Made by a program: the position numbers and the translations under genes. Shown here in pieces: positions 1 through 64,000 of a stretch of DNA of 64,000 nt. How positions within the stretch are numbered: the stretch's first letter is position 1; every line of letters begins with the position of its first letter. This DNA comes from Alphaproteobacteria bacterium. GTDB taxonomy: Bacteria; Pseudomonadota; Alphaproteobacteria; SP197. The stretch is from contig OZ245842.1 of NCBI GenBank assembly GCA_965228895.1, forward strand, positions 1,312,001 through 1,376,000, read 5' to 3'. Under the pieces are notes generated by a model. The model was given only the letters and a program-made list of their open reading frames with translations, was not told where the DNA came from and searched no databases.

Positions 1-1121
1 ATGCCGGGCGCATCGACGACACCGCCGTCGTGGCGGATGCGCCCCTTACGGTCGAACACCGGTACGTCGAGCCAGGAGTAGTCGGATCGGTAACCGGTCG
101 CCCATATCACGGTCTTGATGCTGCCGTCGGCGAGGTTCCGCCGCAGCGGCGGTTCGGCGTCGACCTGGGTCGGCGCGAAGCGGTGCGCCGGATCGACCTC
201 ACTCGCCATGCCGTTTTCCAACGCCCACAGATCGATGCTGTCGAGCAGCCGGTTCATCTTGAGGTCGGCCAGAGCGCATTGGTTGTTCAGCGCACCCGAG
301 AACTGCGCATAACCGTCGCTGATGCCGGCCAAGCGGCCGACGATGGCCACACCGTGGGTGCGTAGCGCGTTGAGATCAAGCGTCGCGCGCTCGGGCGAAC
401 CGATTAGTTGCAGGGAGGGCACGCGCCGGGCGCGCCTGATGTCATCGACCTCGGTGTAGTGCATGTCCATGACGCCAACCGCATCCATCCACCACTTGAT
501 GTCGCGTCCCCGATAAAGGCGCGGCACGCGCACATGCTCGCCGACTGACAACACGACCTGCCGGCCGGACGCTTGTATCTCTTTGGCCAGTTGAACGCCG
601 GTGGCCGACGCGCCGACGACCATGACACCACCCTCGTCCAATTGGCCGGGGTTCTTGTAGTCCATCGGCGTGATGCTTCTGATCGTCCGGGGCAGGGCGC
701 TGGCGCAACCCGGCACGGTCGCCACGTTGCAGGCGCCGTTCGCCAGGACAAGTGTTCGGCAAGACCAGTCGCCGCGATCCGTCATGATCGCATAACCGGC
801 ATCAGATGGGCGCACGGATGTCACGGTCGTGCCGGTCTGGACGGGTGCGGCGATAAGGTTCGCATAGTCCTGCACGAACCGATGAACGTCCGGCATGGTC
901 ATGTAGCCATCCGGATCGTCGCCGTCATAAGCGTAGCCGGGAAGCCGGCTTTGCCAATTGGGCGTCAAAAGCCGCAGGGAGTCCCAGCGTTCGTGACGCC
1001 ATGCATGACCGACCTCGCCGCGCTCGATCAACACGTGGTCGATCGAGCGGTCGGCGAGCTCTTTACTGAAAGCGAGCCCGGATTGTCCGGCGCCGATAAT
1101 GACGGTCGTAACGTGCTTCAC
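1..1121 (-). CDS. FAD/NAD(P)-dependent oxidoreductase, flavin monooxygenase-like (3' end runs off the window)
   Basis: Read manually on the minus strand: GTG at 1121 gives MKHVTTVIIGAGQSG (GxGxxG FAD motif). A second dinucleotide motif VMVVGASATG lies further in. Directly downstream of the OsmC gene. Confidence 0.8.
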   Translation of the reverse strand, partial: MKHVTTVIIGAGQSGLAFSKELADRSIDHVLIERGEVGHAWRHERWDSLRLLTPNWQSRLPGYAYDGDDPDGYMTMPDVHRFVQDYANLIAAPVQTGTTVTSVRPSDAGYAIMTDRGDWSCRTLVLANGACNVATVPGCASALPRTIRSITPMDYKNPGQLDEGGVMVVGASATGVQLAKEIQASGRQVVLSVGEHVRVPRLYRGRDIKWWMDAVGVMDMHYTEVDDIRRARRVPSLQLIGSPERATLDLNALRTHGVAIVGRLAGISDGYAQFSGALNNQCALADLKMNRLLDSIDLWALENGMASEVDPAHRFAPTQVDAEPPLRRNLADGSIKTVIWATGYRSDYSWLDVPVFDRKGRIRHDGGVVDAPG

Positions 1122-1141
1122 GGGCCCGCTCTCGCTACTGA

Positions 1142-1708
1142 CTATTTGTTGACGGTGACGAAGACGTTGGTCGGGTTCGTCACGATGTCGAACACGGCCG
1201 AACGTTTCTGAGACTGGGCGACCAGCGCCTTGATGTCCTCGTCGCTGGCATCGGCGTCGATGTCGAAATTGACGCGAATGGTGCCGAAACCGTTGCGCAC
1301 CTCATCGTCGATGCCAAGGATGCCCTGAAGGTCCATGTCGCCTTCCAAGGTTGCCTTAACCGACTTCAACTGGATGCCACGGTGCTGGGCAACGGCCGCG
1401 ACACCGGCGGTCAAGCAGCTCGCCAGGCCGGACAGGACGATCTCGACGGGCGTTGCCGCATAGTCTTCGGAGGCGAACACCTCGGGGTGGTCGGCTTCGA
1501 TGGTGAAGGACTTGTTGCGCGCCTGTTCCTGGCCAAGGCCAAAGAATTCGCTGATGGTCGAGCGGCTGTGCGTGCCGTTGAGCCATTCGCATGTGGCGCG
1601 CCATTTGAACTGCGCGGCTTCCGGTGCGGCTTCAAGGGCCTCGCGGGCGCCAAGGAGCGCTTCAACGTTGACGCCATTGTTGACGTCGGCGGTGGTGGTC
1701 TGAGTCAT
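1142..1708 (-). CDS. OsmC family peroxiredoxin-like protein
   Basis: Motifs NNGVNV, ADHPEVFA, TPVE..LSGLASCLTAG, GDMDLQGILG..VRNGF and SQKRSAVFD; purine-rich RBS upstream. Confidence 0.9.
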   Translation of the reverse strand: MTQTTTADVNNGVNVEALLGAREALEAAPEAAQFKWRATCEWLNGTHSRSTISEFFGLGQEQARNKSFTIEADHPEVFASEDYAATPVEIVLSGLASCLTAGVAAVAQHRGIQLKSVKATLEGDMDLQGILGIDDEVRNGFGTIRVNFDIDADASDEDIKALVAQSQKRSAVFDIVTNPTNVFVTVNK

Positions 1709-2010
1709 GATTTTCCCCTTCTCAAAGTCTGATGATGGTTGATGCTATCTGCCGTGTGCGCATCCGGGCGACCGCCCGACAGCACACTCACGTAAACCTT
1801 CATGTTCTTAAGGAACCCTCTTTGCTGGCGTGTCAGCGCAGCAGCCTCCAACAGGCTGGAAGGTGGGCGTCGAATGCATCACTTTGATTTCGCGTGAACC
1901 CAAAAAAGGTTTCATTTGTTTCGAGATGCCCACGATTTCGTGAGGTAGACGATGCCTGCCCCTGGGGTCGGCGCCCGAACCATGCCGCTTGATTGGCGGT
2001 CTCGGGCCGC

Positions 2011-2125
2011 CTGGAGCAGATCCTGTTTTGATGGAATCGCTTCGCGATAGCATCAAGGCCGGTGAATCTGCTCTACTCATAGGTGTAACCGCGAAACGGT
2101 TCCATCTCACCATGATCCGCTCTAG
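2011..2125. repeat. Palindromic intergenic repeat element (RIME/BRU-RS-like), copy 1
   Basis: CTGGAGCAGATCC-TGTTTTGATGGAATCGCTTCGCGAT..CATC..GGTGAATCTGCTCTA...GATCCGCTCTAG. The first ~60 nt closely match 58806 onward, and the ends are inverted (CT(A/G)GAGC..GCTCTAG). Confidence 0.75.
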
Positions 2126-2160
2126 CGTTCTGCCCGTCCCATCTCCCGAAGCAGGTTTCC

Positions 2161-4227
2161 GTGAAACGCATCGATCATTGGCTGACGCCGCTTCTGACGC
2201 CGCGCTCTGTCGCCCTTGTCGGCGCCTCGCGCACGGTGTCGTCGATTATGACGACCCTGAATGCGCTGGGCTTCGAGGGCCCGATCTATCCGGTCAACCC
2301 GCGCCGCGACGAGATCGACGGCGTCGCCTGCCATCCCTCCCTCGTGGATCTCCCGGAGCCGGTGGACCTCGCCGTGCTGGCGGTCGCCGACGAGCGGCTC
2401 GAGGAACAGCTCGGACTGGCCATTAAGAGCGGGGCGCGGGCGGCCTCGATCTTCGCAAGCTGTGTGATCGACGAGGAGGCCGAGGTCCCGTTGGCCGAAC
2501 GCCTGACGGCCATGGCGAGGGAGGCCAACCTGCCGATCTCCGGCGGCAACTCCATGGGTTTCTGCAACTACGAAGCCGGCATTCGCATCAATTCCTTTCC
2601 GTTCAGCGACCGCGCGCCCGGCGCCATGACGTTCCTGTCGCAATCGGGCTCCGTGTTTGGCGCGTTCACCAACAACAACCCGCGTCTCGATCTCAATCTT
2701 GCCGTGTCGTGCGGGCGCGAATTGACGGTAAGCGCCGCCGACTACATGGACTACGTGCTTGAGCTCGAGTCGACCGAGGTTATTGGCCTGTTCCTGGAGA
2801 CCATCCGCGACCCCGACGGTTTTGTTGCCGCGTTGCAAAAGGCTGAGCAACGGGGCGTGCCGGTGGTGGCGGTCAAGGCCGGCCGGACCGAGAAGGCGGC
2901 GAAGATGGCGGTGAGCCACTCCGGCGCGCTGGCCGGTAACGATATGGCCCATGACGCGGTCTTCCGCCGTTACGGGCTGCTCCGTGTCGACACACTCGAC
3001 GAGTTGGCGGCCTCGATGCTGATGATGCGGGCTGGGCGTCCGACGGGGCCGGGTGAACTCGCAACCATCCATGAATCCGGCGGCGAGCGTGAGCTCATCG
3101 TTGATCTGGCCGAGGAACTGGGTGTTCCCTTCGCCGAGATCAACGAAACGACCGTCGCGCGGCTTGCCGAGCGCCTGGATTTCGGCCTGGCGCCGGAAAA
3201 CCCCTGCGACGCCTTTGGCACCGGCCACGACTTCGACGGCATGTTGCGCGATTGTTTTCAGGCGTTGGTCGATGACCCGCAGACGGCGCTCGGCGTCTTC
3301 TTCCTCGATCTCAATCAGGACAATTGGTACAGCCCGGCTTGTGCCGCCGCGTGCATGGCGGTGCGCAACAACACGACCAAGCCGGTCGTGCTCGCGACCA
3401 ACTACAGCGCCGTCGATCATCACACGCTCGCCGCCGAGTTGACGGCCGACGGCTTGCCCGTCTTGGATGGCACCGTCGCGGCGCTCAAGGCCGTGCGCCA
3501 TGCCTTCCACCTGCGCGACTGGCGCGAACGGCCCCGTGACATGCCGGAACCGGTCGACGTCGCGGTCAGGGAACGCTGGCGGGCGCGCCTATCCACCGGT
3601 GAACCGTTCGATGAGGCTGAAGGGCTAGCGCTGCTCACCGACTACGACATCGGCGTACCAGAAAGCCGGATTGCCACCACCAAACACGAGGCGGAGGAGG
3701 CGGCCAACAGCTTCGGCTTCCCGGTGGTGATGAAGACAGCGATGCCGGACATCCACCACAAGAGCGATGTCGGCGGCGTTGTGCTTGGTATTACAGACGT
3801 CATCGCGTTGCGCGCGGCTTATGACGACCTCGCCGAACGCCTGGGTCCGCGCGTGCTGGTCGAACCGATGATAAGCGGTGGTGTCGAGCTGGTGCTGGGC
3901 GTCACCATCGATCCGCAGTTCGGACCGATGGTGCTGGTCGGCGCCGGCGGCGTGCTGGTCGAGGTCATGGGCGATGTCGCTGCCTTGGTCGCCCCGGCGC
4001 CCGCCTGGGAGGTGCGCCGGGTGATCGACGGCCTTGCCGTACGCAAGCTGCTCGACGGCGTGCGCGGCGGCCCGCCGCTCGATGCCGAGGCGGCGGTCGA
4101 CGCGGTGGTGCGGTTGTCGATACTCGCAGCCGATCTCGGCGACCTCCTGCAGGAGCTCGACGTCAATCCGCTCCTGGTGCGCGAGGAAGGGGCGGTCGCC
4201 CTGGATGCCCTGGTGGTGCCGGGTTAG
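2161..4227 (+). CDS. Acetate/acyl-CoA ligase (ADP-forming), fused alpha-beta subunits
   Basis: N-terminal CoA-binding PRSVALVGAS, YPVNP, SQSG, AVSHSGALAG (phospho-His) and C-terminal ATP-grasp HKSDVGGV...ELDVNPL. Confidence 0.9.
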   Translation: MKRIDHWLTPLLTPRSVALVGASRTVSSIMTTLNALGFEGPIYPVNPRRDEIDGVACHPSLVDLPEPVDLAVLAVADERLEEQLGLAIKSGARAASIFASCVIDEEAEVPLAERLTAMAREANLPISGGNSMGFCNYEAGIRINSFPFSDRAPGAMTFLSQSGSVFGAFTNNNPRLDLNLAVSCGRELTVSAADYMDYVLELESTEVIGLFLETIRDPDGFVAALQKAEQRGVPVVAVKAGRTEKAAKMAVSHSGALAGNDMAHDAVFRRYGLLRVDTLDELAASMLMMRAGRPTGPGELATIHESGGERELIVDLAEELGVPFAEINETTVARLAERLDFGLAPENPCDAFGTGHDFDGMLRDCFQALVDDPQTALGVFFLDLNQDNWYSPACAAACMAVRNNTTKPVVLATNYSAVDHHTLAAELTADGLPVLDGTVAALKAVRHAFHLRDWRERPRDMPEPVDVAVRERWRARLSTGEPFDEAEGLALLTDYDIGVPESRIATTKHEAEEAANSFGFPVVMKTAMPDIHHKSDVGGVVLGITDVIALRAAYDDLAERLGPRVLVEPMISGGVELVLGVTIDPQFGPMVLVGAGGVLVEVMGDVAALVAPAPAWEVRRVIDGLAVRKLLDGVRGGPPLDAEAAVDAVVRLSILAADLGDLLQELDVNPLLVREEGAVALDALVVPG

Positions 4228-4317
4228 ACCCAACGAGTCGCTGGATTCAGCGTGGCGTTGCAGAGTGTGCTCGCTGTTCCCGCTGGGATAGGTGCGCTGG
4301 CCGACCGGAACATCCGT

Positions 4318-4332
4318 GTTCTTTCTTTGTTT
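4318..4332. promoter_or_regulatory. Possible second alphaproteobacterial LexA box (GTTC-N7-GTTT)
   Basis: GTTC tttcttt GTTT, one mismatch to GTTC-N7-GTTC, in the imuA upstream region. Confidence 0.35.
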
Positions 4333-4467
4333 GTCACGATGATGTCAGCATAAGGTCGTCGGTGTCATCTTAGATGTCCTCCTTTCTATTTGTTTTTAAT
4401 GGGGAAATCCGTTTCGTATGCTGATTTCCGGATAACCTGCGGGCATCGGGCAAGACCTTTCACCGGC

Positions 4468-4505
4468 TTGACAATGTCACCATAGAATGAGAACAAAAAG
4501 TGAAT
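4468..4505 (+). promoter_or_regulatory. SOS promoter of imuA: TTGACA -35 (4468-4473) and LexA box GAAC-N7-GAAT (4491-4505)
   Basis: Perfect -35 hexamer. The alpha-type LexA box begins 17 nt downstream, over the expected -10, and ends 22 nt before the imuA ATG. Confidence 0.75.
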
Positions 4506-4527
4506 AAAAGACTGATCGAGGCTATCC

Positions 4528-5364
4528 ATGACGGTGCGGGCGGTGCTCCGTGACGACGATCGAAGGCAGCAGACGCTTGCCGCGCTCAGGGCGTGTCTGG
4601 CCGAGGTCGAGACGACGGCGCAGGCGGGGCCGTCGGCCGGGCGTTGGACCTTCGGTGATCAGACGCTCGATGACACGTTTGCCGGTGATGTTCTGTTGCG
4701 TGACCGCCTGCATGAGGTGAGACCCGCGGCCTTTGGCGACGGCGCGGCGGCGGCCGGGTTTGCCGTAGCGCTTTGTTTGCGTCTGCAGCGGGCCTGCGGG
4801 CCGGGCTTCGTCCTGTGGTGCGACCGCTTCGCCGGCATGCGCCAGGCGGGCGCGCTTTATGGCCCGGGCCTCGTCGACCTGGGTCTTGATCCCGGCCGCC
4901 TGATCCATGTCGCCCTGCGCCGCGACATCGATGTCTTCTGGGCGATGGAGGAGGGGTTGCGCAGCCGCGCGCCGGTCGCCGTCGTCGGCGAGGTCGCAGA
5001 AGCGGACCTGACCGCAAGCCGACGTCTGAGCTTGGCCGCTCAGGAAACCGGCATCACGCCGTTCCTGATCCGTGGCGCCGCCGATCAAAGCGCCAGCGCC
5101 GCCTGGACCCGCTGGGCGGTCGCCGCGGCGCCCAGCGCGGCGGATCAATTTGAACCCCGTGCGCCCGGACGCACGCGATGGCAGATCGAACTGTTGCGCT
5201 CGCGCGCCGGGGCGCGCCCGCAAAGCTGGACCCTGGAATGGTCGCATGAGACGCATCGTTTCGCTGTGGCTGCCGGCCTGGCCGATCGAACGCTGGCGCC
5301 GCGCGCTTCTGCGGCGCCGGGCGTTATCGCGCCCTTCGCCGCCGGCCAGCGCCGGACCGCGTAA
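4528..5364 (+). CDS. imuA: ImuA, RecA-like mutasome accessory protein
   Basis: LHEV, LYGPGL..LGLDP.RLI, WAMEEGLR, LTASRRLSLAA, SAAWTRW and RWQIELLRSR; first gene of the cassette. Confidence 0.9.
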   Translation: MTVRAVLRDDDRRQQTLAALRACLAEVETTAQAGPSAGRWTFGDQTLDDTFAGDVLLRDRLHEVRPAAFGDGAAAAGFAVALCLRLQRACGPGFVLWCDRFAGMRQAGALYGPGLVDLGLDPGRLIHVALRRDIDVFWAMEEGLRSRAPVAVVGEVAEADLTASRRLSLAAQETGITPFLIRGAADQSASAAWTRWAVAAAPSAADQFEPRAPGRTRWQIELLRSRAGARPQSWTLEWSHETHRFAVAAGLADRTLAPRASAAPGVIAPFAAGQRRTA

Positions 5365-6844
5365 GCCCTTTGTCCTCGTCCGCAAACAGGCTCAAGGGCT
5401 GCGCCTCTACGCGGTCAACGCGCCGGCCGCCAGCGACGGCCTCACGCCGGGCATGGCGCTCAGCGACGCGCGCGCCATCGTGCCGGATTTGGCCAGCGCG
5501 CCCGCCGACCTCGCCGCCGACCGGCGCGCGCTCAACCGGCTGGCCCGTTGGTGCAGCCGCTACAGTCCCTGGGTCGCGGTCGATCTCAGCCATGACGAGG
5601 AACCGGACGGCATCTGGATCGACACGACCGGCTGCGACCACCTGTTCGGCGGCGAGGCGGCGATGCTACAGGACATGAACGAACGTCTGGCAAAGGCCGA
5701 CATCACCGCGCGCCTGGGTCTGGCCGCGACGCCGGGCGCGGCCTGGGCCATCGCGCGTCATGGCGGTGAAGCCATCGTGGGGGACAACGACAGCAAGGCC
5801 GCGTTGGCGCACCTGCGGGTCGAAGGCTTGCGTCTCTCCCGGGACGTCAGCGCCGACCTCCACCGGTTCGGGCTGCGCCGTATCGGCGATCTCTACGATC
5901 TCCCGCGCGACGCGCTCTACCGCCGTTTCGATGCCCGCGACAGCGCTCAGGCGGTGATGCGCCGCCTGGACCAGGCGCTCGGCAAGGTCGAGGAGCCGAT
6001 CGTACCCATGGCCATGCCGCCGGTCCTGCGCGTCAGCCGCAACTGTGCCGAGCCGATCTTCGACCTGCCGGTGATCGAGCGGGTGCTGGCCGAGTTGCTG
6101 GACGATCTGATGCCGGCGCTGGAAGAACGTCAGCAAGGTGCGCGCACGCTTGTTTTCACCGCCTACCGGGTCGACGGCACGGTCTTCCCGCTGACCGTCG
6201 CGACCTCGGTACCGAGCCGCGACACCCGCCATTTCCAGCGTCTGTTTGCCGAGCGCCTGGAGACGATCGATCCCGGCTTCGGTATCGATCTTCTGGTGCT
6301 TGGCGTCGGCCGTGCGGAGGCCATGACACCGCGTCAGAAATCCTGGTCGTTGGCTGACCATAACGTACCCGAACGTCGTTCCCTTGCGCCCCTGATCGAT
6401 CGCCTGATCAACCGCTTCGGGCCGGACCGTGTGCTGTGGCGCGAGCCCTATGAAAGCCACATCCCCGAGCGCGCCGAGCGGCGCCGTTCGGCGCTGGCCG
6501 GTACACCATGCGAGGATCTGGTCTGGCCGACGGATCGCCCGCCGCGTCCCTTACGCCTGTTCGACCAGCCCGAAAGCGTCGAGGTCATGGCCGAGGTGCC
6601 GGACGGCCCGCCGATCCGCTTCCGTTGGCGCCGGCAGATCCATGACGTCAAACGCGCCGAGGGGCCCGAACGGATCGGCCCGGAATGGTGGGCAAAGAAC
6701 GAGCCCGGCGCACGCGGCACCCGCGACTATTTCCGGGTCGAGGACGAAACCGGCCGGCGTTTCTGGCTCTACCGCGATGGCCTTTACGAGGGCGAGGCGC
6801 GGGACGGGCCGCCGCGCTGGTATGTGCACGGATTGTTTGCCTGA
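5246..6844 (+). CDS. imuB: ImuB, inactive Y-family polymerase
   Basis: Start reassigned to MRRIVSLWLP. Motifs GMALSDARA, RYSPWVA, DTTGCDHLFGGE and C-terminal GPERIGPEWW...RDYFRVED..GRRFWLYR..WYVHGLFA. Confidence 0.92.
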   Translation: MRRIVSLWLPAWPIERWRRALLRRRALSRPSPPASAGPRKPFVLVRKQAQGLRLYAVNAPAASDGLTPGMALSDARAIVPDLASAPADLAADRRALNRLARWCSRYSPWVAVDLSHDEEPDGIWIDTTGCDHLFGGEAAMLQDMNERLAKADITARLGLAATPGAAWAIARHGGEAIVGDNDSKAALAHLRVEGLRLSRDVSADLHRFGLRRIGDLYDLPRDALYRRFDARDSAQAVMRRLDQALGKVEEPIVPMAMPPVLRVSRNCAEPIFDLPVIERVLAELLDDLMPALEERQQGARTLVFTAYRVDGTVFPLTVATSVPSRDTRHFQRLFAERLETIDPGFGIDLLVLGVGRAEAMTPRQKSWSLADHNVPERRSLAPLIDRLINRFGPDRVLWREPYESHIPERAERRRSALAGTPCEDLVWPTDRPPRPLRLFDQPESVEVMAEVPDGPPIRFRWRRQIHDVKRAEGPERIGPEWWAKNEPGARGTRDYFRVEDETGRRFWLYRDGLYEGEARDGPPRWYVHGLFA

Positions 6845-6851
6845 GGTCGCC

Positions 6852-9800
6852 ATGGATTACGCCGAGCTGCAGGTCACCAGCAACTTCTCTTTTCTGCGTG
6901 GCGCCTCGCACCCGGAGGAACTGGTGGTGCGCGCCAAGGAACTGGGCATGACGGCGATCGCGGTCACCGACCGCAATACGCTGGCCGGCGTGGTGCGCGC
7001 CCACACCGCGGCCAAGAAACACGGCATGAAATTCGTTGTCGGCTGCCGGCTCGATCTGATGGATGGCACCGCGCTGCTTTGTTACCCGACCGACCGGGCG
7101 GCCTATGGCCGACTCTGCCGCCTCTTGAGCCTGGGCAAGACTCGCGCGCCCAAGGGCGAATGCCACCTGACCCTGGAAGATGTTGTGGCCCATGCGGAAG
7201 GCCAGATCTTCATGATCGTGCCGCCGGAAAGCTGGTCTCAGGACGATTTTATCGCCCAGGTCCGCACAATCTCCGAACGGCTGCGCGAGCCCTGTTATCT
7301 CGCCGCCAGCAAGCTCTATCGCGGTGACGACCGGGCGCGGATCGCGCGTCTGACCCAGGTGGCGGAAGCCGCCGGCACGCCTTTGGTCGCGACCGGCGAT
7401 ATCCATTACCACGTACCCCGGCGCCGTCCCCTACAGGATGTCGTCACCTGTATCCGCGAGGGTTGCCGGATCTACGATGCCGGCCACCGGCTTCACGCCA
7501 ACGCGGAACGGCACTTGAAGGCGCCGGAAGAAATGGCGCGTCTGTTCGGCCTGTGGCCGGACGCGCTGGCGCGTACCAACGAGATCATCGCGCGCTGCAC
7601 CTTCTCGCTCGACGAGCTGCGTTACAACTACCCCGACGAACCGGTGCCGCCGGGCAAGACGCCGCAGGCCCATCTTGAAGACCTCAGCTGGAAGGGTGCG
7701 GCCACGCGTTATCCCGAGGGCGTGCCCGACAAGATACGTGCGGCCCTAGAGAAAGAGCTCGCGCTGATCGACCAGCTCAACTACGCGCCCTATTTCCTCA
7801 CCGTCTACGACATCGTCTATTGGGCGCGTAGCCAGGAGATCCTGTGCCAGGGCAGGGGGTCGGCGGCCAACTCGGTGGTCTGCTATTGCCTCTTTATCAC
7901 CTCGGTCAACCCGGATGAGGTCGACCTGTTGTTCGAGCGATTCATCTCGGCCTCGCGCAACGAACCGCCGGATATCGATGTCGACTTCGAGCACGAGCGG
8001 CGCGAAGAGGTGATGCAGTACATCTATGAGCGCTACGGACGCCAGCGCGCCGGCATCGCCGCGACGGTCATCAGCTATCGCGCCCGAAGCGCGATCCGCG
8101 AGGTGACGAAGGTCATGGGACTCAGCGAAGACGTGCAGAACGCGCTCGCCAGCACGGTCTGGGGCTGGTCCGATGACGGCATCCCCGACGAGCATGTCCG
8201 CGAGGCCGGTCTCAACCCTGCCGATCCGACGCTCAGGCGCGCCATTGCGTTGGCCACCGAACTCACCGGGTTCCCGCGTCATCTCTCCCAGCATGTCGGC
8301 GGTTTTGTGCTGACCCAGGACCCGCTCAGTGAAGTCGTGCCGATCGGCAACGCGGCCATGAAGGACCGCACCTTCGTCGAATGGGACAAGGACGATTTGA
8401 GCGCGCTCAATATCCTGAAGATCGATGTCCTGGCGCTCGGCATGCTGACCTGCATCCGCAAATGCTTCGACCTGATGGTGAGGCATCGCGGCGTCGACCG
8501 TAACCTCGCCAGCTTCTTCCCGATGGACGACACCGCGACCTACGACATGCTGTGCCGCGCCGATTCCCTCGGCGTCTTCCAGGTCGAAAGCCGCGCGCAG
8601 ATGAACATGCTGCCGCGCTTGAAACCCCGCATCTTTTATGACCTCGTGATCGAGGTCGCGATCGTCCGGCCGGGGCCGATCCAGGGCGACATGGTGCACC
8701 CTTACCTGCGTCGGCGCGACGGTATCGAGGAGGTAACCTATCCCGCCCCCGACCCCGCCCATGGCGACGCCGACGAGCTGCGCCGTGTTTTGGGCAAGAC
8801 CATGGGCGTGCCGATCTTCCAGGAACAGGCCATGCGCATCGCCATCGACGCCGCCAAGTTCACCGGTGACGAAGCCAACGAACTGCGCCACGCCATGGCG
8901 ACCTTCCGCCGGCGCGGCACCATCGAAACGCTGGAAGAAAAGATGATCGGGCGCATGATCGAACGCGGTTACGAGCCTGAATTCGCCCAGCGCTGTTTCG
9001 ACCAGATCAAGGGGTTCGGCGAATACGGTTTCCCGGAAAGCCACGCGGCAAGCTTCGCGCTGCTCGTCTATGTCTCCTCATGGATCAAGTGTCACGAGCC
9101 CGCCGTCTTCTGTTGCGGGTTGTTGAACGCGCAGCCCATGGGCTTCTACGCACCCGCCCAGATCGTGCGCGACGCGCGCGAGCATGGCGTCGAGGTGCGC
9201 CATGTCGATATCAACAAGAGCGATTGGGACAACACAATCGAGCCTTGCCCCGACTCCAACGGCGGCCTTGCCGTGCGTCTGGGCTTCCGGCAGATCAAGG
9301 GCATGAGCCAGGAGGCGGCGGAAAAGATCATGGAAGCGCGGGGTTCGGGCTACGCGGATGTCGACGAGCTGCACGCGCGCGCCGGCGTGCCGCGTTCCGT
9401 GCTGGAGCGCCTGGCCGCCGCCGATGCGTTCGGTTCCCTCAAGATCGACCGGCGCCAGGCGCTGTGGCGGGTGAAGGCGCTGCCCGACACGGTGGCGCTG
9501 CCGCTGTTCCTGGCCGCCGATACGCGCGATGCCGGACCGGAGGCCGAGGTGACCTTGCCGGCCATGGCGCTTTCCGAACACGTGGTCGACGACTACCAGA
9601 GCCTGCGGTTATCCCTGAAGGCGCATCCGCTTGCCTTCCTGCGCGAGGATTTCGCCCGGCGCGGCGTGATACCGACCACCGACCTCAGAGAGCTCAAGAA
9701 CGGTGCGCGCGTCATGGTCGCGGGTATCATCATCGTGCGCCAGCGCCCGGGCAGCGCCAAGGGCGTTGTTTTCATGACCATGGAGGACGAGGCCGGCATT

Positions 9801-10175
9801 GCCAACGCGGTGGTCTGGCCGAAGGTGAAGGAAAAGTACCGCAAGGTGGTGATGGGCAGCCGCCTGGTCATGGTGAAGGGCCGCATCCAGCGCCACGAGG
9901 ACATCATCCACGTGGTCGCCGACCATCTGGAAGACTGGTCGGTCGAGCTGCTGCGATTGTCGGAGCAGGGTATCGATCTGAAACCCGCATTGGCCCATGC
10001 CGACGAGGTCAGGCGGCCAGGAAAAGATCCCTACCAGACCGAACTGCTGCCCCCGCCGGCCTATCAACTCCCCAAGACCGGGAAATCGGACGCCGCGCGC
10101 CTGCCGCCCTTCACGCCGGGCCGCCATCCACGCTCGCTCCGCGATCTCGTGCCGAAATCACGCGATTTCCACTAG
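6852..10175 (+). CDS. dnaE2: Error-prone DNA polymerase DnaE2 (ImuC)
   Basis: MDYAELQVTSNFSFLRGASHPEELV, QGRGSAANS, PPDIDVDFEH, GFPRHLSQHVGG, GFPESHA and the diagnostic C-terminal SRDFH. Confidence 0.97.
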   Translation: MDYAELQVTSNFSFLRGASHPEELVVRAKELGMTAIAVTDRNTLAGVVRAHTAAKKHGMKFVVGCRLDLMDGTALLCYPTDRAAYGRLCRLLSLGKTRAPKGECHLTLEDVVAHAEGQIFMIVPPESWSQDDFIAQVRTISERLREPCYLAASKLYRGDDRARIARLTQVAEAAGTPLVATGDIHYHVPRRRPLQDVVTCIREGCRIYDAGHRLHANAERHLKAPEEMARLFGLWPDALARTNEIIARCTFSLDELRYNYPDEPVPPGKTPQAHLEDLSWKGAATRYPEGVPDKIRAALEKELALIDQLNYAPYFLTVYDIVYWARSQEILCQGRGSAANSVVCYCLFITSVNPDEVDLLFERFISASRNEPPDIDVDFEHERREEVMQYIYERYGRQRAGIAATVISYRARSAIREVTKVMGLSEDVQNALASTVWGWSDDGIPDEHVREAGLNPADPTLRRAIALATELTGFPRHLSQHVGGFVLTQDPLSEVVPIGNAAMKDRTFVEWDKDDLSALNILKIDVLALGMLTCIRKCFDLMVRHRGVDRNLASFFPMDDTATYDMLCRADSLGVFQVESRAQMNMLPRLKPRIFYDLVIEVAIVRPGPIQGDMVHPYLRRRDGIEEVTYPAPDPAHGDADELRRVLGKTMGVPIFQEQAMRIAIDAAKFTGDEANELRHAMATFRRRGTIETLEEKMIGRMIERGYEPEFAQRCFDQIKGFGEYGFPESHAASFALLVYVSSWIKCHEPAVFCCGLLNAQPMGFYAPAQIVRDAREHGVEVRHVDINKSDWDNTIEPCPDSNGGLAVRLGFRQIKGMSQEAAEKIMEARGSGYADVDELHARAGVPRSVLERLAAADAFGSLKIDRRQALWRVKALPDTVALPLFLAADTRDAGPEAEVTLPAMALSEHVVDDYQSLRLSLKAHPLAFLREDFARRGVIPTTDLRELKNGARVMVAGIIIVRQRPGSAKGVVFMTMEDEAGIANAVVWPKVKEKYRKVVMGSRLVMVKGRIQRHEDIIHVVADHLEDWSVELLRLSEQGIDLKPALAHADEVRRPGKDPYQTELLPPPAYQLPKTGKSDAARLPPFTPGRHPRSLRDLVPKSRDFH

Positions 10176-10212
10176 GACGTGTTCTCGTTCACTGCGGCGG
10201 CGCACCCGCCAG

Positions 10213-11472
10213 TCACCGATCGGCAAATCGCATGGCGGCATCGAGCGCCAGGCCCTTTGCAACGCTGCCGAACACATCACCGGCGATGAGACGTCCGTTG
10301 GGAATGGCCGCGGCGATGGTCTGCTGCACGGAAGGCATCCTGGTGGCGCCGCCGGTAAGAAACACCGCAGACACCGTGTCCGGTGTGACGCCAGCCATCT
10401 GCAGCACATCATCGATTCGCGATCGAATCCGAAGGAGGCTGTCGGTGACGGCTGCCTCGAGCTGAGATCGATCGATCTCCAGGGACATGCCGCCGGCACA
10501 ATCGGCGAAGTTCAGCATGGTACGATCGGCTTGCGACAGTTCGACCTTGGCACCCTCGACGCCTGCCAACAGTTCGTGGCCTTTACGCTGCTCGAGCACG
10601 GCCAGCAACCGCTTGATCTTCTCCGGCTCTGCTGAATCCCGCAGGACGCCACGGACCTCGGTCAGCAGCTTGGGATCGTAAAGAAAGTTGATTCGGTGCC
10701 AGGTGGCGAGATCGTGAAAGTACCACGATGGCGCAACCAGTCCGTCGCGGCGGAGGTGGCTACGCAGTCCGAACGCCGGCATGACACGCGCTAACGCTAA
10801 CTGTTTGTCGAAATCCGTGCCGCCGATGTGCACGCCGGCGAACCCAAGAATATCCTGGCGCCGGTCGCTTGATCGCGCACGCTCGGGCGAGACCCGCACG
10901 ACGGAGAAGTCAGAGGTGCCGCCGCCGATGTCGGCGACGAACGCGATCTGCTCAGAGCTGACGCTCTGCTCGTAGTCGAGGGCAGCCGCGATCGGCTCCA
11001 ACTGAAACGCGATACTCTCGAAGCCCGCAGCCCGGGCAGCGGCCTCAAGTTGCCGCTCGGCCGCGGCATCGGCTTCAGCATCGTCGTCGACAAAGAAAGC
11101 CGGACGACCGAGGACGACACTTGTCGGTGGCGCGCCAAGACTCCGGCTGGCCGCAGAGCGCAAGAAGCCGAGATAGGCGGCGATGATCTCGTCAAAACCA
11201 TAGCGCCTTCGCTTGATCTGGGTGGTTTCATCAAACAGTTGGGTGCCGAGCAGGCTCTTGATCGCGCGCATGTAGCGGCCTGTCTCGTGCGCGAAGTAGC
11301 GTTCGAGCGCTTCGTGGCCGAAGGTTGTCGAATCGTCATCGAAACTGAAGAACAGCGCCGTCGGCACCGACGTCGTGCCATCCTGGATCGCCAGCAGATG
11401 GGGTTGCCCAGCGTTGCAGATGCCGATGGAAGAGTTCGAGGTCCCAAAATCAATGCCGCATGCAAGGGTCAT
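10213..11472 (-). CDS. Hsp70 family protein, YegD-like (no substrate-binding domain)
   Basis: GIDFGTSNS, EPIAAA, DIGGGTSDFS, HIGGTDFD, FLTGG and FGSVAKGLA; about 419 aa. Confidence 0.9.
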   Translation of the reverse strand: MTLACGIDFGTSNSSIGICNAGQPHLLAIQDGTTSVPTALFFSFDDDSTTFGHEALERYFAHETGRYMRAIKSLLGTQLFDETTQIKRRRYGFDEIIAAYLGFLRSAASRSLGAPPTSVVLGRPAFFVDDDAEADAAAERQLEAAARAAGFESIAFQLEPIAAALDYEQSVSSEQIAFVADIGGGTSDFSVVRVSPERARSSDRRQDILGFAGVHIGGTDFDKQLALARVMPAFGLRSHLRRDGLVAPSWYFHDLATWHRINFLYDPKLLTEVRGVLRDSAEPEKIKRLLAVLEQRKGHELLAGVEGAKVELSQADRTMLNFADCAGGMSLEIDRSQLEAAVTDSLLRIRSRIDDVLQMAGVTPDTVSAVFLTGGATRMPSVQQTIAAAIPNGRLIAGDVFGSVAKGLALDAAMRFADR

Positions 11473-11767
11473 GGTCTGTGCTCCGGTCATCGTTTCCAGC
11501 AAGTGAGAAGGCGCGGGACTCTCGGCAGATTTTGACCCTTCACAAGTCTCCAATTTCACCTTAAAATCCGGCGCATCCGGAAAATTGAAAAGCATGTGGC
11601 GGGCTCGGGCGAACGCGGGTCCGGCGTCGATCTGTCACCGCGAATTCGTTGGCTGATCATCGCTCGGGCCGCATCGGCGCGCCGCAAGAACCGGGTGGTC
11701 GCCGACGTCGTGGCTACCAGATCAACATGGCAGACCCTTGAACCAAGAGTTCGGATCGGAGGACGCC

Positions 11768-12175
11768 ATGGTCCACGTCACACTTGCCGACGCCAAAGAT
11801 GTTCTGATTCAGTCCCTGCAAACCGGCATGTCGCCGCTTGGCTTGCCGGCCGCTCTGCTCTTCGAACACGGAAGCTTGAAACTCTATCTCTATGAGCCCA
11901 TCGGCACCGATCAACAGCCGGTCCACGATCAAGACGAGGTCTATATCGTGATGTCGGGGACCGGTCAGTTCGCTATCGGTACGACGGAAGACACCATGGA
12001 GCGCCGCCCGTTCGGCCCCGGCGATGCGATCTTCGCGCCCGCCGGCGCGATTCATCGGTTCGAGGATTTTACCGATGACTTCCAGACCTGGGTCATCATG
12101 TACGGTCCCGGTGGCGGTGAAAGGCCAGTCGCCATGGAGCCCGTGATGTGGCCGGCCGCTGTCACCAGCATGTGA
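11768..12175 (+). CDS. Cupin domain protein
   Basis: DQQPVHDQDEVYIV..G and PAGAIHRFEDFTDDFQTWVIMYGP; RBS GGAGG. Confidence 0.85.
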   Translation: MVHVTLADAKDVLIQSLQTGMSPLGLPAALLFEHGSLKLYLYEPIGTDQQPVHDQDEVYIVMSGTGQFAIGTTEDTMERRPFGPGDAIFAPAGAIHRFEDFTDDFQTWVIMYGPGGGERPVAMEPVMWPAAVTSM

Positions 12176-12203
12176 GTCCTGGGCGTCTCGGCGTCGAGAC
12201 GAT

Positions 12204-13334
12204 CTAACGCCGGGCGATTGCCGTGATGCTGGAGCGGAAACGCAATGCCGCGAACGCAAAGAACGCGCCGCCGATAGCCGCGACCAAGGCGAACTGGGGC
12301 CACACGATGTCGAAGCCGGCGCCGCGATAGAGAATCGCCTGGGCGAAGCTGACGAAGTGGGTCGACGGTACCGCTTGCATCAGGGCCTGCAGGATAGCGG
12401 GCTGGCTTTCGGTCGGCGTGTTGCCGCCCGACAGCAGGTTCATCGGCAAAACGACGAGAACGAAGAGCAAGCCAAATTGCGGCATCGAACGGGCAAGGGT
12501 CGCCAGAAAAATACCGAGTGCCGTGGCGAAGAACAGATAGAGCGCGGTCCCGGCCAGAAACAGCGCGGTGGAACCGGCAATCGGCACCTGCAGGAGTGTT
12601 TCGATCATGATGCCGAGGCACAGCCCGACACCGACCAGAACGACCAGGCCGTTCGCCCAAACCTTGGCCATCATGATCTCGAACGCGGTCAGCGGCATGA
12701 CCAGGAGATGTTCGATCGTGCCGTGTTCGCGCTCGCGGATCAAAGCTGCGCCGGTCAAAAGGATCGCCATCATGGTGACGTTGTCGATCATCTCCATGAC
12801 GCTGGTAAACCAGGAACTCGTCAGGTTGGGGTTAAAGGCATAACGGCTGGCCAGCCGCACGGCCGGTTCGCTCAGCGCGGCGCCGCGATCGGCGAATTTG
12901 GCGATTTCGTTTGCCATGATCCAGGTGATGTATCCTTCGCCGATACCGGCCTGCATCATCGAGGTCGCGTCGATGTCGATCTGAACCTCGGGCCGGCGCC
13001 CGGCCAGAACGTCGGCCTCGAAGTTCGGTGGAAAAACGACGGCAAAGGTATAGCGCCCGGCTTCCATGGCCGCGTCGATCTCGTTGAAGTCGATCAGAAC
13101 GGGTTCATTGAAATAGGGCGGCAGGAATGCGTCGCGGATGCGCATGGAGAGCTGGGAGCGATCCTCGTCGACGATGGCGATCGCGGCGTTGTTGAGGTCG
13201 TGGGACACGCCGGTCGCCGCCGAATAGATCGAGAGTGAAAAACTCCAGACGATCAAACCCATCAGGACGGCGTCGCGGCGCAGACTGAACAGCTCCTTGA
13301 TGCCGAGCCGAAAGATGTTCTCCAGACGCTTCAT
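12204..13334 (-). CDS. yhhJ: ABC-2 type permease, YhhJ-like
   Basis: RLGIKELFSL, DEDRSQLS, LIREREHGTIEHLLVMP and ARSMPQFGLL; follows rbbA. Confidence 0.88.
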   Translation of the reverse strand: MKRLENIFRLGIKELFSLRRDAVLMGLIVWSFSLSIYSAATGVSHDLNNAAIAIVDEDRSQLSMRIRDAFLPPYFNEPVLIDFNEIDAAMEAGRYTFAVVFPPNFEADVLAGRRPEVQIDIDATSMMQAGIGEGYITWIMANEIAKFADRGAALSEPAVRLASRYAFNPNLTSSWFTSVMEMIDNVTMMAILLTGAALIREREHGTIEHLLVMPLTAFEIMMAKVWANGLVVLVGVGLCLGIMIETLLQVPIAGSTALFLAGTALYLFFATALGIFLATLARSMPQFGLLFVLVVLPMNLLSGGNTPTESQPAILQALMQAVPSTHFVSFAQAILYRGAGFDIVWPQFALVAAIGGAFFAFAALRFRSSITAIARR

Positions 13335-13336
13335 GA

Positions 13337-16063
13337 TCAGCGTTCCTGCTTTCTGAGCAGGAGCATGCTCAGAAGCGTCAGGGCCGGGAAGAACAGGGCA
13401 AGGGCCAGAAAGTCCGGCGCCAGCTCCTGGAACCCGAGCGCTTTGGTGAAGGTGCCCAGACTGATGATCATGAAATAGGTCGTCGGGAAAAACTCGCCGA
13501 CAATGGCCGCGCCGCCTTCCAGCGTCGAGACCGGTTGCATCATGCCGGAGAACTGGGTTGCCGGCAGCATGGTCGCAATCGCGGTGCCGAACAGCGCGGC
13601 GATCTGGGTGCGGGTGAAGGCCGAGACAAGCAGGCCGAGACCGGTCGTTGCGATGACATAGAGCAGGGCGCCGACGGTCAACGCCAGAAAGCTGCCCTTG
13701 ATCGGCACACCAAAGACCAGGACAGCGATGGCGACAAGCAGCGCGTAGTTGATCATGCCGACGCCGACATAAGGCAGTTGTTTGCCGAGCAGAAACTCGA
13801 GCCGTGTCACCGGCGTGACATAGAGATTGGTGATCGAGCCGAGCTCCTTCTCCCGCACCACGCCGAGCGCCATCAGGATCGATGGAATGAAGATCAAGAG
13901 GAGCGCGATGGTCGTCGGAACCATGGAGAAGATGCTGCGGAAGTCCTGGTTATAGAGATAACGCGGCTGGATATCGGCGAGCGCGCCGCCGGGTTCGCCG
14001 CCGATATCGCGGCGCCATAATTCGACGAGGTAGTGCTGGTGAATACCCTCGACGTAGCCGCGGATGGTTTCGGCGCGGAACGGCATGGCGCCGTCGATGC
14101 GTGCGCCGATTTCCGGTTCGCGCCCCTGTATGAGCTCCTTGCCGAAGCCGGGCGGTATCTCGATGGCGAGCGTGATGTCGTTGGCGATCAGTCGGCGATC
14201 CATTTCCGCGTAATCGGCAAGTGGCGCCTGCTCCAGGAAGTAACGCGAACCCGCGAGGCCTTCCAGGTAGGTTCGGCTTTGCGGCGTCTGGTCGCGGTCG
14301 AGTGCCGCATAGGTCAGGCCTTCGACGTCAAACGTGATGCCGTAGCCGAAGACCAGCATCAAAATCGCGGTCCCGAGCAGCGCGAACGAGAGTCTAATGG
14401 GGTCGCGCCGCAACTCGACGGCCTCGCGCCGGCTGTAGGCCAGGAGCCGGCGCCCGCTCAGCCCGTCCGTCCGATGACGCTTTCGTGCTGGCGTCGTGGA
14501 TTGTGACTTGGTGACGGCTGGTGTCTGATCGCTCTCCTTTTCCAAGAGCGTAATGAAGGCGGATTCCAGCGTTTCGACGCCCTGGTCCGCCATCAGCGCG
14601 GCGGGCGTACCGCTGGCCAGCACCTTGCCGGCGTCCATCAGCGAGATGCGGTCGCACCGCTCGGCTTCGTTCATGAAGTGTGTCGAGATGAAGATCGTGA
14701 CGCCGTCATTGCGCGAAAGACGGACCAGCAGTTCCCAGAACCTGTCTCGTGCCATCGGGTCGACACCTGACGTTGGTTCGTCAAGGATCAGGATCTCCGG
14801 CCGGTGGATGACGGCAACCGCCAGCGACAGACGTTGACGCACGCCAAGCGGCAGTTTCTGGGCGAGCTTGTCCATGTCGTCTTCAAGGCCGAACTGCTCG
14901 GCGAGTTCGGTAATGCGCGGGGCGATCTGGTCACGCGGCAAATGAAACAGCCGCGCATGCAGATCAAGGTTCTGGCGGACCGTCAGCTCGGCATAGAGAG
15001 AGAACGACTGCGACATGTAGCCGACGCGTTTGCGCGTCTCCAGGTCGTGCGACTTGACCTGCTCGCCAAACAGCCATGCCTGGCCTTCTGATGCTGGCAG
15101 CAGACCGGTCAGCACTTTCATTGTCGTCGTCTTGCCGCAGCCGTTGGATCCGAGGAAGCCGAAAATTTCGCCGGTCTCGATCGTGAAGCTGACATCGTCG
15201 ACGGCGGTGAAGTCGCCAAACCGGCGGGTCAGGTGGGATGCCGCGATCGCCGGCGCGCCATCGTGTTCAACGCGTTCGGGAATGGAGAGCGTGCGATAAC
15301 CGTCGCGCCGATCTTCGGGCAGCAGGGCGACAAACGCAGCCTCCAAGTCTTCCGCCCCCGTCTCGGCCATGATGTCGGCGGGTCGGCCGGTCTTCAGCAC
15401 GGCGCCACGGTCCATCACCACCAGCCAGTCGAACCGCTCGGCCTCTTCCATATAGGCGGTCGCGACGAGAACGCTGATGTCGGGCTGGCGCGCGCGCATG
15501 CGCTCGATCAGTTCCCAGAACTGGCGCCTTGAAAGCGGATCGACGCCGGTGGTCGGCTCGTCGAGGATCAGGAGATCGGGGTCGTGAATCAACGCGCAGC
15601 ACAGGCCGAGCTTTTGTTTCATGCCGCCCGACAACTTGCCGGCGAGCCGATCGGGAAACGGATCAAGCCCGGTGCTTTCCAGCAACTCGGTTATTCTCTC
15701 CTCGCGCTCGCGCGGATCCTGGTCGAAGAGGCGGCCGAAGAACGCAAGGTTCTCAGCGACCGTCAGGTCCATGTAGAGGTTTTTGCCAAGTCCTTGCGGC
15801 ATATAGGCAATTCGGGGGCAGACGGCCTTGCGGTGTCCCTTTCGTCCCATGTCCCCGCCCAGGACGTCGACCGTGCCTGACTGCAATCGCCGCGCGCCGG
15901 CAACCAGGCCGAGCAGCGTCGACTTGCCAACGCCATCGGGCCCAACGAGGCCGACCATGGTACCGGCCGGCAGATCGATCGTGACGTCGCGAAGGGCCGT
16001 CGTTTTGCCGTAGCGGTGGCTGACGGCCTTCAGCCGCGCGACGGCTCCGGCCGCCGCCGTCAT
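13337..16063 (-). CDS. rbbA: Ribosome-associated ATPase/putative transporter RbbA (two ABC domains plus permease)
   Basis: [35 protein letters not shown] and C-terminal [17 protein letters not shown]; ATGA overlap with the upstream HlyD gene. Confidence 0.92.
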
Positions 16064-17058
16064 GATCCCGGCGTTGGCGGCAGATTGACGGCAAGTGCCT
16101 CCGGCCACGCGTCACCCACGCCCAACATCACGAACGCTTCGCCTGGCAGGCCGGTTTTGACATGGTCGATATAGAGCTGCAGGAGTTCGGGGTCGATCCG
16201 CACCTTGACGCGGAACATCAGCTTGTCCCGCTCTGACGCCGTCTCGACCTCGCGCGGTGTAAACTGGGCTTCCGACGCGACGAACGAGACGGATGCGGGG
16301 ATAACGTATTGCGGCGCGGCATCCAGGATGATCCGCGCATCCGCGCCGATGGCGACACGGCCGGCCTGCGTGGTCGGCAGAAAGATCGTCATGTAGACCT
16401 CGGTCAGGTCGAGCAACGTGACAACCTTGCCGCCGGCCGGCAGGACCTCGCCCGGTTCGGCGAGGCGGTATTGCACCCGGCCGTCGATCGGTGCTTCCAG
16501 ACAGCAGTCGTCGAGCCGGACCTGCAGGCGCCGTACCTCGGCTTCTGCCGCCTCGACGGCTCGCTCTGCCGCGGCCAAGTGCGCCTTGGCGACATTGAGC
16601 GCGGCCGATGCCGCGTCGCGCTCGCTCAGCCGCTGATCGGCGACACTTTGGGCGATGTGATCGCGTTCGACCAGATACATCGCCCGGTCCAGTTCCTGTT
16701 GGATGAATGTCAGCTCGCTGACACGCAGGGCGATTTCCGCGTGAGCCTCGGCGACACCTTGCTCGGCGCGGGCGACGTCGGCTTCGGCTCTGGCCATGCT
16801 GGCTTCCGTCTCGGCCGAATCGATGCGGGCAAGCACGGTGCCTTCGGCGACCATATCGCCCTCTTGCACAAGGACCTCTTCGACGCGGCCGGCATAGACG
16901 GTCGCGACGTGGACCTCTTCGGCTTCGATCCGGCCGTTTCCGGTCGCGATCCCGTCTGGCAGTGATGGACCGGCAAGGTGGTCGGAGACGACGAGTGCTC
17001 CAACAACAGCGACGGCGACGACAAGTGCCGCCAGCCACATGAGGCTTCGTTTGCTCAT
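16060..17058 (-). CDS. yhiI: HlyD family membrane fusion protein, YhiI-like
   Basis: N-terminal TM anchor, [25 protein letters not shown] and [20 protein letters not shown]. Confidence 0.88.
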
Positions 17059-17186
17059 GACCAACCCGATCCGTGGTGAATCAAGCGTCCCGCCCCACCG
17101 GTCGCGATGGGCGGTATCGCTGAGTGTAACGCGCTAATACCGGCGCGTGCACGTCACCGGCATTGATCCGGATCAATTGTGTCGTG

Positions 17187-17552
17187 TTAGTCGGTGGTGG
17201 AAATCCAGTCGGGATCTTCCTGGGCGCGGCGCTCAAATGTCAGGAAGTCATAGTAGCCGCAGCGGCCTTTGCCGGGAAATTCCCGGCAAATCCCTGGCCG
17301 CGCCTCGTAGATCGTACAGCCGCGGGTTTTTTGATCGAGAAACCGGCATATTGTTGTGAAGTGCGGATCGACCTGGTGCCGCAGAATGCGTTCGCCGGGC
17401 TCTTCGCCCTTCTTGGTGAACTTCTTTCTGGCTTCCTGCGTCGACAGGCCATGGTGCTTGGCGAGGCGCTTGATGTCCTTGTCCGTGACGATGATCCGTG
17501 CGTAGGAACAGCAATAGGCCGGACACTTGTTGCAGTTGTACTTACGGCTCAT
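17187..17552 (-). CDS. YkgJ family cysteine cluster protein (CxxCxxCC)
   Basis: CNKCPAYCC...CRFLD....CTIYEARPGICREFP. Confidence 0.88.
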   Translation of the reverse strand: MSRKYNCNKCPAYCCSYARIIVTDKDIKRLAKHHGLSTQEARKKFTKKGEEPGERILRHQVDPHFTTICRFLDQKTRGCTIYEARPGICREFPGKGRCGYYDFLTFERRAQEDPDWISTTD

Positions 17553-17784
17553 GACCACACTCTCCGCGAAAAACGCCATGCCCGGCGACGGGCGCTAATG
17601 TGCCACGCACACTGCTTGACCGCCAAAAAACTTGCGAGTGTTTTCTGACGACCTGTCCCCAGAACGGACCCGATTGTCCCTGGCTGGTCGTTTATCTTTC
17701 GGATGAGATCAATGTCAACGCGTCTGAAGGCAGTTGTGTCCACGCGACTGGTGACTACGATTGCGTTGCACGTGAGGGGGACCG

Positions 17785-18966
17785 ATGGCGAACACCGAAC
17801 CGCGCTTCGAGACAAGCGAGTATGCCGAGCGGCTGGCGAAAGTTCGCGGCGCGATGGAAGGCGCCGGCATCGAACTTTTGGTCGTCACCGATCCGTCGAA
17901 CATGGCGTGGCTGACCGGTTATGACGGCTGGTCGTTCTATGTCCACCAATGCGTCTTGGTGGCGGGCGACGGTCTGCCCATCTGGTTCGGCCGCGGCATG
18001 GATGGCCAAGGCGCCAAACGTACGGTCTACATGGATGACGATCACATCATCGGTTATCCCGACAACTACGTGCAGTCACGCGAACGTCACCCGATGGATT
18101 TCCTGTCAGCGATCATCGACGAGAAGGGCTGGAGTAGTGGGTCCATCGGCGTCGAGATGGACAACTACTACTTTTCCGCTGCTTGCTATCGATCGTTGAC
18201 GCAGCACTTGCCCAACGCGACGTTCGGCGATGCGACCGGCCTGGTGAATTGGCAACGCGCGGTCAAGTCTAAGACCGAACTCGCCTATATGAAAATAGCC
18301 GCCAGCATCGTTGACGCCATGCATGCCCGTATCCTCGAGCGCATGGAGCCGGGCATGCGCAAGAACGATCTGGTCGCCGATATCTATGAGGCCGGTATTC
18401 GCGGTGTCGACGGCCACGGCGGCGACTATCCGGCGATCGTTCCGATGCTGCCGACCGGCCCGGATGCCTCAGCGCCCCATTTGACCTGGGACGACAAGCC
18501 GCTGGAGACGGGCGCCGGGACTTTTTTCGAGATCGCCGGCTGTTATCACCGCTATCAATGCCCGTTGTCGCGCACGGTCTATCTGGGCAAACCGCCGCAG
18601 GCCTTTCTGGATGCCGAGCAGGCGATGCTGGAGGGTATCGAAGCGGCGCTGGATGCCGCGCGCACCGGCAATACCTGCGAGATGGTCGAGGCTGCGTGGC
18701 GCCAAGCCATCGCGCGCCACGGTCTGGAGAAGGAAAGCCGCTGCGGCTATGCCATCGGCTTGAGCTACCCGCCGGATTGGGGCGAGCGGACCATGAGTTT
18801 CCGGCCCGGCGACATGTCGGAACTGAAGACTGACATGACCTTTCATTTCATGCCGGCACTGTGGTTCGACGACTGGGGCATCGAGATCAGCGAGAGCATT
18901 CGCATTGACGAGCGCGGTGGTGAACCGCTCTGCAGGACGCCGCGCAGGCTCTTCATTAAGAGCTAG
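17785..18966 (+). CDS. doeA: Ectoine hydrolase DoeA/EutD-like M24 family protein
   Basis: DPSNMAWLTGYDGWSFYVHQ, HPMDFL, GGDYPAIVP, APHLTW, YPPDWGERTMS and TFHFMPALW. Confidence 0.82.
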   Translation: MANTEPRFETSEYAERLAKVRGAMEGAGIELLVVTDPSNMAWLTGYDGWSFYVHQCVLVAGDGLPIWFGRGMDGQGAKRTVYMDDDHIIGYPDNYVQSRERHPMDFLSAIIDEKGWSSGSIGVEMDNYYFSAACYRSLTQHLPNATFGDATGLVNWQRAVKSKTELAYMKIAASIVDAMHARILERMEPGMRKNDLVADIYEAGIRGVDGHGGDYPAIVPMLPTGPDASAPHLTWDDKPLETGAGTFFEIAGCYHRYQCPLSRTVYLGKPPQAFLDAEQAMLEGIEAALDAARTGNTCEMVEAAWRQAIARHGLEKESRCGYAIGLSYPPDWGERTMSFRPGDMSELKTDMTFHFMPALWFDDWGIEISESIRIDERGGEPLCRTPRRLFIKS

Positions 18967-18992
18967 ACGCCAACTCCGGCCGGATAGACCTT

Positions 18993-20189
18993 TCACGTCC
19001 GTTCGATCATTTCCAGGAGCGCTTGCGGGTCATCCGCAAGTTCCAGGTTCGCACGCACGGTCATGTCGCGTTGCTTGAGGCGATGACGATAGGCCGGCGG
19101 ATAAAGATCAAGATGGTTCCCCATGCCCAGTTCGCGGGCGGCATCGACTGGCCAGTCCGCGCGCGCCATCAGCTCCCGCGCCATGGCGATCAGGTCGGCC
19201 TGGCCATGTCGCAGAATGGTCTCGGCTTGCTGTGCCTCGGTGATCAAGCCGACCGCCATGGTCGCGATGTCGGCATCACGCCTAATCGTCTCGGCGAAAC
19301 CGACCTGATAGCCGGGCAGGCGCACCAAAGGTGGCATGGCGCTATCGCCGTGAAACCCACCTGACGAGCAGTCAATGACATCGACACCGCAGTCTTTCAG
19401 TGCGCGGGCAAGCGCTACCGTGTCATCGAGGTCCCACACACCGCCCGGACCGTCGATGCAGGACGCGCGATAGAAGAGCGGCTTGTCGTCGGGCCACGCG
19501 GCCCGCACCGCGCGCGCGACGTCCAACGCGAAACGCATGCGGTTGTCACGGCTGCCGCCATAGTCATCATCGCGCTGGTTGGCGATCGGCGACAGGAACT
19601 GGTGGATCAGGTAGCCGTGGGCGCCGTGGATCTCACAGATCTCAAAATCCGCCTCCGCGGCGCGGCGCGCGGCTTCGGCGAAGGCGGTGATGACGGTGTC
19701 GATGTCGCCCTTGTCCATGGCGTGCGGCAAGGGTCGGCCCGGTTCGCCCGGCAAGGCGCTCGGCGCAAGGGTCGTCCATGGCGGACATCCGTCGCGGGCA
19801 TCCCGTTCGGTCAGCGGGGCCCAGTCGTGCATGGCGTCATGACACGAGCCCTTGCGTCCGCTATGACCGAGTTGGATGGCCGGTACCGCTTCCAGGCTTT
19901 TCAACAGAGCAGTGATACGCCGGTAGGTGGGGATCTGCCGGTCATCCCACAAACCGGCGCAGCGGTAGGTCTTGCGGCCGCGCGCCTCGACGGCGGTCTC
20001 TTCACAGAAAACGATGCCCGCGCCGCCAATGGCAAACCGTACGAGGTGGGCGAGGTGCCAATCGGTCGGCGTGCCGTCATCGGACGCGTACTGGCACATG
20101 GGCGAGACAACGATCCGGTTGCGCGCGGTAACCCCGCGCAAACGAATCGGCCTGAACAGCAGGGCATCGCCTGTGCCGGTGTCACTCAT
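18993..20189 (-). CDS. NADH:flavin oxidoreductase, Old Yellow Enzyme (YqjM/NamA-like)
   Basis: NRIVVSPMCQY, IQLGHSGRK, EIHGAHGYLIHQFLSP, RDDDYGGS and PGYQV. Confidence 0.9.
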   Translation of the reverse strand: MSDTGTGDALLFRPIRLRGVTARNRIVVSPMCQYASDDGTPTDWHLAHLVRFAIGGAGIVFCEETAVEARGRKTYRCAGLWDDRQIPTYRRITALLKSLEAVPAIQLGHSGRKGSCHDAMHDWAPLTERDARDGCPPWTTLAPSALPGEPGRPLPHAMDKGDIDTVITAFAEAARRAAEADFEICEIHGAHGYLIHQFLSPIANQRDDDYGGSRDNRMRFALDVARAVRAAWPDDKPLFYRASCIDGPGGVWDLDDTVALARALKDCGVDVIDCSSGGFHGDSAMPPLVRLPGYQVGFAETIRRDADIATMAVGLITEAQQAETILRHGQADLIAMARELMARADWPVDAARELGMGNHLDLYPPAYRHRLKQRDMTVRANLELADDPQALLEMIERT

Positions 20190-20231
20190 TGAACGCGATC
20201 GGGTCCAGCCATCGCGCCGATCATACCGCCA

Positions 20232-21413
20232 TCACGGCAGAAGTGCTGTTTCGAAGGGAAATGCGCTCATGACGTCGCAGCCCGTCTCGGTCACCAGAAC
20301 CTGTTGCTCCAGCTTGACCCCTTGGCCGCCGTGTTCGGAGCCGATGAAACTCTCGATGCAGATGACCATCCCGGCCTCAAGCCGGCCTTCGGTGCCCAGC
20401 TTTTCCCAGTCGCAAGGATAGGGGATCACCGGCCACTCATCGCCCATGCCGATGCCATGCGCCATGATATCGTAACGGTGGCGGACGAACTCGTCGGGCA
20501 GCTGCCAGCTCTTGTCCGAGAGCTCACGGAATTCAATGCCCGCTTTGACAAGGTCAAGGTTGAACGTGAGTTTTTCATACGCCAGGCCGTAGAGGCGTTT
20601 GTGCTCGTGCGTGGGCGGGGTGTCGCCACACAGAAACGTGCGTGAGACGTCGGCGCTGTAGCCCTCGGGGCCGATCATGCCGCAATCGAAGGCGAGGAAT
20701 TCGCCGTCGGCGATTTTGCGCGGCCCACATTGCTGGCCCCAGGGGTTGGCGTGGTCGCCCGCCGCCATCAGCCGATACTCGATCCAGCCGCCGCCCATTT
20801 CGATATTGGTCTGTTGCAGAATGGCGAACATGTCGTTTTCGCTGACACCAGGCACGAGCGCGTCGTGAATTCGACCCATGGCGATGTCGGCGACGGCGAC
20901 CGAGTTCTTAAGGCAGGCGACTTCATCCGGCGATTTGATCGCGGTGGCCTGCTCGACCAGCCGCTCGGCACTGATGATGTCGAATCCCTCAGCCGCGAGC
21001 GCCGTATAGGCGTGCGGTTCAATGAGGTCGACAGCGATACGGTTGCCGCCGCTCTTTTCGCGGATGCAGTCCGCAACGAGCCCGGACCAGATCCCCGCAT
21101 TCCTGTCGGTCAGCTCACCGGCTGGAAAGTAGGTATAGGTCGGAGACGGTCGGATTTCGTCGACGGTATTCAGGTCTGACGGTCGCGTTTGTCCATGGGT
21201 TACGGTGAAGATCGTCGCCAGCCCTTCTGCCGGTACGACGGCGCAGCGGGCGGGCGTGTGCATGTTGAAGATCATGGCGTCGTCGAGGCCGGTCGCGTAT
21301 CGGGCGTTGACTGGGTTGAGCAACACGGCCGCGGCGCAGTTATGGCGCTTGAGTTCGGTCTGCAGGCGGCCCAGGCGGTAGGCCTGCATGCGGTCGAGAT
21401 CGAAGTCGTGCAT
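20232..21413 (-). CDS. M24 metallopeptidase-fold protein, DddP/Xaa-Pro peptidase-like
   Basis: RMQAYRLGRL N-terminus, IKSPDE, NPW, and metal ligands in AFDCG, SADVSRT, AHGIGM.DEWP, CIESFIG and VKLEQQV. Confidence 0.8.
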   Translation of the reverse strand: MHDFDLDRMQAYRLGRLQTELKRHNCAAAVLLNPVNARYATGLDDAMIFNMHTPARCAVVPAEGLATIFTVTHGQTRPSDLNTVDEIRPSPTYTYFPAGELTDRNAGIWSGLVADCIREKSGGNRIAVDLIEPHAYTALAAEGFDIISAERLVEQATAIKSPDEVACLKNSVAVADIAMGRIHDALVPGVSENDMFAILQQTNIEMGGGWIEYRLMAAGDHANPWGQQCGPRKIADGEFLAFDCGMIGPEGYSADVSRTFLCGDTPPTHEHKRLYGLAYEKLTFNLDLVKAGIEFRELSDKSWQLPDEFVRHRYDIMAHGIGMGDEWPVIPYPCDWEKLGTEGRLEAGMVICIESFIGSEHGGQGVKLEQQVLVTETGCDVMSAFPFETALLP

Positions 21414-21426
21414 GGTTGATTCCCCG

Positions 21427-22602
21427 CTAAAGCATGGCCTTGACGATCCGGCGCGACAATTCCAGTGGCGCTTCGTCCCAATAGGGCGAGAACCGGCCGC
21501 CATCATAGCCGGGCGAAAGCCTGCCGCGTTGAAGCCGGGCGATGACGCCAAGATCTTCCTTGTTCAGGTCATGCCAGGTGTCGAACACCGCCTGGCGCTG
21601 GGCGGCGAACTGCTGGCCCTCGGCCGCTTCGCCAATCAGGTAGATGTCGATTTGTTCACGCGAGGTCGCCGGTGTCAGCGGTGTGACAAGGAAGGTCGCG
21701 ATGTGGTCGGGGTAGATCTCAAAGGCGAAGTTCGGCACCGCGACGAACCACATACCGCGCGACGCCAGTTCCTCCGTCAGATCCGGAAAGTAGGGCAGGC
21801 CAACGCCGCGGCCCTCCTCGGGCTCGCGAAACTGATAGAAGTTCCACAACACGTGATCGTCGCACTTGGACGGCTCCCGCTCGGCCATGGGCACGAAGCT
21901 GTGCAGGCGCGGATGCGCGGCGAAGACGTGATAGGGCTCGATGTAGTTCTCCAACGCCAATTTCCAGTTACACGCGACATCGAAATCAAGGGAACCGGCG
22001 TAGCGCGCGGCATCGATGTCATAACCGTCGCAGCGTTGGGCGATCGGCGCGATAAAGTCGTCGAACGACCCGGCTTGGCCATCGATGTTGACGAAGATCC
22101 AATGGTGCCAGACGGCTGTGGCAACCGATTTCAGTCCCGGTCCGCCGCCGTCGGCGATGACGTCGTGCTTGTCACCGCCATGAAAGTGCGGCCGTGTCCT
22201 GAGCGCGCCGGTCAGATCGTAGGCCCAGGCGTGATAGGGGCAGGTCAGCATGGCCAGGCCGCAAGCCTTTTCTTCTAGAAGTGTCGCGCCGCGATGGCGG
22301 CAGACGTTGTGGAAACCGCGCACGACGCCATCCCTATCGCGTACGAGCATGATCGGCATACCGCCAATATCGACCGGCACCGCATCGCCGGGGCCCGGGA
22401 GATCGTGGGTGTAACCGGCAAAACACCAGGTGCGGGCAAAAAGCCGTTCGTTCTCCAACCGCTGCCAGGTCTCGCTGGTGTAGGCGACATTTGGCAGCCC
22501 TGACGCTTCGGCAAGCGGCAGGTCGAGACGCTGGAGCGCGTCGTGGCCCAACATGGCCACGACATCACCCTCAGCCCTTGACCGTTCAGGCGGCACACCC
22601 AT
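21427..22602 (-). CDS. Rieske non-heme iron oxygenase alpha subunit (choline monooxygenase/betaine demethylase-like)
   Basis: NVCRHRG and CPYHAW Rieske motifs; NWKLALENYIEPYHV..AHP mononuclear iron site. Confidence 0.88.
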   Translation of the reverse strand: MGVPPERSRAEGDVVAMLGHDALQRLDLPLAEASGLPNVAYTSETWQRLENERLFARTWCFAGYTHDLPGPGDAVPVDIGGMPIMLVRDRDGVVRGFHNVCRHRGATLLEEKACGLAMLTCPYHAWAYDLTGALRTRPHFHGGDKHDVIADGGGPGLKSVATAVWHHWIFVNIDGQAGSFDDFIAPIAQRCDGYDIDAARYAGSLDFDVACNWKLALENYIEPYHVFAAHPRLHSFVPMAEREPSKCDDHVLWNFYQFREPEEGRGVGLPYFPDLTEELASRGMWFVAVPNFAFEIYPDHIATFLVTPLTPATSREQIDIYLIGEAAEGQQFAAQRQAVFDTWHDLNKEDLGVIARLQRGRLSPGYDGGRFSPYWDEAPLELSRRIVKAML

Positions 22603-22759
22603 CACAACCTCCAGGCTTTGGCGAACATCGAACACCGCTGGGATGAACTGGGGACGGTACTTATACGGATTGTAAAAAAATCGGCAATATGTTAACCCGC
22701 AAAAAAATCGTCGGTCCGAGCTCGATAACCGACCACGCGCGCTATCCGGTGAGATCTCC

Positions 22760-24721
22760 ATGAGCAGCTTTCCCCACCTTTTTTCGCCGGTCGACCTGGG
22801 CGGCTTGACCATCAAGAACCGCCTGTTCTTTCCGCCTCATGGCACGTCGCTGGTCGAAGATGGCAAGGTCGGCGACCGGTTGGTGGCCTATCACGAGGCC
22901 CGTGCGAAGGGCGGTGTCGGATTGGTCATTATCGAGGGCATGTCGATGCACCCCTCGTTCGACAACCCATCGAAATACATCTCCGGCGGCGATCCCGACG
23001 TGGTGCCCGGCTTCTCCCGCTTGGCTCGCTCGCTGCACCGTCATGACTGCAAGCTGTTCGGCCAGTTGTTTCATCCCGGCGCGTCGAACCGCGCGTCGGC
23101 CGACGGGTCCAAGCGGGCGGCCTTTGCGCCATCGGACGTGCCCCATGACCGCTACGGCCTGATCCCCTATCCCGCGCCCGCCGACTGGATCTGGGAGGTC
23201 ATCGAGGCCTATGGCCGGGCTGGCGGGCACATGCGCGAGGCCGGTTTCGATGGTGTCGAGGTATTGGCGAGCATGGGGTATCTGGTCGCCCAATTCCTCA
23301 ACCCGCGCACCAATCTGCGCGATGACGAATTCGGCGGCAGCTTTGAGAACCGCATGCGGTTCCTGTTCGAGGTCCTGAAAGTGATTCGCGCGCGAACCGA
23401 TGCGGAAACCGTCATTGGCGTGCGAGTCTCCGCTGACGAGATGGCAGAGGAAGGCCTCCATGTCGACGAGACCCTGGATATCTGCGACGCGCTCGATGCC
23501 AGCGGCCTGGTGGACTACATCAACGTCATCGGCGGTTACTCGGGTTCCGCGTCGGGATGGCTGCACGTCTTTCCCTCGATGGCCGTGCCGCACGGCTATT
23601 GGGCGCCGCAGGCCGCCGCCATCCGCCAGCGGATTTCGAAGCCCGTCCTGGTCGGTGGCCGCATCAATCAGCCGCAACTGGCCGAAGAGGTTATCGCCCA
23701 GGGTCAGGCGGACATGGTCGGCATGGTGCGCGCGCTGATTTGCGACCCCGACTTGCCGGTCAAGGCCGAGAAGGGGCGATACGACGACATTCGCGCCTGC
23801 ATCGGCTGCAACCAGGCCTGTGTCGGACACCGGCTTTCGTACTATCCGATATCATGCATTCAACATCCGGAGACCGGCCGCGAGACGCAGTTCGCCCATA
23901 ACAAGTCGCTGGCGAGCGAACCGAAAAAGGTGCTTGTCATCGGCGGCGGTCCAGGCGGTATGAAGGCCGCGGCCATCGCCGCCGAGCGTGGCCACGATGT
24001 GACATTGGTCGAAAAAGACAGCCAACTTGGTGGTCAGGCGCGGCTCGCACAGATGCTGCCGGGGCGCGAAGAGTTCGGTGGTATCGTCACCAACTTCGAA
24101 CGGGAAATGGAGGTCGCCGGCGTTAAGGTCGAACGCAACCTGGAGGCCGACGCGGCGTTTGTGCGTGAACGCGCACCCGATGCGGTCATCATCGCCACCG
24201 GTGCCCTGCCGCGCCGTCCCGAGCTGGAAGGTGCCGATGGCGCCCATGTGGTCGATGCCTGGTCCGTCATTCGTGGTGAGGCAAACGTCGGCGGTTCCGT
24301 CGTTATCGCCGACTGGGCGTGTGACTGGATCGGCATCGGGGTCGCCGAAAAGCTCGCGCGGGACGGCTGCCGGGTTCGCCTCGCGGTCAACGGCATCGCG
24401 CCGGGCGCGCAGATTAACGAGATCGTCAGGGATCACGGCATCGGTGATCTGCACAAACTGGGCGTCGAGGTCATCACCCATGCCGGTCTGTTCGGCGCCG
24501 ACGAATCAAGCGTCTACTTCCAGCACACCATCAACCGCGAGCCGATCATCTGTGACGATGTCGACACGCTTGTCCTGGCCCAGGGCCACAACCGCGTGGC
24601 CGATCTGGTCGGGACCTTGGCCGCCATCGGCATGCCCGCTACGCTGATCGGCGACGCGCTCAGCCCGCGCACCGCCGAAGAGGCCGTCCTGGAAGGTCTG
24701 AAAGCGGCCATGGCGCTATGA
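22760..24721 (+). CDS. Multidomain OYE/FAD oxidoreductase (DgcA/HpbA N-demethylase-like)
   Basis: YHEARAKGG, RDDEFGGSFENRMRF, CIGCNQACVGH..ISCIQHPETGRE (Fe-S) and VIGGGPGGM. Confidence 0.85.
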   Translation: MSSFPHLFSPVDLGGLTIKNRLFFPPHGTSLVEDGKVGDRLVAYHEARAKGGVGLVIIEGMSMHPSFDNPSKYISGGDPDVVPGFSRLARSLHRHDCKLFGQLFHPGASNRASADGSKRAAFAPSDVPHDRYGLIPYPAPADWIWEVIEAYGRAGGHMREAGFDGVEVLASMGYLVAQFLNPRTNLRDDEFGGSFENRMRFLFEVLKVIRARTDAETVIGVRVSADEMAEEGLHVDETLDICDALDASGLVDYINVIGGYSGSASGWLHVFPSMAVPHGYWAPQAAAIRQRISKPVLVGGRINQPQLAEEVIAQGQADMVGMVRALICDPDLPVKAEKGRYDDIRACIGCNQACVGHRLSYYPISCIQHPETGRETQFAHNKSLASEPKKVLVIGGGPGGMKAAAIAAERGHDVTLVEKDSQLGGQARLAQMLPGREEFGGIVTNFEREMEVAGVKVERNLEADAAFVRERAPDAVIIATGALPRRPELEGADGAHVVDAWSVIRGEANVGGSVVIADWACDWIGIGVAEKLARDGCRVRLAVNGIAPGAQINEIVRDHGIGDLHKLGVEVITHAGLFGADESSVYFQHTINREPIICDDVDTLVLAQGHNRVADLVGTLAAIGMPATLIGDALSPRTAEEAVLEGLKAAMAL

Positions 24722-24736
24722 CAGGAGCCTGACCTC

Positions 24737-25420
24737 GTGGCCAAACCCGATAGCGACACTGAGAAGGCCGCCGTGCAGGCCGAGCAGGCCGGCGATACCG
24801 ACGCTATCGCGGCACGGCTTGGCCACGATATTCACGGCCTGAGAAAGGCGCGCGGCATGACGCTGGCCGACCTTGCCGAGCGCACGGGTCGTTCGGTCGG
24901 ATTTCTCAGTCAGATCGAAAACGGGCTTAAGAAACCGTCGGTCGGCACGTTGCAAAGTATCAGCGATGCGCTTGGGATCACAATCGGCTGGTTCTTCCAG
25001 AACGATATGGCCGGTGAGGCGGGAGAGCGCCGCTTTATCGTGCGTCACGACCAGCGACGGCGGCTCTCCTATTCCAGTCTCGCGACATCCGATTACCTGG
25101 GCATGAACGATTACCTGGTATCGCCGACGTTGACGGGACAGCACGCGATGGTGCTCAGCGAGTTCGAACCTGGCGCGTCGTCGGGTGACGACACCTATGG
25201 CCATGAGGGCGAGGAGTCCGGATTTCTTCTGTCGGGCGTTCTTGATGTCCAGATCGGTGATGACGTCTACCACTTGGAGCCTGGCGACAGCTTCCTGTTC
25301 GAAAGCCACCTACCGCATCGCTATCACAACCCGGGTGATGAGGTTGCTGTCGTCCTGATGACATTGCTGCCCGTCGCGTTGCGGTACGGGCATTCCGTCG
25401 ACGATGGTGAAGCCGATTGA
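24737..25420 (+). CDS. XRE-HTH plus cupin transcriptional regulator (PuuR-like)
   Basis: LRKARGMTLADLA..SVGFLSQIENG, HEGEE, GDSFLFES..PHRYHNPG. Confidence 0.9.
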   Translation: MAKPDSDTEKAAVQAEQAGDTDAIAARLGHDIHGLRKARGMTLADLAERTGRSVGFLSQIENGLKKPSVGTLQSISDALGITIGWFFQNDMAGEAGERRFIVRHDQRRRLSYSSLATSDYLGMNDYLVSPTLTGQHAMVLSEFEPGASSGDDTYGHEGEESGFLLSGVLDVQIGDDVYHLEPGDSFLFESHLPHRYHNPGDEVAVVLMTLLPVALRYGHSVDDGEAD

Positions 25421-25444
25421 CGTGGTGAGATCAAACGTACGCGT

Positions 25445-26008
25445 TCAGTAAACCTTGATGCGATAGATCTCCGCCTTGCACTGGCAGGTATCGGTGCGGT
25501 CAACACAACGGAACTCTCCGGCGTCGCAGCGCGCCTTCCAGTAGGAATCCATACTCGTCCAGAACTCGTAGCCCAGACGCTCCATCAGTTCCTTCACCTT
25601 TGACGAGCTCGGCCCGCGCCTGAACGTGATGATCAGCTTGTCGGCGCCGTAACCGACGATGTGGTCGTGCAACACGCGCAACAGTTTCGTGCCGATGCCG
25701 GCGCCCCGATGTTCCGGCGAAACCGCAACCGTTTCGATGACACCAAGGCGACCTTTGGCATCCGCCTCGGCGATATCGGCGGGGACATCGCTGATTTGTT
25801 GATCCAGAAAACCGGCAAGGCCGTGTTCGGGCAGAAGCCGGCCGCTGGTGAAACCGATGACCTCGTCACCCTCGGTCGCGACAAGGGCAAGGGTGTCGGG
25901 ATGGCGCCAGTCATCACCGGGCCCCTCGAAGAATCCTTCTCCGAAAATTCGGTCTGTCAAAGCCGTCACTGCCTCCTGCAGGGACGTTCGGTATTCTTCT
26001 ATGCGCAC
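25445..26008 (-). CDS. GNAT family N-acetyltransferase
   Basis: Motif A VAVSPEHRGAGIGTKLL; Cys-rich C-terminus. Confidence 0.8.
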   Translation of the reverse strand: MRIEEYRTSLQEAVTALTDRIFGEGFFEGPGDDWRHPDTLALVATEGDEVIGFTSGRLLPEHGLAGFLDQQISDVPADIAEADAKGRLGVIETVAVSPEHRGAGIGTKLLRVLHDHIVGYGADKLIITFRRGPSSSKVKELMERLGYEFWTSMDSYWKARCDAGEFRCVDRTDTCQCKAEIYRIKVY

Positions 26009-26204
26009 TCTTTTGTCCCCACTCAGCCCACAGCAACGGTGTCATCTGAACACGATGACGCTGCCTTTGGGAAGGCGGATCATCGCGATTGATCTGCAGT
26101 TTCAAGTTGCCGATCTCTAATCGTCCACTATTATTTGTAGGCGTAATTGCGCCTTGTAACCCTAGCTTCAGTCTCTACGTCATAAGGGTGGAGGGAGCTA
26201 AGCG

Positions 26205-26636
26205 ATGAACGTAAACAGTATTCTGCAAACGAAGGGTGACCGAGTCGTAACCGCACGGCCGGATTGGGCCGTGTCCGAACTGGCCCGACAGCTGCGGACC
26301 GAACGGATCGGTGCGCTGGTGGTGAGTGAGGATGACCGGCAAATCGCCGGCATCGTGTCGGAACGCGATATCGTCCGTTGCCTTGCCGAACGTGGCGCCG
26401 CCGCACTCGACTGCCGGGTAAGCGAAATCATGCAGGCCGACGTGGTGACGGTGACACCGGAAGAAGCGATCGAGGACGTCATGGGCAAAATGACCAGCCA
26501 TCGTATTCGCCATCTTCCCGTGGTTGTCGACGGCAAGCTGGCCGGCATCATCAGCATCGGCGACGTGGTGAAACACCGGCTGGAAGCGCTGGAGTCCGAG
26601 ACCCAGGCCATGCGCCACTATATCGCCGGTCACTAA
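26205..26636 (+). CDS. CBS domain protein
   Basis: IGALVV, GIVSERDIVR, RIRHLPVV and GIISIGDVVK. Confidence 0.92.
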   Translation: MNVNSILQTKGDRVVTARPDWAVSELARQLRTERIGALVVSEDDRQIAGIVSERDIVRCLAERGAAALDCRVSEIMQADVVTVTPEEAIEDVMGKMTSHRIRHLPVVVDGKLAGIISIGDVVKHRLEALESETQAMRHYIAGH

Positions 26637-26666
26637 CCGCGGCGGGACCGCCGGCTAACCAGGCAT

Positions 26667-27077
26667 TTATTCGGCCGGCGGCATGTCTTCGAAGGCAGGC
26701 AGGCTGGCGTCCATGACGTCCCATGGCGCCGCGCGCTTTGTGTAGACCACCAGTTGCGGGCGAAACACGGTGGGATCATCAAGACTGGACGCGCGGATGA
26801 AGGCCATGCCGGGCATGCCTGTGTTGCGTGAATAGACTGCCGATCCGCAGGTCGGGCAGAAACCGCGGCTGACGACGTTGCCGCTATCGGCGGGTTTGTC
26901 GAAGAAACTGACCTCGCCGCTAACACCGAAGGCATCCTCCGGCACACCCAGATGACTGCCATGTCCGGTGCCGCTGGTCCGGCGGCAATCGTCGCAATGG
27001 CAATGGCCGGCGATGGCGGGTTCCGCCGATACCTCGTACCTGACGGCGCCGCACAGACAACCTCCCGAAAAACTCAT
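26667..27077 (-). CDS. GFA (glutathione-dependent formaldehyde-activating)/CENP-V family protein
   Basis: GGCLCGAVRY, CHCDDCRR and FCPTCGS. Confidence 0.92.
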   Translation of the reverse strand: MSFSGGCLCGAVRYEVSAEPAIAGHCHCDDCRRTSGTGHGSHLGVPEDAFGVSGEVSFFDKPADSGNVVSRGFCPTCGSAVYSRNTGMPGMAFIRASSLDDPTVFRPQLVVYTKRAAPWDVMDASLPAFEDMPPAE

Positions 27078-27094
27078 GATCGTCTCTCCCTCAA

Positions 27095-27149
27095 TTCACT
27101 TGCGAAATGCAACTTAAACTGAAGTGATTGATTGCATTTGGCAAGTGAA
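27095..27149. promoter_or_regulatory. Inverted pair of operator boxes between the divergent GFA and HxlR genes
   Basis: TTCACTTGCGAAATGCAA (27095-27112) and TTGCATTTGGCAAGTGAA (27132-27149) are 17/18 reverse complements; each box is itself near-palindromic. Confidence 0.7.
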
Positions 27150-27164
27150 ATAAACAATGAGGTG

Positions 27165-27596
27165 ATGAAACGTTCTGATGACACCAGGCGCTCGGACTGC
27201 CCGATCAGCTATGGCCTCGACGTTTTCGGCGACAAGTGGACGCTCCTGGTGCTGCGCGACCTGCTGCTCAAGGGAAAGCGGCACTTCCGCGAGTTCCAGG
27301 CATCCGACGAGAACATCGCCACCAACATCCTCACCGACCGCCTGAAACGGCTTGAAGTCCAGGGTATCATCATGCGGGTTGCCGACCCTGACGACGGCCG
27401 CCAGGTCATCTACCGACCGACGGCGAAGGGCCTCTCTTTGGTCTCCGTCCTTTATGAGATCGCGGCATGGGGTGCGCGCCACGACGCCAAGACCGGTGCG
27501 CCGGATACGTTCCTGAAAGAGTTTGATTCCGATCGCCAAGCCCTGATCGATGCGTGCATTGATGACCTGAAGAAGACATCATCAGGGGAGGGATGA
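27165..27596 (+). CDS. HxlR family winged-helix transcriptional regulator
   Basis: RSDCPI...LDVFGDKWTLLVLRDL, IATNILTDRLK and YRPTAKG; RBS GAGGTG. Confidence 0.9.
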   Translation: MKRSDDTRRSDCPISYGLDVFGDKWTLLVLRDLLLKGKRHFREFQASDENIATNILTDRLKRLEVQGIIMRVADPDDGRQVIYRPTAKGLSLVSVLYEIAAWGARHDAKTGAPDTFLKEFDSDRQALIDACIDDLKKTSSGEG

Positions 27597-27606
27597 AAGG
27601 GGACGC

Positions 27607-28386
27607 ATGACGGACGGTGCCGCCAAGGACTTCGGCGCGATTGAAGCCGACTACGACTTCTTCATTGCGACAACCGACGAAGCCGAACGTGGTCTGGACG
27701 CCCTGCGTCCCTATGTCGACGAGGTCGGCAAGGCCGGTGGGCCGATCCGCATGCTGGACTTCGGCTGCGGCGGCGGCGATTTCTCGACAAAGTTCCTGGA
27801 TCAAGCGGGCTGGCCGCCGAGCCGTTTGAGGCTATCGTTGGTCGAGCCGGTCGACAGTCAGCGTTTGCATGCCGCCGAATGTCTGCAGCACTTTACCGAC
27901 ACGTCGATAGCGCACTGGCCCGCGCTGCCGGAGACGGGTGTCGAGCCCTTTGACCTCATCCTCTCGAACCACGTTCTCTATTACGTACCCGATCTCGCGG
28001 TAACGCTGAAACAACTCACGGCGGCGCTGTCACCCAAGGGCCTCTTACTGATCGCGATGGCAGGCCGCACCAACAGCTTGATCCGGTTCTGGAACTTCGC
28101 CTTCGATACCATGGGCAAAGCGATCCCCTATCACCTGTCCGAAGATCTCGACGACACGCTCGCCAGACTCGGTATTCCTTATCAGCACGAGGTCATCGAG
28201 TACGGCATGCGGTTTCCCGACTCACGCGGAAACCGCATGAAGATCCTGCGCTTCGCCTTGGCCGACCATCTCAAAGAGCTGCCGTTAGAGCCGCTGCTGG
28301 ACCTCTTCGACGACTGGGTCAAAGGCGACCAGATCGACACCCGCACAGTCTTCACGCACTACATCATCCGCACCAACGACCTCTAA
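27607..28386 (+). CDS. Class I SAM-dependent methyltransferase
   Basis: MLDFGCGGG and FDLILSNHVLYYV. Confidence 0.85.
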   Translation: MTDGAAKDFGAIEADYDFFIATTDEAERGLDALRPYVDEVGKAGGPIRMLDFGCGGGDFSTKFLDQAGWPPSRLRLSLVEPVDSQRLHAAECLQHFTDTSIAHWPALPETGVEPFDLILSNHVLYYVPDLAVTLKQLTAALSPKGLLLIAMAGRTNSLIRFWNFAFDTMGKAIPYHLSEDLDDTLARLGIPYQHEVIEYGMRFPDSRGNRMKILRFALADHLKELPLEPLLDLFDDWVKGDQIDTRTVFTHYIIRTNDL

Positions 28387-28389
28387 CAG

Positions 28390-29640
28390 TCAGTCGCTGG
28401 GCGCCATCTCCGGAAGCCCGATGACGCCGTCGCTGGCCAGTTGGTCGATGGCCGCATCGTCATAGCCGAGTGTCTTCAAAAGACCGCGCGTATGCTCGCC
28501 GTATAGGGCCGCCGGTGACTTGGGCCCGCCCGGTGTCTCGGAGAACTTGACCGGCAATCCCAGCGTCTTAACCGCACCAGCGGTCGGGTGGTCGAGGGTG
28601 ACGATCATGTCGCGGGCGAGAGCCTGTTCATCTTCGTGCATGGCGGGGATGGTGTTGAGCGGCCCTGCCGGTACGCCTGCATCATCAAGGGCGCGCAGCC
28701 AGTCCGATGTCGTGCGCGTTCGAAAGATATCGTTCAACACGTCGACGAGTTCGGACAGATGGGTCATGCGTACCTGGTTGGTGCCGAACAGCGTTTCGTC
28801 GCGCAGCCGGTCGTCATCGATCATGTCGACAAACCGTTGCCAGGTCGGGCCGTTCGCCGCGCCCAAGGTGAGCCAGCCGTCCTTGGTCGGAAACGCCTGG
28901 TAGGGCGCGGAGAGTGGATGACCGCTGCCCAGGGGACCGGGCACTTCATCGCTGGAAAACGCGATCGCGGAATGCCAGTAGGTGTGAATGATGCCGGCTT
29001 CAAACAGCGAGGTATCGACCATCTGGCCTTCGCCGGTGCGGTCGCGATGGTGCAGGGCGGCGCACACGCCCATCGCCAGCAGAATGCCGGCGGTGGTGTC
29101 GGTCATCGGCGGACCGGGTTTCACCGGCGGATGGCCGGGACCTTCACCGGTGATGCTCATCAAACCCGCCATGCCTTGGGTGATCAGGTCGAAGCCGGCA
29201 CGTTCCGCATAGGGGCCTGAGCGTCCGAAACCGGACACCGCGCCATAAATCAGGCCCGGATGTTTTTCGTGCAAGACATCCCAACCGAAACCCAGCCGGT
29301 CCATGACACCGGGCCGGTAGTTTTCCAGCACCACGTCGGCCTCGGCAATCAGCCGACCCAGGATGTCGCGAGCCGCTTCCTGTTTCAGGTCCAGCGGCAG
29401 ACTCTTCTTGTTGCGGTTGACGATCATGTGCGGCGCCGAGACGCCATTGATGTTGTAGGGATCGGTATCGGTACGCGCTTCGTCGGCGGCGAAGGGTACG
29501 CGCTCGATCTTGATCACCTCCGCGCCCATGTCGGCCAGCATCAGAGCGCAGACCGGCCCGGCCAGGATGTGGGTCAGGTCGACGACGCGGACGCCTTGCA
29601 GCGGGCCATAGCTTGTGCCGGTCTTAGCTGGCGATGCCAT
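28390..29640 (-). CDS. CoA transferase family III (CaiB/BaiF)
   Basis: PLQGVRVVDL, LADMGAEVIKIE, NRNKKS, ENYRPG and SGFGRSGPY..AGFD. Confidence 0.93.
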   Translation of the reverse strand: MASPAKTGTSYGPLQGVRVVDLTHILAGPVCALMLADMGAEVIKIERVPFAADEARTDTDPYNINGVSAPHMIVNRNKKSLPLDLKQEAARDILGRLIAEADVVLENYRPGVMDRLGFGWDVLHEKHPGLIYGAVSGFGRSGPYAERAGFDLITQGMAGLMSITGEGPGHPPVKPGPPMTDTTAGILLAMGVCAALHHRDRTGEGQMVDTSLFEAGIIHTYWHSAIAFSSDEVPGPLGSGHPLSAPYQAFPTKDGWLTLGAANGPTWQRFVDMIDDDRLRDETLFGTNQVRMTHLSELVDVLNDIFRTRTTSDWLRALDDAGVPAGPLNTIPAMHEDEQALARDMIVTLDHPTAGAVKTLGLPVKFSETPGGPKSPAALYGEHTRGLLKTLGYDDAAIDQLASDGVIGLPEMAPSD

Positions 29641-30416
29641 CAGCTTCCCCGGAAAACGGGTTTTTCCTTGGCGGCGAACGCCTCGCGGCCAATCCGAAAG
29701 TCATCGGTCTCAAAGCATTGATAGGCCTCGTCACGCTCGGCATCGCTAAGCGGTGTCGGGTCCAAGAGACGGTTGACGAACTTCTTATGCCAGCGCGCCG
29801 ACAGCGGCGCTTTCTCAGCAATGTTGCGGGCCGTCTGGTACGTCACCGCTTCGACCTCGTCATCGTCGACCACGCGGTTCACCAAGCCCATCTGCAGCAC
29901 CCGTTCGGCGCCGATCATCTCGCCTTCCAAAAGGAACTCCAGCGCACCGGCCGGGCCGACCAGCCGGGCCAGGGCCGCGATCTCACCATGGCTATAGGTG
30001 ATCCCAAGTTTGCCGGCGGGCACCGCGAAACGGGCTGACCGGCCGGCGATCCTGAGGTCGCAATAGGGGATGAGGCCGAGGCTACCACCGACGCAGTAGC
30101 CTTTGATCATCGCGATAACCGGATGGCGGCAGCGCGCCAGACCTTCGCCCCAGTTGGCGTCATAGCTGCGTGCCTGATCGGGGTTCGAACGGGCCTCGCC
30201 AAACTCTTTGATGTCGGCGCCGACTCCGAAAGCACGGTCGCCGGCGCCGCGCAGCACGATGCAGCGGATGTCATCATCGGCCGACAGCGTGTGGAACACA
30301 TCCGACAGGCCGCGTGCGGTCACCTGATCGAGTGCGTTGAGCCGCTCGGGCCGATTGACGGTCACGGTGACGATGGTGTCGTCGCGCGCGACGATCAGAC
30401 TCTCGGGCACAGTCAT
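29640..30416 (-). CDS. Enoyl-CoA hydratase/isomerase family protein
   Basis: NRPERLNAL, AFGVGADI, PVIAMIKGYCVGG and CDLRIA. Confidence 0.9.
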   Translation of the reverse strand: MTVPESLIVARDDTIVTVTVNRPERLNALDQVTARGLSDVFHTLSADDDIRCIVLRGAGDRAFGVGADIKEFGEARSNPDQARSYDANWGEGLARCRHPVIAMIKGYCVGGSLGLIPYCDLRIAGRSARFAVPAGKLGITYSHGEIAALARLVGPAGALEFLLEGEMIGAERVLQMGLVNRVVDDDEVEAVTYQTARNIAEKAPLSARWHKKFVNRLLDPTPLSDAERDEAYQCFETDDFRIGREAFAAKEKPVFRGS

Positions 30417-30495
30417 GGGTTTTCTTCCGGCTATCGGGCGAGAACGCAGTCTGGACCGAGGATCGTCTCACCGGCAAGTCGTAGCCGAATGGATT

Positions 30496-31974
30496 CTAGA
30501 GGATTTTGAACGCCCCGGGCTGAATCTCCGCCGACCGCGGTTCCTGACCGCCGTCAATGGGCGTGGCCTTGTAGTTCGCATGGATGCCGTCGATCCAGGC
30601 ACGCGCCCGGTTGTTCAGTTCGAACTTCTTGGTCATCAAACGACCGCGCGTGATCAAGATGCCGAGATCCGCCCCTTCGTAGCGGTAGTCGCCGGGCCCG
30701 GCGATCCGCAGGAAAAACGCTTCGTTCTCATTCTCGACGGCGCGGCGGTGATAGTCAAAGCGGCCATACTCAACCTTCCCGTCGTCGCGCAGATGCCAGA
30801 TGCCGGACTGCGGCGCTTCGGTCACCTGTTCGACGGTGTCGGCCGTGTGTTTGATCACCAGTTGAGACCAGCTGTCGATATTATCGGGGTCCGACCAACG
30901 CTCGTTCAGTGCCGCGACATCGAACTCGAAGTCGACATCGCTGAACTCCAGCAGATGGAACAGGAAGAGCGGCGCATCGGCATGAGCGAAGGCCGCGTGG
31001 TTTGTCATGGAGCTGGCGCCGGTGACGCGTGGGTTCAGCTCGCCGAGCCATATCTCGTCGGTATCCCGGTCGATCAGGAAATCGAGCTCGAAGTAGCCGC
31101 GATAACCTTCCTTACGCAGCTGCTCGCCGAAGCGGAAGGTCAGGTCACGCGCGGTGGTTCGGATCTCTGGTGTGAAGGACTCGGCAAAGATCTCGTTACC
31201 GGCCCAACCGCCCTTGTAAGGTGTTAGCTCCTCAAAACCGACGATCTCGGTCATCAGGGGGCCGACGATCGTCCCGGCCTTGGTTGTGCAGCCTTCGATC
31301 GCTGCCTGACGGCAGGCGATGCGCTTCATGATTTTTGTGTCGCCTTGATCGATGATCTCGTCGGCGTGTTTGTTCCAGTCCTTCTCGTTCTGAATAAAGA
31401 ACGTTGTGTGTCCGGAATCGCCGTACGCCGTCTGCACGACCAGATCATCACCCAGGCCGGCTTCGGTGCTGCGCGCGACAAGGTCATCATAAGACGCCAG
31501 CGGCGCCAGCACGTTGGGCACCGATGGCACACCCGCCGCGTTGCCGATTCTGACCGTCTCGACCTTGTGATCCAGCCGTGTCCTGAGCGCAGCCTCAGGG
31601 AACCAGACATCCATGCCGGCCTGTCTGGCGAGTGATTCCGTCTCCTCGTCGAACATCAGGAAGGCGGCCTTGGCTTTACCGCCGCGCCTGTTGATCAGGT
31701 TGAGAACGTCGGGGTGTTGCAGCAGATAGTTGTTGATGTCTTCGATCGACTGAAACTCGTCATGGGGCCGCTCTGGCGGGACAAAAGTGTTGGGATGGCG
31801 GCCGTCATAGCAGTCCAAATAGTTGATAAATTTGAAGTTTTTGACCCACTCATCCATGCCCAAGAGGTTGAAGTTGGTCGCGCTGATAAAGTAGATCGGC
31901 GTATCGTTGCGGTGAAAAAATCGGCGTATGTCCGATAGTCCGCGAAGTTTCTGCTGCTTCTTCTTGCCAGCCAT
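30496..31974 (-). CDS. ATP-grasp domain protein (peptide-ligase/'biotin carboxylase'-like)
   Basis: AGVPSVP, QTAYGDSGHTTF, YRGYFELDFL and LGELNPRVTG. Confidence 0.75.
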   Translation of the reverse strand: MAGKKKQQKLRGLSDIRRFFHRNDTPIYFISATNFNLLGMDEWVKNFKFINYLDCYDGRHPNTFVPPERPHDEFQSIEDINNYLLQHPDVLNLINRRGGKAKAAFLMFDEETESLARQAGMDVWFPEAALRTRLDHKVETVRIGNAAGVPSVPNVLAPLASYDDLVARSTEAGLGDDLVVQTAYGDSGHTTFFIQNEKDWNKHADEIIDQGDTKIMKRIACRQAAIEGCTTKAGTIVGPLMTEIVGFEELTPYKGGWAGNEIFAESFTPEIRTTARDLTFRFGEQLRKEGYRGYFELDFLIDRDTDEIWLGELNPRVTGASSMTNHAAFAHADAPLFLFHLLEFSDVDFEFDVAALNERWSDPDNIDSWSQLVIKHTADTVEQVTEAPQSGIWHLRDDGKVEYGRFDYHRRAVENENEAFFLRIAGPGDYRYEGADLGILITRGRLMTKKFELNNRARAWIDGIHANYKATPIDGGQEPRSAEIQPGAFKIL

Positions 31975-32199
31975 GAATGGCTTCTCCCTAACGTGCCGGT
32001 CGTGCCGATGAAGTCCGGCGCAACGCGCGTGATTGCCTCTTTCGATCGGTTTCGACAGCCGGCTTGCCCCTACAACATCCAGACACAACATGACCGACGC
32101 CGAGCAAGGCCCCCTGTTTAGCCCCGGGGTGTTTTCTTGCTATGCTTAGATTAAGTCAGATCAACTGACGGTCCAATCCGCGATGAGGACTCGCTAGAA

Positions 32200-32763
32200 A
32201 TGTCTTGCCTTGCCAATCGGGGGATGATCGGCGTCATCGCGCTGATGGGTGTTCTGGCCCTAACAGCCTGCGTCAAGCCGACACCCTATCAGCCACGTCA
32301 GGATGGCTACGGCTACAGCAGCACGCAGCTGGAGCCGAACCGCTATCGTGTCACGTTCTATGGCAACACCAGGACGTCACGCGAGACGGTAGAGAACTAT
32401 TTGCTTTATCGCGCGGCCGAACTGACGCTGGAGGTCGGCGGCGATCACTTCGAAGTGGTCGAGCGCGATACCGAACGCGACGTCAACACCTATACCAGCT
32501 ACAACGTCTATCCCGGCGGCAGCCTGTTCTACGGCTACCGATCCTATCGCGGCCCCTATTATGGGCCTTACTACGGCCCGTTCTATGGACCGTACTACGG
32601 TGCGAGTTTCGGTACGGCGACGACGCGCACGACGGAGAAGTTCGAGGCCACCGTCGAGTTTCTGGCATACCGCGGCCCCAAACCGCCTGACGATCCCTAC
32701 TCGTACGATGCGCGCGAGATCATCGCCAACCTGGGCCCGCAAATTCGTTACCCCGCCGACTAG
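32200..32763 (+). CDS. Lipoprotein, CC0125/CC1285-like
   Basis: Lipobox LTAC, PTPYQP..GYS, RYRVTF.GN and YLLYRAAELTL. Confidence 0.8.
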   Translation: MSCLANRGMIGVIALMGVLALTACVKPTPYQPRQDGYGYSSTQLEPNRYRVTFYGNTRTSRETVENYLLYRAAELTLEVGGDHFEVVERDTERDVNTYTSYNVYPGGSLFYGYRSYRGPYYGPYYGPFYGPYYGASFGTATTRTTEKFEATVEFLAYRGPKPPDDPYSYDAREIIANLGPQIRYPAD

Positions 32764-32770
32764 TATCGGT

Positions 32771-33424
32771 TCACGCAGCGTTGGTGACGATCTCCCAACC
32801 GTCGACACTGGCACGCCGTCTGAGCTTGCGGTCGGGCTGCACCGCAACGGGATGGCCGACCGCGCCCAATAGCGTGAGGTCGTGCACTGAATCGCCGTAG
32901 GCGGTCGTCTCTGCAAGTGTGGTCTTTTGTTGTGCGGCGAGTTGTTCGGCGATCAGAAGCTTTTGTTCCCGGTACGGGTGTTGCACGGGTGGTGCGACCG
33001 CAAAATGTCCATTGACTGTTCGGCATTGGGTTGCGCAGACCCTGTCGACCTTTAGGTGCCGTCCCAGCACATTGGCCAAGAAGTCGGGAGCCCCGGTCAA
33101 CAGCACCACGCGGTCACCTGCCGTACGGTGCTTTTGCAGGCGCTCGACCATGTCAGGGCGCAGCAGGGGGATAAGAGCCCTCACCGTAAACTGCTCGGCC
33201 TCACGGCAGACTGTGTCAATTGCCATGCCTGCCAGGTAGTCCTTGTTGCGCGCCATGCCATGGGGATCGCCGGCGAGGACGGCGGCGATCAGCGCCCGTC
33301 CGCCGCGCGCCAGTTGCCGTGGTCCAACCAGGCCGCGCCGCAGCATGTGGGCGAAGAACCGTTTCTCGCTGCTCGGTAGAGGCAGCAACGTTCCGTCCAG
33401 GTCGAACAGCGCCAGCCGAGCTAT
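32771..33424 (-). CDS. HAD-IB family hydrolase (phosphatase); start codon uncertain, possibly ATA
   Basis: LALFDLDGTL, VVLLTGA and AYGDSVHDL..L..VGHPVAVQPD. No in-frame ATG/GTG/TTG lies near the domain start. Confidence 0.8.
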   Translation of the reverse strand: MARLALFDLDGTLLPLPSSEKRFFAHMLRRGLVGPRQLARGGRALIAAVLAGDPHGMARNKDYLAGMAIDTVCREAEQFTVRALIPLLRPDMVERLQKHRTAGDRVVLLTGAPDFLANVLGRHLKVDRVCATQCRTVNGHFAVAPPVQHPYREQKLLIAEQLAAQQKTTLAETTAYGDSVHDLTLLGAVGHPVAVQPDRKLRRRASVDGWEIVTNAA

Positions 33425-34053
33425 CGCCGGTCTCCCGCGGTCGAGTGGGGCCCAAGCAAGCCGCTTCCCATGACAAACTCGATGATGACCGGCAGGCCGC
33501 GGGCCAAGCAGGTCATGACAGAGATGCCGACCAGGATACCGGTGACAAGATGGAAGGTGCCGTACCACGTCGCCCACAGGCCGGGATCGACGGCAGGCAG
33601 CGGTTGCATCAGCAGCACCCAGCCAAAGGTGACGGCCTTGACGGTGCCATAGAACCCACGCATGAAGCGACCGGCGACCAAGAATTTGCCGACCGGCGAG
33701 CGCATCATGCCGAAGGCCGTCTCGCCATCGGAGATCGCGCCATAGCGGATCGAGTCGACGATGGTGCCACGCACGATGAAGACCAGCGCGACCCAGATCG
33801 GGATGAGGTCGAGATCGGCCAGGACGATCCACAGGACATATTCGACGATACGGTCAACGGCGATGTCGAAGATCGATCCGAATGCGGTTGTTTCATGCCG
33901 CTTGCGCGCGACATAGCCGTCCAGGCCGTCGAGCGCGATGATGACGAACAGAAGCGGCATGTTGATGAGTTGCCATGCGGGCGGTGCCTGATAGGCCATG
34001 GCGACGAGGACAAACAGCAGCCCGAAACGCAGCAGCGTGATCATATTGGCCAT
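33421..34053 (-). CDS. CDP-alcohol phosphatidyltransferase family protein
   Basis: ANMITLLR and the DGLDGYVAR...FGSIFDIAVDR signature. Confidence 0.88.
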   Translation of the reverse strand: MANMITLLRFGLLFVLVAMAYQAPPAWQLINMPLLFVIIALDGLDGYVARKRHETTAFGSIFDIAVDRIVEYVLWIVLADLDLIPIWVALVFIVRGTIVDSIRYGAISDGETAFGMMRSPVGKFLVAGRFMRGFYGTVKAVTFGWVLLMQPLPAVDPGLWATWYGTFHLVTGILVGISVMTCLARGLPVIIEFVMGSGLLGPHSTAGDRR

Positions 34054-34146
34054 GCGTCGCATCTCCGCTGAACCAAAGCACAGCGCCCCCCGCGACAGTC
34101 CCTCTACCTCTACATATGGGTTCTTTTTCTCAGATGTCACATGTGC

Positions 34147-35355
34147 TCATGTCGCGGCGTCGAGGGCGCCGCCGATGTCGTCCATCAGGTCCTCGACGTT
34201 CTCCAATCCGACCGACAAGCGCACCAGGCCGTCGCTCAGCCCATGTTCGGCGCGCTCTTCAGCGCTGTAGGACGAGTGGGTCATGCTGGCGGGGTGTTGC
34301 ACCAGCGTCTCGCTGTCGCCAAGGCTGACGGCGCGGGTCACCAGGTCGACATGGTTCATGAACGCCAGCCCCGCCGCCATGCCGCCCTTGAGCTCGAACG
34401 CCAACAGGCCGCCGCCGCCGGACATCTGGCGCCGGGCCACGTCACGCTGGGCGAAGTCGTCTCGCCAGGGGTAAGACAACGACGCAACGGCGCGATGTCC
34501 GGCCAACGAGTCGGCGATGCGCATCGCGCTTTCGGAATGGCGGGCCATGCGGATCTCCAAGGTCTTCAGGCCGCGCATGATCAGAAAGGCGGCCATCGGC
34601 GACAAGGTTGCGCCTGTGAGATAGCGCAGCCCATGCTGGCGCACCTGATGAACCAGATCGGCGGGCCCGACCAAAAGACCGGCGAGCAGATCGCCATGGC
34701 CGCCGAGGAACTTCGTCGCCGAATGGACGACGAGATCAGCGCCGTGATCAAGCGGGCGCTGCAGGGCAGGGGTCGAGAAGGTGTTGTCGACGACGGTCAG
34801 GGCACCGTGTGTTTTGGCAATCGATGAAATCGCGGCGATGTCGATGACGCGAAGGTTGGGGTTGGCCGGCGTCTCAAAGAAGACGACCTTGGTCTTGTCC
34901 GTGATGACCGCTTCCAGGTTCGCCGGGTCGGTCAGATCCGCCAGGTGCACGTCGACGCCGAAGCGTGGCAGCCCATGGGTGAAAAACGAGAACGTGTTGC
35001 CGTAGACCGTGTGATCCAGCACCACCTGGTCGCCGGCCGACAGCAACGTCCACATGGTCGCGGTGATCGCGCCCATGCCGGTGGCGAGCGCCAGGGCGGC
35101 TTCGCCGCCTTCCAGGCTGGCGACCCGATCTTCCAACAGCGCCTGGGTCGGGTTGCGCGTGCGGCCATAGACGTACCCCGGCCGCTCGCCGCGAAACATT
35201 TCGCCGCCGGCTTCCGCCGATTCGAACGCATAGGTCGATGTCATGAAGATTGGCGGCGTCAACGCACCGTGTTCGCTGGCCGGGTTGTATCCGTGATGGA
35301 TGGCCCGCGTCGAAAATCCAAGTTTTCGGTTATCGCCTTCTTTTGATGCCGCCAT
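34147..35355 (-). CDS. mdeA: Methionine gamma-lyase (Cys/Met metabolism PLP enzyme)
   Basis: [51 protein letters not shown] and VRLSVGLE. Confidence 0.85.
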
Positions 35356-35491
35356 GATCTGCCTCTGATTCCTGGAATGCCGAGCGTTAGACCGGATTGG
35401 GGGGCGCGCGCAAGCATCGGGCCTTGACGATGGCTCCGGTGGTGACCAGTTATGGACGGGCGTATTTGGATCTGAGGGAAGGAATATCACC

Positions 35492-35974
35492 ATGTCATCC
35501 ACCGTTCGCCGACTTTGCGCGGCCGCTGCCTTGGCCGCTGCCACGTCGTTGCCCGTCGCGGCCAGCGCCGACTCAATCGATACCGAGTCCGGTTATCTGC
35601 GTTGCGATGTCGAGGGATCCGTCAGCTTCATCTTCGGCTCGACTCGCGATGTCACCTGTACGTTCGATCCTGTGGGCGACGGCCCGGTGGAGACCTACAC
35701 CGGATCCATCGAGCGTTACGGCATCGATATCGGATACATGGAAAGCTCGGTCATGCTGTGGGGTGTATTGTCGACCGGAGAGCCGGTGCCGGCAGGTGGG
35801 CTTGCCGGATCCTATGCCGGTGTCAGCGCCGAGGTTGCCGCCGGCTACGGCGTTGGTGCCAACGTTCTGGTGTTCGGCGAGAAATCGCTGGCGCTACAGC
35901 CCCTGAGCGTTCAGGGCGGTGAGGGCCTCAACATTGCCGCGGGCGTCGCCGAACTCAAACTCGAGCATAACTGA
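35492..35974 (+). CDS. Secreted DUF992 family protein
   Basis: Signal peptide, G.LRC, FIFGS..C.F, YGIDIG, GVGANVL and LQPLSVQG. Confidence 0.85.
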   Translation: MSSTVRRLCAAAALAAATSLPVAASADSIDTESGYLRCDVEGSVSFIFGSTRDVTCTFDPVGDGPVETYTGSIERYGIDIGYMESSVMLWGVLSTGEPVPAGGLAGSYAGVSAEVAAGYGVGANVLVFGEKSLALQPLSVQGGEGLNIAAGVAELKLEHN

Positions 35975-36039
35975 CCGCTAGAACGGGCCACGATGGGGCG
36001 GAACCGTTGAGAGGTTCCGCCCGATCTCGTCGCTCTGCA

Positions 36040-36792
36040 CTACGCGCCGGAGAGCGTCCCGCCGTCGACGGGCATGGCAACGCCCGTGGTGAACGAGGCG
36101 CTGTCCGACGCGAAATAGAGGACCGCATCGGCGATCTCGTCGGGGCGTGCCATCCGTTTCATCGGCGCGTGGGCGTGGGCGGCCTCCATGAAGGACACGT
36201 CGTCCCCGGTTAGGGCGCCGGCGTTGTGCATCATGTCGGTATCCACATTGCCGGGACACACACAGTTGACCCGGATGGCCGGCGCCAGCTCCCATGCCAT
36301 GGCTTTGGTCAGGTTGACGACACCGCCTTTGGCCGCGCAGTAGGCGGCCGCGTTGAGGTAACCGACCAAGCCTGACTCCGATGCAATGTTGACGATGTTG
36401 CCGCCTGACGTGATGAGCGCCGGTAAGGCCGCCTGGGAACAGAAGAACGTGCCACCCAGATTGACCGAGATCGCGCGTGTCCAATGGGCCTCGTCGATCT
36501 CGGCGACCGGCGACTCCTCATAGACCCCCGCCGAGTTGACCAGCACATCCAGACCGCCCAAGCCGTCAACGGCGTCGGCGACCAGCTTCTTGCAGGCATC
36601 CGGTTCGCCGATATCGCCGGTCACGGCTATTGCTTGGGTTCCCCGCAGATCGTCAGACCACGCATCAAACGAGGCATCGCTACGCCCGGCGATGGCGACA
36701 TGCGCGCCGGCGTCGAGGAACCGCCTGACCGTGGCCGCGCCGATGCCGCGCGTGCCGCCGGTCACCAACACCCGTTTGCCGTCAAAGGACAT
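36040..36792 (-). CDS. SDR family oxidoreductase
   Basis: TGGTRGIG, VNSAG and YCAAK. Confidence 0.9.
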   Translation of the reverse strand: MSFDGKRVLVTGGTRGIGAATVRRFLDAGAHVAIAGRSDASFDAWSDDLRGTQAIAVTGDIGEPDACKKLVADAVDGLGGLDVLVNSAGVYEESPVAEIDEAHWTRAISVNLGGTFFCSQAALPALITSGGNIVNIASESGLVGYLNAAAYCAAKGGVVNLTKAMAWELAPAIRVNCVCPGNVDTDMMHNAGALTGDDVSFMEAAHAHAPMKRMARPDEIADAVLYFASDSASFTTGVAMPVDGGTLSGA

Positions 36793-36824
36793 CCAGCACC
36801 TCGTCGACGTGTTTGTTTTGAAAG

Positions 36825-37910
36825 TTAGCCGGTGCGGCGCCGACGAAGGTCGCTGGGCACTTGGCGAAAGGCGCGCTTGAAACAGCGGCTGAAATGGGAG
36901 GCGTCGGCGAAGCCGCAATCGTCGGCGATCTGGGTCACCGTGCGCTTGGTATGGGTCAACAGCCAGCGCCCATGCCTAAGCCGCATGGCACGATAGTAGG
37001 TTTGTGGACTGACCCCGACGCTGTTGCGGAAGCTGCGCTCCAGTTGTCGGACGCTGGACCCGACGCGACCGGCGATCTGGCCGATCCGCGGCGGGTTGTT
37101 CATATGGCGCTCCATGATGACCAGCGCGCGTTTGACGCGATCGTCAAATCCCCGGAACGATCCGTCGACCAGCGGCAGCCGCTGGTGGTTCGGACTGCGA
37201 ATCCCGTCGACCACGAGGTGCGGCAAAATCTTGAGCGCGCGATCATGGCCGCAATGCCGATCGACGAGGATGGCTGCCAGATCGATCACCGCGGTTCCGC
37301 CGGCGCAGGTCAGGCGGTCGCGATCGACAACCACGACGTCGCCGCGAACGGCGTGGATGGCCGGAAAGGCCTGCGAGACATCGATGTCGTGATCGCCATA
37401 GACACAACAGCGGTAACCATCCATCAGCCCCGCCCTGGCAAGGACAAAGACACCCGTGCCGACGCCGACCAGCGGTATGCCTTGCGCGGCGGCACGGCGC
37501 AGATAGTTCAGCGTTGCGTCATCGTGTGCGGGATCGCTGGTCAATGGTCCGCCGACCACGACGAGGTAATCGAACTTCGCCGGTTCGCCAAACGTCTCTT
37601 CGGGCGGTATGGCTATGCCGCAGCTCGATTGCACCGGACGCAAGTCGGCGCCGACCAGTGACCAGCGGCAGCGTATCTGGCGGCTGCGCTCGCCGATATC
37701 CCCGGCGATACGCAGGGCGTCAACGAAACCGGCGAAGGCGAGCAGCGTGAATGACGGCGTCAGGACAAAACCGACGTTCAGGTCGGGTGTCACGTCATCG
37801 GGTGGTGCCACGCTGAGGGTGGGCGCGTGCGTCGAAGCAGAACGGTCGAGCGCGGAAGGCTCCCGACCACCTGCTGAACCGTCATGCTGGCCGCTTGCGG
37901 CCTCTGTCAC
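36825..37910 (-). CDS. GlxA family (DJ-1/AraC) transcriptional regulator
   Basis: FTLLAFAGFVDALR, FDYLVVVGG, and AraC HTH SVRQLER.F..CGFADASHFSR.F. GTG start with AAGGAG RBS. Confidence 0.88.
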   Translation of the reverse strand: MTEAASGQHDGSAGGREPSALDRSASTHAPTLSVAPPDDVTPDLNVGFVLTPSFTLLAFAGFVDALRIAGDIGERSRQIRCRWSLVGADLRPVQSSCGIAIPPEETFGEPAKFDYLVVVGGPLTSDPAHDDATLNYLRRAAAQGIPLVGVGTGVFVLARAGLMDGYRCCVYGDHDIDVSQAFPAIHAVRGDVVVVDRDRLTCAGGTAVIDLAAILVDRHCGHDRALKILPHLVVDGIRSPNHQRLPLVDGSFRGFDDRVKRALVIMERHMNNPPRIGQIAGRVGSSVRQLERSFRNSVGVSPQTYYRAMRLRHGRWLLTHTKRTVTQIADDCGFADASHFSRCFKRAFRQVPSDLRRRRTG

Positions 37911-38115
37911 GGCGTGCTCCTTAGTGTGCGCTCGCCCGGCCAAGCGCCAGGATCGATCACACAGTCTATGGCGTGCCGTCTCGTCGGTCGACGGCTGGTG
38001 CGCGTTCGCTAACAATCTATCCCAAGACTTGTACCCAGGTCGCTGGTCGACGTGAGAATGCGGTCATGCGACATCTGCCAAGATCATTCGGCGGCGACGA
38101 TAGGGAGACCCAGCC

Positions 38116-38886
38116 ATGGCTATGCCAACGCGGCGCATCGATCTCAGCAACCAACGGGTTCTGGTCACGGGCGGCGGTGGTGGCATGGGCCGCGACATCG
38201 CGCGAACTTTCGCGGTCTGGGGCGCGCGGGTCGCCGTGTGTGATCTGACGTTGGAGGGCGCCCGGTCCACCTTGACCGTGATCAACGACGTCGGCGGTGA
38301 CGGCTTTGCGGCGGCCATGGACGTGGCCGACGAGCAGTCAGTGGCTGCCGGTGTTGCAGCGTGCTGGGATGCGCTGGGCGGGTTTGACCTTCTGGTCAAT
38401 AACGCCGGTGTTCTCACCGTCTCCGACGTCGTCGACATGCCATTGAAAGACTGGCGCTTTGTGCTCGACGTCAATGCGACGGGTGTTTTCCTTGTCAGCC
38501 GGGAAGTCGCCCGCATGATGATCCAACAGGCGACGCCGGCATCGATTATCTCGACGTCGTCGATCTCGGGAAAGAGCGGCGATGCCGGATTGGCCCATTA
38601 CTGCGCGTCAAAGTTCGCGGTGGTTGGGTTCACCCAGGCGCTGGCGCGCGAACTTGCCGTGCACGACATTCTGGTCAACGCGATCTGTCCGGGCATTGTC
38701 GAAACGACAATGATGGACAACCTGACCCGTGATGCCCAAACCTCGGTCGAGGCCTATGTCAGCGAGCAGTTGATCAAACGCTCCCAAACGCCCGAGGACA
38801 TGGCCTACGCGATGGCGTTCCTGCACACGTCGCGGGCAATGACCGGGCAGGCTCTGAACGTCGACGGGGGCACGGTCTTCAATTGA
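38116..38886 (+). CDS. SDR family oxidoreductase
   Basis: TGGGGGMG, VNNAG and YCASK. Confidence 0.9.
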   Translation: MAMPTRRIDLSNQRVLVTGGGGGMGRDIARTFAVWGARVAVCDLTLEGARSTLTVINDVGGDGFAAAMDVADEQSVAAGVAACWDALGGFDLLVNNAGVLTVSDVVDMPLKDWRFVLDVNATGVFLVSREVARMMIQQATPASIISTSSISGKSGDAGLAHYCASKFAVVGFTQALARELAVHDILVNAICPGIVETTMMDNLTRDAQTSVEAYVSEQLIKRSQTPEDMAYAMAFLHTSRAMTGQALNVDGGTVFN

Positions 38887-39080
38887 TATCGGCTCACGAC
38901 TGCATCGCATGGTTGTAGTCGCTTTGTGGCCGATTCGGTCCGCATCGATCGCAATCGACGCGACCGTCGGCGTAACCCCATTTTGCCGTGCCCGTTCGGT
39001 CCCGCCGCCTGTCGCAAACCGGGACGAACTCTGTCTCACACTGGCACAAATTTGCGTGACGCGGCGGCGTCGACCGGCCC

Positions 39081-39608
39081 CTAATTCCCGTCGACAAGTG
39101 GCAGCGGCTGCTCAAGCACAGGGATGCTGTCGTCCGGCGCCTCGGTAAGGGCCATGCGACCGTTGGCAATATCGGCGGCGAATTCGGCCAGGGCCGTGGG
39201 CGACAGGCCGTCGATCTCGGTATGACGGCGGGCCAGGTCGGTGAAGGTCTGAGCGCACCAGGGTGCGTGTGCTTCAACACCCGCTGGACTGCCCAAACGC
39301 AGCTTGAGCGCGGCTGCGGCCAATCGAATCAAGGACTTACGGAACAGCCATAGGTCTGAGTCGCGGTCCGCGTCGCGCCACGCCGATTCCCAGACCTCGT
39401 GGGCTTCCCAGAAGTATCCGTTATTGAACAGGTCAATGCCGTACGCAATCGCGGTCGAAATGTCATCGACGGATGCCAGCTTGTGATGCCCGGCGGGCGC
39501 CCGCAGCGGATGGATGGTGTCGCCGGGAACGTAGGCATAGAGGGGAAAATCAAGGGATGGGGACAATCGCGGTCGGTCCGAAAGATGGGTGGTCCGAATC
39601 TTGCTCAT
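39081..39608 (-). CDS. DUF309 domain protein
   Basis: PLYAYVPG..HP and GIDLFNNGYFWEAHEVWESAW. Confidence 0.85.
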   Translation of the reverse strand: MSKIRTTHLSDRPRLSPSLDFPLYAYVPGDTIHPLRAPAGHHKLASVDDISTAIAYGIDLFNNGYFWEAHEVWESAWRDADRDSDLWLFRKSLIRLAAAALKLRLGSPAGVEAHAPWCAQTFTDLARRHTEIDGLSPTALAEFAADIANGRMALTEAPDDSIPVLEQPLPLVDGN

Positions 39609-39657
39609 AATACTTTTGAATTACCTATAATGTGTAGATATGGAGAGAGTCGTGCCC

Positions 39658-39687
39658 TTGCTTGGTTGTCCGGTAATACAACATAAT
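39658..39687 (+). promoter_or_regulatory. Candidate sigma70-type promoter for the cyclase gene
   Basis: TTGCTT-18nt-CATAAT in an AT-rich intergenic stretch. Confidence 0.3.
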
Positions 39688-39904
39688 GGTGCGCAATCTG
39701 GAGCCTGTGTTTTCGGTATGCGCCCAAATGCCGCGACAGCCTCGTCGGGGTCAGCGAACAGGCGCATCGACTAATCGCAACAGATTGCTACGGCAATCAT
39801 CGGTGAAGCAACGTGGGGGCGTTCGTGAACACCATGATGGGAACAGCAGGCGATACCCGGATCATGTCCTGTACCAAAAAAGCCGATAACGGCGGCGGTG
39901 CGTC

Positions 39905-42900
39905 ATGAACGTGGTCGACCGACAGTCGGAACATCTCCTGCCGGTGATGAACGGCGAGCGCAAGGTCGTCACGGTCATCTTTGCCGATATCGTAAGGTCG
40001 TCTGAGCTTGTCGCCGGGCACGACCCGGAAGACGCCAACGACCATCTGCTTCCAATTCTGCAGGCCATGATCGATGCCGTGCATCGCTTCGGCGGCACGG
40101 TCAACCAGATCCTGGGCGATGGTATTATGGCCGTGTTTGGCGCGCCGATGGCCCAGGAGGACCACGCGCTGCGCGCCTGCCTGGCCGCGCAGGTGATGCA
40201 GATGATGGCCACCCATGCCTTGCGCAACAGCGTCTGCGACGCCCTACGCAACCATCGCATCAGGATCGGCATCAGCTCCGGTGACGTGGTGGCGCAGACT
40301 CTGAAGGGCGACTTCCACACCGAGTACCGCATTGTCGGCGAGACGGTTTATCGTGCGTCACGGCTTGAGAACGCCGCGACACCAGGCAGCATTTTTGTCT
40401 GTCGCGACACCGTTCGCCTGTCGCGCGGCGCGGTCGACGCCGAGGCGGTCGGCGCCGTAACGCTGTCGACCGAGGCGCGCGCCATCGAAGCCATGCGGCT
40501 GAAGGCCGTTGCGACCTCTCACAACCTGTCTGACCACACCGCAGAGACCGGCGCTCCAGCATTGGTTGGCCGCCAGGACGAGCTGGCCGACTTAAGAAAT
40601 TGTCTGGCCGAAACCGCGACGGGTTCGGGAACGTCGATCGTGGTGACATCCGACGCCGGCGTTGGCAAGTCCAGGATTATCCGCGAGCTGGTCGACGATT
40701 TGTCTGAACGTGACTATCGCGTCGTCGAATGCGAGTTGCACCCCACGGGCCTGGCGCGCCCCAGCGGTACCATTACGCGCGTCCTGCGCGGTGTGCTCGG
40801 TTTGCTTGCCGACGACCGGGAAGCGCTGGAGTTCCGTCTCGATCAGATTGATCTGCGTGATCCCATCTTGCGTGTCGCGCTGTTGGATGTGCTTGGCCAT
40901 CCGGTCGAGCATCCGGGTTGGGTCGAAAGCTCGCCGTCCGAAAAACTTCGTTTGACCGTCGATGCGGCAACGTCGGTCATCATCGACGTGGCGCGCGACA
41001 AGCCGGTCGTCATCGTGCTTGAGGATGTTCACTGGGCCGATACCCAGTCCCGCGCGTTTGCCAAAGAATTGTCCGGCCGTGTTTCGGATGCCGCCGTCTT
41101 GATGCTCGCGACGTCGCGCATTTGGAGCGAGCCTGTTTGGTCCGAATGGCCCGGCGTACGCGAATTGCGCCTTGAGTCGTTGATGCCCGATCAGACCGAG
41201 CGTTTGCTCGATCGCATGCTCGGCGTTCGCAAGGAGCTCGCCCATCTGAAACAGCGCCTGGTCGACATGACCCAGGGCGTCCCGTTCTTTATTGTCGAGT
41301 GCGTCCGGAGCCTTAAGGAAACCGGCGCTTTGCAAGGTCAGTTCGGCAGTTATCGACTGATGGTGCCGATGACCGAGATCAGCATTCCGGCAACGGTCCA
41401 CGGCTTGCTGGCCGCGCGGATCGACACGCTTCCGGCAGCCGACCGTTATGTCCTGCTTTGTGCCGCGGTCGTCGGTCAAAGTTTCGACGTCGGCCTGTTG
41501 CAGGAGATTACGGGTCGCAAGTCGCAGGACATCTTGATGCAGCTGAACCGGCTGCAGGCAGCGGGTTTCGTGAACCGCACCCGCATCGTGCCCAACCTAG
41601 AATTCAGTTTCCAACATGCGCTGACGCATGACGTCGCCTACGAGACGTTGCTGAAGAGCCTGCGCCGGGATTTGCACGGTCTGCTGATGAACGCGCTGGA
41701 GCACCGGCGCTCGGATCAAATGCCAGGCCGGATCGAACTGCTGGCCCATCACGCGTTCCGTGCTCAAGATTGGCCGAAGAGTGTCGTCTATAGTCGCCTT
41801 GCCGGTCGTGAGATGCTGACGGCATCGCGCAATGCGGAGGCCGGTCAGTGTTTTGAGCAGGGATTAAGCTCTCTCGACCAACTCGAGGACACCTCGCGCA
41901 ACGCGGAACGTCGCGTCGATTTCCACATCGAGCTGATTCAGGCGTACTTCCCGCTCGGTCAAGGCGACCGCGTTAAAACGCATATCGATCGTGCCGAAGA
42001 GATCGCTGAGAAGCTGTCCGACTACCGCCGACTTGGCCACCTCGCGTCATACAAAAGCCTTTACCTGTGGTCGGTCGGCAAGGTCGCCAGGGCGATCTCC
42101 ACCGGAAAGTCGGCGCTTGGGTTGGCGCGCAAGCGCGGCGACCGGGATCTCGAAATCCACGTTGCCGGTCGTTTAGGGGCATTGTTGGTCGATCGCGGCG
42201 ATTTCGACGCGGCTTGTGCCCTGTTGGAACGAGCGATCAGTTTGATCCCGCCCGAAATGAACCACAGACGGTTCGGGCTGTTGCCGGTAGCGTCGGTGAC
42301 CACGTTGGCGTCGCTGTCGCGTGGCTTGGCCGAGTTGGGCGATTTCAAAAAGGCGCTGCAGTACGGCGACCAGGCGATCCAGATCGCCGATGAGGTTGGA
42401 CACGGTTTCAGCCAGATTTACGCCAATCTTTGGGTCGGCAACGCCTTGATCAAAAAAGGCGATTTCGAGCGAAGCATTCCCCCGCTGGAACGTTGCCTTG
42501 CGCTTTGTGAAAAGACCGAACTTGATTTGCTTTATCCGCGCAGCAAAAGTTCGCTCGGTTATGCCTACATGCATGTCGGCCGAAACGATGAGGCATCGGC
42601 CTTGTTGACCGAAGCCATCGATGACGCAGGCAACGGGCCGACACGCTGGAACAACGCCCAGCAGCTTGCTTGGTATGCCGAATTCCTTCTGCGCAACGGT
42701 AACGTCGAGGAAGCGAGCAAATGCGCGGTACAGGCGCTGGAGCTTGCCGTTGAGTCGGGCGAGAAGGCGTCGGAGGCATGGTCGCTGCTGCTTTTGGGCC
42801 AGGTCCAGAATTCACTGTGTGCTCAGCCAGAGCCGACGGCCCATCGCTATCTGACAAAAGCCTGGGACATGGCGGTTGCGCACCGCATGGGGCCTCTGGC

Positions 42901-43081
42901 TGCCCACTGCCATCGTGGCCTAGCGGACTTTTACATGCGTCACAACGCGCCGCAGAAAGCCCATGCGGAGATTGATGCTGCACTGAGCTATTACGGCCGG
43001 CACGGCATGGACACCTGGTTGCGTTATGCGCGCATGGACCTGCAACTCGTCGGCGACCTTCGCGCCGAGCGCGTTCACTAG
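39905..43081 (+). CDS. Class III adenylate/guanylate cyclase - STAND (AAA) ATPase - TPR protein
   Basis: ERKVVTVIFADI, LGDGIMAVFGAP..EDHA.RA, RIGISSG, LVGRQDEL, Walker A DAGVGKSR, Walker B VIVLEDVHWAD, GVPFF, FQHAL..DVAY and helical TPR-like C-terminus. Confidence 0.9.
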   Translation: MNVVDRQSEHLLPVMNGERKVVTVIFADIVRSSELVAGHDPEDANDHLLPILQAMIDAVHRFGGTVNQILGDGIMAVFGAPMAQEDHALRACLAAQVMQMMATHALRNSVCDALRNHRIRIGISSGDVVAQTLKGDFHTEYRIVGETVYRASRLENAATPGSIFVCRDTVRLSRGAVDAEAVGAVTLSTEARAIEAMRLKAVATSHNLSDHTAETGAPALVGRQDELADLRNCLAETATGSGTSIVVTSDAGVGKSRIIRELVDDLSERDYRVVECELHPTGLARPSGTITRVLRGVLGLLADDREALEFRLDQIDLRDPILRVALLDVLGHPVEHPGWVESSPSEKLRLTVDAATSVIIDVARDKPVVIVLEDVHWADTQSRAFAKELSGRVSDAAVLMLATSRIWSEPVWSEWPGVRELRLESLMPDQTERLLDRMLGVRKELAHLKQRLVDMTQGVPFFIVECVRSLKETGALQGQFGSYRLMVPMTEISIPATVHGLLAARIDTLPAADRYVLLCAAVVGQSFDVGLLQEITGRKSQDILMQLNRLQAAGFVNRTRIVPNLEFSFQHALTHDVAYETLLKSLRRDLHGLLMNALEHRRSDQMPGRIELLAHHAFRAQDWPKSVVYSRLAGREMLTASRNAEAGQCFEQGLSSLDQLEDTSRNAERRVDFHIELIQAYFPLGQGDRVKTHIDRAEEIAEKLSDYRRLGHLASYKSLYLWSVGKVARAISTGKSALGLARKRGDRDLEIHVAGRLGALLVDRGDFDAACALLERAISLIPPEMNHRRFGLLPVASVTTLASLSRGLAELGDFKKALQYGDQAIQIADEVGHGFSQIYANLWVGNALIKKGDFERSIPPLERCLALCEKTELDLLYPRSKSSLGYAYMHVGRNDEASALLTEAIDDAGNGPTRWNNAQQLAWYAEFLLRNGNVEEASKCAVQALELAVESGEKASEAWSLLLLGQVQNSLCAQPEPTAHRYLTKAWDMAVAHRMGPLAAHCHRGLADFYMRHNAPQKAHAEIDAALSYYGRHGMDTWLRYARMDLQLVGDLRAERVH

Positions 43082-43297
43082 ACCGGGCAATCCGGCATTG
43101 CCGGGGGCCTGATCGGACGGTTTTCTCCTTTTTAGTGTGATTCGCTTGCGCGTTGCTCGTAACGCGTGCTGCTGGCTGCACGCCGTCGCTGATCGAGGAC
43201 GGTGCTTCCCGACGCCGACTTCCCGATGGCATCGATGCGCCATCAGGCGCGCAACGCCTAAGCTTTTCTGAAATTATTCGAACTTGAACCTGGTCGA

Positions 43298-43313
43298 TGT
43301 GAACCAATTCACA
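43298..43313. promoter_or_regulatory. CRP/Fnr-family binding site TGTGA-N6-TCACA
   Basis: TGTGA ACCAAT TCACA is a perfect CRP core consensus, ending 71 nt upstream of the precursor ATG. Confidence 0.75.
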
Positions 43314-43384
43314 GACGGCCAAGACCCCCGTTGGTAGCCCTGATCTTGTCTGTGGCTTGGCAGAAAGTGATCAGGAGGTTGCTA

Positions 43385-44185
43385 ATGGCAACTACGCTTA
43401 GTGAGGGCACACTGCTGCGTGGCCCTGATGGTATCCTGTACCGTGTCCATGCTGGACACGCGATGGAGGTCCACGAGCCCCGTGCTGGTGAAACTTCCGA
43501 TGTTACCTTCAACAGTGAGGAACGCGAATGGTCTGCAGCGGACCATGCCTCGTCCCGCCTAGCGATCGACCCGGGCGACAGTGCGTCGTCGCGTTTGGCG
43601 ATTGATCCGGGTGACCATGCGTCGTCCCGTCTGGCTATCGAACCGTCGGAAGACTATTCGATGGCCGCCGGCGACAGCGCATCGTCGCGTCTCGCGATCG
43701 ATCCGGGCGATCATGCATCGTCGCGCTTGGCGATTGATCCGGGTGACCATGCGTCGTCCCGTCTGGCTATCGAACCGTCGGAAGACTATTCGATGGCCGC
43801 CGGCGACAGCGCATCGTCGCGTCTCGCGATCGATCCGGGCGATCATGCATCGTCGCGCTTGGCGATTGATCCGGGTGACTATGCGTCGTCCCGTCTGGCT
43901 ATCGAACCGTCGGAAGACTATTCGATGGCCGCCGGCGACAGCGCATCGTCGCGTCTCGCGATCGATCCGGGCGATCATGCATCGTCGCGCTTGGCGATTG
44001 ATCCGGGTGACTATGCGTCGTCCCGTCTGGCTATCGAACCGTCGGAAGACTATTCGATGGCCGCCGGCGACAGCGCGTCGTCGCGTCTCGCGATCGATCC
44101 GGGCGATCATGCATCGTCGCGTTTGGCGATTGATCCAGGTGACCATGCCTCGTCGCGTCTGGCCATCGAGCCTGGCCAGATCTGA
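43385..44185 (+). CDS. Putative multi-core RiPP precursor or YcaO-TfuA substrate (53-aa leader plus 15 repeats)
   Basis: AGGAGG RBS before ATG 43385; 266 aa. ASSRLAI occurs 15 times, encoded with synonymous codon variation. Lies immediately upstream of ycaO-tfuA on the same strand. Confidence 0.8.
   Translation: MATTLSEGTLLRGPDGILYRVHAGHAMEVHEPRAGETSDVTFNSEEREWSAADHASSRLAIDPGDSASSRLAIDPGDHASSRLAIEPSEDYSMAAGDSASSRLAIDPGDHASSRLAIDPGDHASSRLAIEPSEDYSMAAGDSASSRLAIDPGDHASSRLAIDPGDYASSRLAIEPSEDYSMAAGDSASSRLAIDPGDHASSRLAIDPGDYASSRLAIEPSEDYSMAAGDSASSRLAIDPGDHASSRLAIDPGDHASSRLAIEPGQI
43544..44182 (+). repeat. Hierarchical coding tandem repeat: five 132-bp blocks (36+36+60 bp), last block truncated
   Basis: Blocks start at 43544, 43676, 43808, 43940 and 44072. 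Blocks 3 and 4 read as identical, and block 2 differs from them by one base (CAT/TAT). Confidence 0.95.
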
Positions 44186-44350
44186 GGTAGGCTGACGTGA
44201 ACGCCGCCGGTCATGTGGGTGGTAACAACGTGTGGGCAGGCGCCGTGGTCTTGTTGAGCCCGGTGTATCAAGCCCGCCAGTCCGTCCATGTGCCGGCGGC
44301 GTTCTTTGAGTCATGCAAAACCGACAAGCCGAGAGAACTTGAGAGCTTTT

Positions 44351-45628
44351 ATGCGCGCATCAAATTCGATGCTGGCGGCCGCCCCAGGCAACCCGCTGGC
44401 AGGTATCGCATCGGTCCAGAAGGCATACGATGCCGGCACGCACCGGCTGATTGCACCACAGGAAACCGTCGAACGCATCAAACCCTTGATGCCGGTGATG
44501 GGGATAACACGTATAGCCAACGTTACAGGACTGGATACTATTGGTATTCCGGTAGTAATGGTGAGCCGACCAAATTCCAGGTCGATTTCGGTGGCACAGG
44601 GCAAGGGCGCATCACTTGACGCGGCAAAGGCATCCGGTCTGATGGAATCAGTTGAGAGCTACCACGCCGAGCGCATCTCTCTGCCCCTTATGTTGGGTAG
44701 CTACGAGGACATTCGCTACAACCACAACGTAGTCGATGTCGACCGGCTGCCACACCTGACGGACAGTCTCTACACACCAAATACCCAACTCTTGTGGATA
44801 GAGGGACGCGATCTGATATCCGATCAGGGGGTATGGGTACCCTATGAGATGGTCCACCTGGACTATACGCTCCCGCTGCCCACCGGGCACGGGTGCTTCG
44901 TGCCCAGTTCCAACGGTTTGGCGTCGGGCAACCATCTGTTCGAGGCCATCTCGCACGGGATCTCTGAGGTCGTCGAACGCGACGCCGTCACCTTGTGGCA
45001 TCTGCTCGACTCTGAAGAACAGGAGCGCACGCGTGTCAATCTGGACACGGTCGATGATCCCGTTTGTCGCGAGTTGCTGGAGAAGTACGCCGATGCCGGC
45101 GTGTTGGTCGCGGTATGGGAGGTCACATCGGACATCGGCATGCCCGCCTTCCTGTGCCGCATCCTTCAGGAAGCACCGCCACCCTATAACGATTACCGGC
45201 CGGCCAGTGGCATGGGCTGTCACCCGGCGCGCCATATCGCTTTGTCGCGTGCCCTAACCGAAGCGGCGCAGAGCCGACTGACATTCATCTCCGGCGCCCG
45301 CGATGATCTCTGGCGTTCGGACTATGACAGTTTCCTGGACCCCGAAACCCACAAGATATGGCTGTCCTACATGGAGTCGACCTGGGAAGGCCGTAACTTC
45401 CAGGACATGCCGACGTTTATCGGCGGTTCGTTTGAAGAGGATATCTCCTGGGAGGTCGACCGGCTTGTCGACGTCGGCGTGACGCAGGTCGTCGCGGTTG
45501 ATCTGACAAAGTCGGAGTTCGGCATCCCTGTCGTGCGGGTGATCATCCCGGGTCTGGAGGGTATGGACCATTCACCGAAGTATGTACCCGGCGAGCGGGC
45601 CCGCAAGTTGCTGAAGAGGCGCACATGA
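44351..45628 (+). CDS. ycaO: YcaO family protein (TfuA-associated, thioamide-forming type)
   Basis: GTHR..PQET, GITRIANVTGLD.IGIPV, QGKG..AKASGLMESVES, SSNGLASG..EVVERDA, RALTEAAQSR and PVVRVIIPGLE; no C-terminal PxPxP. Start uncertain (44288/44351/44369). Confidence 0.93.
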   Translation: MRASNSMLAAAPGNPLAGIASVQKAYDAGTHRLIAPQETVERIKPLMPVMGITRIANVTGLDTIGIPVVMVSRPNSRSISVAQGKGASLDAAKASGLMESVESYHAERISLPLMLGSYEDIRYNHNVVDVDRLPHLTDSLYTPNTQLLWIEGRDLISDQGVWVPYEMVHLDYTLPLPTGHGCFVPSSNGLASGNHLFEAISHGISEVVERDAVTLWHLLDSEEQERTRVNLDTVDDPVCRELLEKYADAGVLVAVWEVTSDIGMPAFLCRILQEAPPPYNDYRPASGMGCHPARHIALSRALTEAAQSRLTFISGARDDLWRSDYDSFLDPETHKIWLSYMESTWEGRNFQDMPTFIGGSFEEDISWEVDRLVDVGVTQVVAVDLTKSEFGIPVVRVIIPGLEGMDHSPKYVPGERARKLLKRRT

Positions 45629-46368
45629 GCGTGTACGTTTTCATCGGGCCTTCGATCACCTTGGAGGACGCCCGCAAGGAGATCAAAGCGACGTTCATGC
45701 CGCCGGTGTCCGAGGGCGACATCACGCGTTTGGTCGCGAACGAAAAACCGCGCGCTATCGGTATCATTGACGGCTATTTCGAGAACGTTCCCAGTGTCTG
45801 GCACAAGGAAATCCTGTTCGCGATGACCCATGGCGTCCACGTCTATGGCGCCTCCAGCATGGGCGCCCTTCGGGCGGCGGAACTCTATCCGTTCGGCATG
45901 GAAGGCGTCGGCGCCGTCTTCGAGGCCTATCGTGACGGCCTGATCGAAGACGATGACGAGGTGGCCGTCATCCACGGTCCCGCTGAACTCGGCTACCCCG
46001 CGCTGTCGGAAGCCATGGTCAACATTCGCCGCACGCTCTCGGATGCCCTGCACCATCATGTGATCGGCCAGGCCACCTATCAGCGCCTGGAGGAACTGGC
46101 CAAGACGCTGTCCTATAAGGATCGCAGCTACGCCAACCTGTTCGAGCTGGCGCGTGAGTACGCCATCGACCGTCGTGAAGTCGACGCCTTTGCCTTCTGG
46201 CTGCAGACCGGACGGGCGGACCAAAAGCGCGATGATGCGCTATTGCTGTTGCGCACGATGCGCCATCAGCTGAAGGCTGATACGCCGCCGAAAGACGTGC
46301 GTTATCACTTCGAATACACGACCTTGTGGGACAGAGCCATCCGTACCGCTGCCCAAGACACCACCTAG
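45625..46368 (+). CDS. tfuA: TfuA-like protein
   Basis: VFIGPS, GIIDGYF...VWHKEIL, GASSMGALRAAEL..FGMEGVG, DDDEVAVIHGP and AMVNIR; ATGA overlap with the ycaO stop. Confidence 0.95.
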   Translation: MSVYVFIGPSITLEDARKEIKATFMPPVSEGDITRLVANEKPRAIGIIDGYFENVPSVWHKEILFAMTHGVHVYGASSMGALRAAELYPFGMEGVGAVFEAYRDGLIEDDDEVAVIHGPAELGYPALSEAMVNIRRTLSDALHHHVIGQATYQRLEELAKTLSYKDRSYANLFELAREYAIDRREVDAFAFWLQTGRADQKRDDALLLLRTMRHQLKADTPPKDVRYHFEYTTLWDRAIRTAAQDTT

Positions 46369-46586
46369 AATCCCCAACACCCGCGTTGGCCATTGACCGA
46401 CCGCTGCGTTTCACGGACTCGCATAGGCCGGTGCAATGCATGTCCTATCTAAATTGCCGGTGCGTCTGTCTGCATCCGGTTGTGCTTGTTCGTTGGCAGG
46501 CGCCATGACACTCTGAAAATGCGGTACATGGGGGGACGGTCAGCGGACCACGGCGTGGTCTAAGAGACGATCGTGCATCCCCGGCG

Positions 46587-47321
46587 GTGGATGTGGACGA
46601 CGGCGTGACTGATCGTGTGACGACGAGAGTTGATCTCGATGCGCTCCGGCGCAACGAGCTGCTTGGCCAGCTCGAGCCCGACGAGATGGACGAATTTTTG
46701 GGACTGGCCAGCATTCAGACCTATCCCGCCGACCGTTTGATCTTTCAGAAGGCCGATCCTGGCGACCGTCTGTTCGCAATCGTCAGTGGGCGGGTCGGGA
46801 TTACGACGGAATCGGAGTCCGGAAAGTCCATTCTTCTGAACATGCTGAAGGCGGGTGACGTGCTTGGCGAAATTGCATTGTTGGATGGCAAGCCACGCAC
46901 CGCCAACGCGGTTGCCTTGGACGACAGCGAACTCCTCTGTGTCGAACGCTCGGATTTTCTGGCGTTCCTGGAGCGCCACCCCCGTCTTGCCATTCGGCTG
47001 ATGGGTGTTCTGTGCGACCGGTTGCGCTGGACCAGCGACATCATCGAGGACACGATGTTCCTGGACATTCCCCATCGTCTGGCGAAGCGGCTGATGGTTT
47101 TGAGCGATCAATACGGGAGAAAGACCGACGACGGCCTCTTGATCGATCTGCGCTTGTCCCAGGAGAGCTTGGGCCAGATGCTGGGCGCGACCAGAGAGAG
47201 TATCAACAAGGGGCTGAAGCTCCTGGAGCACAAAGGTCTGATCGAGAGCACCGGCGGCTATATCCGCGTTACCGATATGGACGCGCTGAGAGACTTCGGC
47301 GGCTTCGACGAGGCTGGCTGA
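46587..47321 (+). CDS. Crp/Fnr family transcriptional regulator with cNMP-binding domain
   Basis: IFQKADPGD, GEIALLDGKPRTA (phosphate-binding cassette) and HTH LSQESLGQMLGATRESINK. Start may be a later GTG. Confidence 0.92.
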   Translation: MDVDDGVTDRVTTRVDLDALRRNELLGQLEPDEMDEFLGLASIQTYPADRLIFQKADPGDRLFAIVSGRVGITTESESGKSILLNMLKAGDVLGEIALLDGKPRTANAVALDDSELLCVERSDFLAFLERHPRLAIRLMGVLCDRLRWTSDIIEDTMFLDIPHRLAKRLMVLSDQYGRKTDDGLLIDLRLSQESLGQMLGATRESINKGLKLLEHKGLIESTGGYIRVTDMDALRDFGGFDEAG

Positions 47322-47344
47322 GAGCGGTGTCGGGGGCGTCAACG

Positions 47345-48106
47345 ATGACCGACAGCTTGGATCGTGAGATACGAGCGCTGCGTTCGCTGCTGGACGACAG
47401 CGCCGAAACCGTGATGTTTACCGGCGCCGGTATCAGCACCGAATCGGGTATTCCCGACTTCCGCAGCCCCGGTGGTATCTGGACCAAGTTCAAACCCATT
47501 CAGTTTGACGACTTCATGGCATCCGAAGACGCGCGCCGCGAATACTGGCGGCGGCACTTCGACCTGCGCGGTGAACTCGGCAGCGCCGAACCGAACCGTG
47601 GCCACCGCGCCGTCGCCCATCTCGTGCGCCAGGGCAAGGTCAGCCATGTGATTACCCAGAACATCGACGGGTTGCACCAGCTATCCGGCGTGCCGGAAAG
47701 CAAGGTGGTCGAACTGCACGGCAACGCGACCTATGCAGAGTGTCTGGACTGCGCGGAGTCCTATGAGCTCGATCATGTCCGTGCTGTGTTCGAGCCGGAC
47801 GAGACCTTGCCGATGTGCGAGATCTGCGGTGGCATCGTGAAGCTCGCGACGATTTCTTTCGGTCAGGCGATGCCGGAAGGTCAAATGGCGAGGGCGGAGC
47901 ATGCCACGCTGTCGGCCGACCTCTTCATCGTCCTCGGCTCATCGCTCGTCGTGTTCCCGGCCGCAGGTTTCCCGATGCTTGCCAAGCGGAATGGGGCGGC
48001 CCTGGTGATCGTCAACCGCGAAGCCACCGACCTCGACGAAATCGCCGACCTCGTCATTCACGGCGAGATTGGACCCACCATGGGCGCGACAACGGGCGTC
48101 AACTAG
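47345..48106 (+). CDS. Sir2 family NAD-dependent protein deacylase (CobB-like)
   Basis: TGAGISTESGIPDFRS, ITQNIDGLHQ, ELHG, two CxxC motifs and GSSLVVFPAA. Confidence 0.93.
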   Translation: MTDSLDREIRALRSLLDDSAETVMFTGAGISTESGIPDFRSPGGIWTKFKPIQFDDFMASEDARREYWRRHFDLRGELGSAEPNRGHRAVAHLVRQGKVSHVITQNIDGLHQLSGVPESKVVELHGNATYAECLDCAESYELDHVRAVFEPDETLPMCEICGGIVKLATISFGQAMPEGQMARAEHATLSADLFIVLGSSLVVFPAAGFPMLAKRNGAALVIVNREATDLDEIADLVIHGEIGPTMGATTGVN

Positions 48107-48122
48107 GGGCCGTGGACACGCT

Positions 48123-48926
48123 TTAGAGGCGGTCCAGATCGCCGCCAAACTCCATCTCCGGAAAGATGCCGCCTTGCAGGGCATGCGCGACGTCACCGCC
48201 AGGCTCCGGTGGGTCCGCGGCTAACAGGCGTTCGGCGTAATCCTCGGCGTTGTCCTGAGGATCGTACCCCAGCTCGAACGCGCGCCGATTATCCCACCAC
48301 GCCCGCGTGTTACGCGAAATGCCATAGACGATCGCCAAGCCCAGATGCGGGGTCTCAAGGCCGGTCGTTACCAGACGCGCCATGTCGCCATAGCTCATCC
48401 AGGTTGCGAGTTGCCGGGCGTCCTGCGGCTCCGGCTGGAACGAACCGATCCGCATCGCCATGACGTCGAACTGGTGCTTATCGACATAAAGACTCGCAAG
48501 ATCTTCACCGAAAGCCTTGGAGAGTCCGTAACGGGTGTCCGGGCGCTGAGATACCCGTTCGTCAATCGGTTGATCACGGCGATAGAAACCGATGGCGTGG
48601 TTGGAACTGGCGAAGACGATCCGGCGTGCGCCGGCTTGACGCGCGGCCTCAAAGACGTTGTAGGTGCCCATGATGTTCGCAGGCAGAATCTTGTCCCAGG
48701 TATCCTCGCCGGGAATAGCGCCCAGATGGATCACCGCATCCATACCGTCCATCGCGGCTTGCACATCGTCCATATCGGCTAGTTCCGCTCTGACGAACTC
48801 TTCGCCTGGTCCAGTCGACGCGATATCAACCATGTCGCTCAGTCGAAGCAGGTCATAGCGCCCTGCCAGCTTCTTGCGCAAGACGCCGCCTATATGGCCC
48901 GCCGCGCCCGTCATCAGCACCCGCAT
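48123..48926 (-). CDS. NAD-dependent epimerase/uronate dehydrogenase-like
   Basis: VLMTGAAGHIG, FASSNHAIGF, RPDTRYGLSK, RIGSF and WWDN. Confidence 0.85.
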   Translation of the reverse strand: MRVLMTGAAGHIGGVLRKKLAGRYDLLRLSDMVDIASTGPGEEFVRAELADMDDVQAAMDGMDAVIHLGAIPGEDTWDKILPANIMGTYNVFEAARQAGARRIVFASSNHAIGFYRRDQPIDERVSQRPDTRYGLSKAFGEDLASLYVDKHQFDVMAMRIGSFQPEPQDARQLATWMSYGDMARLVTTGLETPHLGLAIVYGISRNTRAWWDNRRAFELGYDPQDNAEDYAERLLAADPPEPGGDVAHALQGGIFPEMEFGGDLDRL

Positions 48927-49078
48927 GGTCGTTCTATCCGGATCGGTTGATGAATGTGGCCGCATCATGATGGTTGGTACGGTGGAAAGATAGTCTGTGC
49001 ATCGCATTGGGCTGCTGATCTCAGCCGAAAACGGTATGCTTGGCGCGCACATTTTGCAGGTACCCAGGGAGATCGCAG

Positions 49079-49804
49079 GTGGCCGAGAACGCAAAGGCTG
49101 GGACACGACCCAAGGTAACCGCCCGGATTCGGCGCCATCTGCTGACCGGGCTGCTGACGGCCATTCCCCTGATGGTGACGTGGTTCGTGTTGGCGTTTCT
49201 GTTTCGCCTGCTGTCGCAGATCGGCGAGCCCTTGGTCGCCGGTCTGGCGCGCACCGTTCGCCGGGTCAACCCGGATATTGCCGACTTCCTGCTGGAGCCG
49301 TGGCTGGTGCCGGCGCTCTCGGTCTTGATGGTGATTGTGCTGCTCTACCTGCTCGGTGTGCTCGCCAGCCTGGTCGTCGGAAGGCGCCTGATCGGTGCGT
49401 TCGACATGTTCATGCAGCGCATTCCGCTGGTCCAAACCATCTACGGCGCGGTGAGCCAACTGCTTGGCGCCCTAAAACAAAAACCGGACGGCGTGCAGCG
49501 GGTCGTCCTCATCGATTTCCCGTCGCCGGAAATGAAGGCGGTCGGTTTTGTTACCAAGACGTTGAAGGATGCGGATACCGGAGACGAATTGGCCGCCGTC
49601 TACGTGCCGACCACGCCCAATCCGACCAGCGGTTATCTCGAGATCGTACCGGTCGATCGCGTCGTCTCGACGACATGGACATTCGACGAGGCGATGACGT
49701 TTATTGTCTCGGGCGGTGCGGTCTCAAAGGAGACCATGAACTATTCCAAGAGCGCCGAACCGCTGGAAGAGCCCACTGCCGCGGACGAGGAGGAAGCGCG
49801 GTAG
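49079..49804 (+). CDS. DUF502 domain membrane protein
   Basis: LTGLL..IPL.VT, RIPLV.TIY and YVPTTPNPTSGYL. Confidence 0.88.
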   Translation: MAENAKAGTRPKVTARIRRHLLTGLLTAIPLMVTWFVLAFLFRLLSQIGEPLVAGLARTVRRVNPDIADFLLEPWLVPALSVLMVIVLLYLLGVLASLVVGRRLIGAFDMFMQRIPLVQTIYGAVSQLLGALKQKPDGVQRVVLIDFPSPEMKAVGFVTKTLKDADTGDELAAVYVPTTPNPTSGYLEIVPVDRVVSTTWTFDEAMTFIVSGGAVSKETMNYSKSAEPLEEPTAADEEEAR

Positions 49805-49812
49805 GACCGAAC

Positions 49813-51765
49813 TCAAACCGCGACGCCGGCCTTCAACCCCTCAAGAACCGCTTCTTCGCAGGTGCGCGGGCTCAGGCAGTCGCCTGCCATATGGAGATCC
49901 CCAGACCAGTCCTCCAAGGCTTCGGCCAGTTCGTCGACCGACGTGTGACCAAGCGATGTAACCAGCGTGTCGACCTCGTCGACGATGATCGGTTCGCCGG
50001 ATGTCGCGTGCTGCAGGTAGACGCTGTCGGCATCAGCGCCGAACAGGCGGGCATAGGGGATGATCTCGACGCCCAGCTTGTGCAGTTCGCCGACCCAGCG
50101 GTCGCGCACGTACATCTGGATGCGCTGGCCGGGCATGTAGCCGTCGACGGCAAGTGTCACCGTGCAGCCGTCGCGCGCCAGCTTCTCGGCCATGCCAAGC
50201 CCGATCCAGTCGCAGCGCCAGTCGGCGATAACCACGCGGCTGCCGACATTGGCCTCACCCTTCAGCGCCGCCCAGGCATCCACGACGTGGGCTTCGTCGG
50301 CGCCCTCGATCGACGGCCGGCGGGGTAGGGCGCCGGTCGCCAGGATCACGGCATCCGGCGCCTCCTGTTCGACCAATGCCATATCGACGGCGGTGTTCTT
50401 GACCACTTTCACGCCGGCAAGTTCCATTTCGCGGGTGAGGTTGGTGATAATGCCGCCGAACTCCGCGCGGCCGGGCAGCATTTGCGCCAGCTGCGCCTGG
50501 CCGCCCAGTTGGCCGGTCGCCTCATAGAGCGTGACGTCATGGCCGCGTTCGGCGGCGACCGCGGCCGCCTTCATGCCGGCGGGACCGCCGCCGACAACCA
50601 TGACCTTGCGTGACTCGGCGGCCGGCTGGCGTTCGCCAAATTCAATCTCTCGTCCGGTTTCCGGATGCTGAATGCAGGAGATGCCGAGGCCGACCTGCAT
50701 GTGGCCGATGCACGCCTGGTTGCACGCGATACAGGCACGGATATCGTCGGTCCGGCCCTCGCGTGCCTTGTTCGCCATCTCGGGGTCGCAGATCTGCGCG
50801 CGCGTCATGCCGCACATGTCGGCCTGGCCGCCGGCGATGATCTTCTCGGCCTCCTGCGGCTGGTTGATGCGCCCGGCGACGAAGACGGGGATATCGATCA
50901 GCTTTTTGACGCTGTGCGCCATGGGCGCGAGGTAACCGTGTTCGATGTTCATCGGTGGCACGACATGGATCGAGCCTTTGAGCGCGATCATCGATCCGGC
51001 GATGACGTTCATATAGTCGAGACCGCCTTCGTTGCCGATGATGCGGCAGACCTCCATCAACTCGTCGGGATCGCCGCCCTCCGGGTGCATTTCGTCGCCG
51101 GAGATGCGCATGCCGACAACACGGTCGCCGCCGATCGCGTCGCGTACGCTGGCGATGACCTCGCGCAGAAACCGCATGCGGTTATCCAGGCTACCCCCAT
51201 AAGCGTCCGTCCGTCGGTTGACGTGCGGGTTCAGAAACTGCGCCGGCAACAGGCTGTGGCTCGAGAGGATTTCAACGCCGTCCAGACCAGCGCGCTTCAT
51301 GCGCGCGGCCGCCGCGCCATAGGCTTTGACCAGATCGGCGATCTGCGCCGACGACAGCGCCCGCGACACCATGTGCGAGCGTTCGGCGGTGTATTCGGAG
51401 GGGCCATAGGGAACGCCCAGCGAACCGTCGGTGGTGCCGACGCTATAGACGCCGCCGTGGCCGAGCTGCCCGAAGACCGCGCAGCCATAAGCGTGCACCG
51501 CATCGGCCGTGCGCTGGTAGCCTGGAATGCAGGCATCGTCGCCGGCGTTCAGATTGCGGTGGCCGGAGGTCCAGTGCAGCGCAGCCGCCTCGGTGATGAT
51601 CAGACCCGCGCCGCCTTTGGCACGGGCTTCGTGGTAGGCGACAAACCGATCATCGGGCAGATAGTTGTCGAGCAGGCACGTCATATGCCCGGTCGAGAAG
51701 ATACGGTTCTTGAAGGTCGCCGGGCCGACCTTGATGGGCGAAAAGAGATGGGGGAACGCGGTCAT
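49813..51765 (-). CDS. Multidomain OYE/FAD oxidoreductase (HpbA/DgcA-like), paralog of 22760-24721
   Basis: NRIFSTGH, YHEARAKGG, CIACNQACIGH..ISCIQHPETGRE and GGGPAGM. Confidence 0.85.
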   Translation of the reverse strand: MTAFPHLFSPIKVGPATFKNRIFSTGHMTCLLDNYLPDDRFVAYHEARAKGGAGLIITEAAALHWTSGHRNLNAGDDACIPGYQRTADAVHAYGCAVFGQLGHGGVYSVGTTDGSLGVPYGPSEYTAERSHMVSRALSSAQIADLVKAYGAAAARMKRAGLDGVEILSSHSLLPAQFLNPHVNRRTDAYGGSLDNRMRFLREVIASVRDAIGGDRVVGMRISGDEMHPEGGDPDELMEVCRIIGNEGGLDYMNVIAGSMIALKGSIHVVPPMNIEHGYLAPMAHSVKKLIDIPVFVAGRINQPQEAEKIIAGGQADMCGMTRAQICDPEMANKAREGRTDDIRACIACNQACIGHMQVGLGISCIQHPETGREIEFGERQPAAESRKVMVVGGGPAGMKAAAVAAERGHDVTLYEATGQLGGQAQLAQMLPGRAEFGGIITNLTREMELAGVKVVKNTAVDMALVEQEAPDAVILATGALPRRPSIEGADEAHVVDAWAALKGEANVGSRVVIADWRCDWIGLGMAEKLARDGCTVTLAVDGYMPGQRIQMYVRDRWVGELHKLGVEIIPYARLFGADADSVYLQHATSGEPIIVDEVDTLVTSLGHTSVDELAEALEDWSGDLHMAGDCLSPRTCEEAVLEGLKAGVAV

Positions 51766-51810
51766 GGTGCTCTCGGTCCTGGATCCTGTGGGACCGGAGC
51801 ATAGGCGCCT

Positions 51811-52191
51811 CTACAGCGCAGACAAAGCGCCGATCAGACCGACAAGCCACAAAATTGAGGCGGCCGCGAAGGCAATCAAAAAGCCCGGACCGCGCGTGGG
51901 GGGATCGTTCTTATAGGTGATCGCGTACAGAACCCGCCCGATGATCCATACCAGGCCGCCAATGCCGGCCCAGGTCCACGTCACGAAGTAGCCGCAGATC
52001 CACATGCTGGGCAGAAAGAAGAGCATCTGCTCGGCGGTATTCTGGTGAATGCGGAAAGCGCGCTCGAACTTTTCGTCGCCGACCGTCGCCGGCGCCTTGA
52101 TCCCCGCCTTGCCGCGGTGTTGCGCCGTGCGCGCCGCGAGGAACGTATAGAAGCCGAGAGCAAGTAGCGTCACCAGCGCGACGAAGGCCAT
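51811..52191 (-). CDS. MAPEG family membrane protein
   Basis: APATVG..FERAFRIHQNT.E and GRVLYA. Confidence 0.88.
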   Translation of the reverse strand: MAFVALVTLLALGFYTFLAARTAQHRGKAGIKAPATVGDEKFERAFRIHQNTAEQMLFFLPSMWICGYFVTWTWAGIGGLVWIIGRVLYAITYKNDPPTRGPGFLIAFAAASILWLVGLIGALSAL

Positions 52192-52215
52192 GGGTCGAGG
52201 ACTCCTTACCGCGGT

Positions 52216-53118
52216 CTAGAACGAGATTGGCGCGAACTGGGATGCGACCGCCGCGGCAGCCAACATCAGAAGAAACGTGCCCACCGAGACGCCGACAACC
52301 GTCGCGGGGCTCGGCTCGGGCATGGCGCTGCCGTGGTCACGTCCTCCGCTACCGCTTTGGCCGCCATGGTGGTGGCCCTCATGCCCGCCCGCGCCATGGT
52401 GATCATGACCGGTCATGGCATGGCCCTCGTGGTCACCATGCCCGCCCATTGTGGTCGCGGCCTTGTCGGCGGATGGCGCCGACATCATGCCGTGCTTGTA
52501 GCCTTTGCCGACCAGCCAGGAATTGATCGGGTAGGCGGTCACGCCGCCGATCAGGGTCGCCACCGACATGACACCCCAAAAGGCTGGGTTCCAGGGGTTG
52601 TCGCCTTCCGGCACCACGTGCATCAGGATGATCATGGTCGGGATCATGCCGAACATCACCATGTTCATGGAGACGGTCTCGGCGAAGAAAGTCTTCCTGA
52701 CCGCAACCCAGTAGCTGCCGAACATGGATTTCATGAACAGCGCCTGAAAGACCAGAAGGCCCACCACAAAGGCCGACAGGTACTCGATGATGAGGTCGAT
52801 GCCGTTCGGCAGCATGAAGTGATAGACGATGGCGGCCGAGATGATGATGCCCGTGGCATCGCCCGCCAGACAATGGGCCATCGAGCCGATCGTCTGTTTC
52901 CAATGGGCGGCAATGAAAGGGTCGTGGGTGCCGGGCGAGGGCTGGCGGCAGGTCAGCAGGTAGACGAACAGGCCGATCGGTCCGGTGTAGAGAATGACCA
53001 GCACCCAGGCGAGCCTCATGACCCCGACCGAAGGCGTGTTGGTCGCCTGGTCCCAGATGACGAACACCACCGCGCCAAACGTCAACGCGTACCAGACAAG
53101 CAAGGCACCCATCAGCAT
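52216..53118 (-). CDS. DUF4396-like membrane protein with His-rich segment
   Basis: HCLAGD..G, AETVSM, AYPINSWLV.KG.KHGM and a His/Gly-rich tail. Confidence 0.8.
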   Translation of the reverse strand: MLMGALLVWYALTFGAVVFVIWDQATNTPSVGVMRLAWVLVILYTGPIGLFVYLLTCRQPSPGTHDPFIAAHWKQTIGSMAHCLAGDATGIIISAAIVYHFMLPNGIDLIIEYLSAFVVGLLVFQALFMKSMFGSYWVAVRKTFFAETVSMNMVMFGMIPTMIILMHVVPEGDNPWNPAFWGVMSVATLIGGVTAYPINSWLVGKGYKHGMMSAPSADKAATTMGGHGDHEGHAMTGHDHHGAGGHEGHHHGGQSGSGGRDHGSAMPEPSPATVVGVSVGTFLLMLAAAAVASQFAPISF

Positions 53119-53264
53119 GCCGATTCCCCCTTAGTCGTCTGCGCTGCTACCGCCATCGAGCCACGGAAAGGTGCCGGTGGCATAACTCGCTTGTCCCTAA
53201 AATCCATCCCCATCCCCACGAGCATGGTGGACCGTCGGCAAGCCGCTGTGAAGGGGACAAGGGG

Positions 53265-54332
53265 TTAGGCGACCGCGGGCCTTATGAATCGGGCATAGGC
53301 AAAGCGCGCCAGATGGCGGGTGACGCGCCACGCGATCCAGCCGGGGATCGAGGCCAGAACGCCATAGAGCGCGGCAACCAGGATGCGCATCAGCGGCCAT
53401 CCGCGCTTGAACAGGCGAAGGCTCGTCTTGCCGGTCAGCTCGATCACCGCGCGCGTCTTCTTGCCCAGCACCTTGGCCATGGCCGCGACCTCGCCAATCT
53501 CCGTGGCACTTCGAATATGGGGAAGAATGCGCATCGTTTCCGCCGGACCAAGACGCGAGGAGATGTCGCCGATGTCATCAAGCGTCGCGACGAGGCGGCT
53601 ATGACGTGCCGTTTCCAGATGCTGGCCGGCAACGCGTTTTAAACCGGTGATGTCCGTCGCGTCGACGCTGGTGAGGTCCGTTCTCAGCCGGGTCAGGTCG
53701 ACGGCCTGGCGGGCCAGCCCGGCCATGTCGTCCAGCAAGGGTGCGGCCAGGCGTCCGGTACGTTTCGCGGCCTTCGTGACCGAGGCGCCGACCCGGACCG
53801 GCAGCGCCGCGCCGCCGGTTGCCCAGGTCGCCGTCGTGATGCCCAGACCGACGCCGGAGAGCACGAGGATGAACTCATCATAAGGTTCGCCCGCGACCAT
53901 TGCGCCGCCTTCTAGAGCAATATCCCTGACGTCGCCGACGACGGTCAGGTCGGACGCCACGGCACCACCGAACGACGCGATATCGTCGGTCTCGCCCGTG
54001 ACGAAACCCGCCGCGAAGCTCGTGCTTTCGCGCCACGTGCTCTGCCAGACGCCATGGGCTTCGTTCAGATCGGCGAGCAGCTCGGGTGGCAGGCTATAGC
54101 CCGTGAAGGTTGCCGTCTCGGCATAGATGTCGGCGGTTTCGACGTCATCCTCGGCCAAGGCCGTCTCGACCTGTGCGGCAAAGTCTTCCGCGGTCAGCGT
54201 GGCGCGCAGGGCGTCATGGACCACCATCGCCTCGGACCGGTCGTCGGCCATGATGATCACAGCCGCGGCGATCGCCGCAATCCAAAACAAGACGATTGCC
54301 GCATATGTACGCCATCTGCCCATGACCGCCAT
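53265..54332 (-). CDS. Hypothetical membrane-anchored protein
   Basis: 355-aa ORF with N- and C-terminal hydrophobic segments and SDLTVVGDVRD; no function recognised. Confidence 0.7.
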   Translation of the reverse strand: MAVMGRWRTYAAIVLFWIAAIAAAVIIMADDRSEAMVVHDALRATLTAEDFAAQVETALAEDDVETADIYAETATFTGYSLPPELLADLNEAHGVWQSTWRESTSFAAGFVTGETDDIASFGGAVASDLTVVGDVRDIALEGGAMVAGEPYDEFILVLSGVGLGITTATWATGGAALPVRVGASVTKAAKRTGRLAAPLLDDMAGLARQAVDLTRLRTDLTSVDATDITGLKRVAGQHLETARHSRLVATLDDIGDISSRLGPAETMRILPHIRSATEIGEVAAMAKVLGKKTRAVIELTGKTSLRLFKRGWPLMRILVAALYGVLASIPGWIAWRVTRHLARFAYARFIRPAVA

Positions 54333-54465
54333 GGTGACGGTTAAATGCGGGCAAAATCATGGCCTTTCAATAAGTTGGGCCGTGAGTTGAAAGTGGCATA
54401 TCAGCAGGCCTGCCGTGCGGCGCTTGCCCCAATTCAATCGGAAATTACTGAGTTAAGCCGTAGGG

Positions 54466-55071
54466 TTAGGCGGCTTTCTTCAGCCGGTCGAACGCCGCGA
54501 TCACGTCGGCCGTCGTGCAGCGTGCCCCGGTCTGCAGATACTCCATGGCGTCCAGTGACGCTTCGTGACGGGCATAGGTCGAGCCGCCGACGCAGTCTTC
54601 GACCACCCGCATGTAGTAGTCATGCTGGTGGCCGTCGACAAAGGTGTAGTGGACGCAGACGTCCGTCAGCTCGCCGCACAGGATCAGGGTATCGGCCTTC
54701 AGGCCTTTCAGCAGGATTTCCAGATCGGTGCCAAAAAAGGCGGAATAGCGCCGTTTGGCGATGTGATACTCGCCTTCCTGCGGTTGAACGCGGCGATGAA
54801 TGGCCGTGCTGGGCACGCCTTCGATGCAGTGCACGTCCTCGCTGCCGTCGAGTTCGCGGCCGAAGTCCACATGGTCCGGGCGATGGACTTCCTGGATGAA
54901 GACGAGCGGGATGCCGTTCTGGCGCGCGGCGCCGACCAATTTTTCGGCGTTGTCGAGCAGCCGGTCGCGGTCGCCCATATAGGGAATGCCTGAATCGCCG
55001 GAGTCGTCGTTATCGCCGCCCTGAATGTCGATCACGACCAGAACCGGCCTTCCTTCGATAAACGCTGGCAT
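54466..55071 (-). CDS. Isochorismatase/cysteine hydrolase family protein
   Basis: VVIDIQ, KRRYSAFFGTDL and GELTDVCV. Confidence 0.9.
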   Translation of the reverse strand: MPAFIEGRPVLVVIDIQGGDNDDSGDSGIPYMGDRDRLLDNAEKLVGAARQNGIPLVFIQEVHRPDHVDFGRELDGSEDVHCIEGVPSTAIHRRVQPQEGEYHIAKRRYSAFFGTDLEILLKGLKADTLILCGELTDVCVHYTFVDGHQHDYYMRVVEDCVGGSTYARHEASLDAMEYLQTGARCTTADVIAAFDRLKKAA

Positions 55072-55123
55072 CTGAGCCTCCTCAGTCAGAATGGACCATG
55101 TTAGGCCTTTTGGCGCCGAGCGC

Positions 55124-55645
55124 CTACAGGCTGCGGCACATGAAGACGCGCCGTGACGTGTCGAGGCCGAACGCCGCTTCTTCGGATTCGATCCGGCGCA
55201 AAGCGGGCGTCAGAGCGTCCGATCCCAGGCGCTCGAAACCCAGCCGCTCGTAATAGGGTGCGTTCCACGGCACATTGGCGAAGGTCGAGAGCAAGACGGT
55301 GCGATCACCGCGATCTTTCGCGGCATCGCAGACCGCGTCGATCAAGCGTCTGCCGATGCCGCGCCGCTGATAGGCGCGCATCACATCGAGTTCCTGGATA
55401 TAGAACGCGTCATCGACGAGCCGGGCATAGACGAACCCAATGGGCACATCGTTGATGTCGCAGGCGACCCATAGCCTCGATTCGGCCTGAGCATCGCGCA
55501 GGGTTTCGAGGTCGGTGGGCGGGTCGTCATCGATGTCGGCCATACCGACATCACGAAAGATGCCGGCCGCGTCATCCTCGATCAGACGGCACGCCTGCAG
55601 GTCTTCAAGCCGTGCCGGGCGAATGTTGATGGCGTCGTCAGGCGT
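55124..55645 (-). CDS. GNAT family N-acetyltransferase (start uncertain; the frame is open up to the MOSC stop)
   Basis: IRPARLEDL N-terminal strand lies upstream of the first ATG (55543); ELDV..YQRRGIGRRL and TFANVPWNAPYYERLGF. Confidence 0.8.
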   Translation of the reverse strand, partial: TPDDAINIRPARLEDLQACRLIEDDAAGIFRDVGMADIDDDPPTDLETLRDAQAESRLWVACDINDVPIGFVYARLVDDAFYIQELDVMRAYQRRGIGRRLIDAVCDAAKDRGDRTVLLSTFANVPWNAPYYERLGFERLGSDALTPALRRIESEEAAFGLDTSRRVFMCRSL

Positions 55646-55657
55646 TGGAACGGCTCC

Positions 55658-56098
55658 TCAGTCGTCCAACGCGACCGCGTCGCCCACGGCGACATGGCCT
55701 GGCGACGTGACGCGGCAGGTGACGCCGCCGCGCCAGTCCGGCGTCAGGGCCTGACGTAACCCGGCGACCTGTTCTTCCATACGGTTGCACGGGTCGGTCT
55801 CGCCGGTGATCTGAAGCGCCAGATCGCCGATACGAATGGTCTTGCCGACCTTGCCTTCGACCCTGAGGCCCTCGATCAGGATGTTGGAGCGTCGTGTGGT
55901 CCAGGGGATCTTTTTGCCCAGCTCGTCGCAGGCGGCCTGCCAGCTCTCTCGGGTCAGAACGGTGACCTGCCGGTCATCGGGTTCACCGCGGTAGTCGCCG
56001 TCGACACCGGCCTCCAACGAGACGCCTGCTTCGTTCAATTCCTCCATGGGCGCACGCGACTTTTCCCTGCGCGCGATGGAAAGAACACGTCCCGTCAT
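55658..56098 (-). CDS. MOSC domain protein
   Basis: GVDGD, RQVTVL, RRSNILIEG, TGETDPCNRM and WRGGVTCRV. Confidence 0.88.
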   Translation of the reverse strand: MTGRVLSIARREKSRAPMEELNEAGVSLEAGVDGDYRGEPDDRQVTVLTRESWQAACDELGKKIPWTTRRSNILIEGLRVEGKVGKTIRIGDLALQITGETDPCNRMEEQVAGLRQALTPDWRGGVTCRVTSPGHVAVGDAVALDD

Positions 56099-56265
56099 GG
56101 CCGGTTTCTCCGTTTCCTGATTGATCGACGCGCATCCTGTCGTCTATGGCGGTGTCGCGCAAGGTTTCAGCCCCGGCTTCTCGGGATATGCTTACGCACA
56201 ACCGGCAGGGGTGTCGCAAAGACGCCTCTTTCCCGTAACAGGATCCAATGCAAAGGGCAGACAGC

Positions 56266-57288
56266 ATGACGACAACCATCAATCGCCGAATTATCCTCGC
56301 CAAGCGTCCGGTCGGGCTGCCGACGGACGATGACCTGAAACTTGTCGAAGGCGCTGTCCCGGCGCCCGGTGACGGCGAGGTGCTGGTCCGCACGATCTAT
56401 CTGAGCCTCGATCCCTACATGCGCGGCATGATGGATGACGCGGAGTCCTATGACGCACCGATCGGTCTTGGCGAGGTCATTGTCGGCGGCACGGTGGGCG
56501 AAGTCGTCGAGTCAAAGTCTCCGGCCCTGAATGTCGGTGATCTGGTCGAGGCGTATTCCGGTTGGCAAGACTATGCGGTGTTCCCCGCCGGTCAGGTCCG
56601 CAAGCTCGATCCCGCTTTGGCGCCGCTCACCACTGCGCTTGGCGTGCTCGGCATGCCGGGACTGACGGCCTATCACGGTCTGCTTGAGGTCGGTCAGCCC
56701 AAGGCTGGCGAAACGGTTTTCGTTTCGGCCGCCTCCGGCGCGGTCGGGGCGACGGTCGGACAGATAGCCAAGATCAAGGGTTGTTGTGTCGCCGGGTGCG
56801 CCGGGTCCGACGCCAAGGTCGCGTACTGTCTTGACGACTGCGGCTATGACGCGTGTTTCAACTACAAGACATGCGGCGACATTGCCGACGCCATGCGCGC
56901 GACGTGTCAGGACGGCATCGATGTCTATTTCGAGAATGTCGGCGGTGTGATCGGCCGCACCGCATTTGATCAACTCAACCTTCACGGCCGTGTCGCGGTG
57001 TGCGGCTCTATCTCCAACTACAATGCCACTGAACCGGAGATGGTGCCGGACGAGCTTTGGAAGTTCATCGTCAAGCGGGCGCGTATGGAAGGTCTGCTGG
57101 TCACCGATTTTGCGGATGGGCATGCTGCCGCGATCGCTGAGATGGCCGGCTGGATCAAGGACGGCCGCCTGACCTATCGCGAGACCATCGTCGACGGGTT
57201 GGAGAAAGCGCCCGCCGCGTTCAACGGCCTGTTCAGCGGCGACAACTTCGGTAAGCTTGTTATCCGGGTTGCCGACGCGCCGGGTTAG
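56266..57288 (+). CDS. NADP-dependent oxidoreductase (CurA/prostaglandin reductase-like MDR)
   Basis: LSLDPYMRG, LGMPGLTAY, VSAASGAVG, DVYFENVGG and GDNFGKLV. Confidence 0.92.
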   Translation: MTTTINRRIILAKRPVGLPTDDDLKLVEGAVPAPGDGEVLVRTIYLSLDPYMRGMMDDAESYDAPIGLGEVIVGGTVGEVVESKSPALNVGDLVEAYSGWQDYAVFPAGQVRKLDPALAPLTTALGVLGMPGLTAYHGLLEVGQPKAGETVFVSAASGAVGATVGQIAKIKGCCVAGCAGSDAKVAYCLDDCGYDACFNYKTCGDIADAMRATCQDGIDVYFENVGGVIGRTAFDQLNLHGRVAVCGSISNYNATEPEMVPDELWKFIVKRARMEGLLVTDFADGHAAAIAEMAGWIKDGRLTYRETIVDGLEKAPAAFNGLFSGDNFGKLVIRVADAPG

Positions 57289-57334
57289 ATCGTCATCGGG
57301 CGGTTGTGCTCAACGGGTTAGAGTGGAGTTTCTT

Positions 57335-57601
57335 ATGCGTTTTCTTGCGACGCTTTTGGTGGTTCTGTTGCTGGCGCCGGGTATCGTCCAGGCCCAGTAC
57401 GATGATCCGGATTCCGATTTGCTGAATATCGAGCCGGGCACGGTCGATCCCGACAGCGATCAGATCGATATTCCGTTGGGCGACGACAGTGGCACCAAAG
57501 ACGCTGAGACGGATCGCGTGACCGAAGAGACGCTGTGCTGTCAGATGCCGGACGACGTGCGCGAGGCCGACGAACTGTGTGCTGACGTCGAGTGTCCTTA
57601 A
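57335..57601 (+). CDS. Small secreted acidic protein with 4 Cys
   Basis: GGAG RBS, signal peptide ending VQA, D/E-rich mature region and CC..C..C tail. Confidence 0.7.
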   Translation: MRFLATLLVVLLLAPGIVQAQYDDPDSDLLNIEPGTVDPDSDQIDIPLGDDSGTKDAETDRVTEETLCCQMPDDVREADELCADVECP

Positions 57602-57619
57602 CGACGCTGGAGCGCCTGC

Positions 57620-58756
57620 CTAGCTAAGCTTGGCGAACCGCTCGAGGTGCCAGTCGACGTCACCGAACAGGCGGGCAACGATGGTCAAGCGCTTGAAGTA
57701 ATGACCGGCGGCGTATTCCTCGGTCATGCCGATACCGCCATGAAGCTGAATCGCCTCCTGCCCGACAAGGCGGCCGGATTTGCCGATCTGTGCCTTCATG
57801 GCCGAGACCGCCAGACGCCGTTCGTCCCGGTCGTCGCTATCGACATCGTTCATGTAGACCGTGGTCAACGAGCGCGCTTCTTCCAGGGCGACGAACATAT
57901 CGACCATGCGGTGCTGCAGGGCCTGGAACTTGCCGATTGGCTGGCCGAACTGCTCACGCGTCTTCGAGTAGTCGATGGTGAGGTCGTTCAGGGCCGCCAT
58001 CAGACCCAGCGCTTCGCCGCATAGGGCCGCGGCGCCGCGGTCGATGGTCTCCTCGATTACCGGATAGGCCGCGCCTTCTTCGCCGATCAGCGCGTCCGAT
58101 GAAACCTCGACGCCATCAAAGCTGATTTCGGCGGCACGGCTGCCGTCGTTGGTGGCGTATCCTCTGCGGCTCACGCCAGATGCATCGGCGTCGACCAGAA
58201 ACAGCGAGAGACCGTCTTCGTCGCGGTCGCCGCCGGCCATGCGGGCGCTTACCACCAGGCGGTCGGCGGTGTCGCCGTTCAGCACCACAGACTTCGCGCC
58301 GTCCAGCTTGTAACCACTGTCTTGGCTTTTGGCGGTGGTTGTCACCGCGGCGATATCGTTGCGCGACTGTCGTTCGCCATGGGCAAACGCCATCAGCGTT
58401 TCGCCGGCGACGAGAGAAGGCAAAACATCCTGCTGCTGCGCCGACGTGCCCGCGCGCGCCAGCGTGCCGCCGCCCAGGACGACGCTGGCCAAGAATGGTT
58501 CGTTGACCAGGCCCCGGCCCAGTGACTCGGAGAGGATGGCGACATCCTTGGCGCCGCCGAAGCCGCCGACATCCTCAGGCAGGCCCAGACCAAGCCAGCC
58601 CAGTTCAGCGAAGGTTTTCCAGACTTCCGGCCGGAAACCCTGTTCGCTCTTCGCCGACGCTCGGCGATCGGAGAACTTGTAGTCGCGCTCGACAAACCGG
58701 TCGGCGCTCTCCTTTATCAACTGTTGCTCGCTGGAGAGCTCCAGGTCGATCATCAC
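57620..58756 (-). CDS. Acyl-CoA dehydrogenase, PimD-like subunit
   Basis: LSSEQQ, FAELGWLG, REQFGQPIGKFQALQHR and IQLHGGIGMT. Confidence 0.88.
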   Translation of the reverse strand: MMIDLELSSEQQLIKESADRFVERDYKFSDRRASAKSEQGFRPEVWKTFAELGWLGLGLPEDVGGFGGAKDVAILSESLGRGLVNEPFLASVVLGGGTLARAGTSAQQQDVLPSLVAGETLMAFAHGERQSRNDIAAVTTTAKSQDSGYKLDGAKSVVLNGDTADRLVVSARMAGGDRDEDGLSLFLVDADASGVSRRGYATNDGSRAAEISFDGVEVSSDALIGEEGAAYPVIEETIDRGAAALCGEALGLMAALNDLTIDYSKTREQFGQPIGKFQALQHRMVDMFVALEEARSLTTVYMNDVDSDDRDERRLAVSAMKAQIGKSGRLVGQEAIQLHGGIGMTEEYAAGHYFKRLTIVARLFGDVDWHLERFAKLS

Positions 58757-58805
58757 GTCACTCCCACGGGGTCACATTGATTTCTTGTTCTCGTCGCGCT
58801 GGATG

Positions 58806-58945
58806 CTAGAGCAGATCCCGTTTTGATGGAATCGCTTCGCGATGCCATCGAGATGGGTGAATCTGCTCTACTCACAAATATAGAGCGGATTCGCGTGGTC
58901 AGGTAGGATCGCTCAACGATTCTACCTGGCCACGATCCGCTCTAG
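58806..58945. repeat. Palindromic intergenic repeat element (RIME/BRU-RS-like), copy 2
   Basis: Two adjacent hairpin modules: TAGAGCAGAT..GATGG..CCATC..ATCTGCTCTA and TAGAGCGGAT..GTGG.CAGGTAG..CTACCTG.CCAC.ATCCGCTCTAG. The terminal CTA is the stop codon of the adjacent gene. Confidence 0.8.
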
Positions 58946-60138
58946 AGGCCCAGCACCGCCTTGGCGATGATGTTTTTCTGAATCTCGTTCGAGCCACCGT
59001 AGATCGTCACCTTGCGGGTGTTGAAATAAGTCGGCGCCGCCGGCATGGCGTAGTCGGGGCCCACCGGCTCCTCGTTCCAACCCTCTTCCATGGCTTCGGG
59101 GATGAAGGGCAGGGCGTAATTGCCGACCGCGTCCATGGTGAGCTCGGTCAGCGCCTGATCGAGCTCGGTGCCGCGGATCTTGATGAACGAGGCTTCCGGT
59201 CCCGGCGTCTTGCCGGCGACCTGATCGGCCAACAGGCGCAATGTGGTCGCCTCCAGCGCCATGATCTGGATTTCCGTATCGGCGACTCTGTGGCGGAAAC
59301 GCGAGTTTTCCAAGAGCGGTTTGTCGCCATCCATTTCGTTGGCGGCGATGTCCTTGATGCGTCTTAGCGCGCGTTTCGCCTGAGGGATGCCGGCCATGTT
59401 TGTGCGCTCATAACCCAACAGGAACTTGGCATAGGTCCAACCCTTGTCCTGTTCACCGATCAGGTTGCCGACCGGCACGCGCACATCGTCGAACATAACG
59501 GTGTTGACCTCGTGACCGCCTTCCATGGTGATGATCGGATTGATAGAGATACCCGGGCTCTTCATGTCGATCAGCAGGAACGAAATGCCTTCCTGCTTCT
59601 TTCCGCTGCTGTCTGTGCGCACCAGGCAGAACATCCAATCGGCCCAATGACCCATCGTGGTCCATGTCTTACCGCCGTTGACCACATAGTGATCGCCGTC
59701 CAGGACCGCCTTGCACTTAAGGCTGGCGAGGTCGGAGCCGGAATTGGGTTCAGAGTAGCCCTGACACCAGAAGACATCGGCGGTGAGAATACCGGGCAGG
59801 TGTTCTTTTTTCTGTTCCTCGGTCCCGAAATGCATGATGACCGGCGCCACCATATCAGGGCCAAACGGCATCTCGCCGGGCGCGCCGGCCTCGCCGAGTT
59901 CGGTCTCGAAGATATAGTGCTGGACCGGACTCCAGTCACAGCCGCCGTATTCGGTCGGCCAGTGCGGGCATGACCAGCCCTTGGCGTGGAGCTTCTTGTG
60001 CCATGTGACGTAGTCGTCCCGACTCAAGCCATGGCCGGCCAAGACCTTATCGCTGATCGCCGGCGGCAGTTCGGCGGCAAGAAAGGCTCTGACCTCGTCG
60101 CGAAAAGCGCGATCGGCATCACTCAGGTTGATCTGCAT
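58942..60138 (-). CDS. Acyl-CoA dehydrogenase, PimC-like subunit
   Basis: FRDEVRAF, WCQGYSEPNSGSDLASL, KQEGISFLL and TIYGGSNEIQKNII. Confidence 0.9.
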   Translation of the reverse strand: MQINLSDADRAFRDEVRAFLAAELPPAISDKVLAGHGLSRDDYVTWHKKLHAKGWSCPHWPTEYGGCDWSPVQHYIFETELGEAGAPGEMPFGPDMVAPVIMHFGTEEQKKEHLPGILTADVFWCQGYSEPNSGSDLASLKCKAVLDGDHYVVNGGKTWTTMGHWADWMFCLVRTDSSGKKQEGISFLLIDMKSPGISINPIITMEGGHEVNTVMFDDVRVPVGNLIGEQDKGWTYAKFLLGYERTNMAGIPQAKRALRRIKDIAANEMDGDKPLLENSRFRHRVADTEIQIMALEATTLRLLADQVAGKTPGPEASFIKIRGTELDQALTELTMDAVGNYALPFIPEAMEEGWNEEPVGPDYAMPAAPTYFNTRKVTIYGGSNEIQKNIIAKAVLGL

Positions 60139-60553
60139 GGTGGTCTCCGAGAGTCCATAACGGCGGTGTTGGATTGGATGCTAGTTGATCTGACGCCAAA
60201 GAGAATGGTTTTTTGCGCTGATCGGAGGCGTGCTAGCCGCGCCAGAATGCCCGATGCAATTGAAACACTTCTCCCTTCAAGCATGACATGCAACTGAAAC
60301 ACACCGGTCCCAAATCGCGGGATGCACGGCGGCACTCCCGCGTCCGCCGCCCCAGACGCGAAGGGAGGCGCTCATGCCGATACGCTCAAGCAAGCTGCAT
60401 TCTACGCCCAGGATGGCCACCGCATTGGGCGGCGGCACCAATAAATGGGCCCGGCACACTGCCGAGTTGGCAAGTGGCCGTATCGATGGACAGACGCCGC
60501 CTCTAACGCCTCTTGCGGTTAATGCAAGTGCCGCCGATGCCTCGCATCCGGCG

Positions 60554-61336
60554 ATGGTGACCGAGCGTTTCGACCTCAGGCCTCTCACACTTGAACACGC
60601 GCCCTATGTTGCGGATCTTGGCGCGGATCCGGATGTCGTCAAGACCTTGATCTGTGACTGGTCAAGCGCCGAGCAGCGGCTTGCCATCGCGCGTGCTTGG
60701 ATAAAGCGAAATCAGGTCTTCGGTATCTGGGGCGTCTTCGATCGGGATGGCAGGTTCGGCGGCCACGGCCGATTTATCGGCTTCTGCGCGGTCGACGAAC
60801 CGCTTGAGCATGTCGGGCAAGGTCCTGAAATCTACTATGCCTTTTGTCGCAGCGCCTGGGGCAAGGGTGTGGCGACCGAGGTCGTCGGCATCATTATGCG
60901 CCACCTGTTCCGGCGCGGCGATATCGGCTCGCTTGAAGCGCTTGTGCTGGCCGGGTTGAACCCGGCTTCGCGCAGGCTGCTTGAAAACCTCGGCATGCGG
61001 TTGATTGGCCGCTTTCCGCATGTCGCCTATGCCGACAGCCAATGCGCGCCGACAATCCGCTATGAAGTCTGGCGGGTCAGGACGGCGACACCGTCAAACG
61101 CCCTCAGAAGATTGGAGGAAGCGGCCTATAAAATCGGGCAGTTCGTCGCCGAAGGCGTCGGGTCCAAGGAAGCGGTCGCCGCCTCACTCAGCGCGGCGGC
61201 CGAGGCCAATGGACTGGCGGCGCGTCTGGGCGAGGGCACCGTCGCCGACATCGTTGATGAAAGCCTGGCCGCCGGCCTGAAGGAAAATGGCCTGCTGCAT
61301 TACCGGCTCGTAAGACATGAGTGCCCGTGGCTCTAG
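60554..61336 (+). CDS. RimJ/RimL-type GNAT acetyltransferase with C-terminal extension (start uncertain)
   Basis: TERFDLRPL, EIYYAF..AWGKGVATE and NPASRRLLENLGM. Confidence 0.7.
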   Translation: MVTERFDLRPLTLEHAPYVADLGADPDVVKTLICDWSSAEQRLAIARAWIKRNQVFGIWGVFDRDGRFGGHGRFIGFCAVDEPLEHVGQGPEIYYAFCRSAWGKGVATEVVGIIMRHLFRRGDIGSLEALVLAGLNPASRRLLENLGMRLIGRFPHVAYADSQCAPTIRYEVWRVRTATPSNALRRLEEAAYKIGQFVAEGVGSKEAVAASLSAAAEANGLAARLGEGTVADIVDESLAAGLKENGLLHYRLVRHECPWL

Positions 61337-61415
61337 TCTGACGTCATGACCCCTGGCATCCATCGTCGCGATGCGTATGCTCTCGCCCGACACAGCGCTC
61401 TAGCGGGAGAAGCAC

Positions 61416-62186
61416 ATGGATATGTTTGGTTTGACCGGCAAGGTCGCCGTTGTGACGGGCGGTTCAAAAGGCATCGGGCGGGCGATCGCCGAGCGCATGG
61501 CCGAAGCCGGCGCCAAGGTCGTTGTTGCAAGCCGTAAACTGGACAAGTGCCAGGAGGTCGCCGACGGCATCAACGCGGCGGGCGGTGAAGCAATCGCGGT
61601 AGCCTGCAACGTCTCCCACATCGATCAGCTCGAAAACCTTGTCGACCAGACGTTGAAGGCGTTCGGCAAGGTTGACATCCTGGTCGGCAACGCCGCCGTC
61701 AACCCGCATTACGGTCCGATGACCGATATCGAGGAGACGGCCTTCGACAAGATCATGGACAGCAACATCAAGGCGAACCTGTGGCTCGCCCGCATGCTGC
61801 TGCCCCAGATGGCGGAACGGCGCGACGGCGTGGTAATCCTGTTGTCCAGCATAGCCGGCATCAAAGGCACCGACGATATCGGCGTCTACGGCATCTCCAA
61901 GGCTGCCGACAGCGCGATGGTCAGGAACCTGGCGGTGCGCTGGGGAGAGCACAACATCCGCTGCAACGCCATCGCGCCCGGCCTGATCAAGACCGACTTC
62001 GCCCGGGCGCTCTGGGAAAACCCGGAACGGCGGGCCGTGGTCGAGGCGAGCTATCCCCTGCGCCGCCTGGGCGAGCCCGACGATATCGCCGGCGTGGCGG
62101 TTTTCCTGGCCTCGCCGGCGGGCAGCTACATCACCGGCCAGACAATTGTCGTTGATGGCGGCTCGACAATCGTCGCCAGCGTTTGA
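61416..62186 (+). CDS. SDR family oxidoreductase (DHRS4-like)
   Basis: TGGSKGIG, NAAVNP, YGISK and APGLIKTDFARALW. Confidence 0.92.
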   Translation: MDMFGLTGKVAVVTGGSKGIGRAIAERMAEAGAKVVVASRKLDKCQEVADGINAAGGEAIAVACNVSHIDQLENLVDQTLKAFGKVDILVGNAAVNPHYGPMTDIEETAFDKIMDSNIKANLWLARMLLPQMAERRDGVVILLSSIAGIKGTDDIGVYGISKAADSAMVRNLAVRWGEHNIRCNAIAPGLIKTDFARALWENPERRAVVEASYPLRRLGEPDDIAGVAVFLASPAGSYITGQTIVVDGGSTIVASV

Positions 62187-62241
62187 CGCCAGCGCTCATC
62201 ATCACCATCTTTGGGAAGTCAGCAGCATCGAGGACGGTTTC

Positions 62242-62718
62242 ATGGTCAAGGCGACATTCGCAGCGGGTTGTTTCTGGAGCCCGGAGGAGACCTTCAGCCA
62301 GATCACCGGCGTGACGGCGACCCAGGTGGGCTATATCGGCGGTACGCTCGATAACCCGACTTACGAAGCCGTCTGCAGCGGCACGACCGGCCACGCCGAG
62401 GCCATCGAGATCGAGTTCGATCCAGACCGCATCACCTATGACGAGCTGCTCGACGTCTTTTGGTCGATCCACGATCCCACAACCAAGGACCGCCAGGGAC
62501 CGGATATCGGCAGCCAGTATCGCTCGGCAATCTTTGTTCATGATGGTGAGCAGCGCAGCGCGGCCGAGACCTCGACGAAGGCACGCCAGGACGCGCGCAC
62601 CGACGGCCGCACCATAGTGACGCAGATCGTTGATGCGCCGACCTTCTGGCCGGCCGAAGACTATCACCAGAGATTCCTGGAAAAGCGCCGCAGCAAGTTC
62701 GGCGGCTTGTTCGGCTGA
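62242..62718 (+). CDS. msrA: Peptide-methionine (S)-S-oxide reductase
   Basis: AAGCFW, NPTYEAVC..TGHAE, HDPT..RQGPD.GSQYRS and AEDYHQ. Confidence 0.93.
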   Translation: MVKATFAAGCFWSPEETFSQITGVTATQVGYIGGTLDNPTYEAVCSGTTGHAEAIEIEFDPDRITYDELLDVFWSIHDPTTKDRQGPDIGSQYRSAIFVHDGEQRSAAETSTKARQDARTDGRTIVTQIVDAPTFWPAEDYHQRFLEKRRSKFGGLFG

Positions 62719-62719
62719 C

Positions 62720-63799
62720 CTAACTGGCGGCTGCCGCCTTCGCCTTGTCGATCAGGGCACGCACGCGTTCGTCCATGACCGCGAACCGCTCGTCTTGGGT
62801 TTGGCCGCGCAGATAGCGGATGTAGATCTGCTGTACGATCACGGCGATCTTGAAGGCGCCGAACACCTCGTACCAGATTAGTCGTGAGAGATCGAAGCCC
62901 GTCCGACCGCCATAGGCCTCTCTGATCTCCTGGCGGGTCGGAAAGCCGGGCCGGTCGGTCGGCATCCACGCGGCCTTGCGCTGCAAGTCGCTGTCTGTGG
63001 CTTCGGCCCAATAGTTCAGCAGGTTGGCAAGATCGAGCAGCGGGTCACCGCGCGTGCACATGTCCCAATCGAGCACGGCGACCGCGCGTGCCGGGTCGTC
63101 ATGGGCGACCATGATGTTGTCGAGCTTGAAGTCGTTATGGACCAGGGTGACCTGATCGGAGTCGGGGATATCGGTCTCGATCCAGGTAATCAGATCGCCG
63201 GCATCGGGCGCGTTTTCGTCGACGGCGGCATTCCAGCGCTTGACCCAGCCCGCGACCTGCCGTGCAACGAAACCTTCCGGGCGGCCCAGGTCGCCTAGAC
63301 CGACGCTTTCGGGGTCGACCCGGTGAAAGTCCGCCAGGCTGTCGACGATCATGCGGCCGATCCGCTGGCAGAGCGGCGGGTCGTTGTTGATGACGGTCGT
63401 GTTGTTGGCCCGGATCACGAAGCCATCGCGCCGCTCCAGCACGTGAAAGTCGACGCCAAGGACGTCCGGATCGGTGCACAGAACGAAGCTGCGCGGCGCC
63501 AACGGGTAGGCGCGCCACAGGTCCTTTAAGACACGATGCTCGCGCTTCATGTCGTGTGCGCTTGGTGCTACGGGTCCGAGTGGGGGGCGGCGCAGGACAA
63601 ACTCGTTCTCGGCGAACCGCAGCAAGTAAGTGAGGTTGGCGTGGCCGCCGCCAAACTGCCGGACGCTGAGTGGGCCTTCTGCGCCCTCCAGGTTATCGCG
63701 CAGCCAGGGCTCCAAACGTGTCAGATCGAGTGTTTCGTCGGCCCGAACATCGATAGTCTCGGGGTCGCTGGCAGATCGTTTGTCGCGCCCCGACGTCAT
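62720..63799 (-). CDS. Phosphotransferase family protein (APH/ACAD10-associated)
   Basis: GGHANLTY, VLRRPP, AHDMKRE, HNDFKLDN and VLDWDM..GDPL.DL. Confidence 0.9.
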   Translation of the reverse strand: MTSGRDKRSASDPETIDVRADETLDLTRLEPWLRDNLEGAEGPLSVRQFGGGHANLTYLLRFAENEFVLRRPPLGPVAPSAHDMKREHRVLKDLWRAYPLAPRSFVLCTDPDVLGVDFHVLERRDGFVIRANNTTVINNDPPLCQRIGRMIVDSLADFHRVDPESVGLGDLGRPEGFVARQVAGWVKRWNAAVDENAPDAGDLITWIETDIPDSDQVTLVHNDFKLDNIMVAHDDPARAVAVLDWDMCTRGDPLLDLANLLNYWAEATDSDLQRKAAWMPTDRPGFPTRQEIREAYGGRTGFDLSRLIWYEVFGAFKIAVIVQQIYIRYLRGQTQDERFAVMDERVRALIDKAKAAAAS

Positions 63800-63830
63800 G
63801 GCCGTTGCCTGGTCCCGCAAGGCCTTCGGC

Positions 63831-64000
63831 TCAGCAAATCTCGAACAGGCCGGCCATGCCCTGACCGCCGCCGATGCACATGGTGACGACCGCATGTTTG
63901 GCGCCGCGGCGCTTGCCTTCGATCAGCGCGTGGCCGGTCATGCGCGCCCCTGACATGCCGTAGGGGTGGCCGATCGAAATCGAGCCGCCGTCAACATTGA
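63831..64000 (-). CDS. Acetyl-CoA C-acyltransferase (thiolase), C-terminal fragment
   Basis: Read manually: [19 protein letters not shown]...[18 protein letters not shown]-stop. Confidence 0.9.

Follow-up and report, generated by a model that had tools for sequence, protein, structure and literature searches.

A conserved alphaproteobacterial cassette with a 15-core repeat precursor next to a YcaO-TfuA pair, a putative thioamide peptide system

The locus described here is a real and so far undescribed variant of the YcaO-TfuA repeat-core peptide systems. It lies in the analysed window (the whole stretch of DNA under study, 64,000 nucleotides), and comparison of related loci indicates that it is a conserved five-gene alphaproteobacterial cassette, new here, which is predicted to encode a cyclase-STAND regulator, a repetitive precursor, a YcaO, a TfuA and a Crp-family regulator. 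The reading that we consider likely as a whole is that the YcaO-TfuA pair thioamidates the 15-core precursor under the guidance of its leader, and that the cassette is controlled by Crp and a cyclic nucleotide. The features of the locus, in window coordinates, are as follows.

39905 to 43081, plus strand: regulator of 1058 aa with class III nucleotide cyclase, AAA_16 (STAND) ATPase and TPR, first gene of the cassette
43298 to 43313, no strand assigned: CRP-type palindrome TGTGAACCAATTCACA, 72-87 nt 5' of the precursor ATG
43373 to 43378, plus strand: Shine-Dalgarno AGGAGG, read from the sequence, 6 nt 5' of the precursor ATG
43385 to 44185, plus strand: precursor gene, 266 aa plus stop, with orthologues in genomes G001, G002, G007 and G010
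43385 to 43543, plus strand: leader of 53 aa, containing RGPDGILY (residues 12-19)
43544 to 44173, plus strand: 15 core repeats [H/S/Y]ASSRLAI[D/E]P, from a regex count and Tandem Repeats Finder
44199 to 44304, plus strand: long RNA hairpin found by folding the spacer, candidate attenuator or transcript-stabilising element
44351 to 45628, plus strand: YcaO, 425 aa (Pfam YcaO PF02624, 2.5e-83)
45625 to 46368, plus strand: TfuA, 247 aa (Pfam TfuA PF07812, 3.8e-48)
46587 to 47321, plus strand: Crp-family regulator with cNMP-binding domain and HTH_Crp_2, last gene of the cassette

The first of the 15 core units begins, by regex count, at residue 54 of the precursor, so the leader is 53 residues long. 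Successive cores are joined by GD, or by SEDYSMAAGD following every third core, and the three-core arrangement is seen as a 132-bp (44-aa) super-repeat (4.7 copies, 96% matches, score 1126 in Tandem Repeats Finder). The 10-codon unit occurs in nine distinct DNA forms; in a comparison of these, the annotated frame has 149 synonymous vs 41 non-synonymous codon differences, whereas the two shifted frames of the same unit have 14/138 and 0/147, respectively. The synonymous excess is confined to the annotated frame, which argues that this frame is under selection at the protein level. Two further ORFs, at 43559-44314 on the minus strand and at 43581-44195 on the plus strand, were rejected as genes, as both are shadows of the precursor repeat. 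AGGAG(G/A) is found at the position equivalent to the Shine-Dalgarno in four related loci (L002, L003, L004 and L006), and Asp and His/Tyr flank almost all cores in the family alignment. Read by eye, with no predictor, the leader has no visible signal peptide. The AlphaFold2 model of the precursor, made from the single sequence, has a mean pLDDT of 41.7, and this low-confidence model fits a disordered protein but is not strong enough to build on. In three marine RNA libraries of one study, five contigs are at least 99% identical to parts of the precursor ORF, which is a weak hint of expression, or may reflect DNA carry-over. These contigs cover the precursor partially and leave ycaO and tfuA uncovered, a pattern that is uninformative on relative expression as the runs were picked by shared words.

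Related loci point to the repeat protein as the very probable substrate of the YcaO-TfuA pair beside it, because a conserved leader is combined with variable cores, the adjacency is strict, and precursor and enzymes decay jointly. The leader motif RG[A/P]DGxLY adjoins related YcaO-TfuA pairs in several phyla, again with variable cores; the leader family spans Chloroflexota, Acidobacteriota, Myxococcota and Pseudomonadota, and leader residues R12, D15, G16 and Y19 are invariant across 36 family members. We collected 58 loci with a YcaO of 44-81% identity, in 56 of which tfuA adjoins ycaO. Of the 11,080 ORF segments of these loci, 15 matched a leader HMM. One of these closely follows tfuA, and the other 14 immediately precede ycaO on its strand, a location shared by 3.85% of all segments. 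Many of the loci are closely related, however, and the counts therefore overstate independence. The cores vary widely among the leader-bearing loci, as expected for a RiPP. Closer to the window, five precursor orthologues from two genera agree in their leader and in a repeat of the form D[H/Y]A[S/A][S/G]RxxI[D/E][P/A]G despite diverged DNA. Within the family to which the window belongs, G002, G007 and G010 are the only genomes with an orthologous YcaO (79-94% identity), and all three have the precursor. In two other genomes, G014 and G031, decayed ycaO fragments remain and the precursor has no match, and G001, an assembly at draft level (500 contigs, 95% complete), has the leader and no ycaO match.

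The family extends well beyond these genomes. When 400 more alphaproteobacterial genomes were searched with a precursor profile, seven matches came up, six of them real, with ycaO immediately downstream in five and the sixth at a contig end; the remaining one (L207, E = 2.9e-4) has neither leader nor YcaO and was discarded as false. Among 1.84 billion cluster representatives the profile search found 74 matches, of which 62 bear the leader, and eight were set aside as long, unrelated repeat proteins. A 12-residue period is present in 30 of the matches, with repeats built on D[H/Y]xxxRxx[I/V][D/E]PG. As many as 20 cores are present in one relative, whereas a quick tree places relatives of 55-65 aa with a single core in the same YcaO clade, and the precursors of L202 and L203 are single-core. 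In G056, a 999-aa frame contains stretches of 24-28% identity to the precursor, which were assumed to be unrelated repeats, a protein atlas yielded no match of use, and a degenerate DNA pattern of two DPGD motifs 36 nt apart returned, among the 80 loci listed, none that belongs to the family or has a YcaO.

The start of ycaO is most likely ATG 44351, because the orthologues in G002 and G007 likewise begin with MRA(S/T); a second in-frame ATG, upstream at 44288, is also open. The gap from the precursor stop (44185) to this ATG is 165 nt, and the end of ycaO (45628) and the start of tfuA (45625) overlap by ATGA. The YcaO domain is full-length (Pfam profile positions 1-325 of 325), and in NCBIfam and PDB searches both enzymes have their closest counterparts in the McrA thioamidation pair of archaea. 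The best NCBIfam model for YcaO is TIGR03266 (McrA-glycine thioamidation; 251.8 bits vs a cut-off of 365), and TfuA scores 220.9 bits with NF033432 (cut-off 235.2). As both are under the equivalog cut-offs, they are relatives of the McrA pair and not members. The nearest solved structure to YcaO is MJ1094 (6pe3, 4.6e-43), whose length is spanned by the alignment, and TfuA matches PDB 6xp8 at 2.5e-39. Many Glu and Arg columns are invariant in 22 YcaO homologues. A C-terminal PxPxP marks azoline-forming YcaOs; there is no P.P.P string anywhere in the 425-aa YcaO, whose C-terminus reads ...YVPGERARKLLKRRT. The window TfuA is the sole TfuA of the genome, which has five ThiS-family genes. A complex prediction of YcaO with the leader and two cores, run without controls, scored 0.00 and speaks neither for nor against binding.

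The precursor and the enzyme genes are accompanied by two regulatory genes and a putative operator. The 1058-aa regulator has Pfam matches to Guanylate_cyc (5.9e-19), AAA_16 (3.9e-21) and TPR_12 (4.1e-18); cyclase-STAND homologues are upstream on the same strand in L004, L024, L026, L029, L031, L034, L036 and L201-L205, and no match was found beside the cassette in L037, L038 and L206. The Crp-family regulator matches the cNMP-binding domain at 8.3e-25 and HTH_Crp_2 at 2.8e-17, and its homologues (48-68% identity) are directly 3' of tfuA in 11 of the 58 YcaO loci, all alphaproteobacterial relatives. A perfect TGTGA-N6-TCACA occurs once in the 64-kb window (0.09 expected). The box is at the same relative position in all 13 alphaproteobacterial precursor loci (in one with 1 mismatch) and at none of the five precursor loci of other phyla. 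It is also present in L201 and L203-L206, and in L202 with 1 mismatch, and its half-sites are conserved across at least 12 different spacers. We regard the box as a putative binding site, which by itself does not indicate which regulator binds. The window spacer between precursor and ycaO (170 nt) folds at -76.7 kcal/mol (z = -4.46, equalled by none of 200 shuffles), and the equivalent spacers have z values of -4.18 (G002), -2.67 (G007), -3.17 (L024) and -0.24 (L026).

Outside the cassette the neighbours are an AraC/DJ-1 regulator, an SDR, DUF309, Sir2, an epimerase, DUF502 and an FMN oxidoreductase. Among their Pfam matches there is no protease, exporter or immunity gene within about 6 kb of the cassette, and no cyclodehydratase partner or dehydrogenase gene nearby. 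When five loci from other orders are compared, the five cassette genes alone are kept, with no other neighbours and no conserved protease or exporter. The release of small peptides thus has no support from the neighbourhood, and if it takes place it would presumably be due to host peptidases.

These results confirm the observations behind the original prediction and bear out its interpretation in part. The prediction had described the 266-aa ORF with its strong RBS, 53-aa leader and 15 [H/S/Y]ASSRLAI[D/E]P copies, the translationally coupled ycaO-tfuA after about 165 bp, and the YcaO that lacks a C-terminal PxPxP. The proposal that the repeat protein is the YcaO-TfuA substrate is now strongly supported by comparison, and the suggested survey of YcaO/TfuA homologs for upstream precursors gave the 14 of 15 leader matches mentioned above. 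The description as a precursor-ycaO-tfuA locus was right for these genes and overlooked the two conserved regulatory genes (cyclase-STAND and Crp) as well as the CRP box. The implied uniqueness has to be given up in view of a family of at least 62 cluster representatives and the relative with 20 cores.

How might the cassette work? We propose that YcaO recognises the N-terminal leader through RG[A/P]DGxLY and would use ATP to activate a backbone amide of every one of the 15 cores. Sulfide from TfuA, probably passed on by a thiocarboxylated ThiS-like carrier (a TfuA/ThiS sulfur route is stated in PMC13063428), would then give one backbone thioamide per core, most likely within the run of small residues that immediately precedes the near-invariant Arg. 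The sequences establish the anatomy of the locus, its family, its synteny and the conserved DNA site. Thioamidation is our best guess for the reaction on the cores; we infer the backbone thioamide, its site and the count of modified cores. Azoline formation can be excluded as the reaction of the family, as Cys, Ser and Thr are all missing from the cores of at least six members. Transcription of precursor-ycaO-tfuA appears to be driven by the Crp of the cassette acting on the TGTGA-N6-TCACA box, and this Crp would presumably be loaded with cyclic nucleotide from the cyclase-STAND-TPR protein, so that the putative regulatory logic runs from cyclase to Crp to CRP box. The hairpin, if it is an attenuator or transcript stabiliser, would favour an excess of precursor transcript over enzyme transcript. 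One may speculate further that the cassette, instead of being an antibiotic cluster, is a self-contained module for peptide signalling or stress, a cyclic-nucleotide-gated and possibly auto-inducing thioamide circuit that is conserved in several alphaproteobacterial orders and would be one branch of the RGxDGxLY leader family. The TPR part of the STAND cyclase may then sense the modified peptide or an environmental cue and raise cyclic nucleotide, and Crp would switch on the concatenated precursor, with one translation event giving 15-20 thioamidated peptides. This extension is tentative, and we think it unlikely.

The thioamidated precursor might also never be cut, and act as an intact cytoplasmic poly-thioamide protein, either a soft-metal (Cu/Zn) buffer or a redox or sulfur store. 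Such a role would fit with the lack of a protease or exporter conserved with the cassette, with a leader in which the eye finds no signal peptide, with the Asp and His/Tyr beside nearly every core, and with the expansion to 15 and 20 cores, which also suits a polyvalent binder. In the metal-buffer variant the ligands would, by pure inference, be the thioamide sulfur and the Asp/His of each DPGDH junction. We nevertheless consider an uncut protein unlikely. The thiovarsolins are freed with no protease in their cluster (PMC6511847), so the missing protease is uninformative; the single-core 55-65 aa relatives of the same YcaO clade are unlikely to be polyvalent, and metal binding itself is speculation.

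Two other explanations concern the chemistry and the substrate. YcaO enzymes are associated with three reaction types, the YcaO of the window scores under the cut-off of the thioamidation equivalog, and its own core contains Ser-Ser, so the enzyme might carry out another ATP-dependent backbone reaction (amidine, azoline at Ser, or with another nucleophile) in which TfuA has a different role. This is improbable given that tfuA adjoins ycaO in nearly all related loci, that six family members have cores free of Cys, Ser and Thr, which rejects azoline chemistry for the family as a whole, and that the cyclodehydratase partner, the dehydrogenase gene and the PxPxP terminus are all missing. It is more improbable still that the repeat ORF is a passenger gene or a non-coding array and that YcaO-TfuA modify some other protein. 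The link between precursor and enzymes does come from sequence comparison, and little confidence attaches to the structure predicted from the single ORF sequence. However, synonymous changes dominate in the annotated frame alone, the RBS and start codon are conserved, the leader is conserved next to ycaO across phyla, and the precursor decays together with the enzymes. Leader-guided thioamidation of the repeat protein remains the preferred reading.

To our knowledge, Actinobacteria are the source of every YcaO-TfuA peptide product characterised so far. Thousands of proteobacterial clusters have been mined, and the main text of that study (PMC8120280) assigns no precursors or products to them. 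In the present locus, precursor, YcaO and TfuA make up a minimal system with clear limits, situated in a complete genome, and its leader motif allows precursors to be found for the whole YcaO clade across phyla. A natural 15-fold substrate should be useful for addressing the processivity and site selection of thioamidation, and the cyclase, Crp and CRP box offer a testable hypothesis for switching on a silent cluster. We see the locus as a strong lead for mining and biochemistry that holds no conceptual surprise.

The locus can finally be compared with known systems. The closest curated models and structures are those of the archaeal McrA thioglycine system (MJ1094, 6pe3/6peu; TfuA 6xp8), in which the substrate is a folded enzyme subunit, whereas here it would be a leader-bearing repeat peptide. 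Cyanobactins, some graspetides and fungal dikaritins also have many tandem cores behind a single leader, in a copy number that varies among relatives, but those classes use other enzymes and have recognisable flanking protease sites and proteases, none of which is evident here. The thioamitides (thioviridamide, thioholgamide, thiostreptamide S4) likewise have a YcaO-TfuA pair that is presumed to thioamidate a ribosomal precursor. They have a single core and are extensively tailored, with an AviCys macrocycle and modified histidines, while the present precursor has 15 cores and no thioamitide tailoring genes are in or near the cassette; the label thioamitide given to the locus earlier is therefore not appropriate.

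The thiovarsolins of Streptomyces varsoviensis resemble the locus in combining a repeat-core precursor (VarA) with YcaO (VarY) and TfuA (VarT) and in having no dedicated protease in the cluster. According to PMC6511847, varA, varY and varT suffice for the product, the precursors carry one to five tandem imperfect core repeats, and the thioamide is on the residue preceding Arg (A-P-R). The original premise that YcaO-TfuA precursors are single-core thus does not hold. The maximum of five repeats there compares with 15 here and 20 in one relative. There are further differences. Thiovarsolins come from Actinobacteria and the window locus is alphaproteobacterial, and the thiovarsolin core APR/GPR and the D[H/Y]ASSRLAI[D/E]PG of the window have in common only an Arg with small residues before it. 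The heme oxygenase, amidinotransferase and ATP-grasp genes of the var type, as given in PMC6511847, have no counterpart among the Pfam matches of the neighbours here, and the locus has, as another difference, the cyclase/Crp/CRP-box module. With a YcaO, an adjacent tfuA and a linked precursor of conserved leader and variable cores all present, the locus appears to belong to the broad YcaO-TfuA kind of RiPP systems.

The proposed precursor is a repeat protein encoded between a large cyclase-STAND gene and the ycaO-tfuA pair, and the features of the window that matter here are as follows.

39905-43081, + strand: 1058-aa cyclase-STAND protein (Pfam: nucleotide cyclase, AAA_16 STAND ATPase, TPR repeats), upstream of the precursor
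43298-43313, no strand: perfect CRP-type palindrome (CRP box) TGTGA-N6-TCACA, 72-87 nt 5' of the precursor ATG
43373-43378, + strand: ribosome binding site AGGAGG, 6 nt 5' of the precursor ATG
43385-44185, + strand: precursor ORF, 266 aa
44199-44304, + strand: long hairpin in the 165-nt precursor-ycaO spacer (RNA folding)
46587-47321, + strand: Crp-family regulator with a cNMP-binding domain (Pfam), downstream of tfuA

The first 53 aa of the protein are a leader without repeats. Behind it come 15 units of [H/S/Y]ASSRLAI[D/E]P, linked by GD, except that every third one is followed by SEDYSMAAGD; the DNA contains 4.7 copies of a 132-bp super-repeat at 96% identity. The unit occurs in nine distinct DNA versions, and comparing them gives 149 synonymous versus 41 non-synonymous codon differences in the annotated frame, as opposed to 14 versus 138 and 0 versus 147 in the two shifted frames; since synonymous differences prevail in the annotated frame only, this reading frame is real. 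By the same token, a 251-aa ORF (43559-44314, - strand) and a 204-aa ORF (43581-44195, + strand), in which the differences are nearly all non-synonymous, are frame shadows of the repeat and were rejected as genes. The precursor stop (44185) is separated by 165 nt from ycaO, whose ATG we put at 44351 by comparison with the MRA(S/T) start of the orthologues, and tfuA begins at 45625 in an ATGA overlap with the ycaO stop. A scan of the whole YcaO protein found no PxPxP. The factual elements of the original prediction on this locus (ORF, ribosome binding site, leader, 15 units, gap, coupling, no PxPxP) were all borne out.

The wider family can be approached through its enzymes. When one genome per species was scanned, 58 loci were found with a YcaO 44-81% identical to that of the window, in Alphaproteobacteria, Myxococcota, Chloroflexota, Acidobacteriota and Actinomycetota, and tfuA adjoins ycaO in 56 of them. 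The leader motif is RG[A/P]DGxLY (RGPDGILY, residues 12-19, in the window protein), and an HMM built from matches to RG.DG.[LIVMF][YFW] found 15 leaders among the 11,080 ORF segments (>=30 aa) of these loci. Fourteen lie immediately 5' of ycaO on the same strand, a position class that holds 3.85% of all segments, and the fifteenth (locus L032) is just downstream of tfuA. The cores behind the leader are diverse: two Kiloniellales genomes have 9 and 4 repeats of D[Y/H]xAGRM[A/V]IEA, Niveispirillum and an Azospirillum sp. have a single ...AAPRLAMDVG..., DDHLAGEMIYG and GDYFGGAIVCEA occur as single cores, an Anaerolineae genome has three copies of FASSW, and AGFT repeats are seen in Chloroflexia. 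Such a combination, a conserved recognition leader that always adjoins the enzyme and cores that are hypervariable, is the hallmark of RiPP precursors.

Most of the other loci are myxobacterial; these other loci have upstream ORFs with a looser motif (such as AADNGKLYYL) and a CYLVNL-like core at the C-terminus. ORFs of this kind, 90-260 aa long and ending just 5' of ycaO, are present in myxobacterial, acidobacterial and actinobacterial loci (L043, L048, L052, L073, L035, L039, L044, L045, L071 and L075). They carry motifs such as AADNGKLYYL or GEDGSIYAV together with a conserved C-terminal ...CY[L/V][V/L]NL... motif, which points to the RGxDGxLY family as a single branch within a wider superfamily of precursors. 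YcaO-TfuA loci of Hyphomicrobiales-like MAGs, more distant at 47-49% identity, encode proteins of about 190-290 aa 2-3 kb downstream of tfuA (L058 9937-10803, L059 9232-9918, L063 9886-10548, L065 4909-5475). These have a common N-terminal domain and 5-8 terminal pentapeptide repeats (GSRVS, GARVS, VSGSK, GGGKV), and could represent a further kind of repeat-core precursor, one whose leader is a large domain.

For the precursors themselves, a profile built on the N-termini of the five orthologues was run against 1.84 billion cluster representatives and gave 74 matches at E <= 1e-3 (34 at E <= 1e-10). These comprise 62 leader-bearing members, 4 leaderless family fragments and 8 unrelated long repeat proteins, which were discarded. 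A 12-residue period is present in 30 of the 62, and the Arg and the unit-starting Asp are at least 90% conserved. The metagenome precursors are short (<=167 aa), probably as a result of repeat collapse in short-read assemblies. The source names of the relatives, where given, are only 'hypothetical protein', and the precursor is not covered by any model of Pfam or NCBIfam. In a subset of members the last repeat is followed by a conserved tail, …[S/G]R[P/L]xFTVDPxxV or …PSRLTV[D/E]PxxV (P0002, P0009, P0013, P0020, P0008, P0017, P0027 and L009 1-225); the window protein ends in …IEPGQI without it. A 36-member profile, searched against 400 evenly drawn alphaproteobacterial genomes, gave 7 further matches, six of them genuine, with ycaO directly downstream in five and the sixth at a contig edge. 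One of the six, G127, belongs to another alphaproteobacterial family; its precursor (L201, G127:C24:27429-30719, about 874-1797, - strand) is 308 aa long and has a leader of the same type and 20 repeats of DADAGRWA[I/V][S/T]P. The gene lies between a cyclase gene and ycaO, with a CRP box upstream. The 15 cores of the window are therefore a large number but not a record.

The precursor belongs to a five-gene cassette (cyclase-STAND, precursor, YcaO, TfuA, Crp). In L024, L026, L029, L031, L034, L036, L201-L205 and G007 a cyclase-STAND homologue is encoded upstream in the same orientation, and none was found at L037, L038 and L206; Crp homologues (48-68% identity) directly follow tfuA in 11 of the 58 YcaO loci. 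In an all-against-all comparison with five loci of other orders, only cyclase-STAND, YcaO, TfuA and Crp were common. The outer neighbours are an AraC/DJ-1 regulator, a short-chain dehydrogenase, DUF309, Sir2, an epimerase, DUF502, an FMN oxidoreductase and a MAPEG protein (Pfam), and synteny of the outer flanks (Sir2, epimerase, DUF502, oxidoreductase) holds only within the window's own family. In a quick maximum-likelihood tree (seven rows with matches <300 aa or masked residues excluded), the 15 YcaOs of the cassette type form one set (SH-aLRT 99), with multi-core precursors in at least two of its branches and single-core forms in between. The palindrome upstream of the precursor is unique in the 64-kb window (0.09 expected), and an equivalent site, 85-145 nt upstream, occurs in 13 of 13 alphaproteobacterial precursor loci (one with a single mismatch), several of which are close kin and so not all independent. 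L201 and L203-L206 have the palindrome too, as does L202 with one mismatch; the five precursor loci of other phyla have neither the palindrome nor a crp gene. The half-sites are invariant and the six-base spacer has at least 12 different sequences, which is how a site bound by a protein would be expected to look.

Within the window's own family the precursor occurs in five of 33 genomes (G000, G001, G002, G007, G010). The window genome is a single contig of 5.53 Mb; in the drafts with a precursor, contig ends fall inside the repeat. The five orthologues share the leader (invariant T9, R12, G13, D15, G16, L18 and Y19), their repeats have drifted (ASSRLAIDPGD, ASGRFAIE[A/P]GD, ASGRMMIEAGE), and AGGAG(G/A) precedes the ATG in the window and each of the four other loci. 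Only G002, G007 and G010 have an orthologous YcaO (79-94% identity); G001, a 500-contig draft, has the leader and no ycaO match, G014 and G031 have ycaO fragments only (with stop codons in G014) and no precursor match, and in 14 other genomes the sole YcaO is about 30% identical. This distribution shows that precursor and enzymes are inherited together and lost together. Syntenic decayed cassettes, neither with a leader match, are seen in L080 (complete chromosome of a same-family MAG; fragments of cyclase, ycaO with stop codons, and tfuA, crp apparently intact) and in L079 (an 89-aa ycaO remnant adjoining the FMN oxidoreductase). In G010 the leader is on one contig (L006) and a ycaO truncated at its 5' end (match from residue 109) on another (L025), directly preceded by a transposase/integrase-like ORF (L025 339-1253); either an IS element has inserted into the cassette or the assembly is broken here.

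A partial terminator or stabiliser 3' of the precursor gene is common in RiPP operons, and by analogy the spacer hairpin may have such a role. The 170-nt stretch that holds the hairpin folds at -76.7 kcal/mol (z = -4.46; 0 of 200 shuffles fold as well), and equivalent spacers give z = -4.18 (G002), -2.67 (G007), -3.17 (L024, with a U-tract hairpin) and -0.24 (L026); a consensus fold has 6 pairs with compensatory changes, from three sequences only, which are too few. Three marine metatranscriptome libraries, all of one study, contain five contigs (162-248 nt) that match 43361-43587 and 43946-44176 at >=99% identity, a weak hint at transcription in marine samples, with DNA carry-over possible. 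One contig (run X2) leaves the window sequence at 44176, the end of the last repeat, for a further repeat variant, which indicates that repeat number varies between strains.

As to the chemistry, Pfam identifies both YcaO and TfuA unambiguously. The best curated (NCBIfam) model for YcaO is the McrA-glycine thioamidation YcaO (251.8 bits, below the cut-off of 365), and TfuA scores 220.9 bits against its NCBIfam model (below the cut-off of 235.2); the closest solved structures are MJ1094 (6pe3, 4.6e-43) and a TfuA (6xp8, 2.5e-39), respectively. Azoline formation is ruled out as the family reaction because at least six members have cores without any Cys, Ser or Thr. The known reaction of TfuA-partnered YcaOs is thioamidation. 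According to a published description (PMC13063428), TfuA is a hydrolase and supplies sulfide taken from thiocarboxylated homologues of ThiS; the window genome carries one tfuA and five genes of the ThiS family. In thiovarsolin, as published, the thioamide sits between the Pro and the Arg of APR (PMC6511847), and by analogy we tentatively propose that the site here would be the small residue preceding the near-invariant Arg. A thioamide on the window precursor is probable but unproven; that the repeat protein is the substrate of YcaO-TfuA, as originally predicted, is strongly supported by comparative genomics.

It remains to compare the system with known ones. Thioamitide clusters carry other tailoring genes besides YcaO-TfuA. 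The window precursor has 15 cores and none of those genes is among the neighbours of its cassette, so the thioamitide label of the original prediction is wrong. The genes flanking the cassette include no protease, transporter or RiPP tailoring enzyme by Pfam. The closest described system is the thiovarsolin family, where, as published, the precursor has one to five core repeats, YcaO and TfuA suffice and the cluster has no protease (PMC6511847); the claim of a first multi-core precursor thus does not hold. The likeness extends to the repeat-core precursor, the YcaO-TfuA pair and the lack of a protease gene nearby, but core, neighbours and phylum all differ, therefore the window system is not a member of that family. 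At the level of titles and abstracts on YcaO/TfuA repeat or multi-core precursors, the thiovarsolin paper is the sole repeat-core precedent. A global TfuA mining paper reports thousands of proteobacterial clusters (PMC8120280); its main text contains neither the word 'repeat' nor the RG[A/P]DGxLY precursor family, and its supplements may list the cluster. The novelty lies in a defined family of precursors with the RG[A/P]DGxLY leader, the concatenation of its precursors to 15-20 cores, and a conserved control module of cyclase-STAND, Crp and CRP box.
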